Shown here: piece by piece, positions 1 through 42,581 of the stretch
Layout of the letters: the number at the start of each line of letters is the position of its first letter
How positions within the stretch are numbered: the first letter of the stretch is position 1
From: a virus
Lineage: Duplodnaviria; Heunggongvirae; Uroviricota; Caudoviricetes
Length of the DNA stretch: 42,581 nucleotides
Reading direction: 5' to 3' (one strand)
Virus record (IMG/VR): IMGVR_UViG_3300045988_019953
Location: 1-42,581 of that record
The notes under the pieces: generated by a model
The model's database searches: none
Told to the model about the DNA's origin: nothing
The model's input: the letters and a program-made list of their open reading frames with translations, nothing else
Program-made: the position numbers and the translations under genes

Positions 1-77
1 TGGTCAATTAAATGCCGAGTTTTATGTTCGCAGTGCATAGCCCACCCATACATCGACTCGAAGACATAAAAGTCTGG
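1..77. repeat. Terminal direct repeat, left copy (identical to 42505-42581)
   Basis: Exact 77/77 match between window start and end, read directly; truncated by window edges so true length unknown. Confidence 0.9.
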
Positions 78-254
78 TTTGGCAAATGTCGTGCGCTTAA
101 TCTGCGACACGTGGCGGCCTATATCTTTAGGCCGTGGTACTTTGCCTAAGTACGCCATCTCTTCCATCTGGTGAGCACCGGACGGCGCACGCAATAGCCA
201 TAGCGCCTCTGTGTTATCCCGCCTGTCTACGGCGCGGTAGAGTTGGTAAATCAT
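1..254 (-). CDS. Hypothetical protein, 3-prime end wraps the junction (90 aa if circular; last 6 codons at 42486-42504)
   Basis: ATG at 252-254; manual translation open to base 1 and in frame across junction to TGA at 42486-42488; not in track because split by linearisation. Confidence 0.5.
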   Translation of the reverse strand, partial: MIYQLYRAVDRRDNTEALWLLRAPSGAHQMEEMAYLGKVPRPKDIGRHVSQIKRTTFAKPDFYVFESMYGWAMHCEHKTRHLID

Positions 255-274
255 AATTCCTACCCTCAGTTAAA

Positions 275-290
275 GCGGCCCTAAGGCCGC
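275..290 (-). terminator. Hairpin GCGGCC-CTAA-GGCCGC between two minus-strand genes (possible partial terminator)
   Basis: Perfect 6-bp stem read in sequence; only a weak T tract follows on the minus strand. Confidence 0.3.
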
Positions 291-297
291 AGGATAT

Positions 298-798
298 TTA
301 TTCTTCTTCGAAATACTTGTTCTTGATTGCCGTGAGGCGTTCCAGGTATTCAGCCAGGTCTTCGTCTTTAATCGCAGCAATCTTCATCTTCTTACCGGTG
401 AACTCTTCCAGCAGTTCATCGGAGTCATCGCACGCGGCATCGCTAGGACCTTCGTTAATCGCATCGTCGATAGCCTGAATCTGGTCGCGCAGAGATTTAT
501 AATCAACTTCTTCTTTCTCTTCTTCCGGCTCTGGCTTCGGCTCCTCTACTTTAGCTTTACGCGGCTTGCGTTTCGGCTTCTCTTCTTCTGCCGGTTTAGT
601 GTCGACGATGTCTTCACCTTCTACCGTGATTTCTTTTGTTTCTTCTTCGGCGCACTCGGCTACCGCTTCTTCGGTATACACTACCGTCTCTACTTCCAGA
701 GGCGCGGCAACCTGAACAACTTGTTTAGCGCTGTTCGCAGCAATCAGTTCGTGGGCAACTACGAAACGTTCAAGTAATTTCAGAAATTGTTCCAACAT
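298..798 (-). CDS. Acidic E/K/P-rich hypothetical protein
   Basis: 166-aa ORF in track; SD-like GGAGAT upstream of ATG; low-complexity acidic central region. Confidence 0.55.
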   Translation of the reverse strand: MLEQFLKLLERFVVAHELIAANSAKQVVQVAAPLEVETVVYTEEAVAECAEEETKEITVEGEDIVDTKPAEEEKPKRKPRKAKVEEPKPEPEEEKEEVDYKSLRDQIQAIDDAINEGPSDAACDDSDELLEEFTGKKMKIAAIKDEDLAEYLERLTAIKNKYFEEE

Positions 799-813
799 TT
801 GTTTATCTCCTGT

Positions 814-963
814 TTATTTATATTTAACGGTTTTAACTAACTGGCCTGTTGCTTTGTCGAAGAAGCCAACACGATTGTTGCTTACGCGATAGCGTGCGGT
901 TTCTTTAGCCCCAAATGCTATATCAAGGCCTAACAGAATCTTTGCTTTGCGGTTGTTAGTCAT
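814..963 (-). CDS. Small hypothetical protein (49 aa, below track threshold)
   Basis: ATG at 961-963 preceded by GAGGAGAG; stop at 814-816; first gene after leftward promoter. Confidence 0.45.
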   Translation of the reverse strand: MTNNRKAKILLGLDIAFGAKETARYRVSNNRVGFFDKATGQLVKTVKYK

Positions 964-995
964 TTTGTTTCTCTCCTCTTGTTTGGTATGGGCTA

Positions 996-1058
996 ACTAT
1001 AATAGCTAACTATTCATGATGTCAATGGGCTTTTCTAAAATAATTAATATGGTACTAT
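996..1058. promoter_or_regulatory. Divergent promoter region: leftward TTGACA-18-TATAGT and rightward -10 TACTAT, with dyad AATAG-N4-CTATT at 1001-1014
   Basis: Hexamers read in sequence; sits between divergent gene starts at 963 (minus) and 1090 (plus). Confidence 0.5.
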
Positions 1059-1089
1059 TCACATATCGACTAACTAAGGAGTAATTGAC

Positions 1090-1305
1090 ATGCAACCATC
1101 TGAACTAGGCATCCGTGTAGAACAACGCCGTAAAGAACTCGGCATCTCCCAGCGCCGTCTGGCTGTTCTGACTGGCGTTTCCCAGGGCGCGATTAACCAG
1201 CTGGCACTTGGGGTAACTCAGGACGTCCGACCGGCGACGCTGTTTAAACTGGCGGAAGTGCTGCAAGTAGACGCCAAGTGGCTGGCGTTCGGTGAAGGGG
1301 CTTAA
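1090..1305 (+). CDS. XRE/Cro-like helix-turn-helix transcriptional regulator
   Basis: 71 aa; segment ELGISQRRLAVLTGVSQGAINQL matches the classic XRE HTH pattern; SD AAGGAG upstream. Confidence 0.8.
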   Translation: MQPSELGIRVEQRRKELGISQRRLAVLTGVSQGAINQLALGVTQDVRPATLFKLAEVLQVDAKWLAFGEGA

Positions 1306-1320
1306 CGCCCCTTTCTTTTT
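1295..1320. terminator. Rho-independent terminator (AGGGGC-TTAAC-GCCCCT plus T tract)
   Basis: GC stem followed by TTTCTTTTT; lies between convergent genes. Confidence 0.6.
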
Positions 1321-1322
1321 GC

Positions 1323-3563
1323 CTATTCTAAATCTTCCTCTGTCACTGTCAGCATTTCATTCGGTTCGTATATTGTCTTCGGTCTTAATCTGTCACCCAT
1401 CTTTTCCGGTATCCGGTAGGTGCCCGGTATAACTTCACCGTTAACATCGCACCCTAGCATCAACTCACCGTCTTTCAGCATCTTCTCGAGATGATGGTTG
1501 GTGATGGCGTGGTCGCCAGAATTCGCCACTATCTGCCGTTGTGTAAAACCTCGTCCGGTGTCGTCTGACTGTTGCAGGTCTTCCAGCGCGGCAAGTATTG
1601 ATTCCTTACGCCCTTCATCCTTTCCACGTTTTACGGCATTCTTTACGTTTTCTTTACCTTCTTTCGTCAGCCCTTCTTCCCGCTCTTTCTCCTCGTCAGT
1701 TTTGAACGGCTCGAAGCCCCACGGCATTAACACAAGTGCCTTATGCGGCTCCGGCAGGTCCAGGTTTACGATTGTGCCGTATTTCTCTGTGCTACCGAGG
1801 AACTCAACCGCACGGTACTCTTTCGGTGGTGGCGCTTCACGGAACTGTACCGACTCCAGCACCATGCCAACCGTCTTCTGTTGGGGCCCGTGCTTAAATT
1901 TAGAGTGGTATACGTTTATCTGACGGTCGGTTGCACGCTCAATGGTCAGTTCCACGTCGACGCCCGCATACAAAGCCCCGCTGCCACGGGCTTTCTTTCC
2001 ACCCTTCGGCGTATGGTGGACAACACCTACCGCGGCTTTAGTCGCATCGCGCACTTCTTTCAGGATGGCGATAACTTTACCCATACCTATTGCCGTTGAT
2101 GAACTGTTCTCGTCGAACTTATCAATAGTCAACGCCAGGGTCTGATTAAGGGTGTCGAACGCAACCATGCCGATTGGCTCGTCGCCAGCAGTTTCGCGCA
2201 TTAACTTAATCAGGCTTTTAAGTTTGCCGACTTCGCCCATATCGATGACATGTACATAATCTTTACCTTCCCAACCGTATTTAGCCGCGAGCGCGTCAAT
2301 ACGTGTACGTGTGGCTGCACCGCCTTCACCATCAATATAGAAGTGGTGGCAACGCTGGGTGTCTGCCCCTGCGAAGCGATAACCAGCGGCGCTGAGATAC
2401 ATCATCCCCAGCGTATAGAACGATTTGTACGTGCCAGATTCCCCGACGATATCCCAGATACAATCCGACGGCATATACCCCTCAACGACGAAATCAGCCT
2501 TTACCGGCTCCGGTAACTCGTCCTCCTCTGAGTCTTCGTTATCTTCCAGGTCGTCGAGGCTGCATGAAACAGATTCACGTGCACCCCAGCCGATTGCCTC
2601 AGCGACTTCACTGAACGGCAGCCCTGTAGCATCACACGCGTATTTCCACACCTCTTTCGGCGACATGCCTTCGGTTGCCATGATGTCAGTGTCGTGAATC
2701 ATGGTTACGTTCGGCGCTTCGTAGCCCTCGCGCGGGAAGCATAGCAGGAAGTCATCCGGGCGCGGCGTCGGGTCGCTGTAGTTCTCGGCGTGTTCTGGTG
2801 TAGCAGGCATCTTCAGGCCGCGGGGCGTCATGACGCCGCCGTACTCGAATGCCAGCGCTTCGAACGCGTCAGTAAACGCTGTGCGCAGTTCTTCCGGTAT
2901 CTGGTAATCCGATGCGCTGCTCACCTCGTAATCCGGTATGCCTTCCAGTAGCTCACCCGGGTCAAGCAGGTCATTGCGGCGCGACCAGATAACCCGAGAG
3001 CCAACTGGCGGCAGGTACATCGGCTGCGACAGAGTGAATCCGCTGCGGTCCGCGCCCATGCCTTTGAAGAAGTGCTCCAGCAGTCCATGACGAACACGGA
3101 TGATGTTACCCCCTTCAACCGGACGGGCCAGCGGCATGACTACACGAAAGCGCGGTGACTCATCTGTATGTGACGCCGTGGTATAGAGGCACATCGCCTG
3201 GCGGCTGCGCTTAACCAGGCGCACAGCTTCCTGATACTCTTCCGGCGTCGCACTGTCGAAGTCCAGATACGCCAGCGACGATTTGCTTACAGACGCGTCG
3301 CAGCGGTAGAAGAAGCCTTTACGCGCTTGCTTAAAGTCACCGGTTTCCGGGTCTTTTACGGTGCTGTGTGCGGAGTCACACGCGGCGGTGATGTAGCCCG
3401 GCGCGGTCTTCGGGTTAATTCCGTCACGAACGGCATCGAGCGGCTGGATTAACTCTTTCAGGTCGTCCAGTGTTGCCGTGTGAGTGGTTCTGACGTTTAT
3501 ATCCTTTTTCTCTGCTCGCGAGTTGCGACGTGACCACGAGTAGGATAAAATTACATCGGACAT
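1323..3563 (-). CDS. Replication protein: N-terminal primase-like region fused to C-terminal RecA-like P-loop ATPase (primase/helicase)
   Basis: 746 aa; Walker A-like GESGTYKS and downstream VVHHTPKGG typical of RepA/DnaB-like ATPases; N-terminal domain assignment is inference. Confidence 0.55.
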   Translation of the reverse strand: MSDVILSYSWSRRNSRAEKKDINVRTTHTATLDDLKELIQPLDAVRDGINPKTAPGYITAACDSAHSTVKDPETGDFKQARKGFFYRCDASVSKSSLAYLDFDSATPEEYQEAVRLVKRSRQAMCLYTTASHTDESPRFRVVMPLARPVEGGNIIRVRHGLLEHFFKGMGADRSGFTLSQPMYLPPVGSRVIWSRRNDLLDPGELLEGIPDYEVSSASDYQIPEELRTAFTDAFEALAFEYGGVMTPRGLKMPATPEHAENYSDPTPRPDDFLLCFPREGYEAPNVTMIHDTDIMATEGMSPKEVWKYACDATGLPFSEVAEAIGWGARESVSCSLDDLEDNEDSEEDELPEPVKADFVVEGYMPSDCIWDIVGESGTYKSFYTLGMMYLSAAGYRFAGADTQRCHHFYIDGEGGAATRTRIDALAAKYGWEGKDYVHVIDMGEVGKLKSLIKLMRETAGDEPIGMVAFDTLNQTLALTIDKFDENSSSTAIGMGKVIAILKEVRDATKAAVGVVHHTPKGGKKARGSGALYAGVDVELTIERATDRQINVYHSKFKHGPQQKTVGMVLESVQFREAPPPKEYRAVEFLGSTEKYGTIVNLDLPEPHKALVLMPWGFEPFKTDEEKEREEGLTKEGKENVKNAVKRGKDEGRKESILAALEDLQQSDDTGRGFTQRQIVANSGDHAITNHHLEKMLKDGELMLGCDVNGEVIPGTYRIPEKMGDRLRPKTIYEPNEMLTVTEEDLE

Positions 3564-3623
3564 ATTATAATTCCTTCAGCAAGTAATTTGGCCTCGGCGT
3601 TGGCACCGCGTCGAGGCTTTCTT

Positions 3624-4073
3624 TTATTCGGCGTTTGGTACTGCAAGAGCATACACGCCATCCAGCACCTTAATCAACAAACCTTTTTTACAAAGTCCAC
3701 GCATGGCGGTACAGACAGCACCAAGATTAGTGACATCCTCTTTTACCAAGGCATATACCGCACTAGGCGTAAAACGTTGCCCTTGCTGTTCAAGACACTT
3801 CCCATAGACTAGTTTTTGTAACTCCGTGAGCCTGCCTTTCTCAGGCAAAGGAACCGATATAACATCAAAAGGTTTTCCACCTTTAACCCAATACCGATAT
3901 TTACTCCCATCATAAACACGGTCTACTTCCCCTAAATAACCCAATAAGGTAACCGTCGCGCTAATCGGCCCGTCGAGTTCTATTGCCGATTTAATGTCAT
4001 GTAGTGACGCTCCCGGGCTCTCGGCTAATATCAGATTTAACGATTTCAGAAACTCGTCTAAGTATTTATGCAT
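3624..4073 (-). CDS. Hypothetical protein, possible C-terminal winged-helix
   Basis: 149-aa ORF; start overlaps the stop of the upstream small ORF (ATGCATAA). Confidence 0.5.
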   Translation of the reverse strand: MHKYLDEFLKSLNLILAESPGASLHDIKSAIELDGPISATVTLLGYLGEVDRVYDGSKYRYWVKGGKPFDVISVPLPEKGRLTELQKLVYGKCLEQQGQRFTPSAVYALVKEDVTNLGAVCTAMRGLCKKGLLIKVLDGVYALAVPNAE

Positions 4074-4209
4074 TCTTTTTAGCCTCTCTTAACTGTTTAC
4101 GGTAGGCATTGAAGCATTCACGGCAATAACTGCGTGTGCCTTTTCTGTCATATCGTTTAAGGAACGCACCCTCTTCTTTTTCTTTCCTACACATCTGGCA
4201 AATCTTCAT
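4066..4209 (-). CDS. Small zinc-ribbon protein (47 aa, CxxC...CxxC; below track threshold)
   Basis: ATG at 4207-4209 with GAGGAG 8 nt upstream; two CxxC pairs (CQMC, CREC); stop overlaps next gene start. Confidence 0.5.
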   Translation of the reverse strand: MKICQMCRKEKEEGAFLKRYDRKGTRSYCRECFNAYRKQLREAKKNA

Positions 4210-4227
4210 CTAAATACTCCTCGGTTG

Positions 4228-4256
4228 TTGAAGTACCCAAGATAATGGTACTTCAA
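4228..4256. promoter_or_regulatory. Perfect 10-bp inverted repeat TTGAAGTACC-N9-GGTACTTCAA (candidate operator)
   Basis: Arms at 4228-4237 and 4247-4256 are exact reverse complements; just upstream of the minus-strand replication operon. Confidence 0.5.
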
Positions 4257-4304
4257 GCAAAAAGCAACAACAAAGTTACTAAGATACAAAAGATGCTACA
4301 CGTA

Positions 4305-4333
4305 TTGACTTTTCACTAAAAATGTGCTAAGCT
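4305..4333 (+). promoter_or_regulatory. Sigma70-like promoter TTGACT-17-TAAGCT driving conserved element copy A
   Basis: -35 at 4305-4310, -10 at 4328-4333; 28 of 29 positions identical to promoter at 15639-15667. Confidence 0.55.
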
Positions 4334-4339
4334 CCACCT

Positions 4340-4560
4340 GAGCTTGTGAAGTATGAACAAGCGACCGTGTCACGGCAGGAAACGGAGCGGGGCGTTAGCC
4401 CTGAGTGTAGTTTCGCTGACGCGTCCGGAAGGCCACTGGTCTATTGCAAAAATCCCCTAAGTTACATAAGTAACTAATTTTCCTTAAGTTTCTTAATGTG
4501 CTGTAGATTCGCAACCGTAAAAATGTAACGATTATTGGGCAGGCTTAAAGCCTGCCCTTT
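4340..4560 (+). ncRNA. Candidate structured small RNA, copy A
   Basis: Promoter-to-terminator unit with no ORF; about 115-nt core conserved with copy B, with two compensatory stem substitutions. Confidence 0.35.
4537..4560 (+). terminator. Rho-independent terminator (GGGCAGGCT-TAA-AGCCTGCCC plus TTT)
   Basis: 9-bp GC-rich stem followed by a short T tract. Confidence 0.55.
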
Positions 4561-4630
4561 AGTTACCAAGTAATAAGAATCTACGGCACAACCCAACCTG
4601 AAGAATCACAACGGCAACGTAACTAATCTC

Positions 4631-4659
4631 TTGCACACCCCAATATAATAGGATACTAT
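4631..4659 (+). promoter_or_regulatory. Early promoter TTGCAC-17-TACTAT with dyad AATAG-N4-CTATT (4647-4660)
   Basis: Hexamers with 17-bp spacer; 23-mer nearly identical to those at 15540 and 24940; conserved leader TCACTTATCGAAACGAG. Confidence 0.55.
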
Positions 4660-4693
4660 TCACTTATCGAAACGAGACTGAGGAGTGAGGGTT

Positions 4694-4876
4694 ATGTTTA
4701 AGAAGGGTCAGTTGGTGAAAACAAAGCGCAGCCGGCAACACGTAATAGTTACCAAAGACGAGGATGAATATGGTGTTGTCGCCGTATTTAGCCTTATACG
4801 GAAGAAACGTGGTTATGTTCATCACAATAATTTACAGCTTATCGGCAACAATTTTAAATTCAAAGGGGCGAAGTGA
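4694..4876 (+). CDS. Hypothetical early protein (60 aa)
   Basis: ATG 4694 after AGGAG; track ORF begins at upstream GTG 4685; stop overlaps next start (TGATG). Confidence 0.5.
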   Translation: MFKKGQLVKTKRSRQHVIVTKDEDEYGVVAVFSLIRKKRGYVHHNNLQLIGNNFKFKGAK

Positions 4877-5166
4877 TGGGAGAATTACCTCAATGTGAAC
4901 GCCAGTTCATTAGCTGGTTTATCCCTGTAAATAATTTCAACATTTCTGATTTGCTGGAACTAAGAGAAAAAGGTGCTCTGTGGGTGTGTAACGCCCGAGA
5001 CGTAACAAAGGCCAGGGTATGGAATTTTAGCCTACTGCGTCGCCCTAATAAGTCAGGGGCGGGTGCGGTAACGATGGACTTGTTACATCGCAAAGGTAAG
5101 TTGTTTATGAGAACGGCATCGAATCATGATGCCCGTGCCGACGACTCTGAGGGAGGTTGCCGTTAA
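4876..5166 (+). CDS. Hypothetical protein, paralog A of 15272-15517
   Basis: About 80 percent identical by eye to the minus-strand ORF at 15272-15517; translationally coupled to the upstream gene. Confidence 0.6.
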   Translation: MGELPQCERQFISWFIPVNNFNISDLLELREKGALWVCNARDVTKARVWNFSLLRRPNKSGAGAVTMDLLHRKGKLFMRTASNHDARADDSEGGCR

Positions 5167-5312
5167 TGAGAATTCGTATAACTGATGTTGATTATGTGGA
5201 CCCGCGCGATGGCGACGATTTGTCGCTTAGTTACTGGGGAGTCGCCCTTGGTGATGTGTTTGAGGTTTCCAGGGCCGGTTCCGATATGTTCATTATTGAA
5301 TGTGACGCCTGA
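5166..5312 (+). CDS. Small hypothetical protein (48 aa)
   Basis: ATG overlaps upstream stop (TAATG); below track threshold. Confidence 0.4.
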   Translation: MRIRITDVDYVDPRDGDDLSLSYWGVALGDVFEVSRAGSDMFIIECDA

Positions 5313-5360
5313 TATGTGGTTGTACACTCCTGTGAATGTGAGGTTCTGGAGGACTAAGTT

Positions 5361-5504
5361 ATGAGAGAAGCATTTGAGCGTTGGGCCATCGTCGAGGGTC
5401 TGCCGGTTTACAAGGGTTCGAAGAAAGAGTACCTGAACGTTAAGACCCGTCTCGCGTGGCGGGCGTGGAAAGCTGGTGTGCGAACTGCGATGAATATGGG
5501 GTGA
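5361..5504 (+). CDS. Small hypothetical protein (47 aa)
   Basis: ATG at 5361 preceded by GGAGGA; below track threshold. Confidence 0.4.
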   Translation: MREAFERWAIVEGLPVYKGSKKEYLNVKTRLAWRAWKAGVRTAMNMG

Positions 5505-5507
5505 GAT

Positions 5508-5711
5508 ATGAGTAAGTGGGTTAAGTGTAGTGAGCGGATGTCGGGGCTAGGTCAACCAGTTTTGGTCGTCAGTAGTATGGGTGGCGTGGTCCAGAACAAT
5601 GTGTACGAGTGGGATGGGGTAACTTGGTGTGATTTCCGTGCGGACTACGGGGAACACGCGCAGGAAGTGTTTTCTCACTGGATGCCGTTACCAGAGCCGC
5701 CGGAAGTGTGA
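5508..5711 (+). CDS. DUF551-like small protein
   Basis: 67 aa; C-terminal HWMPLPEPP resembles the DUF551 signature common in phage early regions (from memory). Confidence 0.45.
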   Translation: MSKWVKCSERMSGLGQPVLVVSSMGGVVQNNVYEWDGVTWCDFRADYGEHAQEVFSHWMPLPEPPEV

Positions 5712-5858
5712 TGTTCAATAGTTTGGGATTTTACCGAGTGACTTACGCTGCTACACAGCAGCGTATCATTTTTCTCATTTTTGTTCTATTTCACCAAACG
5801 CAACAATAGAAGCGACTATTGCAGGAGATGCAACAATACAAACCCCAATAAAATGTAC

Positions 5859-5887
5859 TTGCACACTAAGATAGAATAGGCTACTAT
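5859..5887 (+). promoter_or_regulatory. Early promoter TTGCAC-17-TACTAT with dyad AATAG-N4-CTATT (5875-5888)
   Basis: Same architecture as 4631-4659; followed by RBS GAGGAGAG and ATG at 5919. Confidence 0.5.
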
Positions 5888-5918
5888 TCATTTACACGAA
5901 CAAGAGGAGAGACAGAAG

Positions 5919-6047
5919 ATGGAAGATTATAGCGAAGTAACTTTGGGTGAGTTGCAGGACGAGTACGAGGATATGCTCTACCCGTTCATTTGCGACGGGG
6001 ATTACAACGGCGTCTATAACGGGGTGAGCGAAGAATATGAGCACTAA
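5919..6047 (+). CDS. Small highly acidic protein (42 aa), first gene after an early promoter
   Basis: Manual translation MEDYSEVTLGELQDEYEDML...; stop overlaps next gene start; below track threshold. Confidence 0.4.
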   Translation: MEDYSEVTLGELQDEYEDMLYPFICDGDYNGVYNGVSEEYEH

Positions 6048-6483
6048 AAACGAAGTATTCGAGTATCTGATTGACCAACTACGGCAGCAGGTAACTAACA
6101 ACCCTTACAAGCAACAGTGCGAAGACCTGGCGCATGAGGTGCTGTCACTTAAGAATCAGTTACGTGATGCGTCGGCGCAGATTAAGGAGTTGCATAAGGC
6201 GCTGGCCAGAGCTACTGGGGATGTGGAGGCATACAAACTTATCCGTAAAGGTGAGCAATCTGGTTGCCGTAAAGAGGACGTGCCGGAATGCAAGCACGAA
6301 TGGTACTTTTACGATAAAGGTGCTTCGATGATGTGCAGAATATGCGGCTTAAAGAGTCCCGACCGTCAAAAAGAAGATACGCAGGAATGCGAGCATGATT
6401 GGAGGGTAGTGCAGTACTCCGCTGGGGCAGAGATTAATAAGTGCCGACTTTGCGGAGAAGAGAAAGAGGTTCACTACGAATGA
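6037..6483 (+). CDS. Coiled-coil protein with tandem Cys-rich zinc-ribbon-like modules
   Basis: 148 aa; repeated pattern ECKHEW...CRICG and ECEHDW...CRLCG. Confidence 0.55.
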   Translation: MSTKNEVFEYLIDQLRQQVTNNPYKQQCEDLAHEVLSLKNQLRDASAQIKELHKALARATGDVEAYKLIRKGEQSGCRKEDVPECKHEWYFYDKGASMMCRICGLKSPDRQKEDTQECEHDWRVVQYSAGAEINKCRLCGEEKEVHYE

Positions 6484-6683
6484 CCAGCATCTTATTTATC
6501 TGGGTATTGTCTGCGGGCCAGATGCATCTCGCGGCATCAGAAACGTTTTACTCAATGGAGGCGTGCCAGTCAGCGGCACGCGCCGCAGAGAACGCGCACT
6601 TCCTGTTTCAGGGTGACAAGCCTAACGATTCAGAGGTACGCGCTATCTGCTCACCTAAGCGACTTGGTAAACAGGAGAAATGA
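6480..6683 (+). CDS. Small protein with N-terminal signal-peptide-like segment
   Basis: ATG 6480 overlaps upstream stop (ATGA); hydrophobic MTSILFIWVLSAGQMHLAAS; track ORF starts at an upstream alternative codon. Confidence 0.45.
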   Translation: MTSILFIWVLSAGQMHLAASETFYSMEACQSAARAAENAHFLFQGDKPNDSEVRAICSPKRLGKQEK

Positions 6684-6976
6684 TGTCGCTAGCAACTGAC
6701 ATCCTGAAACGAAGCGGCCTTGTGCCGCTGTCACCGAGAGCTAAAACACAGATATACAAGCGCCGAGGTAACGCGCTGTACCCCGAGATTCAGGCCAGGC
6801 GCAAAGCTGTACGCGCCTGCGGGTTCCAGAACGGGAAGGCCGTGAATCTGGGTGAGTTCAAAACAAAGGAACGCGCAGTTATCGCTAATAAGCTATTTAA
6901 TTACTGGAAGTCGTTGGGATACGATGATATTCCATCGAAACCACAGAGACGACAATACATCTGGCGTCATAAATAA
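6680..6976 (+). CDS. Hypothetical basic protein
   Basis: 98-aa ORF in track, coupled to the upstream gene. Confidence 0.5.
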   Translation: MMSLATDILKRSGLVPLSPRAKTQIYKRRGNALYPEIQARRKAVRACGFQNGKAVNLGEFKTKERAVIANKLFNYWKSLGYDDIPSKPQRRQYIWRHK

Positions 6977-7051
6977 ACCGTTATTAAGATAATTCCTAAC
7001 CGTGCTATCCTCCAGTTACTGCATACTTAATACGCACCTGGAGGATTCATC

Positions 7052-7360
7052 TTGGATAAATTTACTGAAACAGTGACGGGGTGGCTTCTGGCTGCCGCTC
7101 TAGCTGGTGGGGTAATCGGTCTACGACAACATAAGTCCGTTATTTCCGGCCCTATCGACGGCTTCTGCTTTATCGCAACTGGCTTCACTTGCGCCGTATT
7201 TGGCGCACCTCTCGCATCTCAATGGTTCGGTATCACGGGCGAGCGCGAGATAGCCGGGTTGGGCTTCATTATTGCTATTCTCTGGATGCCTATCTATTCC
7301 CGTCTCTCCGGTATCGTCGCCGGAGAATACATCGCGCGTCGAGGAGGCACAGATGAATGA
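7052..7360 (+). CDS. Putative holin (multi-TM membrane protein)
   Basis: 102 aa with several hydrophobic segments; TTG start 6 nt after GGAGGA; directly upstream of endolysin. Confidence 0.5.
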   Translation: MDKFTETVTGWLLAAALAGGVIGLRQHKSVISGPIDGFCFIATGFTCAVFGAPLASQWFGITGEREIAGLGFIIAILWMPIYSRLSGIVAGEYIARRGGTDE

Positions 7361-7625
7361 ATTATTCTGGTTCGGCGGTATGCTGGCAATCGGAGGCACA
7401 TCGCTGTTTAATGTGTATCACCCCGGCGTGGACGACGGTCTATTTGGCCGGGTGCTCTATATCCTGACCACTATCGTCTGTGCCGCCGGGTGTATCCACC
7501 TGTTACAGGGCAGCATGTCACCGACGCTGCCGGAGACATTAATCGCATTAGTTGCGCTGCGACAGATTCGTCAGGCGTGGCTGTCATACGGAGGACATAA
7601 GCGTGTCTCGAAACATTTCAGATAA
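7353..7625 (+). CDS. Second small membrane protein (holin/antiholin-like)
   Basis: ATG 7353 after GAGGAGG, overlapping upstream stop; two hydrophobic segments; track lists a longer 7272 start. Confidence 0.45.
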   Translation: MNELFWFGGMLAIGGTSLFNVYHPGVDDGLFGRVLYILTTIVCAAGCIHLLQGSMSPTLPETLIALVALRQIRQAWLSYGGHKRVSKHFR

Positions 7626-8106
7626 TGGATTGCATTTTACCGCCGCGTTTGAGGGATTCCGCGGAACTGCATACAAAGCAACAAAGAACGAAAAATACTG
7701 GACTATAGGCTGGGGTCATACCGGGCCGGATGTGTATGAAGGACAGAAGATTACTGAGGGTCAGGGGCTACTGTTGCTGAACCGTGATATGCGGTGGGCT
7801 GTGAAAGCAGTCGACGAGGTAGCACACCCCTCACTGACCCAAGCCCAGTTTGATGCCGTTGTCGACCTGGTGTTCAACGCAGGACCCGGCGTTATCGCGG
7901 CCAACACCGGAACCGGTAAGGCACTACGGCAGGGAGACATCTCCACCTTACGGCATAAGTTGAGCCAGTTCATCAACCAACGCAACCCGAAAACGGGCAA
8001 ACTCGAGCCTGTTCTCGGCCTGCGTCGCCGGACCGCCGGGCGTCTGGCGCTGTTCGACGGTAAACCGTGGCAAGAGGCTGAGGCTATCGGGAGGGCTGTT
8101 AAATGA
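7603..8106 (+). CDS. Endolysin, lysozyme-like (GH24-type) muramidase
   Basis: Motif EGFRGTAYKATKNEKYWTIGWGHTG; likely GTG start 7603 after GGAGGA rather than track ATG 7552. Confidence 0.8.
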   Translation: MSRNISDNGLHFTAAFEGFRGTAYKATKNEKYWTIGWGHTGPDVYEGQKITEGQGLLLLNRDMRWAVKAVDEVAHPSLTQAQFDAVVDLVFNAGPGVIAANTGTGKALRQGDISTLRHKLSQFINQRNPKTGKLEPVLGLRRRTAGRLALFDGKPWQEAEAIGRAVK

Positions 8107-8195
8107 CAGAGTTTGACTTCATTTTCCTGGCTATTGGAGCTGGTGCTGTAGTTGGCGCTTTCTGGGGTGCTATCGATGCGTTTCGCAAAGGTTGA
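8103..8195 (+). CDS. Small hydrophobic peptide (30 aa), possible membrane component
   Basis: ATG overlaps endolysin stop (ATGA); single hydrophobic stretch; very short, speculative. Confidence 0.3.
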   Translation: MTEFDFIFLAIGAGAVVGAFWGAIDAFRKG

Positions 8196-8260
8196 CACCT
8201 GAGACTAATCCGACGATACTTAAATCACCTCCTGTTCCATCCCTCTGCTCTCCAGTTTTA

Positions 8261-8291
8261 TCCCGGCCCTGACCCAGCCGGGATTTTTTTT
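8261..8291 (+). terminator. Rho-independent terminator (TCCCGGC...GCCGGGA plus T8)
   Basis: GC stem followed by eight T residues; ends the lysis cluster. Confidence 0.7.
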
Positions 8292-8313
8292 ATCTATTTT
8301 CTGTAATGACTAG

Positions 8314-8342
8314 TTGACTATTACCATTGACCCTATTATATT
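8314..8342 (+). promoter_or_regulatory. Promoter TTGACT-17-TATATT with leader similar to other early promoters
   Basis: Hexamers read in sequence; leader CCATCGACAACGAG resembles TTATCGAAACGAG. Confidence 0.4.
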
Positions 8343-8375
8343 TACTCCATCGACAACGAGAACGGAGTAGAGAAG

Positions 8376-8525
8376 ATGAAAATCAGAGATACCGAAGCAT
8401 TCAAAGACGCGCAACTTATGGCGAGAATCGCTGTTAGTAACCAGAGCAACAGTATCCCGGCGGACGCGTTCTGGTCCGCGGCAATGCAGACACTGAAAGC
8501 AGCTTATGCAGGAGAGAAGAAATGA
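8376..8525 (+). CDS. Small hypothetical protein (49 aa)
   Basis: ATG 8376 after GGAG; track instead lists antisense ORFs here. Confidence 0.4.
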   Translation: MKIRDTEAFKDAQLMARIAVSNQSNSIPADAFWSAAMQTLKAAYAGEKK

Positions 8526-8689
8526 GCGAACAAATGTGCGAACACGGCCTCGTAATACAGACCTTATGGATAAGGCGCAAGGTAGATAACACCCCGTTCC
8601 CGACACGCGAGGAACTGATGAAACGTAACAGTTTCCCGGGGCCGGACAAGAATAAGTATCTCAATCGCATGTGGGGAGAGAAGAAATGA
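8522..8689 (+). CDS. Small hypothetical protein (55 aa)
   Basis: ATGA overlap with upstream gene; manual translation. Confidence 0.4.
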   Translation: MSEQMCEHGLVIQTLWIRRKVDNTPFPTREELMKRNSFPGPDKNKYLNRMWGEKK

Positions 8690-8886
8690 AAAGCAAAATG
8701 AAGATGATGGTACGTGCGTACGACAAAGAACTTAAGATATTTACAGACCTAAAGAGTAACAAGCGGACGCGCCGACAGTTAGCGCGAGTAATGGCGATTG
8801 AGTGGGTCGACGGCGACTACGATATCGACTGCCAGGATGACGCGGATGAGTTCGCCCGTGATGATATTTACTATTTGATTAATTGA
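8686..8886 (+). CDS. Hypothetical protein (66 aa)
   Basis: ATG 8686 after GGGGAGAG; same frame as track ORF 8671-8886. Confidence 0.5.
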   Translation: MKSKMKMMVRAYDKELKIFTDLKSNKRTRRQLARVMAIEWVDGDYDIDCQDDADEFARDDIYYLIN

Positions 8887-8897
8887 GGCGTAAGCAT

Positions 8898-9083
8898 ATG
8901 ACCGACCGTGAATACGAAAAGATGATGGTTGAGGCCGTTAATAGCGGTGTAGACATTAGCCACGTGATGCACGTCCTGAATACTAAAATCGCTGTAGCCG
9001 AGCAAATGGTTGAGTCACTTTACGAGACACGTCGTGAACTTATTAACCGCTTCAACCTGAACAAAGGTGATACCAATGCCTAA
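8898..9083 (+). CDS. Hypothetical protein (61 aa)
   Basis: ATG 8898 in frame with track ORF 8883-9083. Confidence 0.5.
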   Translation: MTDREYEKMMVEAVNSGVDISHVMHVLNTKIAVAEQMVESLYETRRELINRFNLNKGDTNA

Positions 9084-9228
9084 AATCACAATCGCATCGC
9101 TCGAGCGCCGTATTATGGTGCTTGAGTCGGAGAAACAGACGTTAGGCCGGCAACTGTCAATTAACGGTGAGTTTCAACTGGAGGCGTTTAAGTTGTTGCT
9201 TGAGCGCATGAAGAATGAAAGCGCCTGA
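9076..9228 (+). CDS. Small hypothetical protein (50 aa)
   Basis: Manual translation MPKITIASLERRIMVLESEKQ...; overlaps neighbours at both ends. Confidence 0.4.
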   Translation: MPKITIASLERRIMVLESEKQTLGRQLSINGEFQLEAFKLLLERMKNESA

Positions 9229-9397
9229 ACCAGTAGTAATTGATGGCGCCCTGTGGAAGCCTTACTCGGTTAACCACATAGACGCCGACGGGAAGAAGTT
9301 CAGCTTCTACATTTTTGCAATTAGCCGTGAGCACGCCGCTTGTGTGGTCGATGATATACGAGAAACGGCGTGGCTCGGTGATGAGATAGTGGGGTGA
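9215..9397 (+). CDS. Hypothetical protein (60 aa)
   Basis: Track ORF with ATG start. Confidence 0.5.
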   Translation: MKAPEPVVIDGALWKPYSVNHIDADGKKFSFYIFAISREHAACVVDDIRETAWLGDEIVG

Positions 9398-9399
9398 TT

Positions 9400-9660
9400 A
9401 TGGGGCAGATTGATCAACTCAAGAAGAACAACAAAGACCTTAAGAAGGCGCTTGGTAAGATTAACGGTAAGTATTCAAAAGCGACCCAGGAACTAACCGC
9501 TGCGAAACTGGAGATTGAACACTTAACGCGTGTTCGTGACATTCTGGAGAACTCAGAAACGTTGCGTAGCCAGAGGGCATGGATGAATACAACGGTATCA
9601 ATTCTGATTGGCGTAGCAGTTGGTGTGTTAGTTATGTGGGGTATTGGGTGTGTTCAGTGA
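9400..9660 (+). CDS. Coiled-coil protein with C-terminal transmembrane segment
   Basis: ATG 9400 after GGGGTGA; C-terminal SILIGVAVGVLVMWGIG is hydrophobic. Confidence 0.5.
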   Translation: MGQIDQLKKNNKDLKKALGKINGKYSKATQELTAAKLEIEHLTRVRDILENSETLRSQRAWMNTTVSILIGVAVGVLVMWGIGCVQ

Positions 9661-9820
9661 CATCAACGCAGCAATCGAAGAAGCAATCTGGCGTCGATAC
9701 AACGGTGAGCAACAGCGGCACTTCTGCCTCGTGCAACGCGGTAACATGATTGCCGTAGTGCAGGACCGCGATAACAAATATCCTAATGCGATGTGGACAA
9801 CGAGGAATTTCTTAGGATGA
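9650..9820 (+). CDS. Possible small protein (56 aa, GTG start uncertain)
   Basis: Open frame ending in TGA that overlaps the next ATG (ATGA); start codon ambiguous. Confidence 0.3.
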   Translation: MFSDINAAIEEAIWRRYNGEQQRHFCLVQRGNMIAVVQDRDNKYPNAMWTTRNFLG

Positions 9821-10053
9821 TTACCAGCATTCCTAACCTGATTAAAGAATTTGGCACGATGGCCGAGACATGCCGACAAACCGGCATCAACGAAATGACG
9901 ATTGCGAAGTACAGCAAAGACGTTAATTGCGAGCGCCACGTAATTTATAACAATCGTCTGATGACGCACGTTAAGACAAGCCCGGTGTTATTCACGCGCC
10001 GTGGTATCACTAAAACAGAGCAACGCATCGCTAAAGAGGAGAGTGAGGAATGA
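9817..10053 (+). CDS. Small protein with possible HTH (78 aa)
   Basis: ATG 9817; segment ETCRQTGINEMTIAKYSK is HTH-like; track lists an upstream GTG start 9793. Confidence 0.45.
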   Translation: MITSIPNLIKEFGTMAETCRQTGINEMTIAKYSKDVNCERHVIYNNRLMTHVKTSPVLFTRRGITKTEQRIAKEESEE

Positions 10054-10232
10054 TTGAGGTTTTAGAGTTTCTTAGCCGGTTTGGAAATAATGTATTTATT
10101 ATGGCGTTCGCATGGGCGCTTATATCAAGTTGGTCCGTAGTGAAGCAACTACCTAAGCTTCAATTATGGATGATTGTTGGCGGACTATACGTCTCTGGTA
10201 TCGCGGGCATCCTTTTGTGGTTTTTCAAATGA
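10050..10232 (+). CDS. Small membrane protein (two predicted TM helices)
   Basis: 60 aa, two hydrophobic stretches; last gene of the early rightward cluster. Confidence 0.5.
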   Translation: MIEVLEFLSRFGNNVFIMAFAWALISSWSVVKQLPKLQLWMIVGGLYVSGIAGILLWFFK

Positions 10233-10333
10233 GATTACTAATAATCCCTAACGCCTGGGCCATTCCCGTAACCAACGACCATTACGGCGGCGATGGTAAA
10301 AGAGCACCACGTCACGGCTTATACAACTGATAC

Positions 10334-10356
10334 AAGCCCCCTACGGAGGGCTTTTC
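10334..10356 (+). terminator. Terminator-like hairpin AAGCCCCC-TAC-GGAGGGCTT plus T-rich tail
   Basis: GC stem with one bulge followed by TTTTCTG. Confidence 0.5.
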
Positions 10357-10386
10357 TGTACATCCCGCCCAATCACCTTATATAAT
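10357..10386 (+). promoter_or_regulatory. Candidate promoter for packaging/structural operon (perfect -10 TATAAT at 10381-10386)
   Basis: TATAAT read in sequence; -35 weak (TGTACA at 18-bp spacing); sits just before terS. Confidence 0.4.
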
Positions 10387-10392
10387 CCCTTT

Positions 10393-10433
10393 AGACGCGT
10401 AGGGCGCGTCTGGTGCGCTCTGATGGTCAGACG
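10393..10433 (+). promoter_or_regulatory. Two adjacent inverted repeats in the terS leader
   Basis: AGACGCG-TAGGG-CGCGTCT at 10393-10411 (perfect 7-bp arms) and GCGCTCTGA...TCAGACGC at 10414-10433. Confidence 0.4.
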
Positions 10434-10451
10434 CATATGCAAGGGGATTCT

Positions 10452-10997
10452 ATGAAGCTGAAACTCAAGCAGCCATCGCCAGAGGTGGTGCAAGCTGCGC
10501 ATGAAGAAGCTGTTAGCGCAAACCGTCGCCGTAGGCGACCACGCGGTAAACAGAGCCTTTATCAATCATCCCGTAATTCCGCCGCATTGTGGGACCCGGA
10601 CTATTGCGACGAACTGATTCGTTTCTTCGACCGCACGTCATGGGAACTTGTGCCCACGTCTAAGGGTGACGAACGCCCGCTGATTCAGGATAAGCCGCCG
10701 TCGCTGGCCCGCTTCGCCTTACACATCGGCGTCACTATCCCGATCATCAAGCTGTGGCTGCGTGAGATTCCAGCTTTTGCAGAAGCATATGAGACAGCAC
10801 AGGCGCTGGAAGAGGCGTATTTCACTGAGACAGGGGCCGCGGGTATCTCCGCTACGTTTGCTGCCGCGAAGCTGGGCCTCGGTAAAGAGAAACCAGTTGA
10901 ATCTACAGAAGAGACAGCACCGACTGAGATTATTTTCAGTGTCGCGGAGCCTGTAGGTAAAATCGTAACAACGAATATGGGCGAGGTAGAGGAATGA
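10452..10997 (+). CDS. terS: Putative terminase small subunit
   Basis: Directly upstream of and overlapping terL; ATG 10452 after AAGGGGA; assignment by position, no motif verified. Confidence 0.5.
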   Translation: MKLKLKQPSPEVVQAAHEEAVSANRRRRRPRGKQSLYQSSRNSAALWDPDYCDELIRFFDRTSWELVPTSKGDERPLIQDKPPSLARFALHIGVTIPIIKLWLREIPAFAEAYETAQALEEAYFTETGAAGISATFAAAKLGLGKEKPVESTEETAPTEIIFSVAEPVGKIVTTNMGEVEE

Positions 10998-12244
10998 GTA
11001 TTCAGCTATCCGCGCCACAGGCTTTGTTCCTGAATTGTGACAATAAATACAAAGCATACGTCGGCGGCTTCGGAAGCGGCAAAACATTTGTCGGCTGTCT
11101 CGACCTGCTTACGTTTATGCTTAAGCACCCCGGTACGCGCCTGGGCTACTTCGGCCCGACATACCCGGCCATACGCGACATCTTCTACCCGACATTCGAG
11201 GAAGCGGCTAACCTGCTTGGCCTTGATGTGCTGGTTAAATCCGGCGACAAAGAGGTTGTGGTTACTCGCGGTAAGACGGTGCTCGGAACTGTTATCTGCC
11301 GTTCGATGGATAACCCCGGTTCGATAGTCGGCTTCAAAATCGCGGCTGCGGTAGTGGATGAACTGGACGTATTGAGCCGCGAGAAAGCTGAGCTGGCGTG
11401 GAACAAAATTGTGGCCCGTATGCGTCTGGTTATACCTGGCGTAACTAACCACATCTCTGTCACCACGACACCGGAAGGATTCAAGTTCGTCTACGCCAAG
11501 TTCAAAGAGAACCCGACGCCGAGTTACTCAATGGTGCAGGCTTCTACACACGAGAACGCGCGATTCCTGCCGCCGGATTACATTAGCTCGCTTACAGAGA
11601 CTTACCCGGCGCAACTGATTAACGCATATCTGAACGGTGAGTTCGTCAACCTTACCTCCGGCAGCGTGTATTACGCGTACGACCGCCGTAAGCACCGCAG
11701 CAAAGAGACAATTCATCCGGGCGACACGCTGTACATCGGGCAGGACTTCAACGTTACGAAGAACGCCAGCGCTGTGTACGTGCAGCGTAAAGACGGCTGG
11801 CACGCGGTTGCTGAACTGAAGGGCCTGTTCGATACGCCAGACACCGTGCGTGTAATTACTGAGAAGTGGAAATCGCAGGGCCACCGCATCGTCGTTTACC
11901 CCGATGCCAGCGGCAAGAACCGCAAAACCAACTCAGCATCAATCTCTGATATCGCATTACTCCAGCAGGCCGGGTTCGACGTTCGCGCTAAATCCGCCAA
12001 CCCCCCAGTTAAAGACCGTGTTTTAGCGGTGAATACCGCGCTGGAAAAAGGTAAGCTGTGGGTTAATGACCACTTATGCCCTGAGATAGCCAAGACGCTG
12101 GAGCAGCAGGCATACGATGATAACGGGGAGCCCGCTAAAGATGGCATCATTGACCATATGGCGGATGCTCTCGGCTATCCTGTAGTTTACGAGATGCCGG
12201 TGGTTAAACCAGTAATCAACATCCCGGTGACTTTCGCACTTTAA
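10994..12244 (+). CDS. terL: Terminase large subunit (ATPase plus nuclease)
   Basis: Walker A GGFGSGKT and Walker B-like AAVVDELD; acidic residues in C-terminal region; followed by portal. Confidence 0.85.
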   Translation: MSIQLSAPQALFLNCDNKYKAYVGGFGSGKTFVGCLDLLTFMLKHPGTRLGYFGPTYPAIRDIFYPTFEEAANLLGLDVLVKSGDKEVVVTRGKTVLGTVICRSMDNPGSIVGFKIAAAVVDELDVLSREKAELAWNKIVARMRLVIPGVTNHISVTTTPEGFKFVYAKFKENPTPSYSMVQASTHENARFLPPDYISSLTETYPAQLINAYLNGEFVNLTSGSVYYAYDRRKHRSKETIHPGDTLYIGQDFNVTKNASAVYVQRKDGWHAVAELKGLFDTPDTVRVITEKWKSQGHRIVVYPDASGKNRKTNSASISDIALLQQAGFDVRAKSANPPVKDRVLAVNTALEKGKLWVNDHLCPEIAKTLEQQAYDDNGEPAKDGIIDHMADALGYPVVYEMPVVKPVINIPVTFAL

Positions 12245-12256
12245 GAGGATTATTCA

Positions 12257-13732
12257 ATGTTAACTATGAACGGTCAGAATCAGGGTGTTAAGACAAAACA
12301 CCGAGAATGGCTGCATCACTTCAATAAATGGCAGAAAGTGCGTCACGCGCTGGAAGGCGACCTTATTCGCTATCTCCACGACGTAGGGAAGAACGAGCCT
12401 GACCCTACCTATGCAGCACAGCGCCAGGAAGAATACGAGAACGGAGCTATCTGCTACAACTTCACCAAGCGAACGCTGGCGGGGATGGTCGGCAGTGTCA
12501 TGCGCAAAGACCCTGAACAGATTATCCCGCCTGAACTTGAGTACCTGTTACGTAATGCCGACGGTTCCGGTGTCGGGCTGTGGCAGCACGCGCAGGATAC
12601 GCTAATGGAGATTGACTCAGTGGGCCGTGGTGGGTTGCTGGTTGATGCCCCGGAGACAGCTGCGGCAACGGCAGCCGAACAGAACGCGGGATTATTAAAC
12701 CCGGTCATCGCATTCTACACTGCGGAAAACATTATCAACTGGCGACTTACCCGCGTCGGTTCAGTTAACCGCGTGACTATGGTTGTGTTGCGTGAGGTAT
12801 GGGAGTACTCAGAACCGGGCGCAGAGTTCGAAACTAAGTTTGGTGAACAATACCGCGTTCTCGATTTGATTGACGGGCGTTACCGCCATCGAATATATCG
12901 CTTCGATGCCGAAGGTGGCGCTCAGGATGAAGTAATCGAAATATTCCCGGAACTTGGTGAACAGTTGCACGGTAGAATCCCATTCACGTTTATTGGTGCA
13001 AGCAACAACGACGCCACCATCGACGATGCGCCTTTGCTGCCGTTAGCTGAGCTTAATATTGGGCACTTCCGTAACAGCGCAGACAATGAGGAGTCCAGCT
13101 TCGTTGCGGGCCAGCCCACTCTGTTCATCGCCCCGGGCGAGAACATGAGTATGGAACAGTGGAAAGAGGCCAACCCTCACGGTGTCCGCATGGGGTCGCG
13201 TTCTGGCCATAACATCGGTTACGGCGGCAATGCGTTTCTGGTTCAGGCAGGAGCGAACAACCTTGCCAAACAGAATATGCTGGATAAAGAGAACCAGGCA
13301 ATCCAGATTGGTGCACAGCTTATCACCCCTACCCAGCAAATCACCGCTGAATCGGCCCGCTTGCAACGCGGCGCTGACACATCAGTTATGGCAACAATCG
13401 CACGTAACGTAAGCATGGCGTACACCGATGCGTTGCGCTGGGCGGCTGCGATGCTAGGGTTGCGCGAAGACACAGAGATTGAATTCAAGCTGAATATGGA
13501 GTTCTTCCTGCAACCGATGACCGCCCAGGACCGTGCTCAGTGGATGGCCGATATTAACGCGGGCCTGTTACCGGCTACTGCCTACTACGCGGCATTGCGC
13601 AAGGCTGGGGTGACTGACTGGACCGACGAGGACATTCAGAACGCTATCGAGGATGCGCCTCTGCCGTTGGCTACACAGACTACCGGGGAGATTCCGTCTA
13701 CAGCGCAGCAGGATGAAGAGGCGAAGCAATGA
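12257..13732 (+). CDS. Portal protein
   Basis: 491 aa immediately after terL with acidic C-terminus; assignment by size and synteny. Confidence 0.7.
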   Translation: MLTMNGQNQGVKTKHREWLHHFNKWQKVRHALEGDLIRYLHDVGKNEPDPTYAAQRQEEYENGAICYNFTKRTLAGMVGSVMRKDPEQIIPPELEYLLRNADGSGVGLWQHAQDTLMEIDSVGRGGLLVDAPETAAATAAEQNAGLLNPVIAFYTAENIINWRLTRVGSVNRVTMVVLREVWEYSEPGAEFETKFGEQYRVLDLIDGRYRHRIYRFDAEGGAQDEVIEIFPELGEQLHGRIPFTFIGASNNDATIDDAPLLPLAELNIGHFRNSADNEESSFVAGQPTLFIAPGENMSMEQWKEANPHGVRMGSRSGHNIGYGGNAFLVQAGANNLAKQNMLDKENQAIQIGAQLITPTQQITAESARLQRGADTSVMATIARNVSMAYTDALRWAAAMLGLREDTEIEFKLNMEFFLQPMTAQDRAQWMADINAGLLPATAYYAALRKAGVTDWTDEDIQNAIEDAPLPLATQTTGEIPSTAQQDEEAKQ

Positions 13733-14808
13733 GCCAGCTATCACAGATGATTATCAGCCATCAAATATGGCTACAGAGACTCGGAACGCAAACAGCGTCG
13801 CTGTCCGTCCCCTTCGTCAATAAGATGCGGGCTGAGGTGCGCGACGCGGTGCTTAAGTTCGGTGACGACGCGCGAACAGTGAAGAAGCTGAATAAAATGC
13901 TGGCAAGCCTGGATGGCGTCCTGGATGACGTCACCGGCGACTGGAAGAGCACGATAGAGAAGAGCCTGCGCGAGATTGCCGACTACGAGAATAAGTGGTT
14001 TATCCATACGCTGGAGGCCAACACGAAGCCGAAAACGTTCATTACTGGACCTACGGCAGAAGAACTGTGGTCGCGTATCAAGTTCGCACCACTGGCGCTG
14101 GGTAACGCACCTGTTGGCGTTATGGACCTGATGTCCGGTTGGGCCCAGACTGAGCGTAACCGCCTTGTCCGCGGCGTACAGACCGGCTTTGTGCAGGGAC
14201 AGACAACCCGCCAGATTGTCTCTGCCGTTGCGGGCCCTGGCGGCCTGGCTGATATCTCTGAGCGCAACGTAATGACGGTAGTCCGAACAGCAGTGAGCCA
14301 CGTATCGAACACGGCGCGAGATTCTGTGTACGACAGCAACAGCGATATTGTGAGCAAATATCAGTGGGTATCTACGCTCGACAGCCGCACTTCGACTGTA
14401 TGTAAGTCGCGCGACGGCCAGAAATATGACGTAGGTAGAGGGCCTATGCCCCCTGCACACCCAAACTGTCGCAGTACCACTATCCCGGTAATCGAAGATG
14501 ACTTCCTGGACTTTCTCGACGAGGGGGCTAAGCGGGCGGCTAAGGGCGCGGAAGGCGGTACTCAGGTAAGCGCAGACACCACTTATTACGAGTTCCTGAA
14601 ACAACAACCGGCATGGTTTCAGGACCAGGCTCTAGGACCTGTTCGCGGTAAGATTTTCCGTAACAGCGGTATATCGCCGGAAGAGTTTCGCGTAATATCT
14701 GTAGATGGTTTCGGGAATCCGCTCACGCTTAAGCAGATGGCGGAACTCGATAAACGTGTTGCTGATTATCTGAAAGGGACTAATGATGGGCTTTTTCAAA
14801 GTAACTGA
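13729..14808 (+). CDS. Head morphogenesis protein (Mu F / SPP1 gp7-like)
   Basis: Conserved block YQWVSTLDSRTSTVCKSRDGQKYD...PPAHPNCRSTTIP; follows portal. Confidence 0.75.
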   Translation: MSQLSQMIISHQIWLQRLGTQTASLSVPFVNKMRAEVRDAVLKFGDDARTVKKLNKMLASLDGVLDDVTGDWKSTIEKSLREIADYENKWFIHTLEANTKPKTFITGPTAEELWSRIKFAPLALGNAPVGVMDLMSGWAQTERNRLVRGVQTGFVQGQTTRQIVSAVAGPGGLADISERNVMTVVRTAVSHVSNTARDSVYDSNSDIVSKYQWVSTLDSRTSTVCKSRDGQKYDVGRGPMPPAHPNCRSTTIPVIEDDFLDFLDEGAKRAAKGAEGGTQVSADTTYYEFLKQQPAWFQDQALGPVRGKIFRNSGISPEEFRVISVDGFGNPLTLKQMAELDKRVADYLKGTNDGLFQSN

Positions 14809-15244
14809 TGTGCCGTCGCGCCGTGTAGTCCAGTACGCCCGTGTGTCTGGCTCTGGTGAGAACGTGGTGTTTATTGAAGATGAAAGTGTACTAGGTACAC
14901 CAGTAGACGATATGCCGTTTGCGGATAAGACAGGCATCGCACTTCCTGCGGCTGGTATGCTCTATGAAATTCCGTATCTGGCGGACGCTGGCGACGTGTA
15001 TTTCTCCGTACAACCGAAAGACACGGAACTGGCAGACGGCAGCGCAACTATCACTGTTGAAGTTAAGGCTGGCAAAGCGCCATATGCGCTGACCTGGTAC
15101 AAAGACGGTAAGGAAGTGGTAAACGCCCCGGAAGAGGCTCTGTCTTTGACAGTTAATGCAGTCGGTGAATACTTCGTTAAAGTTACTGATGCCGATGGTG
15201 TAGAGGCCGTAAGCAAAGCGGCGAAGGTTACTAAGCCGGAATGA
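14783..15244 (+). CDS. Hypothetical structural protein with Ig-like C-terminal domain
   Basis: C-terminal segment resembles bacterial Ig-like domains and the one in 18595-18948; start uncertain (overlaps upstream gene). Confidence 0.5.
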   Translation: MMGFFKVTDVPSRRVVQYARVSGSGENVVFIEDESVLGTPVDDMPFADKTGIALPAAGMLYEIPYLADAGDVYFSVQPKDTELADGSATITVEVKAGKAPYALTWYKDGKEVVNAPEEALSLTVNAVGEYFVKVTDADGVEAVSKAAKVTKPE

Positions 15245-15246
15245 TA

Positions 15247-15272
15247 AAAGGCCCCTTTCGGGGCCTTAGTTT
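15247..15272. terminator. Bidirectional rho-independent terminator (AAGGCCCC-TTTC-GGGGCCTT)
   Basis: 8-bp GC stem with A/T-rich flanks on both sides; between convergent genes. Confidence 0.65.
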
Positions 15273-15517
15273 TATCGCACTCTCATAAATAGCTTACCTT
15301 TGCGCTGTAACAAATCCATGCCAACAGCACCTTCACCAGATTTGTTCGGGCGGCGCATTAAACTAAAGTTCCATACTCTAGCTTTTGAAGCATCTTTCGC
15401 GTTGCACACCCAAAGTCTACCGCTTTCTCTTAGGTCAAATAAGTCCGATATACTGAAATTATTAACTGGTATGAATCCGCTAATGAACTCACGTTCACAA
15501 CTAGGTAATTCTTGCAT
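15272..15517 (-). CDS. Hypothetical protein, paralog B of 4876-5166
   Basis: 81 aa; ATG 15515-15517 with GGAGGG RBS; about 80 percent identical by eye to paralog A. Confidence 0.6.
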   Translation of the reverse strand: MQELPSCEREFISGFIPVNNFSISDLFDLRESGRLWVCNAKDASKARVWNFSLMRRPNKSGEGAVGMDLLQRKGKLFMRVR

Positions 15518-15543
15518 ACACCCTCCTCGTTTCGATGTAATGA

Positions 15544-15572
15544 ATAGTACCCTATTATATTGGTGTCTGCAA
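15544..15572 (-). promoter_or_regulatory. Early-type promoter on minus strand (TTGCAG-17-TACTAT) with dyad AATAG-N4-CTATT (15543-15556)
   Basis: 23-mer identical to 24940-24962 and a 1-mismatch reverse complement of 4639-4661; leader matches early promoter leaders. Confidence 0.55.
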
Positions 15573-15638
15573 ACTATTTATTTACTTATTCCAGTTATTC
15601 CACTCAATCGTAAATGTTGGAATAAACTATTTGAATAG

Positions 15639-15667
15639 TTGACTTTTCACTAAAAATATGCTAAGCT
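15639..15667 (+). promoter_or_regulatory. Sigma70-like promoter TTGACT-17-TAAGCT driving conserved element copy B
   Basis: 28 of 29 positions identical to promoter at 4305-4333. Confidence 0.55.
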
Positions 15668-15673
15668 CCACCT

Positions 15674-15870
15674 GAGCTTGTGAAGTATGAACAAGCGACC
15701 GCGGCGCGGGCAGGTAACGGAGCGGGACGTAAGTCCTGAGTGTAGTTACGCTGACGCGTTCGGAAGGGCCATACTCTATTGCTTGTGTAAAAAGTAACTG
15801 ATTTACTGAGATTGCGCCGTTTCTATGTTTAAATGATAAGGACTAGCGCCCCGCTTTACGGCGGGGCTTT
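15674..15870 (+). ncRNA. Candidate structured small RNA, copy B
   Basis: Conserved core shared with 4340-4450, bounded by promoter and terminator; no ORF. Confidence 0.35.
15848..15870 (+). terminator. Rho-independent terminator (GCCCCGC-TTTACG-GCGGGGC plus TTT)
   Basis: 7-bp GC stem followed by a short T tract; ends copy B just before the Rz-like gene. Confidence 0.5.
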
Positions 15871-15891
15871 ACTTATCGAGAAAGGAGAAAC

Positions 15892-16278
15892 ATGAATCTT
15901 AAAGCAACTGTCGTAGCGGGAGCATGTTTCATCATCCTGGCTTACACACACGGCATCTACCAGTACCGCAGCGGCTGGGCCGAAGGCCGGGCTAATCTCG
16001 TTTCGCAGCAACAGCAGAAAGCACAGGCTGAGTTAGCGAAGAAAACACAACGGCAGCAGCAGGATGAATCGAAGGCAGCCGCCGCTGACAACGAAGGCAA
16101 GACGAAATCAGAGGTGATTACCCGTGAAGTCGTTAAGTACATCAAAACGCCTGGCCGCAGCGTGTGCACTTTCGATGATGCTCGCGTCCTGCTCAAGTCC
16201 CGCGCCGTCACAAATGCCAACTCCATCCCCGGATATGACGATGATGCAGCCGCCGTGCAAACTGGCCCCGCCAAGTAG
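15892..16278 (+). CDS. i-spanin (Rz-like)
   Basis: 128 aa; N-terminal TM (VVAGACFIILAY), Q-rich coiled coil, periplasmic C-terminus; contains an out-of-frame lipoprotein ORF. Confidence 0.7.
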   Translation: MNLKATVVAGACFIILAYTHGIYQYRSGWAEGRANLVSQQQQKAQAELAKKTQRQQQDESKAAAADNEGKTKSEVITREVVKYIKTPGRSVCTFDDARVLLKSRAVTNANSIPGYDDDAAAVQTGPAK

Positions 16279-16387
16279 CGATGCTGACGAGGATTTAGCT
16301 ATCGACGTTCAGAATGCTGAATGCGTACGGCAACTGCGCTTGAAGGTGTTCATGTTGCAGGATTACGTGAGGAATATTCTGGAATAG
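16124..16387 (+). CDS. o-spanin (Rz1-like lipoprotein), overlapped with i-spanin in another frame
   Basis: GTG start after GAGGTG; signal peptide with lipobox LASC; proline-rich mature region. Confidence 0.7.
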   Translation: MKSLSTSKRLAAACALSMMLASCSSPAPSQMPTPSPDMTMMQPPCKLAPPSSDADEDLAIDVQNAECVRQLRLKVFMLQDYVRNILE

Positions 16388-16469
16388 TTGCCTTGCATGT
16401 TGGAATAATTTATTCTTGACATGTAAATCCGGGTGGCCCGGGTTCCAACGTCCAGGGGACATACTGACT

Positions 16470-17171
16470 ATGAATCGTTTTTTACGTTATCCGTTCCAGG
16501 AAGAAGCTGGAGCAGAAGATAAAGCCGGTGGTGGTGACGCACCAAAAATGTTCACCGCTGAAGAAGTTCAGGCGCTGATTGAGAAAGAAGTTGCCGGGCT
16601 TAAGGCTAATCAGGAAGCATTGCTGGCGGAGAAGAAAGAAGCCGCTCGTAAAGCAAAAGAGGCCGAAGAAGAACGGCAGCGCGCACACCAGGAGGCGTTA
16701 AAAGCCGCTGGTAAGATGGATGAGTTCGAAAAAACGATTCGTAGCCAGTATGACCCGGTGTTAGCTGAGAAAGATGGCCGTATCTCCAAGATGGCAGAGC
16801 GCATCCTCGGCAGCGAACGTAAAGCGGTGTTAGGCTCTTTCGCAGGTGACTTCATCACCCCGGAAGCAGTGGACATTCTTGCGCCGTTCGTTAAGACTGA
16901 GTTCGAAGGCGATGACGTGGTTACTAAGTTTGTTGACGCAGACGGTAACGTAATCACGACTGACCCGGAACAGTTCCGCAAATACCTGCGGGAACACAAA
17001 GCATTTTCGCATTTGATCAAAGCAAATGCAGCTTCCGGCGGCGGGGCTTCCGGTAGTAAAGGCGGCGGGGCCGCACCAGCGTTTAAAGACATGAGTGAAG
17101 CGGAGCGTTTAGCTCTGTATAAATTGAACCCTGCCGAATTTGAACGGCAACTTAAAGCCCTGAGGAAATAA
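16470..17171 (+). CDS. Scaffolding protein
   Basis: ATG 16470 after AGGGGA; charged alpha-helical E/K/A-rich sequence; immediately upstream of major capsid gene. Confidence 0.6.
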   Translation: MNRFLRYPFQEEAGAEDKAGGGDAPKMFTAEEVQALIEKEVAGLKANQEALLAEKKEAARKAKEAEEERQRAHQEALKAAGKMDEFEKTIRSQYDPVLAEKDGRISKMAERILGSERKAVLGSFAGDFITPEAVDILAPFVKTEFEGDDVVTKFVDADGNVITTDPEQFRKYLREHKAFSHLIKANAASGGGASGSKGGGAAPAFKDMSEAERLALYKLNPAEFERQLKALRK

Positions 17172-17173
17172 TA

Positions 17174-18223
17174 ATGGCAATTACCACTATCGGCGATATC
17201 GTAACTGGCAACATCCCGGTCCTGGCGTCTTACATGACCGAGGACCCGGTAGAAAAAACCGCGTTCTTCCAGTCTGGTATTCTGGCCCCGACCCCATACG
17301 CTGCCGAGATTGCCCGCGGCCCGTCCAATATCGCTAATATTCCTTTCTGGAAAGCGATTGATACTTCTATTGAGCCTAACTACTCGAACGACGTATACCA
17401 GGACATCGCCACCCCGCGTAACGTGCAAACCGGCGAGATGATGGCGCGCGTTGCGTACCTGAACGAAGGCTTCGGTCAGGCGGATTTGACCGTTGAACTG
17501 ACCAGCCAGAACCCGCTGCAATCTGTGGCTTCTCGCCTGGATAACTTTTGGCAGCGCCAGGCACAACGCCGCCTTATTGCTACCGCGCTCGGTCTGTACA
17601 ACGACAACGTAGCCGCTACCGACGCATACCACGAGCAGAATGACATGGTAATCGACGTGTCTGCTACTCTGGGCTTCGATGCAGGCGCGTTCATCGACGC
17701 TACCCAGACTATGGGCGATGCGCTGATGGGCAACGGCGGTGAAGTGCTGGGCGCTATCGCGATGCACAGCTTCGTTTATGCACAGGCCCGTAAGCAGCAG
17801 CTTATTGACTTCATCAAAGACGCTGACAACGACACCCTGTTCGCCACCTACCAGGGCTACCGCGTGATTGTTGACGACAGCATGACCGTAGTTGGCACAG
17901 GCGCAAGCCGCAAGTTCATTTCCATCATCTTCGGCAACGGCGCTATCGGTTACGGTGAAGGTTCTCCGTCCAACCCACTGGAATACGAGCGCGAAGCGTC
18001 TCGCGGCAACGGTGGTGGCGTAGAAACCCTGTGGACTCGCAAGACCTGGTTGCTGCACCCACTGGGCTACAGCTTCACCAGCGCGGTAATCACCGGCAAC
18101 GGCACCGAGACTGTCGCACGCTCTGCTTCCTGGCAGGACCTGGCGAATGCCTCCAACTGGAACCGTGTTGTTGAACGTAAGCACGTACCGATTGCCTTCC
18201 TGGTAACTGGTGTCGGGGCTTAA
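17174..18223 (+). CDS. Major capsid protein
   Basis: 349 aa after scaffold gene, followed by a strong terminator; assignment by position and size. Confidence 0.7.
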   Translation: MAITTIGDIVTGNIPVLASYMTEDPVEKTAFFQSGILAPTPYAAEIARGPSNIANIPFWKAIDTSIEPNYSNDVYQDIATPRNVQTGEMMARVAYLNEGFGQADLTVELTSQNPLQSVASRLDNFWQRQAQRRLIATALGLYNDNVAATDAYHEQNDMVIDVSATLGFDAGAFIDATQTMGDALMGNGGEVLGAIAMHSFVYAQARKQQLIDFIKDADNDTLFATYQGYRVIVDDSMTVVGTGASRKFISIIFGNGAIGYGEGSPSNPLEYEREASRGNGGGVETLWTRKTWLLHPLGYSFTSAVITGNGTETVARSASWQDLANASNWNRVVERKHVPIAFLVTGVGA

Positions 18224-18239
18224 GGTTAAGATATAATCG

Positions 18240-18263
18240 AGAGGGACTTCGGTCCCTCTTTTC
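18240..18263 (+). terminator. Rho-independent terminator (AGAGGGAC-TTCG-GTCCCTCT plus TTTT)
   Basis: 8-bp stem with UUCG loop and T tract after capsid gene. Confidence 0.7.
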
Positions 18264-18282
18264 ATTTACTAAGAGGTAAATT

Positions 18283-18582
18283 ATGGCCAAGACCGGAAAA
18301 GGCTTGCCACGCAGCCTTCAGAATGTCGATTTCGGCGACTTTGATATCCCAGTCACGCCTGCGACTACCAGCGTAGTCGGTGGGGTTAAAAAGTCAGCTA
18401 CTGTGGCTGCACCTGCGGCCATTACCGCCGCCGCCGGGGCGCAGTCCGCTGCTGAACCTACTAAAGTCGAGTTCGATGCCCTTGTAGCGGAGTACAACAA
18501 ACTCCGAACTGATGTTACCGCACTGCGCACTACCGTAGCAAATCTGTTGACCGCGCTTAAAAACGCAGGAACTGTAAGCTAA
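18283..18582 (+). CDS. Hypothetical head-associated protein (Ala-rich)
   Basis: 99-aa track ORF in structural block. Confidence 0.5.
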   Translation: MAKTGKGLPRSLQNVDFGDFDIPVTPATTSVVGGVKKSATVAAPAAITAAAGAQSAAEPTKVEFDALVAEYNKLRTDVTALRTTVANLLTALKNAGTVS

Positions 18583-18594
18583 AGGAGCTTAAAA

Positions 18595-18948
18595 ATGGTT
18601 GATGTAATCAAACGTCGCATTACTGGTGTTTCTGATGATTCTCCTGCCGATGGTCAGGTTGAAATCGATATGGAAAATATCTCGCCAGCATCTTTTTCTA
18701 CCTCGCTCGCGGCTACTACCGCTGTTACCGCACCGGCGGCATTGACTCTTACCGTCGTGGCAACCGGCGGCCTGGCTCCTTATTCCTATCAGTGGTTCAA
18801 GGATAACAACGCCATCGCTGGCGCTACTGCGGCTACGTACACCAAATCAACCACCGTCGCGTCTACCGACTCCGGTACGTATAAAGTGGTTGTTCAGGAC
18901 GTATATGGTAATATTATCTCCAGTAGCTCCGTAGTAACTGTATCTTAA
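18595..18948 (+). CDS. Ig-like domain protein (possible decoration protein)
   Basis: Segment LTLTVVATGGLAPYSYQWFKDNNAIAGATAATYT...GTYKVVV resembles Ig-like domains. Confidence 0.55.
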   Translation: MVDVIKRRITGVSDDSPADGQVEIDMENISPASFSTSLAATTAVTAPAALTLTVVATGGLAPYSYQWFKDNNAIAGATAATYTKSTTVASTDSGTYKVVVQDVYGNIISSSSVVTVS

Positions 18949-18984
18949 TACAACGGCCCTTCGGGGCCGTAATAAGGAAAGGTC

Positions 18985-19164
18985 ATGGCAGATAATTACG
19001 TAATCCGCGAAAAGTACACCCACGTTGATGTTGTTGATGGGCAGGTGATGCCGGTTCGCGGTGTTGTAGGAGCGGATGAACTGGTTGCGACCCAATCGGA
19101 CAGCGAAGAAGCGCACAACAACGGCGGCGGTACTAAGCGTCGTCGCCGTAAGTCAGAGGAATAA
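18985..19164 (+). CDS. Small structural-module protein (59 aa) with basic C-terminus
   Basis: ATG after AGGAAAGG; ends GGGTKRRRRKSEE; one codon below track threshold. Confidence 0.45.
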   Translation: MADNYVIREKYTHVDVVDGQVMPVRGVVGADELVATQSDSEEAHNNGGGTKRRRRKSEE

Positions 19165-19167
19165 TTT

Positions 19168-19680
19168 ATGCCGCTAATCGTGGAAACGGGAGAAATCGTC
19201 CCTAATGCTGACAGTTACATTAGTCTGGCCGACGCCTGCGCGTTAGCGGCTAATTATGGCCTTGAGCTGCCGGAAGACGATACCGCAGCAGAGGTGGCCT
19301 TGCGCAATGGCGCTACTTATGTCGGGCTTGCAGAACCGCAGATGTGCGGTCGCCGGGTGTCGGCAGAACAGTCTCTGGCGTATCCTCGCACTGGTGTTAC
19401 GTTAAACGGGTTCCCTGTAGCGAACAATGTCATCCCGAAGCAGGTGATTCTTGCGCAGGTAATCGCCGCCGTTACGTACGGTGCTGGTACTGAGGTGCGG
19501 GCTAACTCAGATGGGCGTTCCGTGCAGACCGAGCGTGTTGAGGGTGCCGTAACAGTGACGTACTTCAACAACGGCAGCAGTGGCGCTACAACCGCGATTA
19601 CCGCTGCGGACGACGCCTTACGCCCGTTATTGTGCGGTGGGCTTAACAATGGCTTCTCGTTTAACGTGTACCGGGGTTAA
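19168..19680 (+). CDS. Putative head-tail connector or head completion protein
   Basis: 170-aa track ORF between head and tail genes; assignment by position only. Confidence 0.4.
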   Translation: MPLIVETGEIVPNADSYISLADACALAANYGLELPEDDTAAEVALRNGATYVGLAEPQMCGRRVSAEQSLAYPRTGVTLNGFPVANNVIPKQVILAQVIAAVTYGAGTEVRANSDGRSVQTERVEGAVTVTYFNNGSSGATTAITAADDALRPLLCGGLNNGFSFNVYRG

Positions 19681-19683
19681 AAA

Positions 19684-20298
19684 ATGGCAAAGACTAAATC
19701 AGAGATGTTCACCCTTATCGGTGCGAACCTCCCCGATAACACCACCGGACTTATTACCCCCGCGAAGCTACGCGAGGTAATGACGCAGATGGCTGACTCG
19801 CCAATTTACACCACTCCGGGTGTTAAAGAGGTTGAAGTTCTCCGTGCCGCGTCTACTGCAACCCAAGCGCCTACCGCGGTAGACACAGCATTGCAGATAG
19901 CATTCGGAGCTGCTCAGGGTAGTGCATCTGACCCGGTAATGATTAATGCCGCGGGGCTGGTTACATTCAACACCGCTGGTAACTACGCCGTTCGCATCAA
20001 GTTACAGGCAGGGCGCACAGGGGCTAGTGGAACGTCCATCCTGTTATCACGCATTCTTCTTAACGGCACTCAGTACGGTTCCCCCGCAGCAACTAAGCTG
20101 GTAAGCGCCGACGTAACAATCCCAATCGAATCCCGCGTGGTTATCAATCCAACCGCAGGCCAGACGTTTGCCGTTCAGATTATGCGAGATAGTGCAGGAA
20201 GCAACTTCGGTGGCGTATACCCACAAGCGGCTACTGTAACCGCATGGGGTACAGCACCATCTGCGCTACTGGTTATCTCGAGACTGGAGGCCGCGTAA
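19684..20298 (+). CDS. Hypothetical structural protein
   Basis: 204-aa track ORF. Confidence 0.5.
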   Translation: MAKTKSEMFTLIGANLPDNTTGLITPAKLREVMTQMADSPIYTTPGVKEVEVLRAASTATQAPTAVDTALQIAFGAAQGSASDPVMINAAGLVTFNTAGNYAVRIKLQAGRTGASGTSILLSRILLNGTQYGSPAATKLVSADVTIPIESRVVINPTAGQTFAVQIMRDSAGSNFGGVYPQAATVTAWGTAPSALLVISRLEAA

Positions 20299-20411
20299 TG
20301 GAGGTTAAAAAACTCCGCGTAATAAAACGTAGTTACGGTCATAAGAAGCGGTTGTCTGATGCAAGTAAGGAATTAGCCAACATTCTTTCGACCAAGAGAG
20401 GGTTAGAATGA
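20298..20411 (+). CDS. Small basic protein (37 aa)
   Basis: Start overlaps upstream stop (TAATG); stop overlaps next start (ATGA). Confidence 0.35.
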   Translation: MEVKKLRVIKRSYGHKKRLSDASKELANILSTKRGLE

Positions 20412-20767
20412 GCACCGCTTTCAGTAAACGTATGCAAGACGTTGGTACACGCCTGCTAACCAAATTTGGTAGCACGGTATCTCTGATTCGCGCTGGCTCG
20501 AAAGTGTGGGATGAAGTCCTCGGCGAGTACGTCTGGTCCGCGGATGAAGTGTTGCCGTTAAAGGCCGTTCCGGTTCCGGTTAATGCCGGACTGGTGAACG
20601 GTACGACGATTCAGGCTGGCGACATGATTGTTAAAGCGGATTGTGGTGTCGTTCCGAAGCTGGAGGACAAGGTGCAATTCGGTGGCGAGCAATGGTCTGT
20701 CGTAGCCATTGAGAAGAAGATGGTTAACGATGGCACCGTGGTATACTTTATTCAGGTGCGCAAATGA
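20408..20767 (+). CDS. Hypothetical head-tail joining protein
   Basis: 119-aa track ORF, coupled to neighbours. Confidence 0.5.
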   Translation: MSTAFSKRMQDVGTRLLTKFGSTVSLIRAGSKVWDEVLGEYVWSADEVLPLKAVPVPVNAGLVNGTTIQAGDMIVKADCGVVPKLEDKVQFGGEQWSVVAIEKKMVNDGTVVYFIQVRK

Positions 20768-21162
20768 CAGCATTTGAACAGTCTATTCAGAATTTTATAA
20801 AGAAGGCCAAAAAGAACCCTGAACTGGTGGTTCGCCAGGTCACGATTAAATTGTATTCTCAGATTATAATGGCAAGTCCCGTTGACACGGGTAGATTCAG
20901 GATGAATTGGCAGGTCAGTAATAGCAAGCCAGCAACGGGTGTTTTAATAGCAGACGACCCTTCCGGGAGCAGAGCTATAGGTCGGATGACAAATTACGTT
21001 ATATCATCTCCTGAGTGGGAAAATTTCTGTTTTACAAATAATTTGCCATATGCGGAAAGGTTAGAATACGGGTACTCACAACAAGCACCTCAAGGCATGG
21101 TCCGTGTGACTGTCGCCAGATTTCAACGTCTACTCAATGAAGCTGCGGCGAGGGCAGATTGA
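20764..21162 (+). CDS. Hypothetical tail-module protein
   Basis: 132-aa track ORF with overlapping start/stop. Confidence 0.5.
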   Translation: MTAFEQSIQNFIKKAKKNPELVVRQVTIKLYSQIIMASPVDTGRFRMNWQVSNSKPATGVLIADDPSGSRAIGRMTNYVISSPEWENFCFTNNLPYAERLEYGYSQQAPQGMVRVTVARFQRLLNEAAARAD

Positions 21163-21575
21163 TGGGCTATTTCGAGGACTTAACAAAAGCGTTCGATGTG
21201 CCGCTGGTAGCTTTCGGAACCGCCAACGGCATCAAGGTCGCGCTTGAAAACATCGACGCGCCGACGTCAACCGATACGCCGTACCTGGCAAGTTACATGC
21301 TACTTGCGGATACCGAGCAGGCGGATTTGTTCTTCACGGAACAGCGCTCTGGTATCTATCAGGTCGACATTAACTATGCATCGGTGAAAGGTAGCGCGCC
21401 AATCAATAAAATGGCAGACTTACTTAACACGGCGTTTAAAGCAGGTAAGTCATTTTCACGTAACGACATCTGCGCCGAGGTTCAATCGGTTAGCCTGGGG
21501 CCGCTGATTGTAGAAAACGGATGGGCCAAACGGCCATTGTCAATTAACTTTATCGCATTCACCAAGAGGCTGTGA
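21159..21575 (+). CDS. Hypothetical tail completion protein
   Basis: 138-aa track ORF. Confidence 0.5.
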   Translation: MMGYFEDLTKAFDVPLVAFGTANGIKVALENIDAPTSTDTPYLASYMLLADTEQADLFFTEQRSGIYQVDINYASVKGSAPINKMADLLNTAFKAGKSFSRNDICAEVQSVSLGPLIVENGWAKRPLSINFIAFTKRL

Positions 21576-21577
21576 AT

Positions 21578-22744
21578 ATGGCTACAACTCCTTTTAAGGG
21601 CGCGAATACCGCGCAATTCTATGTGGCGGAAGTGACCCCGGGCGTAACACCAAGTAACCCGGTCTGGTCGCCGTTGCGAAACACCGGCGGCGTTCCTGCG
21701 GTAACCCGCGACGCGCTGACTTCCAACGAACTCGACGGCAGCAGAGAAACCACATCCATCCGCACCGGTAACAAGCAGGTTAGTGGTGAGTACGCCATCG
21801 AACTTAGCTCACGTAGCCAGGATGATTTCCTCGCGGGCGCGATGACGTCTACGTGGCAAGCTGGGGTAGAGATTACGGGCGCAGAAATTACGGTTACCCC
21901 AGCAGGTAAAACATTTACCCGCGCTGCCGGTAGCTTCATTACTGACGGTGTAGAAGTTGGCGACCTGATTGCGTTCACCGACTTAACCGGCGACAACGCA
22001 AAACCGTTTATCGTGACCGCGGTCGAGGCGCTCGTAGTAACAGGCGCAGGCATTCAGCACACGCTGACAGCGGAGACTGTAACCACCGACGCTAAAACTG
22101 GCGACAAGCTGGAAACCGGTAACGCATGTAAGACGTTCTCCATCCTGACATGGTTCAAAGGACAGTGTGGGAACCCTGACGCGTACATGTTGACCAAAGG
22201 CGTGGAAATCTCCGGTTTCACCATTGAACAGGCCGTAAACGCGATGGTGACAGGCAGCTTCCCGTTCATAGGCCTGAGTCAGGAGATTCTTACCGCGCCG
22301 CCGTCTGGTTCTGATTTCTCTCAGGTTACGTTCGCCGATGAGCCGTTCTCATCTGTCGACGTTTCTGTGTTCGACGGTTCTACGCCGTTGCGTTGCGATA
22401 CTCTGACCATCACCAACGACAACGGTGCTTCCGCGCAGTTCGAACTCGGCAATAGTAGCGTTGCGTTCGTGGAACGTGGTCGCGCGGCTAACACCTTCTC
22501 CATCTCCGGTAAGCTGTATGACATGGCGATGATTCAGAAGTTTATCAACGAGCAGCAGGTAGAGATTAATTCTATTCTGGCGGGGGTAAACGGAGCTATG
22601 TCTTTCAGTTTGAAACGCGCGGAACTCACGGCGGTTACACCTGAGATTGGCGGACCTGAGTCAATCACTCAGTCCATTGAAGGCCAGGCTACCGGCAACC
22701 AGTACCAGTCGTCTATTGTTATCCAGCGTATCACCTACGCATAA
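21578..22744 (+). CDS. Putative major tail protein
   Basis: ATG 21578 after AAGAGG; last large gene before the chaperone/tape-measure block; ends at a strong terminator. Confidence 0.5.
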   Translation: MATTPFKGANTAQFYVAEVTPGVTPSNPVWSPLRNTGGVPAVTRDALTSNELDGSRETTSIRTGNKQVSGEYAIELSSRSQDDFLAGAMTSTWQAGVEITGAEITVTPAGKTFTRAAGSFITDGVEVGDLIAFTDLTGDNAKPFIVTAVEALVVTGAGIQHTLTAETVTTDAKTGDKLETGNACKTFSILTWFKGQCGNPDAYMLTKGVEISGFTIEQAVNAMVTGSFPFIGLSQEILTAPPSGSDFSQVTFADEPFSSVDVSVFDGSTPLRCDTLTITNDNGASAQFELGNSSVAFVERGRAANTFSISGKLYDMAMIQKFINEQQVEINSILAGVNGAMSFSLKRAELTAVTPEIGGPESITQSIEGQATGNQYQSSIVIQRITYA

Positions 22745-22748
22745 AACT

Positions 22749-22772
22749 AAGGCCCCTTTCGGGGCCTTTTTC
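22749..22772. terminator. Bidirectional terminator (AAGGCCCC-TTTC-GGGGCCTT)
   Basis: Same 16-mer core as 15250-15265; T tract on plus strand, A/T-rich on the other side. Confidence 0.65.
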
Positions 22773-23003
22773 TTACTCATCAATATTGCTTCGGTATTCC
22801 CGTAACTTCTCCAGACTTTCAATTGCTTCCGCTAAGTCGGTTCCTGTGTCCTTGTGCCCCCGCAAGCCCATACATAATAGCTTCTTCAATGCGTGCTGTA
22901 GCGCCGGGTCCCGGATATCGAAGGCGCGTAGCACATCGTAAACGTCTACAGTCATAGTGCTGCCGTGAGTGTTTGTCATTGTGCGGTTGTATTTTGAAGT
23001 CAT
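22773..23003 (-). CDS. Hypothetical protein (76 aa), last gene of the minus-strand island
   Basis: Track ORF downstream of the island HNH gene. Confidence 0.5.
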   Translation of the reverse strand: MTSKYNRTMTNTHGSTMTVDVYDVLRAFDIRDPALQHALKKLLCMGLRGHKDTGTDLAEAIESLEKLREYRSNIDE

Positions 23004-23012
23004 CTCTAAGCC

Positions 23013-23513
23013 CTATTTATAACCGTTGTTGAATGTTGTCAGCCCGTGGTTTATGTGGAATTTATTGGCTACGGACATGTAAATTCTTTCCGCGAAAGCG
23101 TCCTCTATTCTGTCAAATGTTTTACTAATCTGCTTACCGTTGACAACGGCATACGCTCTCCACTTAGTTTCTCCTTTCCGCGCCACGCCAGTAACTCCAG
23201 ATGTATTATCTTTGCGCCTTTTCACGTTAACCATGTTGTCCCTTCTTGATTTGCAGGACAGGTTTTCAATTCTGTCATCACATGTATCATGGTTAGTGTG
23301 GTCTATGACAAATCCTTTTGGAATCTTGCCGGAGAACATCTCGTACACCACCCTCGACCTTTTAAACTTACGGTTGCCGAACATGACGTACCAATAGCCG
23401 TTTTTACACAAACTCCCGGCAACATCCCCTACATTCACATCGTTACGGCGACATGATTTGACTTTCCAGTATAGGACGCCGTTTTTGTAGCTAAAAACCT
23501 CACTCCAGTCCAT
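23013..23513 (-). CDS. HNH homing endonuclease (HNH plus AP2-like region), copy 1 of 4
   Basis: Motif GFVIDHTNHDTCDDRIENL...NMVNVKRRKDNTSGVTGV shared with ORFs at 34358, 36269, 39992. Confidence 0.8.
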   Translation of the reverse strand: MDWSEVFSYKNGVLYWKVKSCRRNDVNVGDVAGSLCKNGYWYVMFGNRKFKRSRVVYEMFSGKIPKGFVIDHTNHDTCDDRIENLSCKSRRDNMVNVKRRKDNTSGVTGVARKGETKWRAYAVVNGKQISKTFDRIEDAFAERIYMSVANKFHINHGLTTFNNGYK

Positions 23514-23528
23514 CCTTTCACCTACATT

Positions 23529-24683
23529 TTAGTATGTTGATTCGGGGTTTATATCCCGCAGCATTTCAACAGGTATACTTATGCGGGACACCTCACCGTA
23601 TCGCTTATGGTATGTAATCACATTTGCGCTTCTACCGGAATAATAACCTCCTTTACTAGAATACTCATCTTTAGCGGCTAATGTCTGATGTTGCTCGACA
23701 ATTAGAAGATTAGTCTCTTTAACCGCCCTGTGATGAAGGTGGCCTGTATGGACGTAGGTGAACTTACACTGCCCGTACATCTCCCGATACTTACCGATTA
23801 TAGACTGCTCTACCTTAGCAAAGTTAGAGCAATGCCCATGGTGCGCCGAAATCATACAATCCCCGAACTTGTACGCATAATACGGCGATACCTCCCGGTT
23901 AACCTCAACACGAGGCTCGTTTGTGTATACCTCATAGAACATCTCTCTGAGCCACAGAGAAGAACTAAGGTCGTGGTTACCCTCGCAGATAAGAAGTTTA
24001 ACCTTTTTGTGTTTTCGCAAGCACAGCGAAACCGCCAGCTTTATAACCTTAATAGCTGTACGTATCATTTTAAACAAGCGACTATCCGCTGAAAGAATAT
24101 GACCGCTCATAGGGGTCATTGCCTTCATGCCGTCGTAGTGCATCTGGTCGCCTAAGAAATTAATGATACATTCACCACTCTGCGGACTCATGCAAACCGC
24201 ACTGTTGAACCAGTCAACAGCAAGAGATTCCGCGATTGTGGTGTCGTAGTCGTCTCCGCCTTCTTCTTGACACGCCAGCATCCCGATGTGATGGTCAGTT
24301 ATTGTGTAAAGATTTAATAAGTCGTCATCTGTGCCATTTTTGGCCAAAGTGACAGGCTTAAACCTGGGTAAATCTTTTTTCATCTCATCCACAACGGCTT
24401 TCATCAACTCAACCTGACGTTCGGCGTCAGTGTCAGTCTTAACCCATTGCAGTTTAGTGTTGCCGAACTCGTCCACAAGTGACGACGTGCCTTTAATCTT
24501 GTAACCGTCAGGGACGAGGTGGCTAACGTCGCGCCCGTGGCCCACGCCTTTCTTTGCCAGCTTCGCTTTACGGATACGAATAACGCGGTCTGAGATGCCG
24601 TATTTACGGGCGATATCGATATTCTTCATTCCGGCGTTCAATTCTTCCTGTAACTGTTCGTCGGTTATTTTCTTCCGGGCCAT
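23529..24683 (-). CDS. Calcineurin-like metallophosphoesterase with N-terminal HTH
   Basis: Ordered motifs TDHH, GDQMHYDG, EGNHD, HHGH, GHLHH; N-terminal NIDIARKYGISDRVIRIRK is HTH-like; RBS GAGGA. Confidence 0.75.
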   Translation of the reverse strand: MARKKITDEQLQEELNAGMKNIDIARKYGISDRVIRIRKAKLAKKGVGHGRDVSHLVPDGYKIKGTSSLVDEFGNTKLQWVKTDTDAERQVELMKAVVDEMKKDLPRFKPVTLAKNGTDDDLLNLYTITDHHIGMLACQEEGGDDYDTTIAESLAVDWFNSAVCMSPQSGECIINFLGDQMHYDGMKAMTPMSGHILSADSRLFKMIRTAIKVIKLAVSLCLRKHKKVKLLICEGNHDLSSSLWLREMFYEVYTNEPRVEVNREVSPYYAYKFGDCMISAHHGHCSNFAKVEQSIIGKYREMYGQCKFTYVHTGHLHHRAVKETNLLIVEQHQTLAAKDEYSSKGGYYSGRSANVITYHKRYGEVSRISIPVEMLRDINPESTY

Positions 24684-24721
24684 GCTTACGTCCTCGTGTT
24701 TAGGATTTGTCCTATACTAGC

Positions 24722-24913
24722 TTACTTCTCGTTAACATTCGAGTTGCACGCCCAGATTAAAATAAATACCCACGGCAGTAGAATCCAACCAAGAAACAGG
24801 TTAGCCATGAATATCGCCAACTTCGCTTTATGATTACGGAAGTACGCAACCAGGAAAGGCGCAAAATAGGCGAGTAGTGCAAACAGAATTAAGGAAACTG
24901 GTAAACTGGACAT
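24722..24913 (-). CDS. Small membrane protein (two TM segments)
   Basis: ATG 24911-24913 after AAGGGG; hydrophobic throughout; track lists an upstream ATG 24928. Confidence 0.5.
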   Translation of the reverse strand: MSSLPVSLILFALLAYFAPFLVAYFRNHKAKLAIFMANLFLGWILLPWVFILIWACNSNVNEK

Positions 24914-24943
24914 TTTAAACCCCTTCATTGTTGGTGTAAGTGA

Positions 24944-34855: not shown

Positions 34856-36276
34856 TTTTTACCTCTGCGCTTCATGTACTCTAGTAATATGTCTTGTACT
34901 TGCTTTTTCTCGTCGGTACGAGCCGCAACTACCTCATCTAACGTATCTTTAGCAATAATCTTGTAGATAAAAACAGGGCGATTATACCCCGATTGCTTTT
35001 GACGCGTTGGACCTATACGCTCGACAACCTGCAAATAGTGCTCGAGGTTCCAGCCTTGCGAAATAAACGCCAGATGATGGCCGCCGTCCTGTAAATTCAA
35101 ACCATGACCGGCTGACGCAGGGTGAACGCACAAAATCTCGATTTCGCCACGGTTCCACGCCTCCATCTGCTTATTGCCCTTGGCGCCTTTGGCAAACGCC
35201 TGTGCTTGCGGGAATCGCTTAAGGATACGCTCCAGTTCGTGCTTGAACTGATAGGCCACCAGTAACGGCGCGCCCTGTAACTCCTCAACAATTGACTCAA
35301 GAGCATCCAGCTTCGTGTCATGCACTTTCTCCCAGTCTTTGGTTGCTTCGCCGTCTGGCCCCGATACATACACGGCACCGGATGCAATCTGCAAACACTT
35401 CGACGTCTTCGCCGCAGCGTTAGCCGCTTCAACTTCCCCGCTTTCCAGTTCCGCGAATAACTTCTCCTCCATATCGATGTACGTCTGACGCGCTTTCTTC
35501 GGCAGGTCGATTTCAACCGGTACGATAACGGGCGCTTCACAACCGAACCACTCAGCGGCATCAATCGTGAGACTAATGTCCTTCATCTTCTGGTGGATTT
35601 CATTATCTGCGCCAGGGCGTGCGTGATATTCGCGCGCCATAGCAGATTTTCCTTTCTGCACCGAGTTAAACCAGCGGTCGGTGAACGCTGTGTACGAAGA
35701 ACCGAGTCGCTCGCCCGCGTCGATAAACCAGTTCTGCCCCCACAAGTCCTTGAGGCCGTTTGGCGACGGTGTACCGGTCAGGTTGATGAAACGCTTAACC
35801 TTACCGAACGCCACTTTACTAAGCGCCTTTGCCCTCTTGCTGCCTCCCGAACGGCTACGGAATGACTTGAGCTTCGTGCTCTCATCGGCAACGATAGCCG
35901 TAAAAGGCCAGTCGTCTTTGCCGTAGTAGTCAATGAGCCACTCGATAACTTCGTAGTTGGTACACACCACGTTAGCGTCTGACTCCAGCGCCGAGATACG
36001 GCGCTTCTCCGAACCTGTTGCATCTACGACACTCAAACAAGGGAACCGCCATTTCTCTTGTTCAGATGGCCACGTGCCAGATGCAACGCGCAACGGGGCG
36101 AGGATTAACACGCGGTCCTCTTCCGTAAGCTGTCCGTTGCGAAACAGGCGGTTTAAAGTCCACAGGACGCTACCAGTCTTCCCGGCGCCCATGCTCGCCC
36201 AAATATTACAGCGATGATGTCGCAACATGAACGAGGTCATGAGCTTCTGGTACTCGCGCCTTTGAAACTTACTCAT
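34852..36276 (-). CDS. Superfamily 2 DEAD/DEAH-type DNA helicase
   Basis: Walker A SMGAGKTG, DEST box (IVADESTK), C-terminal helicase-type region. Confidence 0.8.
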   Translation of the reverse strand: MSKFQRREYQKLMTSFMLRHHRCNIWASMGAGKTGSVLWTLNRLFRNGQLTEEDRVLILAPLRVASGTWPSEQEKWRFPCLSVVDATGSEKRRISALESDANVVCTNYEVIEWLIDYYGKDDWPFTAIVADESTKLKSFRSRSGGSKRAKALSKVAFGKVKRFINLTGTPSPNGLKDLWGQNWFIDAGERLGSSYTAFTDRWFNSVQKGKSAMAREYHARPGADNEIHQKMKDISLTIDAAEWFGCEAPVIVPVEIDLPKKARQTYIDMEEKLFAELESGEVEAANAAAKTSKCLQIASGAVYVSGPDGEATKDWEKVHDTKLDALESIVEELQGAPLLVAYQFKHELERILKRFPQAQAFAKGAKGNKQMEAWNRGEIEILCVHPASAGHGLNLQDGGHHLAFISQGWNLEHYLQVVERIGPTRQKQSGYNRPVFIYKIIAKDTLDEVVAARTDEKKQVQDILLEYMKRRGKK

Positions 36277-36763
36277 TGGGTCGTATTCCTTTGTCTAATG
36301 TTTCAAGTGCCGATACCCTGGCGGCTATTGCTTCTTCTCTTGTAGAGTAATAACCTAAATGCTTCTTTATTCCGTCAATAGTCATATACGCGGCCCATTT
36401 GTTATGCGACTCTCGCCACCTGACGCCAGGAAAGCCGCTTTTATTACTCGACCTAATTTTCTGCCATCCAGCTTTTGCGACGTTACCTTGTTGTGTCACT
36501 AACTGTAGATTTTCCAATCGGTTATCATCGTACACGCCATTTATGTGGTCAATTTGCATTCCTTCTGGAATCTTGCCGTTGTGCATCTCCCAGACTATTC
36601 TATGTGCTTGGTATATTTTACCTTTGAACTTAATACGCCTATGCCCCTTGTTTACCGAGCTTCCTGCTGTACTGCCTACCGATACTCTCGGCCTCGGTCT
36701 TACTCGCCAAATGAGGGCGCCGTTGTCGTAGGTGAATATCCTACCCCATGCTATTTCACACAT
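36269..36763 (-). CDS. HNH homing endonuclease, copy 3 of 4
   Basis: Motif MQIDHINGVYDDNRLENL plus KSGFPGVRW; RBS AAGGA. Confidence 0.8.
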   Translation of the reverse strand: MCEIAWGRIFTYDNGALIWRVRPRPRVSVGSTAGSSVNKGHRRIKFKGKIYQAHRIVWEMHNGKIPEGMQIDHINGVYDDNRLENLQLVTQQGNVAKAGWQKIRSSNKSGFPGVRWRESHNKWAAYMTIDGIKKHLGYYSTREEAIAARVSALETLDKGIRPNE

Positions 36764-36942
36764 AATACTAATTCCTTACGCCCGAACGCCGTAACGTTTC
36801 CGGTTACATCTTCGATAACCAGTTTACCGTTCGACTCGACGAACACCGTATCAACGGCAACAGGACGACGGGTCTTAACGTTGAAAATCATGTCGCCAGG
36901 TACGATGTCACGTGCTGGTTTGCGGTCGTATTCGTGTTTCAT
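36751..36942 (-). CDS. Hypothetical protein (63 aa)
   Basis: Track ORF with RBS AAGGA; first gene after minus-strand promoter at 36976-37004. Confidence 0.45.
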   Translation of the reverse strand: MKHEYDRKPARDIVPGDMIFNVKTRRPVAVDTVFVESNGKLVIEDVTGNVTAFGRKELVLCVK

Positions 36943-36972
36943 TTCTCAATTCCTTATATTGTTGGTGTATGA

Positions 36973-37272
36973 CTAACTATAATAGTTCGCTATTAGGTCG
37001 TCAACCTGTTTGAAAGACCCGACGACAAAAACATTTGCACCGCGTCTACGCATCCGCTCATGCTCACGTAACTGGTGCGGGTCTGGCTTCGTGTTTTCGT
37101 CTTTCTTAACCTCGACGAACCAGATGATGCCGCCGGGGAGAATTACCAGCAGGTCAGGGGCTCCCACTCTGTTTTCATATGACAATTTGCGTACGAGGCC
37201 CCCAAGGGCCTCGAATCGCTCTTTTGCGTATTTCTGTATTTTTCCTTCCGGGGTCATGGGCGCAGAATCCAA
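36973..37272 (-). CDS. VRR-NUC domain nuclease
   Basis: Motifs GAPDLLVILPGG and IWFVEVKKDE match the VRR-NUC pattern; probable TTG start after AGGTGGGG. Confidence 0.65.
   Translation of the reverse strand: MDSAPMTPEGKIQKYAKERFEALGGLVRKLSYENRVGAPDLLVILPGGIIWFVEVKKDENTKPDPHQLREHERMRRRGANVFVVGSFKQVDDLIANYYS
36976..37004 (-). promoter_or_regulatory. Leftward promoter TTGACG-17-TATAGT with dyad AATAG-N4-CTATT (36981-36994)
   Basis: Same architecture and spacer core as leftward promoters at 996-1025 and 41215-41243. Confidence 0.5.
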
Positions 37273-37406
37273 GTAAGGAAAGCCCCACCTAGAACGGCAA
37301 CGCCAACAAACTTAAAGAACAGGCCATAACAGAACATTGCGGCTATTCCAGCGCCGAGTAACAGTGCGAGCATGGTTACTATCGTCCAAAATACAAACAT
37401 TGTCAT
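37254..37406 (-). CDS. Small membrane protein (50 aa)
   Basis: ATG 37404-37406 after GGAG; overlaps upstream stop; hydrophobic throughout; track lists a longer upstream start. Confidence 0.4.
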   Translation of the reverse strand: MTMFVFWTIVTMLALLLGAGIAAMFCYGLFFKFVGVAVLGGAFLTWILRP

Positions 37407-37597
37407 AATAACGGCTCCGCATCTGGGTTGCGCAGGAAGTACGCTTGATAGATGTCGTGTTCCGAATAGTAAACGCCTTTGTGCGTACACCCGGCACAAA
37501 CGTCGCTAAAGAACCCCTCACCCATTACCATGATAAATTCCCATTCTGGCATATCCACCAACGCAGCTAGTTTCTTACTAAATGGCTTGTTACTCAT
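37403..37597 (-). CDS. Hypothetical protein (64 aa)
   Basis: ATG 37595-37597 after GAGGGGTG; in frame with track ORF 37403-37606. Confidence 0.45.
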   Translation of the reverse strand: MSNKPFSKKLAALVDMPEWEFIMVMGEGFFSDVCAGCTHKGVYYSEHDIYQAYFLRNPDAEPLL

Positions 37598-37679
37598 AAT
37601 ACACACCCCTCACGTTTTGTATGCGCGATACCACAGCGCGGACAGATTCGGCAGTCTTCTTCATAAAACCAGTAGATTT

Positions 37680-37811
37680 TCATTCCAGCACCCACAGATA
37701 AATTGCGATTAACAGGCCCAATACGGCTGCCATCATGCCGTATTGGGCCTCGTGACAGTAGACACCGGCAGCAAATCCCGCCAGTACCGCGATAATCAGT
37801 TTACTTAGCAT
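37680..37811 (-). CDS. Small membrane protein (43 aa)
   Basis: Manual translation MLSKLIIAVLAGFAAGVYC...; start overlaps polymerase 3-prime end; below track threshold. Confidence 0.35.
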   Translation of the reverse strand: MLSKLIIAVLAGFAAGVYCHEAQYGMMAAVLGLLIAIYLWVLE

Positions 37812-39999
37812 AACGTTTTAACTCCTGACCTTCTGCTACAAGAGGGAACCCCTCAGCCCATTCCGGTAATTCGCACATCAACCGCTCAAGTTCAGCCACC
37901 GTGTAATCCGCCGTGTCTGGAGTTTCACATACCAGTTCATCGTGTACCGAAAGCACGATGGGGTACCCGCCACCCTCAACATTAATCATCGCATATGCTA
38001 GTAAATCACGGCACAGTGCCTGGACCAGGTTTTCACAGGCTTTGCCGCCGTGTGTGTACAGGGTGGTCCATTGACGGGTTAACGGGTGTTCGCCTTGATA
38101 CTTTATTCGCACATTCGTGTTCACCCGTCCGTCTTCGTCTGTTTCCTTTGTCACACTAACGCCGATTCCCGGATACGAGAGGATACGGCCTGACGGCAAC
38201 TCCATACACAACCACCAACCTGGAACCTTCCTACCGGATGAATCAAATTCTACAGTACGCCATATGCGGATAGCCCTTTCCCCGTTCCTGCGCAAGTGTG
38301 CCCCTGCCCAAAATTCACGACCAGGATTACGCACAGCGGCTAAAATTCCATCTTTAAGGTCACGCCAGAACGCTACTGTTTCGGGGTGTGACTCGCGCCA
38401 CATACGCTTGATAGCATCACAAGTACGCCACACTTTCTTATCGAGGATATACGATGGTCGGTCATCCTTTTCACCCGGATGCGGCGGTCGCTTTGCTTCC
38501 TGGATACGCGCCCACTCATAGCCACGTGCGGTAGCAGCCCATATGTGGTCGGGGAATGTACCGTCCATTGTTTTTGCCATCTCAATAAGGTCGAGGCCTA
38601 AGTTTTTAGCGAACGTAACGAACGCTCCGACACCCCCCTCATAGCCGAGGCCAAGCTCGCAAGCCTTGCCTATCTGTCTGATTTCCTTGAAGTTTTTCTT
38701 AATGTCATTGGGGTCCATGCCGAACATCTTGCCTGCGGTTACGCAGTAAATATCCAGTCCGGCGCGGAACGTATCAAGCGCGGTTTCTTCGCCCGCCAGC
38801 CACGCTAAACCACGGCCTTCTACGTTAGAGTAATCGGCGACGACAAACTTATGCCCGGCTTCCGGGATAATGCAGCTACGGACCGTCGATGCCGTCAGCT
38901 TGGCTACATCAAAACGGCGATGCGCGCGGCCCTTAAGTAACGCTGAAATGCCTTTATCCAGTTCATCATCGTGATAGTAACCGCGCGCCAGGTTCTGCGG
39001 CTGGAAGCCTTTACCGGCCCATCGCAGAGTTCGTTTTGCCCCGCCGTACTGCAAGCAACCGCGACGGCGGTCGTCCGACGAGCGACCTAACAGAAGCGGG
39101 TTATATTTCGTTGACGCGGTAGACGCTGCCCCGAGTCGCATCTCGATAATCGTGCGGGCGTCGTCAGGTAAATCATCATCCGCCAACAGGTCGTTAAGCG
39201 TAGACTTCTGCGCGTTGTGGATGCGGTGCGCTGGCGCAAGTTCACGCAGAATCGGCAGAAAATCCTTACCAGTAAGCGAGCCGCCGTATTTGCGTTGGGC
39301 TTCTTCCTGTAACTGGGCCTTGTGATTCTCCACGGCTTCAATCGCGGCTTCCGCTAGTGCGACGTCAACCTTAAACCCGCGGTCGTTGATTAACTGGTCC
39401 AGTTCCAGTACACGGTCCTCGAACTCGGAGTTACCCCAACGCGGCAGCTTATGGAAGACTTCACGCATCGCAGTGATGTCGCTCACAGCGTACTTGATGA
39501 ACAGCGCCCACTCGTCCGGGTGCGTTTCGGCGGTGTAGCGGCGAATTTTGTAGTTCTTCGGTGTCGGTTTAGAGAAACGCTTAATCAGCGCCTTGCCGCG
39601 TTTATCTTTCGCGTTGTCCGCAGATACGCCCAGCACTTCACACAGCGCATCAAGCGAACCAGGCAGCGCGTGACGAAACGCCCAAATCATAGTATCAATA
39701 GTGTTACTTACCGGAATATCAAAACCCCAGCAGTGCTTCATGATGAGTCTGTCGAACATTAAAAAGTTATGGCCCACGATTTTCATACGTCCACGCATAA
39801 CATTACGGAGAGCCACACGGAGGCTTATCGGCATTACTGATTCGGAAGTGCAATCCCATACTTCTACAGGACCGTCATCAACAGCATACGTACAAATTAT
39901 GACCTCTGTCGTTGGGTGCTCCGCATACGCATACGACCCGACTTTCTTTAAGTCTGCTTCGGAGAATGTCTCGGTATCCAGGTACAATAAACTAGTCAT
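37801..39999 (-). CDS. DNA polymerase, family A, with N-terminal 3-5 exonuclease domain
   Basis: Exo motif LYLDTET; pol motif A DYSNVEGR; motif C SVHDELV; RBS AAGGA; 732 aa. Confidence 0.9.
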   Translation of the reverse strand: MTSLLYLDTETFSEADLKKVGSYAYAEHPTTEVIICTYAVDDGPVEVWDCTSESVMPISLRVALRNVMRGRMKIVGHNFLMFDRLIMKHCWGFDIPVSNTIDTMIWAFRHALPGSLDALCEVLGVSADNAKDKRGKALIKRFSKPTPKNYKIRRYTAETHPDEWALFIKYAVSDITAMREVFHKLPRWGNSEFEDRVLELDQLINDRGFKVDVALAEAAIEAVENHKAQLQEEAQRKYGGSLTGKDFLPILRELAPAHRIHNAQKSTLNDLLADDDLPDDARTIIEMRLGAASTASTKYNPLLLGRSSDDRRRGCLQYGGAKRTLRWAGKGFQPQNLARGYYHDDELDKGISALLKGRAHRRFDVAKLTASTVRSCIIPEAGHKFVVADYSNVEGRGLAWLAGEETALDTFRAGLDIYCVTAGKMFGMDPNDIKKNFKEIRQIGKACELGLGYEGGVGAFVTFAKNLGLDLIEMAKTMDGTFPDHIWAATARGYEWARIQEAKRPPHPGEKDDRPSYILDKKVWRTCDAIKRMWRESHPETVAFWRDLKDGILAAVRNPGREFWAGAHLRRNGERAIRIWRTVEFDSSGRKVPGWWLCMELPSGRILSYPGIGVSVTKETDEDGRVNTNVRIKYQGEHPLTRQWTTLYTHGGKACENLVQALCRDLLAYAMINVEGGGYPIVLSVHDELVCETPDTADYTVAELERLMCELPEWAEGFPLVAEGQELKRYAK

Positions 40000-40465
40000 G
40001 GCAATAAAATTCCTTATGCAGTTTTTCTCTTAATTTCTTTACAGCGCTTTCCGCTTCTTCAAGAGTTCCGTAGCTACCAGCGTTATAACTTTTGTAGTTA
40101 AAATGTACACGCCCATAAAATCGGTTGCCGTTTTTAACTACTCCCTTAACCCCCGTTCTAGCTCCCTTATTTTTAGCGTTTCGCACATTATCCGCTGTGG
40201 TTGCTTTCCTTAGGTTAGAAATCCTATTGTCTAACCTGTCACGGTTTATATGGTCAAGAGGCCCCTCAGGCCATTCGCCGTAGTCGAAAAACCAAGCAAG
40301 CCTGTGGGCCATATAGTATCTACCCATATAAGGTATGCGCCAGTATCCGCTACTATTAATACATCCCGCAATGTCTCCGGGTTTCCCTCGTCTGTATGTA
40401 GGTTGTATCCATGTGAATATTCCGGTTTCTCGGTTATAGCTAAGAAAATCTTTTATATGTTCCAT
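39992..40465 (-). CDS. HNH homing endonuclease, copy 4 of 4
   Basis: Motif LDHINRDRLDNRISNL plus ARTGVKGV; ATG 40463-40465 after GGAG preferred over track TTG 40489. Confidence 0.8.
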   Translation of the reverse strand: MEHIKDFLSYNRETGIFTWIQPTYRRGKPGDIAGCINSSGYWRIPYMGRYYMAHRLAWFFDYGEWPEGPLDHINRDRLDNRISNLRKATTADNVRNAKNKGARTGVKGVVKNGNRFYGRVHFNYKSYNAGSYGTLEEAESAVKKLREKLHKEFYCHD

Positions 40466-40476
40466 TCTGACTCCGG

Positions 40477-40500
40477 TAAAAAGGCCCAATGAAGGGCCTT
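40477..40500 (-). terminator. Terminator-like hairpin AAGGCCC-AATGAA-GGGCCTT with T tract on minus strand
   Basis: 7-bp stem; TTTT follows on minus strand; between SSB-like gene and HNH/polymerase. Confidence 0.5.
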
Positions 40501-40519
40501 AGTTAAATTGATTCAGATA

Positions 40520-41146
40520 TTAGCGGCGGCGACGTTCGCGGCGCGGTGCTTCATCTTCTTCGTCGTCTTCCAGGTCATCAACGCTTGCAGCGACTTTAGA
40601 ACCGCCGAACGCTTTACCTTCACCAACGTATTTAATCGCCAGCAGGTTAACACCGAGGACTTTATATTTCTGGCTGAACCAGATTTCGACGCTTACGTTA
40701 GCCACGCAGCCGCTGTAAACCTGTTCGCCTTCAATCTGTTCACCGTCAACGTTGAAGTCCTGCTCTACCTGAGTCTCACCTTTTTTAGAGGTTACAATCA
40801 GCGGCTGTTTCTGTGCCTTCGCTTTGAAGTAGAAGCCTTCCGGGAAGTCTTCAAATGGATTGTCGCGCTCGGCAATGTCTTTAATCGCGCATTTATCCAT
40901 GTGCTTACCTTCGCCGTAGTTGGACTTCATCCATTTCTCGGCAGCGGCTGCGCCTAACGCCTCTTCAACTACAGAGTAAACTGTGTCGTAGAGTGCGTCG
41001 ATTTGAGCATGGTCAGACGGCAGGATAATAGTTGCGCTGTACTGACCTTTAGTGATTGAGCCATCATCGTTTTCACGGTCTTTTTCGCGTTCAAATACGT
41101 TAACCCATGCAGTGTTTACTTTACGCAGATTTAATTTCAGTCCCAT
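40520..41146 (-). CDS. Putative ssDNA-binding / annealing protein (DUF2815-like)
   Basis: 208 aa with acidic tail DDLEDDEEDE; adjacent to exonuclease; family assignment from memory. Confidence 0.45.
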   Translation of the reverse strand: MGLKLNLRKVNTAWVNVFEREKDRENDDGSITKGQYSATIILPSDHAQIDALYDTVYSVVEEALGAAAAEKWMKSNYGEGKHMDKCAIKDIAERDNPFEDFPEGFYFKAKAQKQPLIVTSKKGETQVEQDFNVDGEQIEGEQVYSGCVANVSVEIWFSQKYKVLGVNLLAIKYVGEGKAFGGSKVAASVDDLEDDEEDEAPRRERRRR

Positions 41147-41214
41147 CGTGATTTCTCGCTTTTCAGTTTATATTTCAAAGTTTACTCCGGGAAGCTGCCC
41201 GGCCAGTGATTAGA

Positions 41215-41243
41215 ACTATAATAGCTTGCTATTCAGGTGTCAA
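41215..41243 (-). promoter_or_regulatory. Leftward promoter TTGACA-17-TATAGT with dyad AATAG-N4-CTATT (41220-41233)
   Basis: Hexamers and dyad read in sequence; between exonuclease stop and SSB-like start. Confidence 0.5.
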
Positions 41244-41247
41244 TACT

Positions 41248-42489
41248 TTATTCTAAATCTTCTTCACTAACCCGATTCCACTCAGGACGTTTGTCACCTG
41301 CCGTTGCAACACATGGTGTGCCCGGCTTACGGGTAATGAAGTCTTTCAGTTCTTCTTCCGGTATGACTTTAACAGCTTCGGTAGGTGACATGAGCACTTC
41401 TTTAGTCAGCTTGTCGCCGTAGAGTTCTGCTACTTTCTCTGCATCTTTCCACGCACGATTACCAGGACGACCTTCCACCAGCTTGTACCCTGGAACTTTC
41501 TTACCGGAATGCAACGCGGTGGCCATAGCTTTCTCAACCTTGTCGATGTGCTGACGCAACAACGGCAACTTCTCATACTCAGCTACGAGTTGCTCCGGTG
41601 TCAGTTCCAGTGCAAAGTCGTCTTCCAGTTCTTCCGCCAGTACAGAATTAACTGTCTTTGTACGCGCGGCGCATTGCTCAGAGAACCGACACCACTGGCA
41701 ACCATCGACCGACGGCTTGAAGTCCGACGCTTTCAGATTCTTTTTACCACGGTAATAAGCATCAAGGGCTAATAGTGCGCGTTTCTGTGCGAACTTAGCG
41801 AACAGTTCCAGACCTTCAACCGAGATGTCCCACTCCGACGCGCCCCCGGCGTACGGCTGGAAGATGACCAGACGAACAACCGTGATGTTATAACGTCTCT
41901 TGAGTCGGCGATAAACACCGAGAGCGTAAAGCATAAGCTGTTTGTTTTCTTTAGCTTCGACACGATGCCGTCCTGTTTTCAGGTCGCCGATGATGAGCAT
42001 GTGCCCGTCAGTGTTGGCCAGTTCTTGGACGGCAACAAGGTCAGCCGTTCCAAACGTCTCAACGCCTTCATAACCCGGATGCAATACCTCAGTAAGATTG
42101 ACACGCATTTCCAACTTGGCATAAGTCGCTACATCGATAATCGCTTTGCAGTAGTCAGTGTACTTGCGCACCTGCTCAATCATGTCCGCCGTAATCAGTG
42201 CCGCACCTTTCATCGGGCTGATTAGCGCCTTAATCTGGCCTTTACCTTCATCCAGCACGTAAGCACCGACTTCGCGTTCTAACGGCAGCGCAGCGCCTTT
42301 GATGTACTGATTTAAATGGACCTCAGCTATAGTGTGGCACGCGGTCCCTGTAACGGCGGATTTACCCGAAGTGTTAGGAATATCTTTTTCACAGGCCAGT
42401 GACGCCGCGCATGACAGCCACTTTTTAGCGCCTGACGGCGACAGTAAGGCGTGTACATCGTTATTACCACCGCGTTCCTTTAAAATCAT
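41248..42489 (-). CDS. Cas4/RecB-like PD-(D/E)XK exonuclease with Cys cluster
   Basis: C-terminal CQWCRFSEQC (CX2CX5C) plus N-terminal Cys; ATG 42487-42489 overlaps the stop of the junction-spanning ORF; track lists GTG 42504. Confidence 0.7.
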   Translation of the reverse strand: MILKERGGNNDVHALLSPSGAKKWLSCAASLACEKDIPNTSGKSAVTGTACHTIAEVHLNQYIKGAALPLEREVGAYVLDEGKGQIKALISPMKGAALITADMIEQVRKYTDYCKAIIDVATYAKLEMRVNLTEVLHPGYEGVETFGTADLVAVQELANTDGHMLIIGDLKTGRHRVEAKENKQLMLYALGVYRRLKRRYNITVVRLVIFQPYAGGASEWDISVEGLELFAKFAQKRALLALDAYYRGKKNLKASDFKPSVDGCQWCRFSEQCAARTKTVNSVLAEELEDDFALELTPEQLVAEYEKLPLLRQHIDKVEKAMATALHSGKKVPGYKLVEGRPGNRAWKDAEKVAELYGDKLTKEVLMSPTEAVKVIPEEELKDFITRKPGTPCVATAGDKRPEWNRVSEEDLE

Positions 42490-42504
42490 ACCCTGTTCTC
42501 CCAC

Positions 42505-42581
42505 TGGTCAATTAAATGCCGAGTTTTATGTTCGCAGTGCATAGCCCACCCATACATCGACTCGAAGACATAAAAGTCTGG
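42505..42581. repeat. Terminal direct repeat, right copy (identical to 1-77)
   Basis: Exact 77/77 identity with window start. Confidence 0.9.

Follow-up and report, generated by a model that had tools for sequence, protein, structure and literature searches.

An overlapped spanin pair among the head genes of a Kagunavirus genome, and a duplicated promoter-like and leader element ahead of both parts of its lysis set

On the relationships of its sequence, the window (the whole 42,581-nucleotide stretch of viral DNA analysed here, IMG/VR record IMGVR_UViG_3300045988_019953) is a Kagunavirus genome of the subfamily Guernseyvirinae. Two overlapping plus-strand genes between 15,892 and 16,387 very probably specify its two-component spanin, a member of the 'Jersey' family of overlapped spanins. 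The assignment is made from family homology and architecture, with no experimental test of any member of that family found in the literature. The pair has already been catalogued, carries GenBank annotation and is treated in published work, and there is nothing new in the spanin genes themselves. The only item that is possibly new lies outside their coordinates, and is a duplicated promoter-like and leader element. One copy precedes the spanins and the other the block containing the holin and endolysin genes; no description of the element or its paralog was found in the literature searched and neither had a match in Rfam.

The overlapping genes and their products

The i-spanin gene (15,892-16,278, plus strand; ATG start, 128 aa) is preceded by the Shine-Dalgarno sequence AAGGAG at 15,882-15,887. 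Within the gene a second such sequence, GAGGTG at 16,111-16,116 (both are sequence readings on the plus strand), stands 7 nt upstream of the GTG with which the o-spanin gene (16,124-16,387, plus strand; 87-aa precursor) starts in the +1 frame. As in other two-component spanins the genes are adjacent, and here they have 155 nt in common (16,124-16,278), in which i-spanin residues 78-128 and o-spanin residues 1-52 are encoded by the same DNA. Of the embedded, overlapped and separated classes defined for spanins (PMC6139136), the architecture is the overlapped and not the lambda-type embedded one, since the stop codon of the i-spanin gene comes 109 nt before the end of the o-spanin gene. The term 'embedded-overlap', used in the initial annotation, was wrong in this respect. 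Its recognition of an overlapped Rz/Rz1-type pair is borne out by the ORFs, the overlap, the lipobox, the homolog alignment and 46 related loci, and the ORFs for a transmembrane protein and, in another frame, a GTG-initiated lipoprotein with the motif LASC are exactly those it described.

The hydrophobic maximum of the i-spanin is at residues 1-17 (Kyte-Doolittle 1.82), where a membrane anchor is called by rule; the remainder of the protein is polar, with many Gln, Ala and Lys residues and a sole Cys, the periplasmic Cys92. An AF2 model has a helix from residue 3 to 69 (pLDDT 62-84), the C-terminal half being of low confidence and the overall pLDDT of 55.6 too poor for the model to serve as a fold-search query. 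A single N-terminal transmembrane domain (by rule) followed by a mainly helical periplasmic domain (by AF2) is the arrangement expected of an i-spanin. Of the coiled-coil protein proposed earlier, the long N-terminal helix stands, with the coiled coil itself no more than plausible at that pLDDT. A search of the PDB with the i-spanin sequence gave no match. Among PHROG profiles it matches phrog_2536, 'Rz-like spanin' (E 2.6e-55), and it is 90-95% identical to annotated Kagunavirus i-spanins, e.g. that of Sciku. The Pfam Rz and Rz1 models match neither spanin protein of the window, the only result there being a sub-threshold one to DUF2514 (E 0.016), and a search of Pfam together with NCBIfam gave no significant spanin match for either, so that the pair is identified only via PHROGs and direct homology.

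The o-spanin precursor starts with an n-region made basic by K2, K8 and R9, followed by a hydrophobic core and the lipobox L-A-S-C, with Cys23 as the lipobox Cys and Ser, not Asp, at +2; by rule this is a lipoprotein signal. The mature part of 65 aa contains nine Pro, and Cys45 and Cys67. In an AF2 model of the precursor, made from an alignment of homologs, residues 4-21 form a signal-peptide helix, and an unstructured linker rich in Pro leads to a C-terminal helix (54-86) at pLDDT 90-96. Its PHROG matches are to phrog_5672, 'Rz-like spanin' (E 3.6e-30), and phrog_1267 (E 3.2e-18). When 22 homologs were compared with Pfam, four matched LysC (P2 Rz1-like) weakly, at best with E 5.7e-05, and two matched the T7 o-spanin family; the window protein itself reached E 0.094 with NCBIfam P2_Rz1. 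An alternative lipobox at Cys14 (an AAAC/VAAC motif inside the hydrophobic core) was rejected: it would leave only about four hydrophobic residues, and Jersey-type homologs are without the Cys14 motif but keep the lipobox at Cys22/23.

For comparison, 47 IMG/VR loci encoding relatives of the 128-aa protein were fetched, of which 46 were used, one being partial. The o-spanin ORF is in the +1 frame in every one of them. In 45 the position of its start codon is constant (GTG in Kagunavirus-type and ATG in several Jersey-type loci), and the length of the overlap is 152-158 nt, again in 45; nearly all loci of the overlapped class keep the o-spanin Shine-Dalgarno, in the form GAGGTG/GAGGTA or GGAGGC. 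The dual-coding overlap is the least conserved portion of both proteins. Signal peptide identity between the window and Jersey-type phages is down to 22-26%, the lipobox nonetheless being kept in all 46 loci, and over the last 35 residues of the o-spanin, outside the overlap, identity is 80-86%. In the alignment of 22 o-spanin homologs, which extends down to 45% identity, the lipobox Cys is present throughout (shifted by a single column in one sequence). Neither Cys45 nor Cys67 varies there, a favorable outcome of the check for conserved periplasmic Cys that the initial annotation had proposed. Cys92 of the i-spanin is present in 46 of 46 loci, and both proteins accordingly have periplasmic Cys suited, as residues, to intermolecular disulfides.

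A highly improbable reading is that only the 128-aa membrane protein is functional, and that the +1 ORF is a by-product of composition or encodes a 48-aa ATG-initiated peptide devoid of a signal peptide. Some 25 database protein clusters are 48-aa versions starting at an internal Met-Met, but the 39 codons upstream of that point are open in all 46 loci, and the basic n-region, hydrophobic core and lipobox that they specify persist even at the low signal-peptide identity. That the full-length start is a GTG would also favor the shorter peptide, as would the phrog_5672 profile being just 47 positions long, but several Jersey-type phages have ATG at the equivalent position, there is a Shine-Dalgarno 7 nt upstream, and a secreted partner with no signal could not get to the periplasm. 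The retention of frame, start position, lipobox and Cys despite divergence of the signal peptide argues that the o-spanin ORF specifies a real secreted lipoprotein and is not a chance ORF. The correct o-spanin is then the 87-aa GTG-initiated form and not the 48-aa form generated by many gene callers, and the annotation 'i-spanin/o-spanin' can be transferred to the window genome. Over the 1 kb around the spanins, identity to dozens of E. coli phages (Kagunavirus genomes) is about 95%, and most annotated close relatives label the pair 'i-spanin / o-spanin', 'Rz-like spanin' or 'putative spanin'. In Sciku (MK931439) both ORFs are annotated, with equal lengths and the o-spanin in the GTG frame, citing the overlapping spanins of K1G (ADA82248, ADA82249).

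A lysis set in two parts

Two holin/antiholin genes lie at 7,052-7,360 and 7,272-7,625 on the plus strand (phrog_2359 holin, E 2.6e-29, and phrog_2508 holin, E 5.4e-32), with a lysozyme-family endolysin gene, also on the plus strand, at 7,552-8,106 as the longest ORF (PF00959, E 2e-25; phrog_7 endolysin, E 2e-38), all three with support from the Sciku annotation. By analogy with the 84-aa and 167-aa genes of Sciku, the second holin probably starts at about 7,371 and the endolysin at about 7,603. These matches uphold the earlier placing of holins and lysozyme at 7,052-8,106, about 8 kb from the spanins, the endolysin stop being 7,786 nt from the i-spanin start; no evidence was found for the early status that the initial annotation gave to that region. 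Between them are terminase, portal, head-morphogenesis and Hoc-like genes. In the window, Sciku and SS3e alike, the holins and endolysin belong to a block of small genes that precedes terminase, and the order head morphogenesis, Hoc-like, spanins, scaffold, major capsid is common to the three. In HK578 the spanin directly follows the head-morphogenesis gene and is itself followed by terminators, while the pair in St162 is of the 'separated' class with reverse-strand genes on either side. A contiguous lambda-type lysis cassette is found in none of these five genomes.

In fBC-Eco01, too, the spanin genes (gp11/gp12) are apart from those for holins and endolysin (gp68-70) (PMC9825357), and unlinked spanins have a classical example in T4 (PMC6139136). 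On the gene maps and homologies a split lysis set is the norm for Kagunavirus and Jerseyvirus, with a further instance in the Dhillonvirus HK578. To call the split uncommon, as had been done, was an overstatement. A tblastn search with the i-spanin found 627 phage records, mostly of Salmonella (363) and Escherichia (210), with the Dhillonvirus phages HK578 and SO-1 among the weakest matches; a position adjacent to head genes recurs in the gene maps of four relatives out of four, and the fBC-Eco01 case in print and the T4 precedent count in the same direction. That lysis genes need not cluster, and that spanins may sit among head genes, is already textbook knowledge (T4; the Kongari 2018 survey).

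The isolation of the pair from the other lysis genes is pertinent to a different reading, namely that it is a moron-type cassette with another membrane function (superinfection exclusion or receptor blocking, cf. T5 Llp and Cor) inserted at a variable hotspot between head genes. The pair does adjoin a variable insertion hotspot (15,276-15,540), and in St162 the reverse-strand genes on both sides give it the look of an independent cassette, but its presence in all of the fetched loci, and in the hundreds of phage records just mentioned, is unlike that of an accessory moron. A membrane anchor and a lipoprotein in overlapping frames with conserved periplasmic Cys is the signature of a spanin, and several homologs are weakly linked by profile to the P2 LysC and T7 o-spanin families. 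There is also no other spanin candidate in the window, though the hosts are Gram-negative and holins and endolysin are present. This last point is a weak one: the strict rule-based lipoprotein scan of the whole window, which gave no other plausible lipoprotein or spanin, missed the real o-spanin as well, on account of the Cys14 motif. (The matches it did yield were discounted, being segments internal to the holins and an ORF at 40,508-40,957 that overlaps a longer one on the opposite strand.) Altogether a moron cassette is judged highly improbable, and a spanin is the reading carried forward.

As a spanin, the pair would be expected to act as follows, by extension from general lipoprotein biology and from the lambda Rz/Rz1 and T4 PseT.3/PseT.2 paradigms (PMC6139136). 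The 128-aa product would be anchored in the inner membrane by its N-terminal transmembrane domain, exposing a largely helical domain of about 100 aa, as read from its sequence, to the periplasm. For the 87-aa product, lipidation at Cys23 and cleavage by signal peptidase II would be followed by delivery to the outer membrane via the Lol pathway, a destination predicted because the +2 residue is Ser and not Asp. Its C-terminal helix would bind the C-terminal part of the i-spanin, homotypic intermolecular disulfides (through Cys92 in one and Cys45/Cys67 in the other) would stabilise the complexes, and these would bridge the periplasm through the peptidoglycan mesh. On release of endolysin by the holins and degradation of the wall, the complexes would become mobile and fuse the inner and outer membranes, completing lysis. 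Transcription of the spanins would be apart from that of the holins and endolysin, and with, or just ahead of, that of the scaffold and capsid genes.

Promoter-like and leader elements ahead of both parts

The spanins lie in a unit bounded by terminator-like hairpins. A bidirectional one at 15,248-15,267, annotated as a terminator in Sciku, closes the unit of terminase, portal, head-morphogenesis and Hoc-like genes. The stretch from 15,276 to 15,540 differs among relatives; in the window it has a minus-strand ORF of 81 aa with a strong Shine-Dalgarno and no PHROG match. At 15,639-15,667 on the plus strand is a sequence that reads as a promoter (TTGACT-N17-TAAGCT, with TG before the -10) and probably functions as one; in fBC-Eco01 a promoter is annotated under the homologous stretch. 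It is followed on the same strand by a GC-rich structured leader RNA of about 200 nt (15,664-15,880), supported by a consensus fold and a covariance model, R1, which scores 263 bits at this locus. At the leader end, 24 nt before the i-spanin ATG, is a plus-strand terminator-like hairpin, GCCCCGC/GCGGGGC followed by TTTACTT (15,848-15,867).

With 22 sequences, the RNAalifold consensus of the leader has 26 pairs, in which 98.4% of cells are paired vs 35-48% when the partners are slid, and eight of the pairs have changes on both sides. The terminal hairpin has three different compensatory variants, and AU/UG/GC/CG variation is seen at one pair in an internal hairpin. Rfam had no match to the leader at gathering thresholds, nor any meaningful one at E <= 10. 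A 36-aa ORF at 15,687-15,797, annotated in Sciku, is rejected as a gene: relatives have frameshifting 1-nt deletions in it or have lost its ATG to an 11-nt deletion, and no PHROG profile matches it. Nor is the high conservation upstream of the spanin to be taken as uniform constraint, which is only partly true of it, the stretch being partly mosaic and absent from many Jersey-type loci. A non-exhaustive search for a Q-like antiterminator found none among five ORFs flanking the lysis genes, all of PHROG families of unknown function.

The element ahead of the spanins (copy B) has a counterpart, copy A, at 4,305-4,557 on the plus strand, recognised by R1 match and sequence identity: promoter-like sequence 4,305-4,333, leader 4,330-4,500 and terminator-like hairpin 4,537-4,557. 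It heads the plus-strand block that contains the holins and endolysin. The 29-nt promoter-like sequence occurs exactly twice in the window (at 4,305 and 15,639; none expected), a 129-nt segment of copy A is 91.5% identical to 15,639-15,767 (E 5e-42), and R1 scores 112 bits there (E 1.7e-28). Each copy is made up of an identical sigma-70-like promoter sequence, a covarying multi-hairpin core of about 100 nt and a terminator-like hairpin. With the copy A sequences added, 96.6% of cells are paired and nine pairs are changed on both sides, figures that lean towards structure as this alignment was fitted to the leader model. An additional promoter-type motif, CCAATATAATAGGATACTATTCA, is present at 4,640-4,662 in copy A, between hairpin and first gene, and corresponds to the 'phage promoter' consensus reported for fBC-Eco01. 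Copy B has no motif of this type between hairpin and i-spanin.

Among relatives, Sciku and two IMG/VR Kagunaviruses (L079, L059) have copy A at the equivalent locus in a more diverged form (63-74 bits), and in most Kagunaviruses it is only about 75% identical to copy A of the window. The latter, which is common to phage ST20, looks to have been partly homogenised with copy B. SS3e has only copy B together with the terminator region of copy A, no copy A core being recognisable, and R1 found neither leader copy in HK578 or St162. A pattern scan of IMG/VR gave one match per contig and no second, the match being at the copy B locus in the 11 contigs on which R1 was run.

The block with holins and endolysin and the spanins are thus both, as judged from sequence, downstream of homologous promoter-leader-hairpin elements. 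Since the promoter-like 29 nt are identical and the leaders ahead of both homologous, this points, if anything, to related control of the two, and not to the different transcriptional control supposed in the initial annotation. Antitermination by the putL/putR RNAs of phage HK022, and the attenuated leader of lambda in the pR'-6S RNA-tR' arrangement, are the relevant parallels. By analogy a leader acting in cis could be a factor-independent antiterminator, as in the first, or an attenuated leader, as in the second. That it is a cis-acting regulatory RNA which gates read-through both to the spanin and head genes and to the holin-endolysin block, and so coordinates the two halves of lysis, is an idea we consider rather unlikely. 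Alternatively both leaders may be phage small RNAs that stand on their own, each about 200 nt long, the spanins being expressed only by leak-through. Regulation of read-through, if it occurs, would explain the timing of the two halves of the split lysis set and would add a new family of phage RNAs.

Comparison with known spanin systems

Like the pair in the window, lambda Rz/Rz1 consists of an N-terminally anchored inner-membrane protein and an outer-membrane lipoprotein specified in the +1 frame of the same DNA, with periplasmic Cys in both proteins and a presumed role in the last step of lysis. In lambda, Rz1 is wholly embedded in Rz and immediately follows S and R within a single late operon, whereas in the window the last 109 nt of the o-spanin gene lie outside the i-spanin gene, and 7.8 kb separate the pair from the holins and endolysin. 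Lambda Rz1 is proline-rich and largely unstructured, in contrast to the confident C-terminal helix that AF2 gives the window o-spanin. By analogy the window pair would work as Rz/Rz1 does, but it is outside the Rz/Rz1 sequence family, with neither the embedded gene nor the profile match of that family proper, and outside the embedded class.

The spanins of T4, PseT.3/PseT.2, are also unlinked to holin (t) and endolysin (e), and a C-terminal helix is predicted for their o-spanin (PMC6139136). They are, however, of the 'separated' class, with no overlap, and no sequence similarity of the window proteins to them was detected. P2 LysB/LysC (Pfam PF23793 LysC, NCBIfam P2_Rz1) shares the overlapped class with the window pair, but the P2 spanin genes are within a lysis cassette and the match to the LysC profile is far under its curated cut-off.

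The closest system is the Jersey family, the largest of the overlapped class (Kongari et al. 2018, BMC Bioinformatics, PMC6139136), whose members include Jersey, K1G, K1H, K1ind1-3, SETP3, SS3e, HK578 and SO-1. In phage Jersey the overlap is 155 bp, and the o-spanin of the family has a constant Cys45 and Cys67 and a conserved second helix (PMC6139136); the same length of overlap, the same two invariant Cys and a C-terminal helix at 54-86 are found in the window. Homology to the family extends to both proteins, by PHROG matches and by pairwise identities: the i-spanin is 92% and the o-spanin 91% identical to the Sciku pair (QEG06881/QEG06882), the i-spanins of K1ind2 and SS3e are 93% and 64% identical to that of the window, and the o-spanin of K1H 86%. 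Gene placement in the family, as in Sciku, is that of the window, between head-decoration and scaffold genes. Nothing material distinguishes the window pair from the family, the differences being point substitutions and what the variable stretch ahead of the pair contains.

A conserved leader ahead of the spanin genes and its second copy

The i-spanin gene is preceded (15639-15880) by a promoter-like sequence, TTGACT-N17-TAAGCT, and then by a leader RNA, conserved and about 200 nt long, that closes with a terminator-like hairpin 24 nt short of the i-spanin ATG. Covariation of its consensus structure is clear: the 26 pairs, both sides of which have changed at 8 of them, are 98.4% paired as against 35–48% in slid controls. 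No Rfam family matches this leader.

Within the leader is a 36-aa ORF (15687-15797), which in the annotated Kagunavirus relative Sciku is gp007, a hypothetical protein. Its candidacy as a gene was rejected, with 1-nt frameshifting deletions occurring in relatives and the ATG being lost to an 11-nt deletion in Jersey-type phages; there is also no match to it in PHROG. From such sequence comparisons it is probably not a gene, and what is conserved in this interval is the RNA structure and not the ORF.

The 29-nt promoter-like sequence and the leader recur at 4305-4557, at the head of the plus-strand block that holds the holins and endolysin; this second copy has a separate terminator-like hairpin (4537-4557). 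It has 91.5% identity to the spanin-proximal leader over 129 nt, and a model score of 112 bits. This copy is common to phage ST20, and at the equivalent locus Sciku and two IMG/VR Kagunaviruses (L059 and L079) have diverged copies. The copy in the window and ST20 looks to have been partly homogenised with the spanin-proximal one.

A recurrent promoter-type motif and a variable hotspot

A different, 23-nt motif, CCAATATAATAGGGTACTATTCA, which includes a perfect TATAAT and points to adjacent genes, is present at 4640-4662 (plus strand), 15541-15563 and 24941-24963 (both minus), with weaker copies near 1045-1061, 5875-5892 and 8330-8342. It is the published PHIRE-predicted ‘phage promoter’ consensus of the related phage fBC-Eco01, tgAATAGTa-ccTATTat-T, which the fBC-Eco01 paper ascribed to a phage-encoded RNA polymerase; an RNA polymerase gene is absent from the annotations of the relatives examined.

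Between the terminator of the Hoc-like gene and the conserved leader is a variable insertion hotspot (15276-15540), whose content differs from relative to relative. The insert in the window is common to very few phages, with at least 80% coverage of the stretch in only 4 of 186 matching records, Kagunavirus LM08P2 included, plus one further related locus (L020). It carries a minus-strand 81-aa ORF (15272-15517) that has a strong Shine-Dalgarno sequence and is without a PHROG match.

Extent of the o-spanin and its variant in relatives

The conserved form of the o-spanin is the GTG-initiated one of 87 aa. Judging by protein database matches, the sole form given by many gene callers is a 48-aa product from an internal Met-Met (MMQPPCK..., 16244-16387) that is without the signal peptide and lipobox, and phrog_5672 (47 positions) appears to have been built from such truncated calls. 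Simple lipobox scans are misled by a further sequence resembling a lipobox, AAAC or VAAC (Cys14; residues 11-14, 16154-16165), within the signal peptide's hydrophobic core. Present in Kagunavirus o-spanins and missing from most Jersey-type homologs, it is probably just a Cys of that core. A minus-strand 551-aa ORF (16610-18265), lying opposite the genes for the scaffold and major capsid proteins, is most likely a functionless shadow ORF.

A ‘separated’ variant of the same spanin family, in L036 (IMG/VR 3300045988_013393) and St162 (L052:25782-26373), has an i-spanin of 118 aa and an o-spanin of 79–81 aa that overlap by only 8–14 nt, with an unrelated signal peptide; in St162 the pair has reverse-strand genes on either side. 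This variant is the counterpart of the FSL_SP-031 case in Kongari et al. (PMC6139136).

Follow-up and report, generated by a model that had tools for sequence, protein, structure and literature searches.

What are four HNH nuclease genes doing in one small phage genome, three of them interleaved with its replication genes, and have they reshaped the genes beside them? An earlier note on this DNA had read them as paralogous, free-standing homing endonucleases targeting conserved replication genes, and had predicted mosaicism in related phages. We followed this up across the window (the whole stretch of 42 581 nt that was analysed), which is a complete, circularly assembled genome of a Kagunavirus-like coliphage (Guernseyvirinae). 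At a probability of roughly 0.8, we consider the four ORFs to be free-standing HNH_3 homing endonuclease genes with a C-terminal AP2-type DNA-binding domain.

Four paralogous HNH_3 genes

All four ORFs lie on the minus strand at the positions first reported: HNH1 (23013–23513, 166 aa, 43.7% G+C), HNH2 (34358–34855, 165 aa), HNH3 (36269–36763, 164 aa) and HNH4 (39992–40465, 157 aa). Their paralogy was borne out by mutual amino-acid identities of 26–38% and by tblastn matches within the window at E = 1e-13 to 4e-25. The window ends share an exact 77-nt overlap, which marks it as a complete genome, so that four is the full count of HNH genes; tblastn with all four genes found no fifth copy in the window, and Pfam found no other HNH nuclease in ten further ORFs. 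The HNH genes have a G+C content of 42–45%, whereas the genome as a whole has 50.4% and the helicase and polymerase genes 53%. No tRNA was found in the window.

Each protein matched Pfam HNH_3 (PF13392), with E = 6e-16, 3e-8, 2e-21 and 1e-14 for HNH1 to HNH4 (58.2, 33.6, 75.7 and 53.9 bits, all above the gathering cut-off of 24.8), and all four matched PHROG 99 (E = 5e-50, for HNH1, to 1e-57). Residues D71, H72, N84 and N93 (HNH1 numbering) are invariant among them and align with D74, H75, N87 and N96 of I-HmuI. The shared core first described as IDH.N...DNR..NL was approximately right, the true spacing being [IL]DH.N-x4-D[ND]R..NL with DDR in HNH1 and LDH in HNH4, and the alignment removed the concern that catalytic His or Asn residues might have been lost, as D-H...N...N is kept in all four. 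By family membership and intact catalytic residues, the four ORFs are predicted HNH_3 (I-HmuI-like) endonucleases.

The AP2-like segment that had also been proposed stood in part. A structure model of HNH4 has a C-terminal AP2 fold (a three-stranded sheet plus a helix), likeness of fold to a solved HNH_3 member was found, and the family profiles match solved AP2 domains (E = 0.0019 and 0.0012). Pfam AP2, on the other hand, scored below its cut-off of 33.3 bits in HNH3 (24.7 bits) and HNH2 (18.7 bits) and gave no match in HNH1 or HNH4. For HNH1–3 the C-terminal AP2 domain is thus a prediction from sequence, which for HNH1 comes solely from alignment to the other three HNH proteins.

Linked alleles of the neighbouring genes

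HNH4 overlaps the start of a family A DNA polymerase gene (PolA; 37801–39999, minus strand, 732 aa; Pfam DNA_pol_A E = 8e-18) by 8 nt (39992–39999), as had been claimed. A longer HNH4 beginning at TTG 40489 was rejected in favour of ATG 40465, because the ATG has a GGAG 8 nt upstream and the TTG falls inside a terminator-like hairpin. This hairpin (40478–40500, minus strand), which follows the single-stranded DNA-binding protein (SSB) gene and is annotated as a terminator in fBC-Eco01, was not listed by a simple terminator scan; it forms the upstream edge of the HNH4 cassette, where carriers and non-carriers match up to ...GGGCCTTTTTAC and then diverge at once. On the other side, about 260 nt of PolA (39740–39999, roughly the first 83 codons) form a linked allele in which HNH4 carriers are 90–98% identical and non-carriers 42–77%. 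Just below ~39700, six of the nine genomes compared (two carriers and four non-carriers) are ~89–98% identical, while identity varies more or is lower in EM1, BUCT823 and Kenya-K13; in the protein, the allele boundary falls at ...FDRLIMKHCW. The 5' end of PolA is the likely target of HNH4, and several HNH4 homologues of 42–46% identity in other phage genera are annotated beside a DNA polymerase. The PolA of Salmonella phage JNS02 is 1032 aa long with an insert of ~300 aa, in which Pfam matched no intein.

HNH3 likewise overlaps the start of its neighbour, a SNF2-family DNA helicase gene (34852–36276, minus strand, 474 aa; Pfam SNF2-rel_dom E = 3e-13), by 8 nt (36269–36276), and its own start overlaps an upstream 63-codon ORF (36751–36942, minus strand) by 13 nt; the 3' end of that ORF is remodelled where HNH3 is present. 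The linked helicase allele covers about 240 nt, or approximately the first 80 codons (36040–36276, boundaries approximate). Across 36100–36298, the empty-site phages fBC-Eco01, HSE2 and BUCT823 drop to 66–73% identity, as does EM1, which has another HNH allele at this site, while JNS02 stays at 86–90%. JNS02 encodes an HNH3 orthologue with 98.2% amino-acid and 96.6% nucleotide identity (dN/dS 0.05). At the protein level, the helicase allele that occurs with HNH3 reads ...HHRCNIWASMGAGKTGSVLW versus ...HPRCNIWCGMGGGKTSSTMW, and the 5' end of the helicase gene is the likely HNH3 target.

The same helicase gene, whose product is 91–96% identical to those of relatives, is bordered by an HNH gene at its other end as well: the ATG of HNH2 overlaps the helicase TGA (ATGA, 34852–34855), again in line with the earlier description. 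The HNH2 stop in turn is overlapped by the ATG of a 45-codon ORF (34224–34361, minus strand), the conserved last gene of the operon, which is also called as a gene in L015, a Logan contig assembled from raw reads. L015 holds the sole close HNH2 orthologue (98%, same site); at the DNA level HNH2 was found in none of 514 matching phage records. Window and L015 share 96–100% nucleotide identity over 34240–35036 (a span that takes in the 45-codon ORF, HNH2 and 185 nt at the 3' end of the helicase gene), compared with 74–94% past 35037 and about 90% elsewhere. Non-carriers fall to 64–74% at 34837–34936, and four of five stay at 64–78% up to 35036; the fifth, fBC-Eco01, is back up to 96% and 82% before that point. 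The helicase 3' end is the likely target of HNH2, homologues of which with 58% (L016) and 48% (BUCT823) identity also lie directly downstream of an SNF2 helicase gene.

That three of the four genes sit beside replication genes was correct for those three, but HNH1 also adjoins a gene of DNA metabolism: it is flanked by a 76-codon ORF and by a gene for an SbcD/Mre11-like DNA repair exonuclease (23529–24683, minus strand, 384 aa). The latter is labelled DNA repair exonuclease or calcineurin-like phosphoesterase in relatives, and a Pfam search of the window's own protein gave no match. It is chimeric, with 93–98% amino-acid identity to Jerseyvirus phages and BUCT823 and ~60% to other Kagunavirus phages. 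In 100-nt windows, the tract 23003–24402 (HNH1 together with ~875 nt at the 3' end of the exonuclease gene) is 88–98% identical to Kenya-K13 (a Jerseyvirus) and BUCT823 and 33–72% identical to the Kagunavirus genomes L004 and L006, and its exonuclease part is 91–94% identical to 26YS; outside these limits the pattern between Kagunavirus and Kenya-K13/BUCT823 flips. The tract is Jerseyvirus-type DNA within a Kagunavirus backbone and shows a transfer between genera. The HNH1 orthologues of BUCT823 and Kenya-K13 are 97.6% identical in amino acids (dN/dS 0.03), and the 3' part of the exonuclease gene is the likely target. In 26YS HNH1 is reduced to ~24 nt from its start and ~10 nt from its end, a deletion remnant that represents the stage of loss.

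Taken together, part of the gene next to each HNH gene is a divergent allele physically linked to it, and in four out of four cases the HNH gene stands at one end of a discrete tract that enters one neighbour only. By alignment to related phages, mosaicism was found, and it is stronger than predicted. From this comparison, based on four to nine relatives per site, the linked flanks at all four genes appear to be co-conversion tracts.

Distribution and selection among relatives

Occupancy, counted by megablast coverage thresholds as the same gene at the same site in matching phage records, was 115 of 393 for HNH1, eight of 451 for HNH3 and six of 154 for HNH4. HNH-free alleles thus exist at every one of the four sites, as the homing interpretation would require, rather than all relatives being occupied. 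Eight complete relatives contain between zero and two HNH_3 genes per genome (26YS has none), and across the 14 relatives compared, HNH_3 genes occupy at least nine intergenic sites of the replication/recombination module. Two of these, sites F and G, hold different HNH alleles (42–48% amino-acid identity) in different phages. The split polymerase and helicase genes of M01 and CR01 were considered as further insertions and rejected, since the gene pieces are contiguous with no extra HNH; the splits are most likely frameshift errors in those records.

Direct orthologues of HNH4, HNH3 and HNH1 at identical positions (fBC-Eco01 gp045, EM1 gp66, KMB36, JNS02 and Ent1 gp22) have 97.5–99.4% amino-acid identity. 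Their dN/dS ratios of 0.03–0.05 place the HNH orthologues under strong purifying selection. At the same time, dS between these orthologues and the window is 0.15–0.37, similar to the Kagunavirus backbone, so that old acquisition plus loss could account for the patchy distribution just as much as recent homing could.

Proposed mechanism and alternative explanations

The homing interpretation is well supported by these genome comparisons. When a carrier and a related phage without the gene infect the same cell, each enzyme would bind the other phage's endonuclease-free allele of the neighbouring gene at a long asymmetric site, with the AP2 domain and N-terminal beta-sheet making contact with the DNA and the beta-beta-alpha-metal site nicking or cutting it. 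The break would then be repaired from the carrier genome, so that the endonuclease gene and a few hundred nucleotides of its neighbour are copied in (co-conversion), the imported segment presumably being a cleavage-resistant allele. Repair might draw on the phage's own recombination genes (those for an Enc34/gp2.5-like SSB, a DUF2800 PD-(D/E)XK exonuclease, VRR-NUC and the SbcD-like exonuclease). We only infer cleavage, nicking rather than double-strand cutting, the positions of the targets, and ongoing mobility.

The low dN/dS ratios can also be read in another way. The nucleases may derive from homing enzymes and yet be kept chiefly for helping the phage rather than for their own spread, either through marker exclusion or interference competition, in which replication genes of relatives in the same cell are cut, or through a role in replication or recombination; that homing-endonuclease-like nuclease genes may be domesticated is a stated limitation of PMC10448857. 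Such low ratios over the dS observed imply long-lasting protein constraint and are equally expected of a domesticated enzyme, and each of the four is an intact gene with translational coupling into the replication operon. However, any given copy is missing from most close relatives, which replicate without it, 26YS has no copy at all, copy number per genome is highly variable, a deletion remnant is present in 26YS, and no copy lies near the terminase or another known HNH-cofactor partner. We regard a beneficial role as a tentative possibility, and one that overlaps with the homing explanation, each being compatible with the other. It is equally tentative that the four nucleases might, beyond being selfish passengers, form a phage-versus-phage weapon set. 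If so, every nuclease would have its own essential replication or repair gene to cut in Guernseyvirinae infecting the same cell, and would put the carrier's resistant allele in its place; a stack of four, twice the maximum in the eight complete relatives, would be a competitive advantage; cross-genus exchange, such as that of the Jerseyvirus-type exonuclease segment, would be driven; and the unusually strong and lasting purifying selection (dN/dS about 0.03) would reflect the benefit.

The linked flanks themselves might instead arise passively, with nucleases that no longer cut being carried as accessory cargo by ordinary homologous recombination between conserved flanking genes, and divergent flanks merely marking module boundaries. 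At site F many relatives have methyltransferase genes, and some genomes have a different HNH there, which makes it a general insertion hot spot where modular recombination could yield linked flanks without a nuclease, and allele swapping (99% versus 39–54% amino-acid identity) is also seen at a TerL-like ORF with no HNH gene nearby. We nonetheless think this explanation improbable, given that D-H...N...N is intact in all four proteins under strong purifying selection, that all four tracts begin at the HNH gene and enter only one neighbour, and that divergent homologues hold the same neighbour gene across phage genera. Terminase-associated packaging cofactors (HK97 gp74-like), or an intron- or intein-encoded origin, would share the general HNH fold, and in some relatives the helicase gene does contain an intein (Hint plus LAGLIDADG). 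Yet the TerL-like gene (10994–12244) is at least 10 kb from all four HNH genes, the closest being ~10.8 kb off; each HNH gene is a separate ORF between genes and has its own start codon; no Rfam family, group I and II introns included, matched in the window; and its PolA and helicase genes are uninterrupted by insertions. Position and the absence of intron or intein features effectively refute both of these origins.

Comparison with known systems

Under the homing reading, this genome offers an unusually clean natural case of how a small phage genome is shaped by homing endonuclease genes of the free-standing kind: there are four intact paralogues, for each of which a linked tract can be mapped in an essential gene; one tract makes its gene a cross-genus chimera; and the map of sites in relatives spans every stage (empty, occupied, other allele, deleted remnant). 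The endonuclease-free PolA, helicase and exonuclease alleles provide concrete substrates for studying HNH-AP2 specificity. Phages of Kagunavirus and Jerseyvirus serve in cocktails for therapy and biocontrol, where such HNH genes would move markers between members. Entries for such phages name an ‘HNH (homing) endonuclease’ by automatic or descriptive annotation only, and we found no description of the site map or linked tracts in the literature searched.

Among characterized enzymes, the HNH_3 member I-HmuI of Bacillus phage SPO1 (PDB 1U3E) has the same D-H...N...N beta-beta-alpha-metal site as HNH1–4, an N-terminal beta-sheet ahead of the nuclease motif, a similar size (about 160–175 aa) and, like them, is of the monomer type. 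Its gene lies in a group I intron of a DNA polymerase gene, and its C-terminal domain is a helix-turn-helix. Unlike I-HmuI, the genes here are free-standing and their products end in an AP2-type domain (predicted in HNH1–3), and identity is only about 23%.

Closer in organization are the HNH-AP2 homing endonucleases, described from phages, cyanobacteria and protists (Magnani et al. 2004, cited in PMC10448857), and the ICP1 ‘IPA-HNH’ proteins. These combine an N-terminal HNH nuclease with a C-terminal AP2 domain, as HNH1–4 appear to do, and their genes too are free-standing, over-represented next to DNA polymerase or other essential genes, and located at the boundaries of genetic exchange where homing endonuclease genes are found (PMC10448857). 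They differ in that ICP1 IPA-HNH is too divergent for Pfam HNH_3 (PMC10448857), whereas HNH1–4 are canonical members of that family whose AP2 domains fall under the Pfam threshold by sequence. The Mob family of T4 (e.g. mobE beside nrdB) also comprises free-standing HNH genes between essential DNA-metabolism genes and targets the neighbouring gene of endonuclease-free relatives, co-converting flanking DNA (PMC2790892); Mob proteins have a zinc finger rather than an AP2 domain (PMC10448857) and belong to a myovirus lineage, unlike the phage studied here. Set beside these systems, the four genes add no new element or mechanism: they are a known kind of selfish nuclease gene, and a clean textbook example of it.

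A Guernseyvirinae genome

Sequence comparison places the window as a phage genome within the subfamily Guernseyvirinae. By megablast, its replication region matched 466 phage records, chiefly Salmonella Jerseyvirus and Escherichia Kagunavirus, and the best overall relative was Escherichia phage EP-B-K_E2 (91.6% identity over 75% of the first 24.9 kb). Positions 1-77 and 42505-42581 are exactly identical, a prefix/suffix match typical of circularised assembly (k-mer 77), and the window therefore represents one complete genome, ~42,504 bp long.

The TerL-like ORF (10994-12244) shares 99% amino acid identity with those of relatives L005, L007 and L009 and 39-54% with those of four others, the closest overall relative included; here the allele has been replaced over the entire gene, and no HNH gene lies close by. 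Only the N-terminal ~120-200 residues of the tailspike (32162-34189) are common to relatives (49-88% identity there), which is the usual receptor-binding module swap. In phage M01 (L014, 2173-7204), and likewise in CR01, PolA and helicase are annotated in three to six pieces each; as these are collinear with the intact genes and have no inserted elements among them, the fragmentation looks like frameshift errors in the records.

Four HNH genes with a probable AP2 segment

All four paralogous ORFs described in the earlier note were found on the minus strand: HNH1 (23013-23513), HNH2 (34358-34855), HNH3 (36269-36763) and HNH4 (39992-40465). Each passed the curated threshold for Pfam HNH_3 (E = 6e-16, 3e-8, 2e-21 and 1e-14, respectively) and also matched PHROG 99 'HNH endonuclease' (E = 5e-50 to 1e-57). 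Pairwise identities are 26-38%, and tblastn searches within the window linked each gene to its three paralogs (E = 1e-13 to 4e-25) and to no further one. The best solved relative of the four-protein profile was the homing endonuclease I-HmuI (1U3E, E = 3.5e-7), whose D74-H75, N87 and N96 align with D-H, N and N residues invariant in all four, so that none lacks the catalytic His/Asn residues. The AP2-like segment was less readily recovered, with a sub-threshold Pfam match in HNH2 and HNH3 and no Pfam AP2 match in HNH1 or HNH4. Family profiles did reach solved AP2 domains (E = 0.0019 and 0.0012), and the HNH-AP2 architecture proposed earlier is likely.

The reported overlaps with neighbouring genes are real: the stop of the SNF2 helicase gene (34852-36276) and the start of HNH2 share an ATGA, while HNH3 and HNH4 overlap by 8 nt the starts of the helicase gene and PolA (37801-39999), respectively. 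The ATG at 40465, given previously as the HNH4 start, has GGAG 8 nt upstream, and an alternative longer TTG start falls within a hairpin. A conserved 45-codon minus-strand ORF (34224-34361, MNIIAPIPALQKRIKELEEEV...), shorter than the length cut-off of the first ORF scan, overlaps the HNH2 stop with its start. At 42-45%, the GC content of the four genes is below that of helicase and PolA (53%) and of the genome as a whole (50.4%).

Occupancy of sites across relatives

We searched 50,697 phage records with each HNH gene and its 500-nt flanks, counting as carriers those with that gene in that position, at a query coverage of at least 80%. HNH-free sites do exist: carriers were 115 of the 393 matching records for HNH1, none of 514 for HNH2, eight of 451 for HNH3 and six of 154 for HNH4. 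Among the matches listed, HNH1 carriers were all Salmonella phages but BUCT823, the sole Escherichia phage with the whole stretch.

We also surveyed eight relatives with complete genomes and six pieces of the replication region, searching their ORFs with the four-gene profile and naming neighbours by blastp. Complete relatives had zero to two such genes (phage 26YS none), and at least nine intergenic sites were occupied: upstream of the DUF2800 exonuclease gene, between it and SSB, between SSB and PolA (the HNH4 site), downstream of PolA, upstream of VRR-NUC, between a 63-codon ORF and helicase (HNH3), downstream of helicase (HNH2), between the SbcD-like exonuclease gene and a 76-codon ORF (HNH1), and between that ORF and the tail tube gene. 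Unrelated alleles occur in EM1 (HNH3 site, 42% identity) and BUCT823 (HNH2 site, 48% identity). The predicted mosaicism is thus borne out. HNH2 has a single close relative, a protein of 98% identity encoded in a read-archive assembly, in the same place and overlapping the helicase stop; on another contig, a 58% homolog lies directly downstream of an SNF2 helicase gene with a second HNH gene upstream. All six HNH4 orthologs abut PolA, and several homologs of 42-46% identity, from phages of Klebsiella and Salmonella, are annotated beside DNA polymerase.

The 'empty' HNH1 site of 26YS (L011, ~32185-32253) retains ~24 nt from the beginning and ~10 nt from the end of the HNH1 frame, and is thus a deletion remnant, not a never-occupied site. 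In other Kagunavirus genomes, the HNH3 slot (36763/36276 junction) is taken by a gene for a C5 cytosine methyltransferase of 309-317 aa or by an unrelated ORF of 227 aa (2010-2939 in relative L004, 4075-5019 in L002, 24502-25185 in L006); the slot is a general hot spot for accessory genes. The helicase of Kenya-K13 (L010, 25156-27621; 821 aa) contains an in-frame Hint + LAGLIDADG intein from near residue 34. PolA has in-frame insertions in relatives L013 (2497-5595) and L009 (26171-29269) and in 26YS (4050-7148); in the 1032-aa protein, a ~300-aa insert without a Pfam intein match follows residue ~447. The window's own PolA and helicase are insertion-free.

Linked tracts

In sliding identity profiles, each HNH gene marks one end of a discrete patch. 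Across the HNH1 tract (23003-24402), identity is 88-98% to Jerseyvirus Kenya-K13 and BUCT823 and, in the exonuclease part, 91-94% to 26YS, but only 33-72% to Kagunavirus genomes, a pattern reversed on both flanks. The SbcD-like exonuclease gene (23529-24683, minus strand) is accordingly chimeric, with codons 1-94 of Kagunavirus type and the rest of Jerseyvirus type. Jerseyvirus orthologs of HNH1 and HNH3 are 97.6-98.2% identical, whereas for the SSB, tail tube and primase-helicase proteins of the same genomes identity to the window's is no more than 64-76%, which indicates exchange between genera.

Over the first ~260 nt of PolA, HNH4 carriers are 90-98% identical and non-carriers 42-77%, with the allele boundary near residue 83 of the protein; upstream of HNH4, all genomes compared are alike as far as the hairpin after the SSB gene. 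Three empty-site genomes and EM1, with its different allele, fall to 66-73% over the 5' ~200 nt of helicase, where the HNH3 carrier JNS02 is 86-90% identical (90-100% in HNH3 itself). Identity to the archive contig with the HNH2 ortholog is 96-100% between 34240 and about 35036, that is, across HNH2 and the last 185 nt of helicase, and beyond this drops to backbone level (74-94%). For HNH2 non-carriers, identity in 34837-34936 is 64-74%, and in all except fBC-Eco01 it remains at 64-78% to 35036.

Probable homing and its alternatives

The simplest reading is that of the earlier note, four free-standing homing endonuclease genes, and the comparison supports it through HNH_3 family membership, intact catalytic residues, polymorphic sites and linked tracts. 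We consider it probable (roughly 0.8) that these are, or recently were, active as such. On the model of I-HmuI and the T4 Mob genes, each of the enzymes would most likely nick or cut the endonuclease-free allele of the adjoining gene, an activity established for this family, and recombinational repair would then bring in the HNH gene and a stretch of its neighbour. The comparative data show what homing would be expected to produce, not the act.

In most ortholog pairs divergence matches that of the backbone, and the patchy distribution may therefore reflect old gains followed by later losses. A further caveat is that one site is a general hot spot, taking methyltransferase genes too. Strong purifying selection (dN/dS = 0.03-0.05 at dS 0.15-0.37 for HNH1, HNH3 and HNH4 against their orthologs; HNH2 and its ortholog differ at only five sites) is equally compatible with a beneficial, competitive role.

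Comparison with known systems

HNH-AP2 homing endonucleases are an established class, and phage homing endonuclease genes lie beside polymerase or other essential genes, at the boundaries of exchanged DNA, in ICP1 and many other phages (PMC10448857). Jerseyvirus mosaicism from homing endonucleases and inteins has already been noted (PMC8425127), and an HNH gene is among those setting Kagunavirus phage P, which has an HNH4 ortholog, apart from the related phages G and L (PMC5582158). GenBank records already label orthologs of three of the four as HNH endonucleases. To this our analysis adds a map of the sites, the selection estimates and the four linked tracts, one of which makes an exonuclease gene chimeric across genera.

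Follow-up and report, generated by a model that had tools for sequence, protein, structure and literature searches.

The window is the whole stretch of DNA that was analyzed, 42,581 nucleotides in length, and represents a Kagunavirus-like genome with ~91% identity to known phages. On its minus strand, the DUF2800 gene (41248..42489) encodes a predicted nuclease of 413 aa, of the RecB-family PD-(D/E)XK type with a four-cysteine Fe-S pattern. The ATG at 42489 overlaps the stop codon of the upstream gene (ATGA), and the TAA stop codon is at 41250-41248. This ATG was preferred to the GTG at 42504, which would add 5 aa, because relatives annotate a gene of 1242 nt. Positions 41248-42489 hold the nuclease alone; the SSB-like gene lies outside them.

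The nuclease gene is followed on the same strand by a DUF2815/T7 gp2.5-type SSB gene (40520..41146, 208 aa), an inserted HNH_3 homing-endonuclease gene (39992..40465; PF13392, 1.5e-14), and a family A DNA polymerase gene (37801..39999; PF00476 and PF01612), which is the third gene of the module. The HNH gene sits between the SSB and polymerase genes. Its start is placed at the ATG at 40465 and not at the TTG at 40489, since the TTG is inside a terminator and relatives annotate 474 nt. The module is without a separate ssb gene. In the Pfam scan, the family A polymerase matched the polymerase and 3'-5' exonuclease domains alone; neither a 5'-3' exonuclease nor a FEN domain was reported, and the scanned part of the replication module showed no FEN-type gene. 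The replication and recombination set of the window also includes a VRR-NUC nuclease, an SNF2 helicase, and a primase-helicase (AAA_25, PF13481; 1323..3563, minus strand) with the C-terminus TVTEEDLE. A Cro/CI-type HTH gene at 1090-1305 (71 aa) is divergent from the operon of promoter P1.

The duf2800-gp2.5-polA gene order recurs in 10 other lineages and is kept in L012-L020, Enc34, and Bas17, down to 24% SSB identity. This widespread phage module has already been described (PMC8093625), and the pairing of an exonuclease with a Gp2.5-like recombinase is also published (PMC2896510). Database proteins 96-98% identical to those of the window are annotated as an exonuclease and an ssDNA-binding/annealing protein. 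The nuclease and SSB are the standard pair ahead of the polymerase gene in Kagunavirus and Jerseyvirus phages and are already known as such. As the module, promoter, and dyad motif are all in the literature, the finding is an ordinary one. New detail, compared with that literature, is found in the apparently self-contained SSB unit, the arginine-rich end of the SSB, and the shared EEDLE tails.

The DUF2800 nuclease

The nuclease belongs to PF10926 (DUF2800), scoring 232 bits (cut-off 21) over profile positions 1-368 of 368, and matches phrog_69 at 4.5e-120. NCBIfam gave no match for either the nuclease or the SSB. Conservation was assessed in an alignment of 143 representatives with 28-59% identity, obtained from an exhaustive representative search. 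A word-indexed homologue search yielded nothing below 94% identity and was unfit for testing conservation.

The invariant residues in the alignment are C27, H52, D150, D169, K171, Q184, Y188, C264, C267, and C273. The catalytic core (41926..42042, minus strand) is composed of D150 (motif II), D169-L-K171 (motif III), and Q184...Y188 (QxxxY). The CX2CX5C cluster named in the preliminary description is present as C264-QW-C267-RFSEQ-C273 (41671..41700, minus strand), and the codon of Cys27, a putative fourth, N-terminal Fe-S ligand, is at 42409..42411 on the same strand. Both the cysteine cluster and the PD-(D/E)XK residues thus hold up on alignment.

The structure model is of high confidence. 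In structure, the model comes closest to AdnA, followed by Dna2 and, after these, Cas4-family proteins and AddB; further matches are Exo5, RecE, lambda exonuclease, and MGME1. A C-terminal domain of ~120 aa is predicted to be ordered and has no match among solved structures. A single-sequence search against solved structures returned nothing, and AdnA was reached by the family profile only. No Cas4 profile matched at E <= 0.01 in Pfam (Cas_Cas4) or NCBIfam (cas4 models). The earlier assignment to a Cas4/AddB type stands for the Fe-S RecB-family pattern and fold, with Cas4-family proteins and AddB among the structural matches, but not for a Cas4 sequence profile. Together, motifs and model place the DUF2800 protein among the RecB-family PD-(D/E)XK nucleases, and its cysteines follow the C...CX2CX5C arrangement seen in AdnA, AddB, Cas4, and Dna2. 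The enzyme presumably binds an Fe-S cluster, and any polarity assigned to it is likewise presumptive.

The SSB, its gene, and the C-terminal tails

The SSB belongs to PF10991 (1.5e-15, 57.8 bits, cut-off 26) and phrog_112 (7.6e-42). A profile search against solved structures found 4JG2 (4e-20), 4KLK (7e-16), and Enc34 5ODJ (2.5e-10). In the model (pLDDT 87), strands E3-16 and E36-43 are followed by helices H49-64 and H66-76, which corresponds to an OB fold in which strand beta-2 is followed by a long helix. Foldseek matched 5ODL (2e-8) and 1JE5 (5e-6), and the significant matches were restricted to the Enc34 SSB, DUF2815 proteins, and T7 gp2.5. Single-stranded DNA binding is experimentally demonstrated for Enc34 ORF6 (PMC5686142), and in vivo annealing for a Gp2.5-like protein of the phi12 type that clusters with a RecE-like exonuclease (PMC2896510). 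The sole DUF2815 protein tried in recombineering gave the lowest frequency among the proteins compared (PMC5743808). The SSB of the window may anneal DNA as well.

The C-terminal tail of the SSB, DDLEDDEEDE-APRRERRRR (40523..40579, minus strand), has an acidic block followed by an arginine-rich block and is kept in close homologues. It has low pLDDT and is predicted to be disordered. The terminus is basic (APRRERRRR) instead of ending in the usual hydrophobic residue. One to three copies of a (D/E)n-xPRRxRR unit occur per SSB homologue at 40-54% identity. In distant homologues and in Enc34, the tail is simply acidic, with a hydrophobic last residue (V or F). The protein was initially taken for SSB-like with an acidic tail; the T7 gp2.5-type fold and acidic block agree with this, and the acidic block is followed by the arginine-rich end.

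Between the nuclease and SSB genes lies promoter P3 (41215..41243, minus strand), a sigma-70-like promoter with TTGACA (41243-41238), a 17-nt spacer, and TATAGT (41220-41215). It matches at 11/12 and is among only two such matches in 42.6 kb. Promoter P1 (996..1025, minus strand) also matches at 11/12, is of the same promoter-plus-dyad type, and heads the leftward operon with the nuclease gene. P2 (36976..37004, minus strand; 10/12) is the third copy of this type. A perfect dyad, AATAGCAAGCTATT (41220..41233), lies inside the P3 spacer and is a putative operator. The dyad core AATAG-N4-CTATT is present in 7 copies in the window versus 0.02 expected by chance. Kagunavirus fBC-Eco01 has 7 copies of the same motif, called a phage-specific promoter by PHIRE (PMC9825357). 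The promoter, dyad, and leader are kept in 12 Kagunavirus and Jerseyvirus genomes, and a strict pattern detects P3 at 62 of 73 clade loci. The equivalent promoter is annotated in the SETP3 and PVP-SE2 records, and L014 has another palindrome at the dyad position. The leftward promoter with a dyad proposed earlier between the two genes is present, and it is conserved across two genera.

The 5' leader of the SSB gene contains a predicted hairpin, CCGGG-cagctt-CCCGG (41187..41202, minus strand; centroid -8.7 kcal/mol). It is found at 70 of the 73 clade loci in four covarying stem variants, all perfectly complementary. Stems were compared by direct enumeration, as the MAFFT alignment put the unequal-length loops out of register. 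The hairpin was rejected as a terminator of the nuclease transcript, being without a U-run and located downstream of the promoter. Rfam gave no match in 40400-42581, so the hairpin belongs to none of the RNA families described so far. AAAAGCGAGAAA is a conserved block of the SSB leader. An AU-rich stretch (41147..41186, minus strand) is predicted to be unstructured, folding no better than shuffled sequence (z = +1.39), and a GAG Shine-Dalgarno-like element precedes the SSB ATG.

Directly 3' of the SSB stop codon, an intrinsic terminator, AAGGCCC-ttcatt-GGGCCTT-TTT (40478..40500, minus strand), was read from the sequence. An automated terminator scan missed it; the T-run is partly within the stem. 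Terminators are found at this position at 68 of the 73 clade loci with varying stem sequences, and PVP-SE2 annotates one. Conserved signals, rather than transcripts, suggest that the SSB gene makes up a transcription unit by itself, complete with a promoter, a covarying 5' hairpin, and a terminator.

The nuclease ends in SEEDLE (41251..41268, minus strand), a putative docking motif, and EEDLE is the C-terminal end of both the nuclease and the primase-helicase. The (S/T)(D/E)(D/E)DL tail motif is kept across the clade. Enc34, L012, and Bas17 have tail peptides of their own, which differ between phages and match between proteins within each. Because the tails vary among phages yet match within each, the EEDLE peptides of the nuclease and primase-helicase suggest a shared docking site. 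By analogy with the T7 gp2.5 and gp4 tails, the (E/D)(E/D)DL(E) peptide on the nuclease, primase-helicase, and SSB probably docks a common partner, e.g., the polymerase. Acidic tails common to the SSB and primase-helicase are a hallmark of T7. Contacts between tail and partner are mentioned in PMC5686142. Three to four lineages, of which two are related to each other, underlie the idea of tail docking.

Proposed function and alternative readings

The duf2800-SSB-polA module of the window quite likely forms part of a T7-like replication and recombination apparatus, with a separately promoted SSB and docking tails. Leftward transcription of both the nuclease and SSB genes would start at P1, an early promoter. 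The nuclease would resect DNA ends into single strands, and the gp2.5-type SSB would coat and then anneal them, leading to recombination-dependent replication and concatemer formation. P3, the dyad, the hairpin, and the terminator would yield an abundant monocistronic mRNA for the SSB, which is needed stoichiometrically. The recombination pair of the preliminary description is supported by this analysis.

A bolder extension of this account, offered as speculation with little probability behind it, treats APRRERRRR as an RNA-binding arginine-rich motif akin to those in the N proteins of lambda and P22. The motif would act on the SSB-mRNA hairpin for autogenous control, and the tails would form a docking code. 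Its target would be the 5'-terminal 5-bp GC hairpin of the SSB mRNA, with a C(A/G)G..TT loop, so that control would work as in T4 gene 32 but through another mode of recognition. Phage-specific (E/D)(E/D)DL(E) peptides would tether the Fe-S nuclease to the replisome. The arginine-rich tail and hairpin co-occur in the clade (73 loci) and both are missing only from the outgroups Enc34 and L012, a pattern inseparable from shared ancestry.

The nuclease may instead be mainly a replisome accessory that removes RNA primers or flaps, or degrades host DNA for nucleotides, as in the role of T7 gp6 alongside gp2.5, gp4, and gp5. The polymerase without a reported 5'-3' exonuclease/FEN domain and the unseen FEN-type gene fit this role, as do the C-terminal peptide common to the nuclease, primase-helicase, and SSB, which is expected of a replisome-tethered factor, and the flap and 5'-end processors Dna2 and MGME1 among the best structural matches. 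However, Bas14 survives truncation of its homologue, which is hard to square with essential primer removal, and primers are removable by host Pol I. Context analyses tie this nuclease type to Gp2.5-like annealases (PMC8093625, PMC2896510), and the accessory role is unlikely. The intergenic element, in turn, could be the site of a phage factor or a processing or attenuation site of the P1 transcript, with the SSB made by read-through only. The dyad block is conserved far beyond sigma-70 needs, promoter-like matches overall are no commoner than in shuffled sequence, and the motif flagged by PHIRE is given as a 'phage RNA-polymerase promoter' (PMC9825357). Against this, the near-consensus -35/-10 hexamers with 17-nt spacing are retained where the dyad differs (L014, L019, L020), and an RNA-polymerase gene is unannotated in the examined parts of related genomes. 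The terminator directly 3' of the SSB gene best fits a separate transcription unit, and read-through as the only source of SSB is rather improbable.

Least credible is a phage 'Cas4' acting on host CRISPR adaptation or in counter-defense, which is extremely unlikely. Interplay of the nuclease with CRISPR had been raised earlier, but no tool result supports the link, and cas genes and CRISPR context are absent nearby, in the window and in relatives. The Pfam and NCBIfam Cas4 profiles are without a match, AdnA and Dna2 are structurally nearer, and the gene is within a conserved replication module. The type I-E systems of E. coli and Salmonella function without Cas4. Finally, the link to defense that is known points in the opposite direction, as retron IX senses B14T, a member of this family.

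Relation to known systems

Compared with Cas4, the nuclease of the window is approximately twice the size, without a Cas4 profile match and without cas/CRISPR context. It has the cysteine pattern of the 'iron-staple' nuclease domains known from AdnA and AddB, the bacterial end-resection machines, but stands alone without a fused helicase and adds its own ~120-aa C-terminal domain.

Nuclease homologues of Dhillonvirus (Bas17, HK578) have ~45% identity to that of the window. Bas14_0045 (B14T) of this genus is also a DUF2800 protein with the same module position and catalytic D-x-K. B14T triggers retron type IX, and D177A/K179A, the equivalent of a change in the window's D169/K171, abolishes the activity-dependent triggering (bioRxiv 10.64898/2026.07.14.737667), a phenotype in favor of nuclease activity in the family. 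Escape mutants of Bas14 with a truncated DUF2800 gene are viable (bioRxiv 10.64898/2026.07.14.737667), so Bas14, at least, can do without the nuclease. The C-terminal region of B14T is described as disordered, whereas that of the window nuclease is predicted to be ordered. Phage SSBs trigger retron Eco8. The phage is thus flagged as a carrier of a nuclease family recently found to trigger retron type IX, and the retron links of DUF2800 and SSB are relevant to predicting host range and to phage therapy. The matching tails of the nuclease, primase-helicase, and SSB offer a cheap handle on little-studied replisome assembly. As a candidate system for autoregulation, the SSB unit, with a conserved hairpin and an arginine-rich protein tail, is compact.

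Pairs of RecE-like and Gp2.5-like proteins (phi12) also place a nuclease next to an OB-fold protein, and were proposed and partly validated (PMC2896510). That study described the nuclease as RecE-like and left the Fe-S cluster and transcription signals aside. T7 and the window have in common the SSB fold class (gp2.5, 1JE5) and the logic of the replication proteins: the polymerase (gp5 in T7) lacks a 5'-3' exonuclease, the SSB has an acidic tail that is disordered (by prediction, in the window), and there are a primase-helicase (gp4 in T7) and a separate nuclease. T7 gp6 is FEN-type, whereas the window nuclease is predicted to be a RecB-family enzyme with an Fe-S pattern. T7 tails end in phenylalanine and those of the window in DLE or arginines, and no phage RNA polymerase was seen here.

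Enc34 of Hafnia/Enterobacter encodes the same three families in the same order (ORF5-ORF6-ORF7), at 27% identity for the nuclease and ~16-18% for the SSB. Its SSB gene, unlike that of the window, has no upstream promoter or hairpin, and its SSB tail is purely acidic (...EWDEDEV) without the arginine-rich block. The fold of Enc34 ORF6 (5ODJ/5ODL) matches the SSB of the window, and a terminator follows the SSB gene in both. A divergent regulator, primase, VRR-NUC nuclease, and helicase surround the module in both phages, and in each, the nuclease, SSB, and primase have a common C-terminal peptide.

The DUF2800 nuclease

The nuclease is encoded by an intact open reading frame of 413 aa (41248-42489, minus strand). 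Its ATG and the stop codon of the gene before it overlap as ATGA, and the length of 1242 nt agrees with the annotation in relatives. The protein matches Pfam DUF2800 over its full length (1.4e-68), also PDDEXK_1, and phrog_69 of PHROGs, "exonuclease". An exhaustive search finds 11,753 relatives, and 1475 of 50,697 phage records contain a DUF2800 homologue.

Members possess a cysteine cluster, C264-QW-C267-RFSEQ-C273 in the window, plus a fourth cysteine at position 27. An alignment of 143 representatives (28-59% identity) shows no variation at C27, G48, H52, D150, D169, K171, G173, Q184, Y188, C264, C267, C273, and K336, a set that includes the four cysteines as putative Fe-S ligands together with RecB motifs II, III, and QxxxY. 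The preliminary description called this protein a CX2CX5C-bearing Cas4/AddB-type nuclease; loss of the cysteines or of the PD-(D/E)XK residues among homologues was looked for, and all are invariant. The name is right for the fold and cofactor pattern. A solved relative, AdnA, is reached by the family profile only (3e-4). Membership in the Cas4 family itself is rejected, as no Cas4 profile in Pfam or NCBIfam matches; among solved structures, its nearest relatives are nucleases of end resection. The idea of interplay with host CRISPR adaptation is unsupported.

The C-terminal domain (residues ~290-413; 41251-41620) is confidently predicted to be ordered, with conserved residues G329, G334, K336, G340, R345, W347, D399, and R401, and no matching solved structure was found for it. 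The equivalent region is called disordered in a July 2026 preprint on the Dhillonvirus Bas14, where the DUF2800 protein triggers retron type IX, dependent on its catalytic residues, and truncation mutants are viable (bioRxiv 10.64898/2026.07.14.737667). Dhillonvirus homologues are ~45% identical to the window nuclease.

Several Jerseyvirus nuclease genes are ~180 nt longer, e.g., SETP3 ORF41 (locus L004, 2000-3427) and rows H72 and H74-H76 of the homologue search. These align to the window gene in two pieces, indicating an internal insertion. One record annotates this region as an intein-containing helicase. Unlike the window, many relatives also have a small ORF (58-78 aa) that separates the nuclease gene from the SSB promoter, e.g., EM1 gp68 (L002, 4831-5067) and those at L004 1827-2003, L007 635-808, and L014 5732-5935.

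The gp2.5-type SSB and its probable transcription unit

The SSB-like gene is found at 40520-41146 (minus strand), so the interval first assigned to the pair, 41248-42489, holds the nuclease and not its partner. Pfam places the product in Enc34_ssDNA-bd/DUF2815, and PHROGs names it "Gp2.5-like ssDNA binding and annealing protein". When 33 homologues are combined into a profile, it matches 4JG2 (4e-20), 4KLK (7e-16), and Enc34 ORF6 (5ODJ, 2.5e-10). The structural model (pLDDT 87) matches only the Enc34 SSB, DUF2815 proteins, and T7 gp2.5 (E <= 0.001). Binding to ssDNA is established for Enc34 ORF6, whose acidic tail enforces the ssDNA preference (PMC5686142). These profile and fold matches uphold the SSB-like assignment; the acidic tail is typical only in part, as DDLEDDEEDE is followed by APRRERRRR (40523-40579). 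The unit (D/E)n-xPRRxRR is present one to three times in SSB homologues of 40-54% identity (columns 270-352 of the SSB alignment). In distant homologues and in Enc34, the tail is simply acidic, with F or V as its last residue. The repeats of the clade are an unusual zwitterionic design.

The 101-nt gap between the two genes contains promoter P3, TTGACA (41243-41238), 17 nt, and TATAGT (41220-41215), on the minus strand. The leftward promoter described earlier is thus present, and only one other site in the entire window also reaches an 11/12 match. A strict-pattern promoter precedes the SSB gene in 62 of the 73 clade loci, and a perfect 5-bp GC hairpin lies 24-40 nt before its ATG in 70. The stem occurs in four versions (CCGGG/CCCGG, CTCGG/CCGAG, CCCGG/CCGGG, and CCCAG/CTGGG), indicating compensatory changes at three of the five pairs. 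The loop follows the pattern C(A/G)G..TT, and the leader outside the hairpin is AU-rich, with a prediction of no structure. Directly 3' of the stop codon is an intrinsic terminator, AAGGCCC-ttcatt-GGGCCTT-TTT (40500-40478), found with varying stems in 68 of the 73 loci. Neither promoter nor hairpin precedes the SSB gene in the outgroups Enc34 and the distant relative L012. The proposal that the SSB gene may be transcribed on its own is well supported by these conserved sequence signals.

Three HNH_3/AP2 homing-endonuclease genes are scattered in the replication module (39992-40465, 36269-36763, and 34358-34855, all minus strand). The first starts at ATG 40465, because the listed TTG start falls inside the SSB terminator. 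Their presence and position differ from relative to relative, and in PVP-SE2 and SETP3 no such gene separates the SSB gene from the polymerase gene. Two points where gene orientation switches (15248-15267 and 22749-22768) carry one and the same bidirectional terminator hairpin, AAGGCCCCTTTCGGGGCCTT.

The dyad and its candidate regulator

The P3 spacer holds a perfect dyad, AATAGCAAGCTATT. Its core, AATAG-N4-CTATT, has seven exact copies in the window against 0.02 expected (1001-1014, 4647-4660, 5875-5888, 15543-15556, 24943-24956, 36981-36994, and 41220-41233). Three lie within leftward consensus sigma-70 promoters (TTGACA-17-TATAGT): P3 and two that head other leftward early units, P1 (1025-996) and P2 (37004-36976), both minus strand. 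The other four sit in a conserved block of 40 nt, TTGCACACCCCAATATAATAGGnTACTATTCAyTTAC, located 40-60 nt before genes of either orientation. As a set, the copies look like the main regulated promoters of the phage. P3, its dyad, and the leader that follows hardly vary among 12 Kagunavirus and Jerseyvirus genomes whose flanking coding DNA shares only about 70-90% identity. The cysteine motif, promoter, and dyad are real and beyond chance.

A Cro/CI-type HTH gene of 71 aa (1090-1305, plus strand) is divergent from P1, and its product is the obvious candidate for a dyad-binding regulator. A one-mismatch copy, AATAGTACCATATT, lies between them (1041-1060). Locus L014 has a different palindrome, TTAGCGAGCTAA, at the dyad position, which fits an operator co-evolving with its regulator. 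The same motif was published for Kagunavirus fBC-Eco01, also in seven copies, as tgAATAGTa-ccTATTat-T, and is credited by the authors to a phage RNA polymerase (PMC9825357). No phage RNA polymerase gene was seen in the related regions examined. A promoter at the P3 spot is already annotated in the GenBank records of SETP3 and PVP-SE2.

The probable recombination module and its known counterparts

The region around both genes shares ~91% nucleotide identity with Escherichia phages EM1, vB-Eco-KMB36, and vB_VIPECOMC04, and likewise with about 430 further records from Kagunavirus and Jerseyvirus (Guernseyvirinae). The window end cuts the gene that precedes the nuclease, and the remainder of this leftward cluster is found at the window start, so the window represents a circularly permuted phage genome. 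Neighboring genes encode a family A polymerase, VRR-NUC, SNF2 helicase, and AAA_25 primase-helicase, a T7-like replication and recombination set. The SNF2 gene of the metagenomic relative L013 (10164-12638) contains Hom_end/Hint (intein) domains.

The unrelated proteins of one phage share C-terminal peptides. The window nuclease (...RVSEEDLE, 41251-41268) and primase-helicase (...TVTEEDLE, 1326-1343) have the same final pentapeptide, EEDLE, and the SSB contains ...VDDLEDD.... Clade-wide, the nuclease tail persists as (S/T)(D/E)(D/E)DL and the primase-helicase tail as T-E-(E/G)-D-L-E. For nuclease, SSB, and primase in turn, the tails are ...DEDDDEV, ...EWDEDEV, and ...FDDEDEV in Enc34, and ...ATDEDLSNE, ...DEDEAPRKRRRR, and ...ATDEDLKD (primase(-helicase)) in Bas17. 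In L012, nuclease (...EDDDLN) and SSB (...DDDDLN) agree, and the VapE-type primase ends ...YYQRKK, without an acidic tail. The peptide thus varies between phages and matches within one, in a few lineages. T7 gp2.5 and gp4 bind the polymerase through acidic tails. Tail-partner contacts are also noted in PMC5686142. By analogy, we infer from the matching tails of these few lineages that a common docking site may exist and that the nuclease may be tethered to the replisome.

The main interpretation, a recombination pair, is supported, and published pairings agree with it. Gp2.5-like proteins were found via clustering with RecE-like exonuclease genes, and in vivo annealing was shown for one (Lopes et al., PMC2896510). 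Steczkiewicz et al. named the duf2800-gp2.5-polA module and recorded it from Gram-negative hosts' phages as well (PMC8093625). Its order is conserved in metagenomic relatives (to 24% SSB identity), Enc34, and the Dhillonvirus Bas17. Three minor details are new and may deserve brief experimental follow-up: an SSB unit that is self-contained and carries a covarying hairpin, a tail end rich in arginine, and tail peptides that match between proteins. Earlier descriptions already cover the module, its pairing logic, the promoter, and the dyad, and public records annotate near-identical nuclease and SSB proteins.
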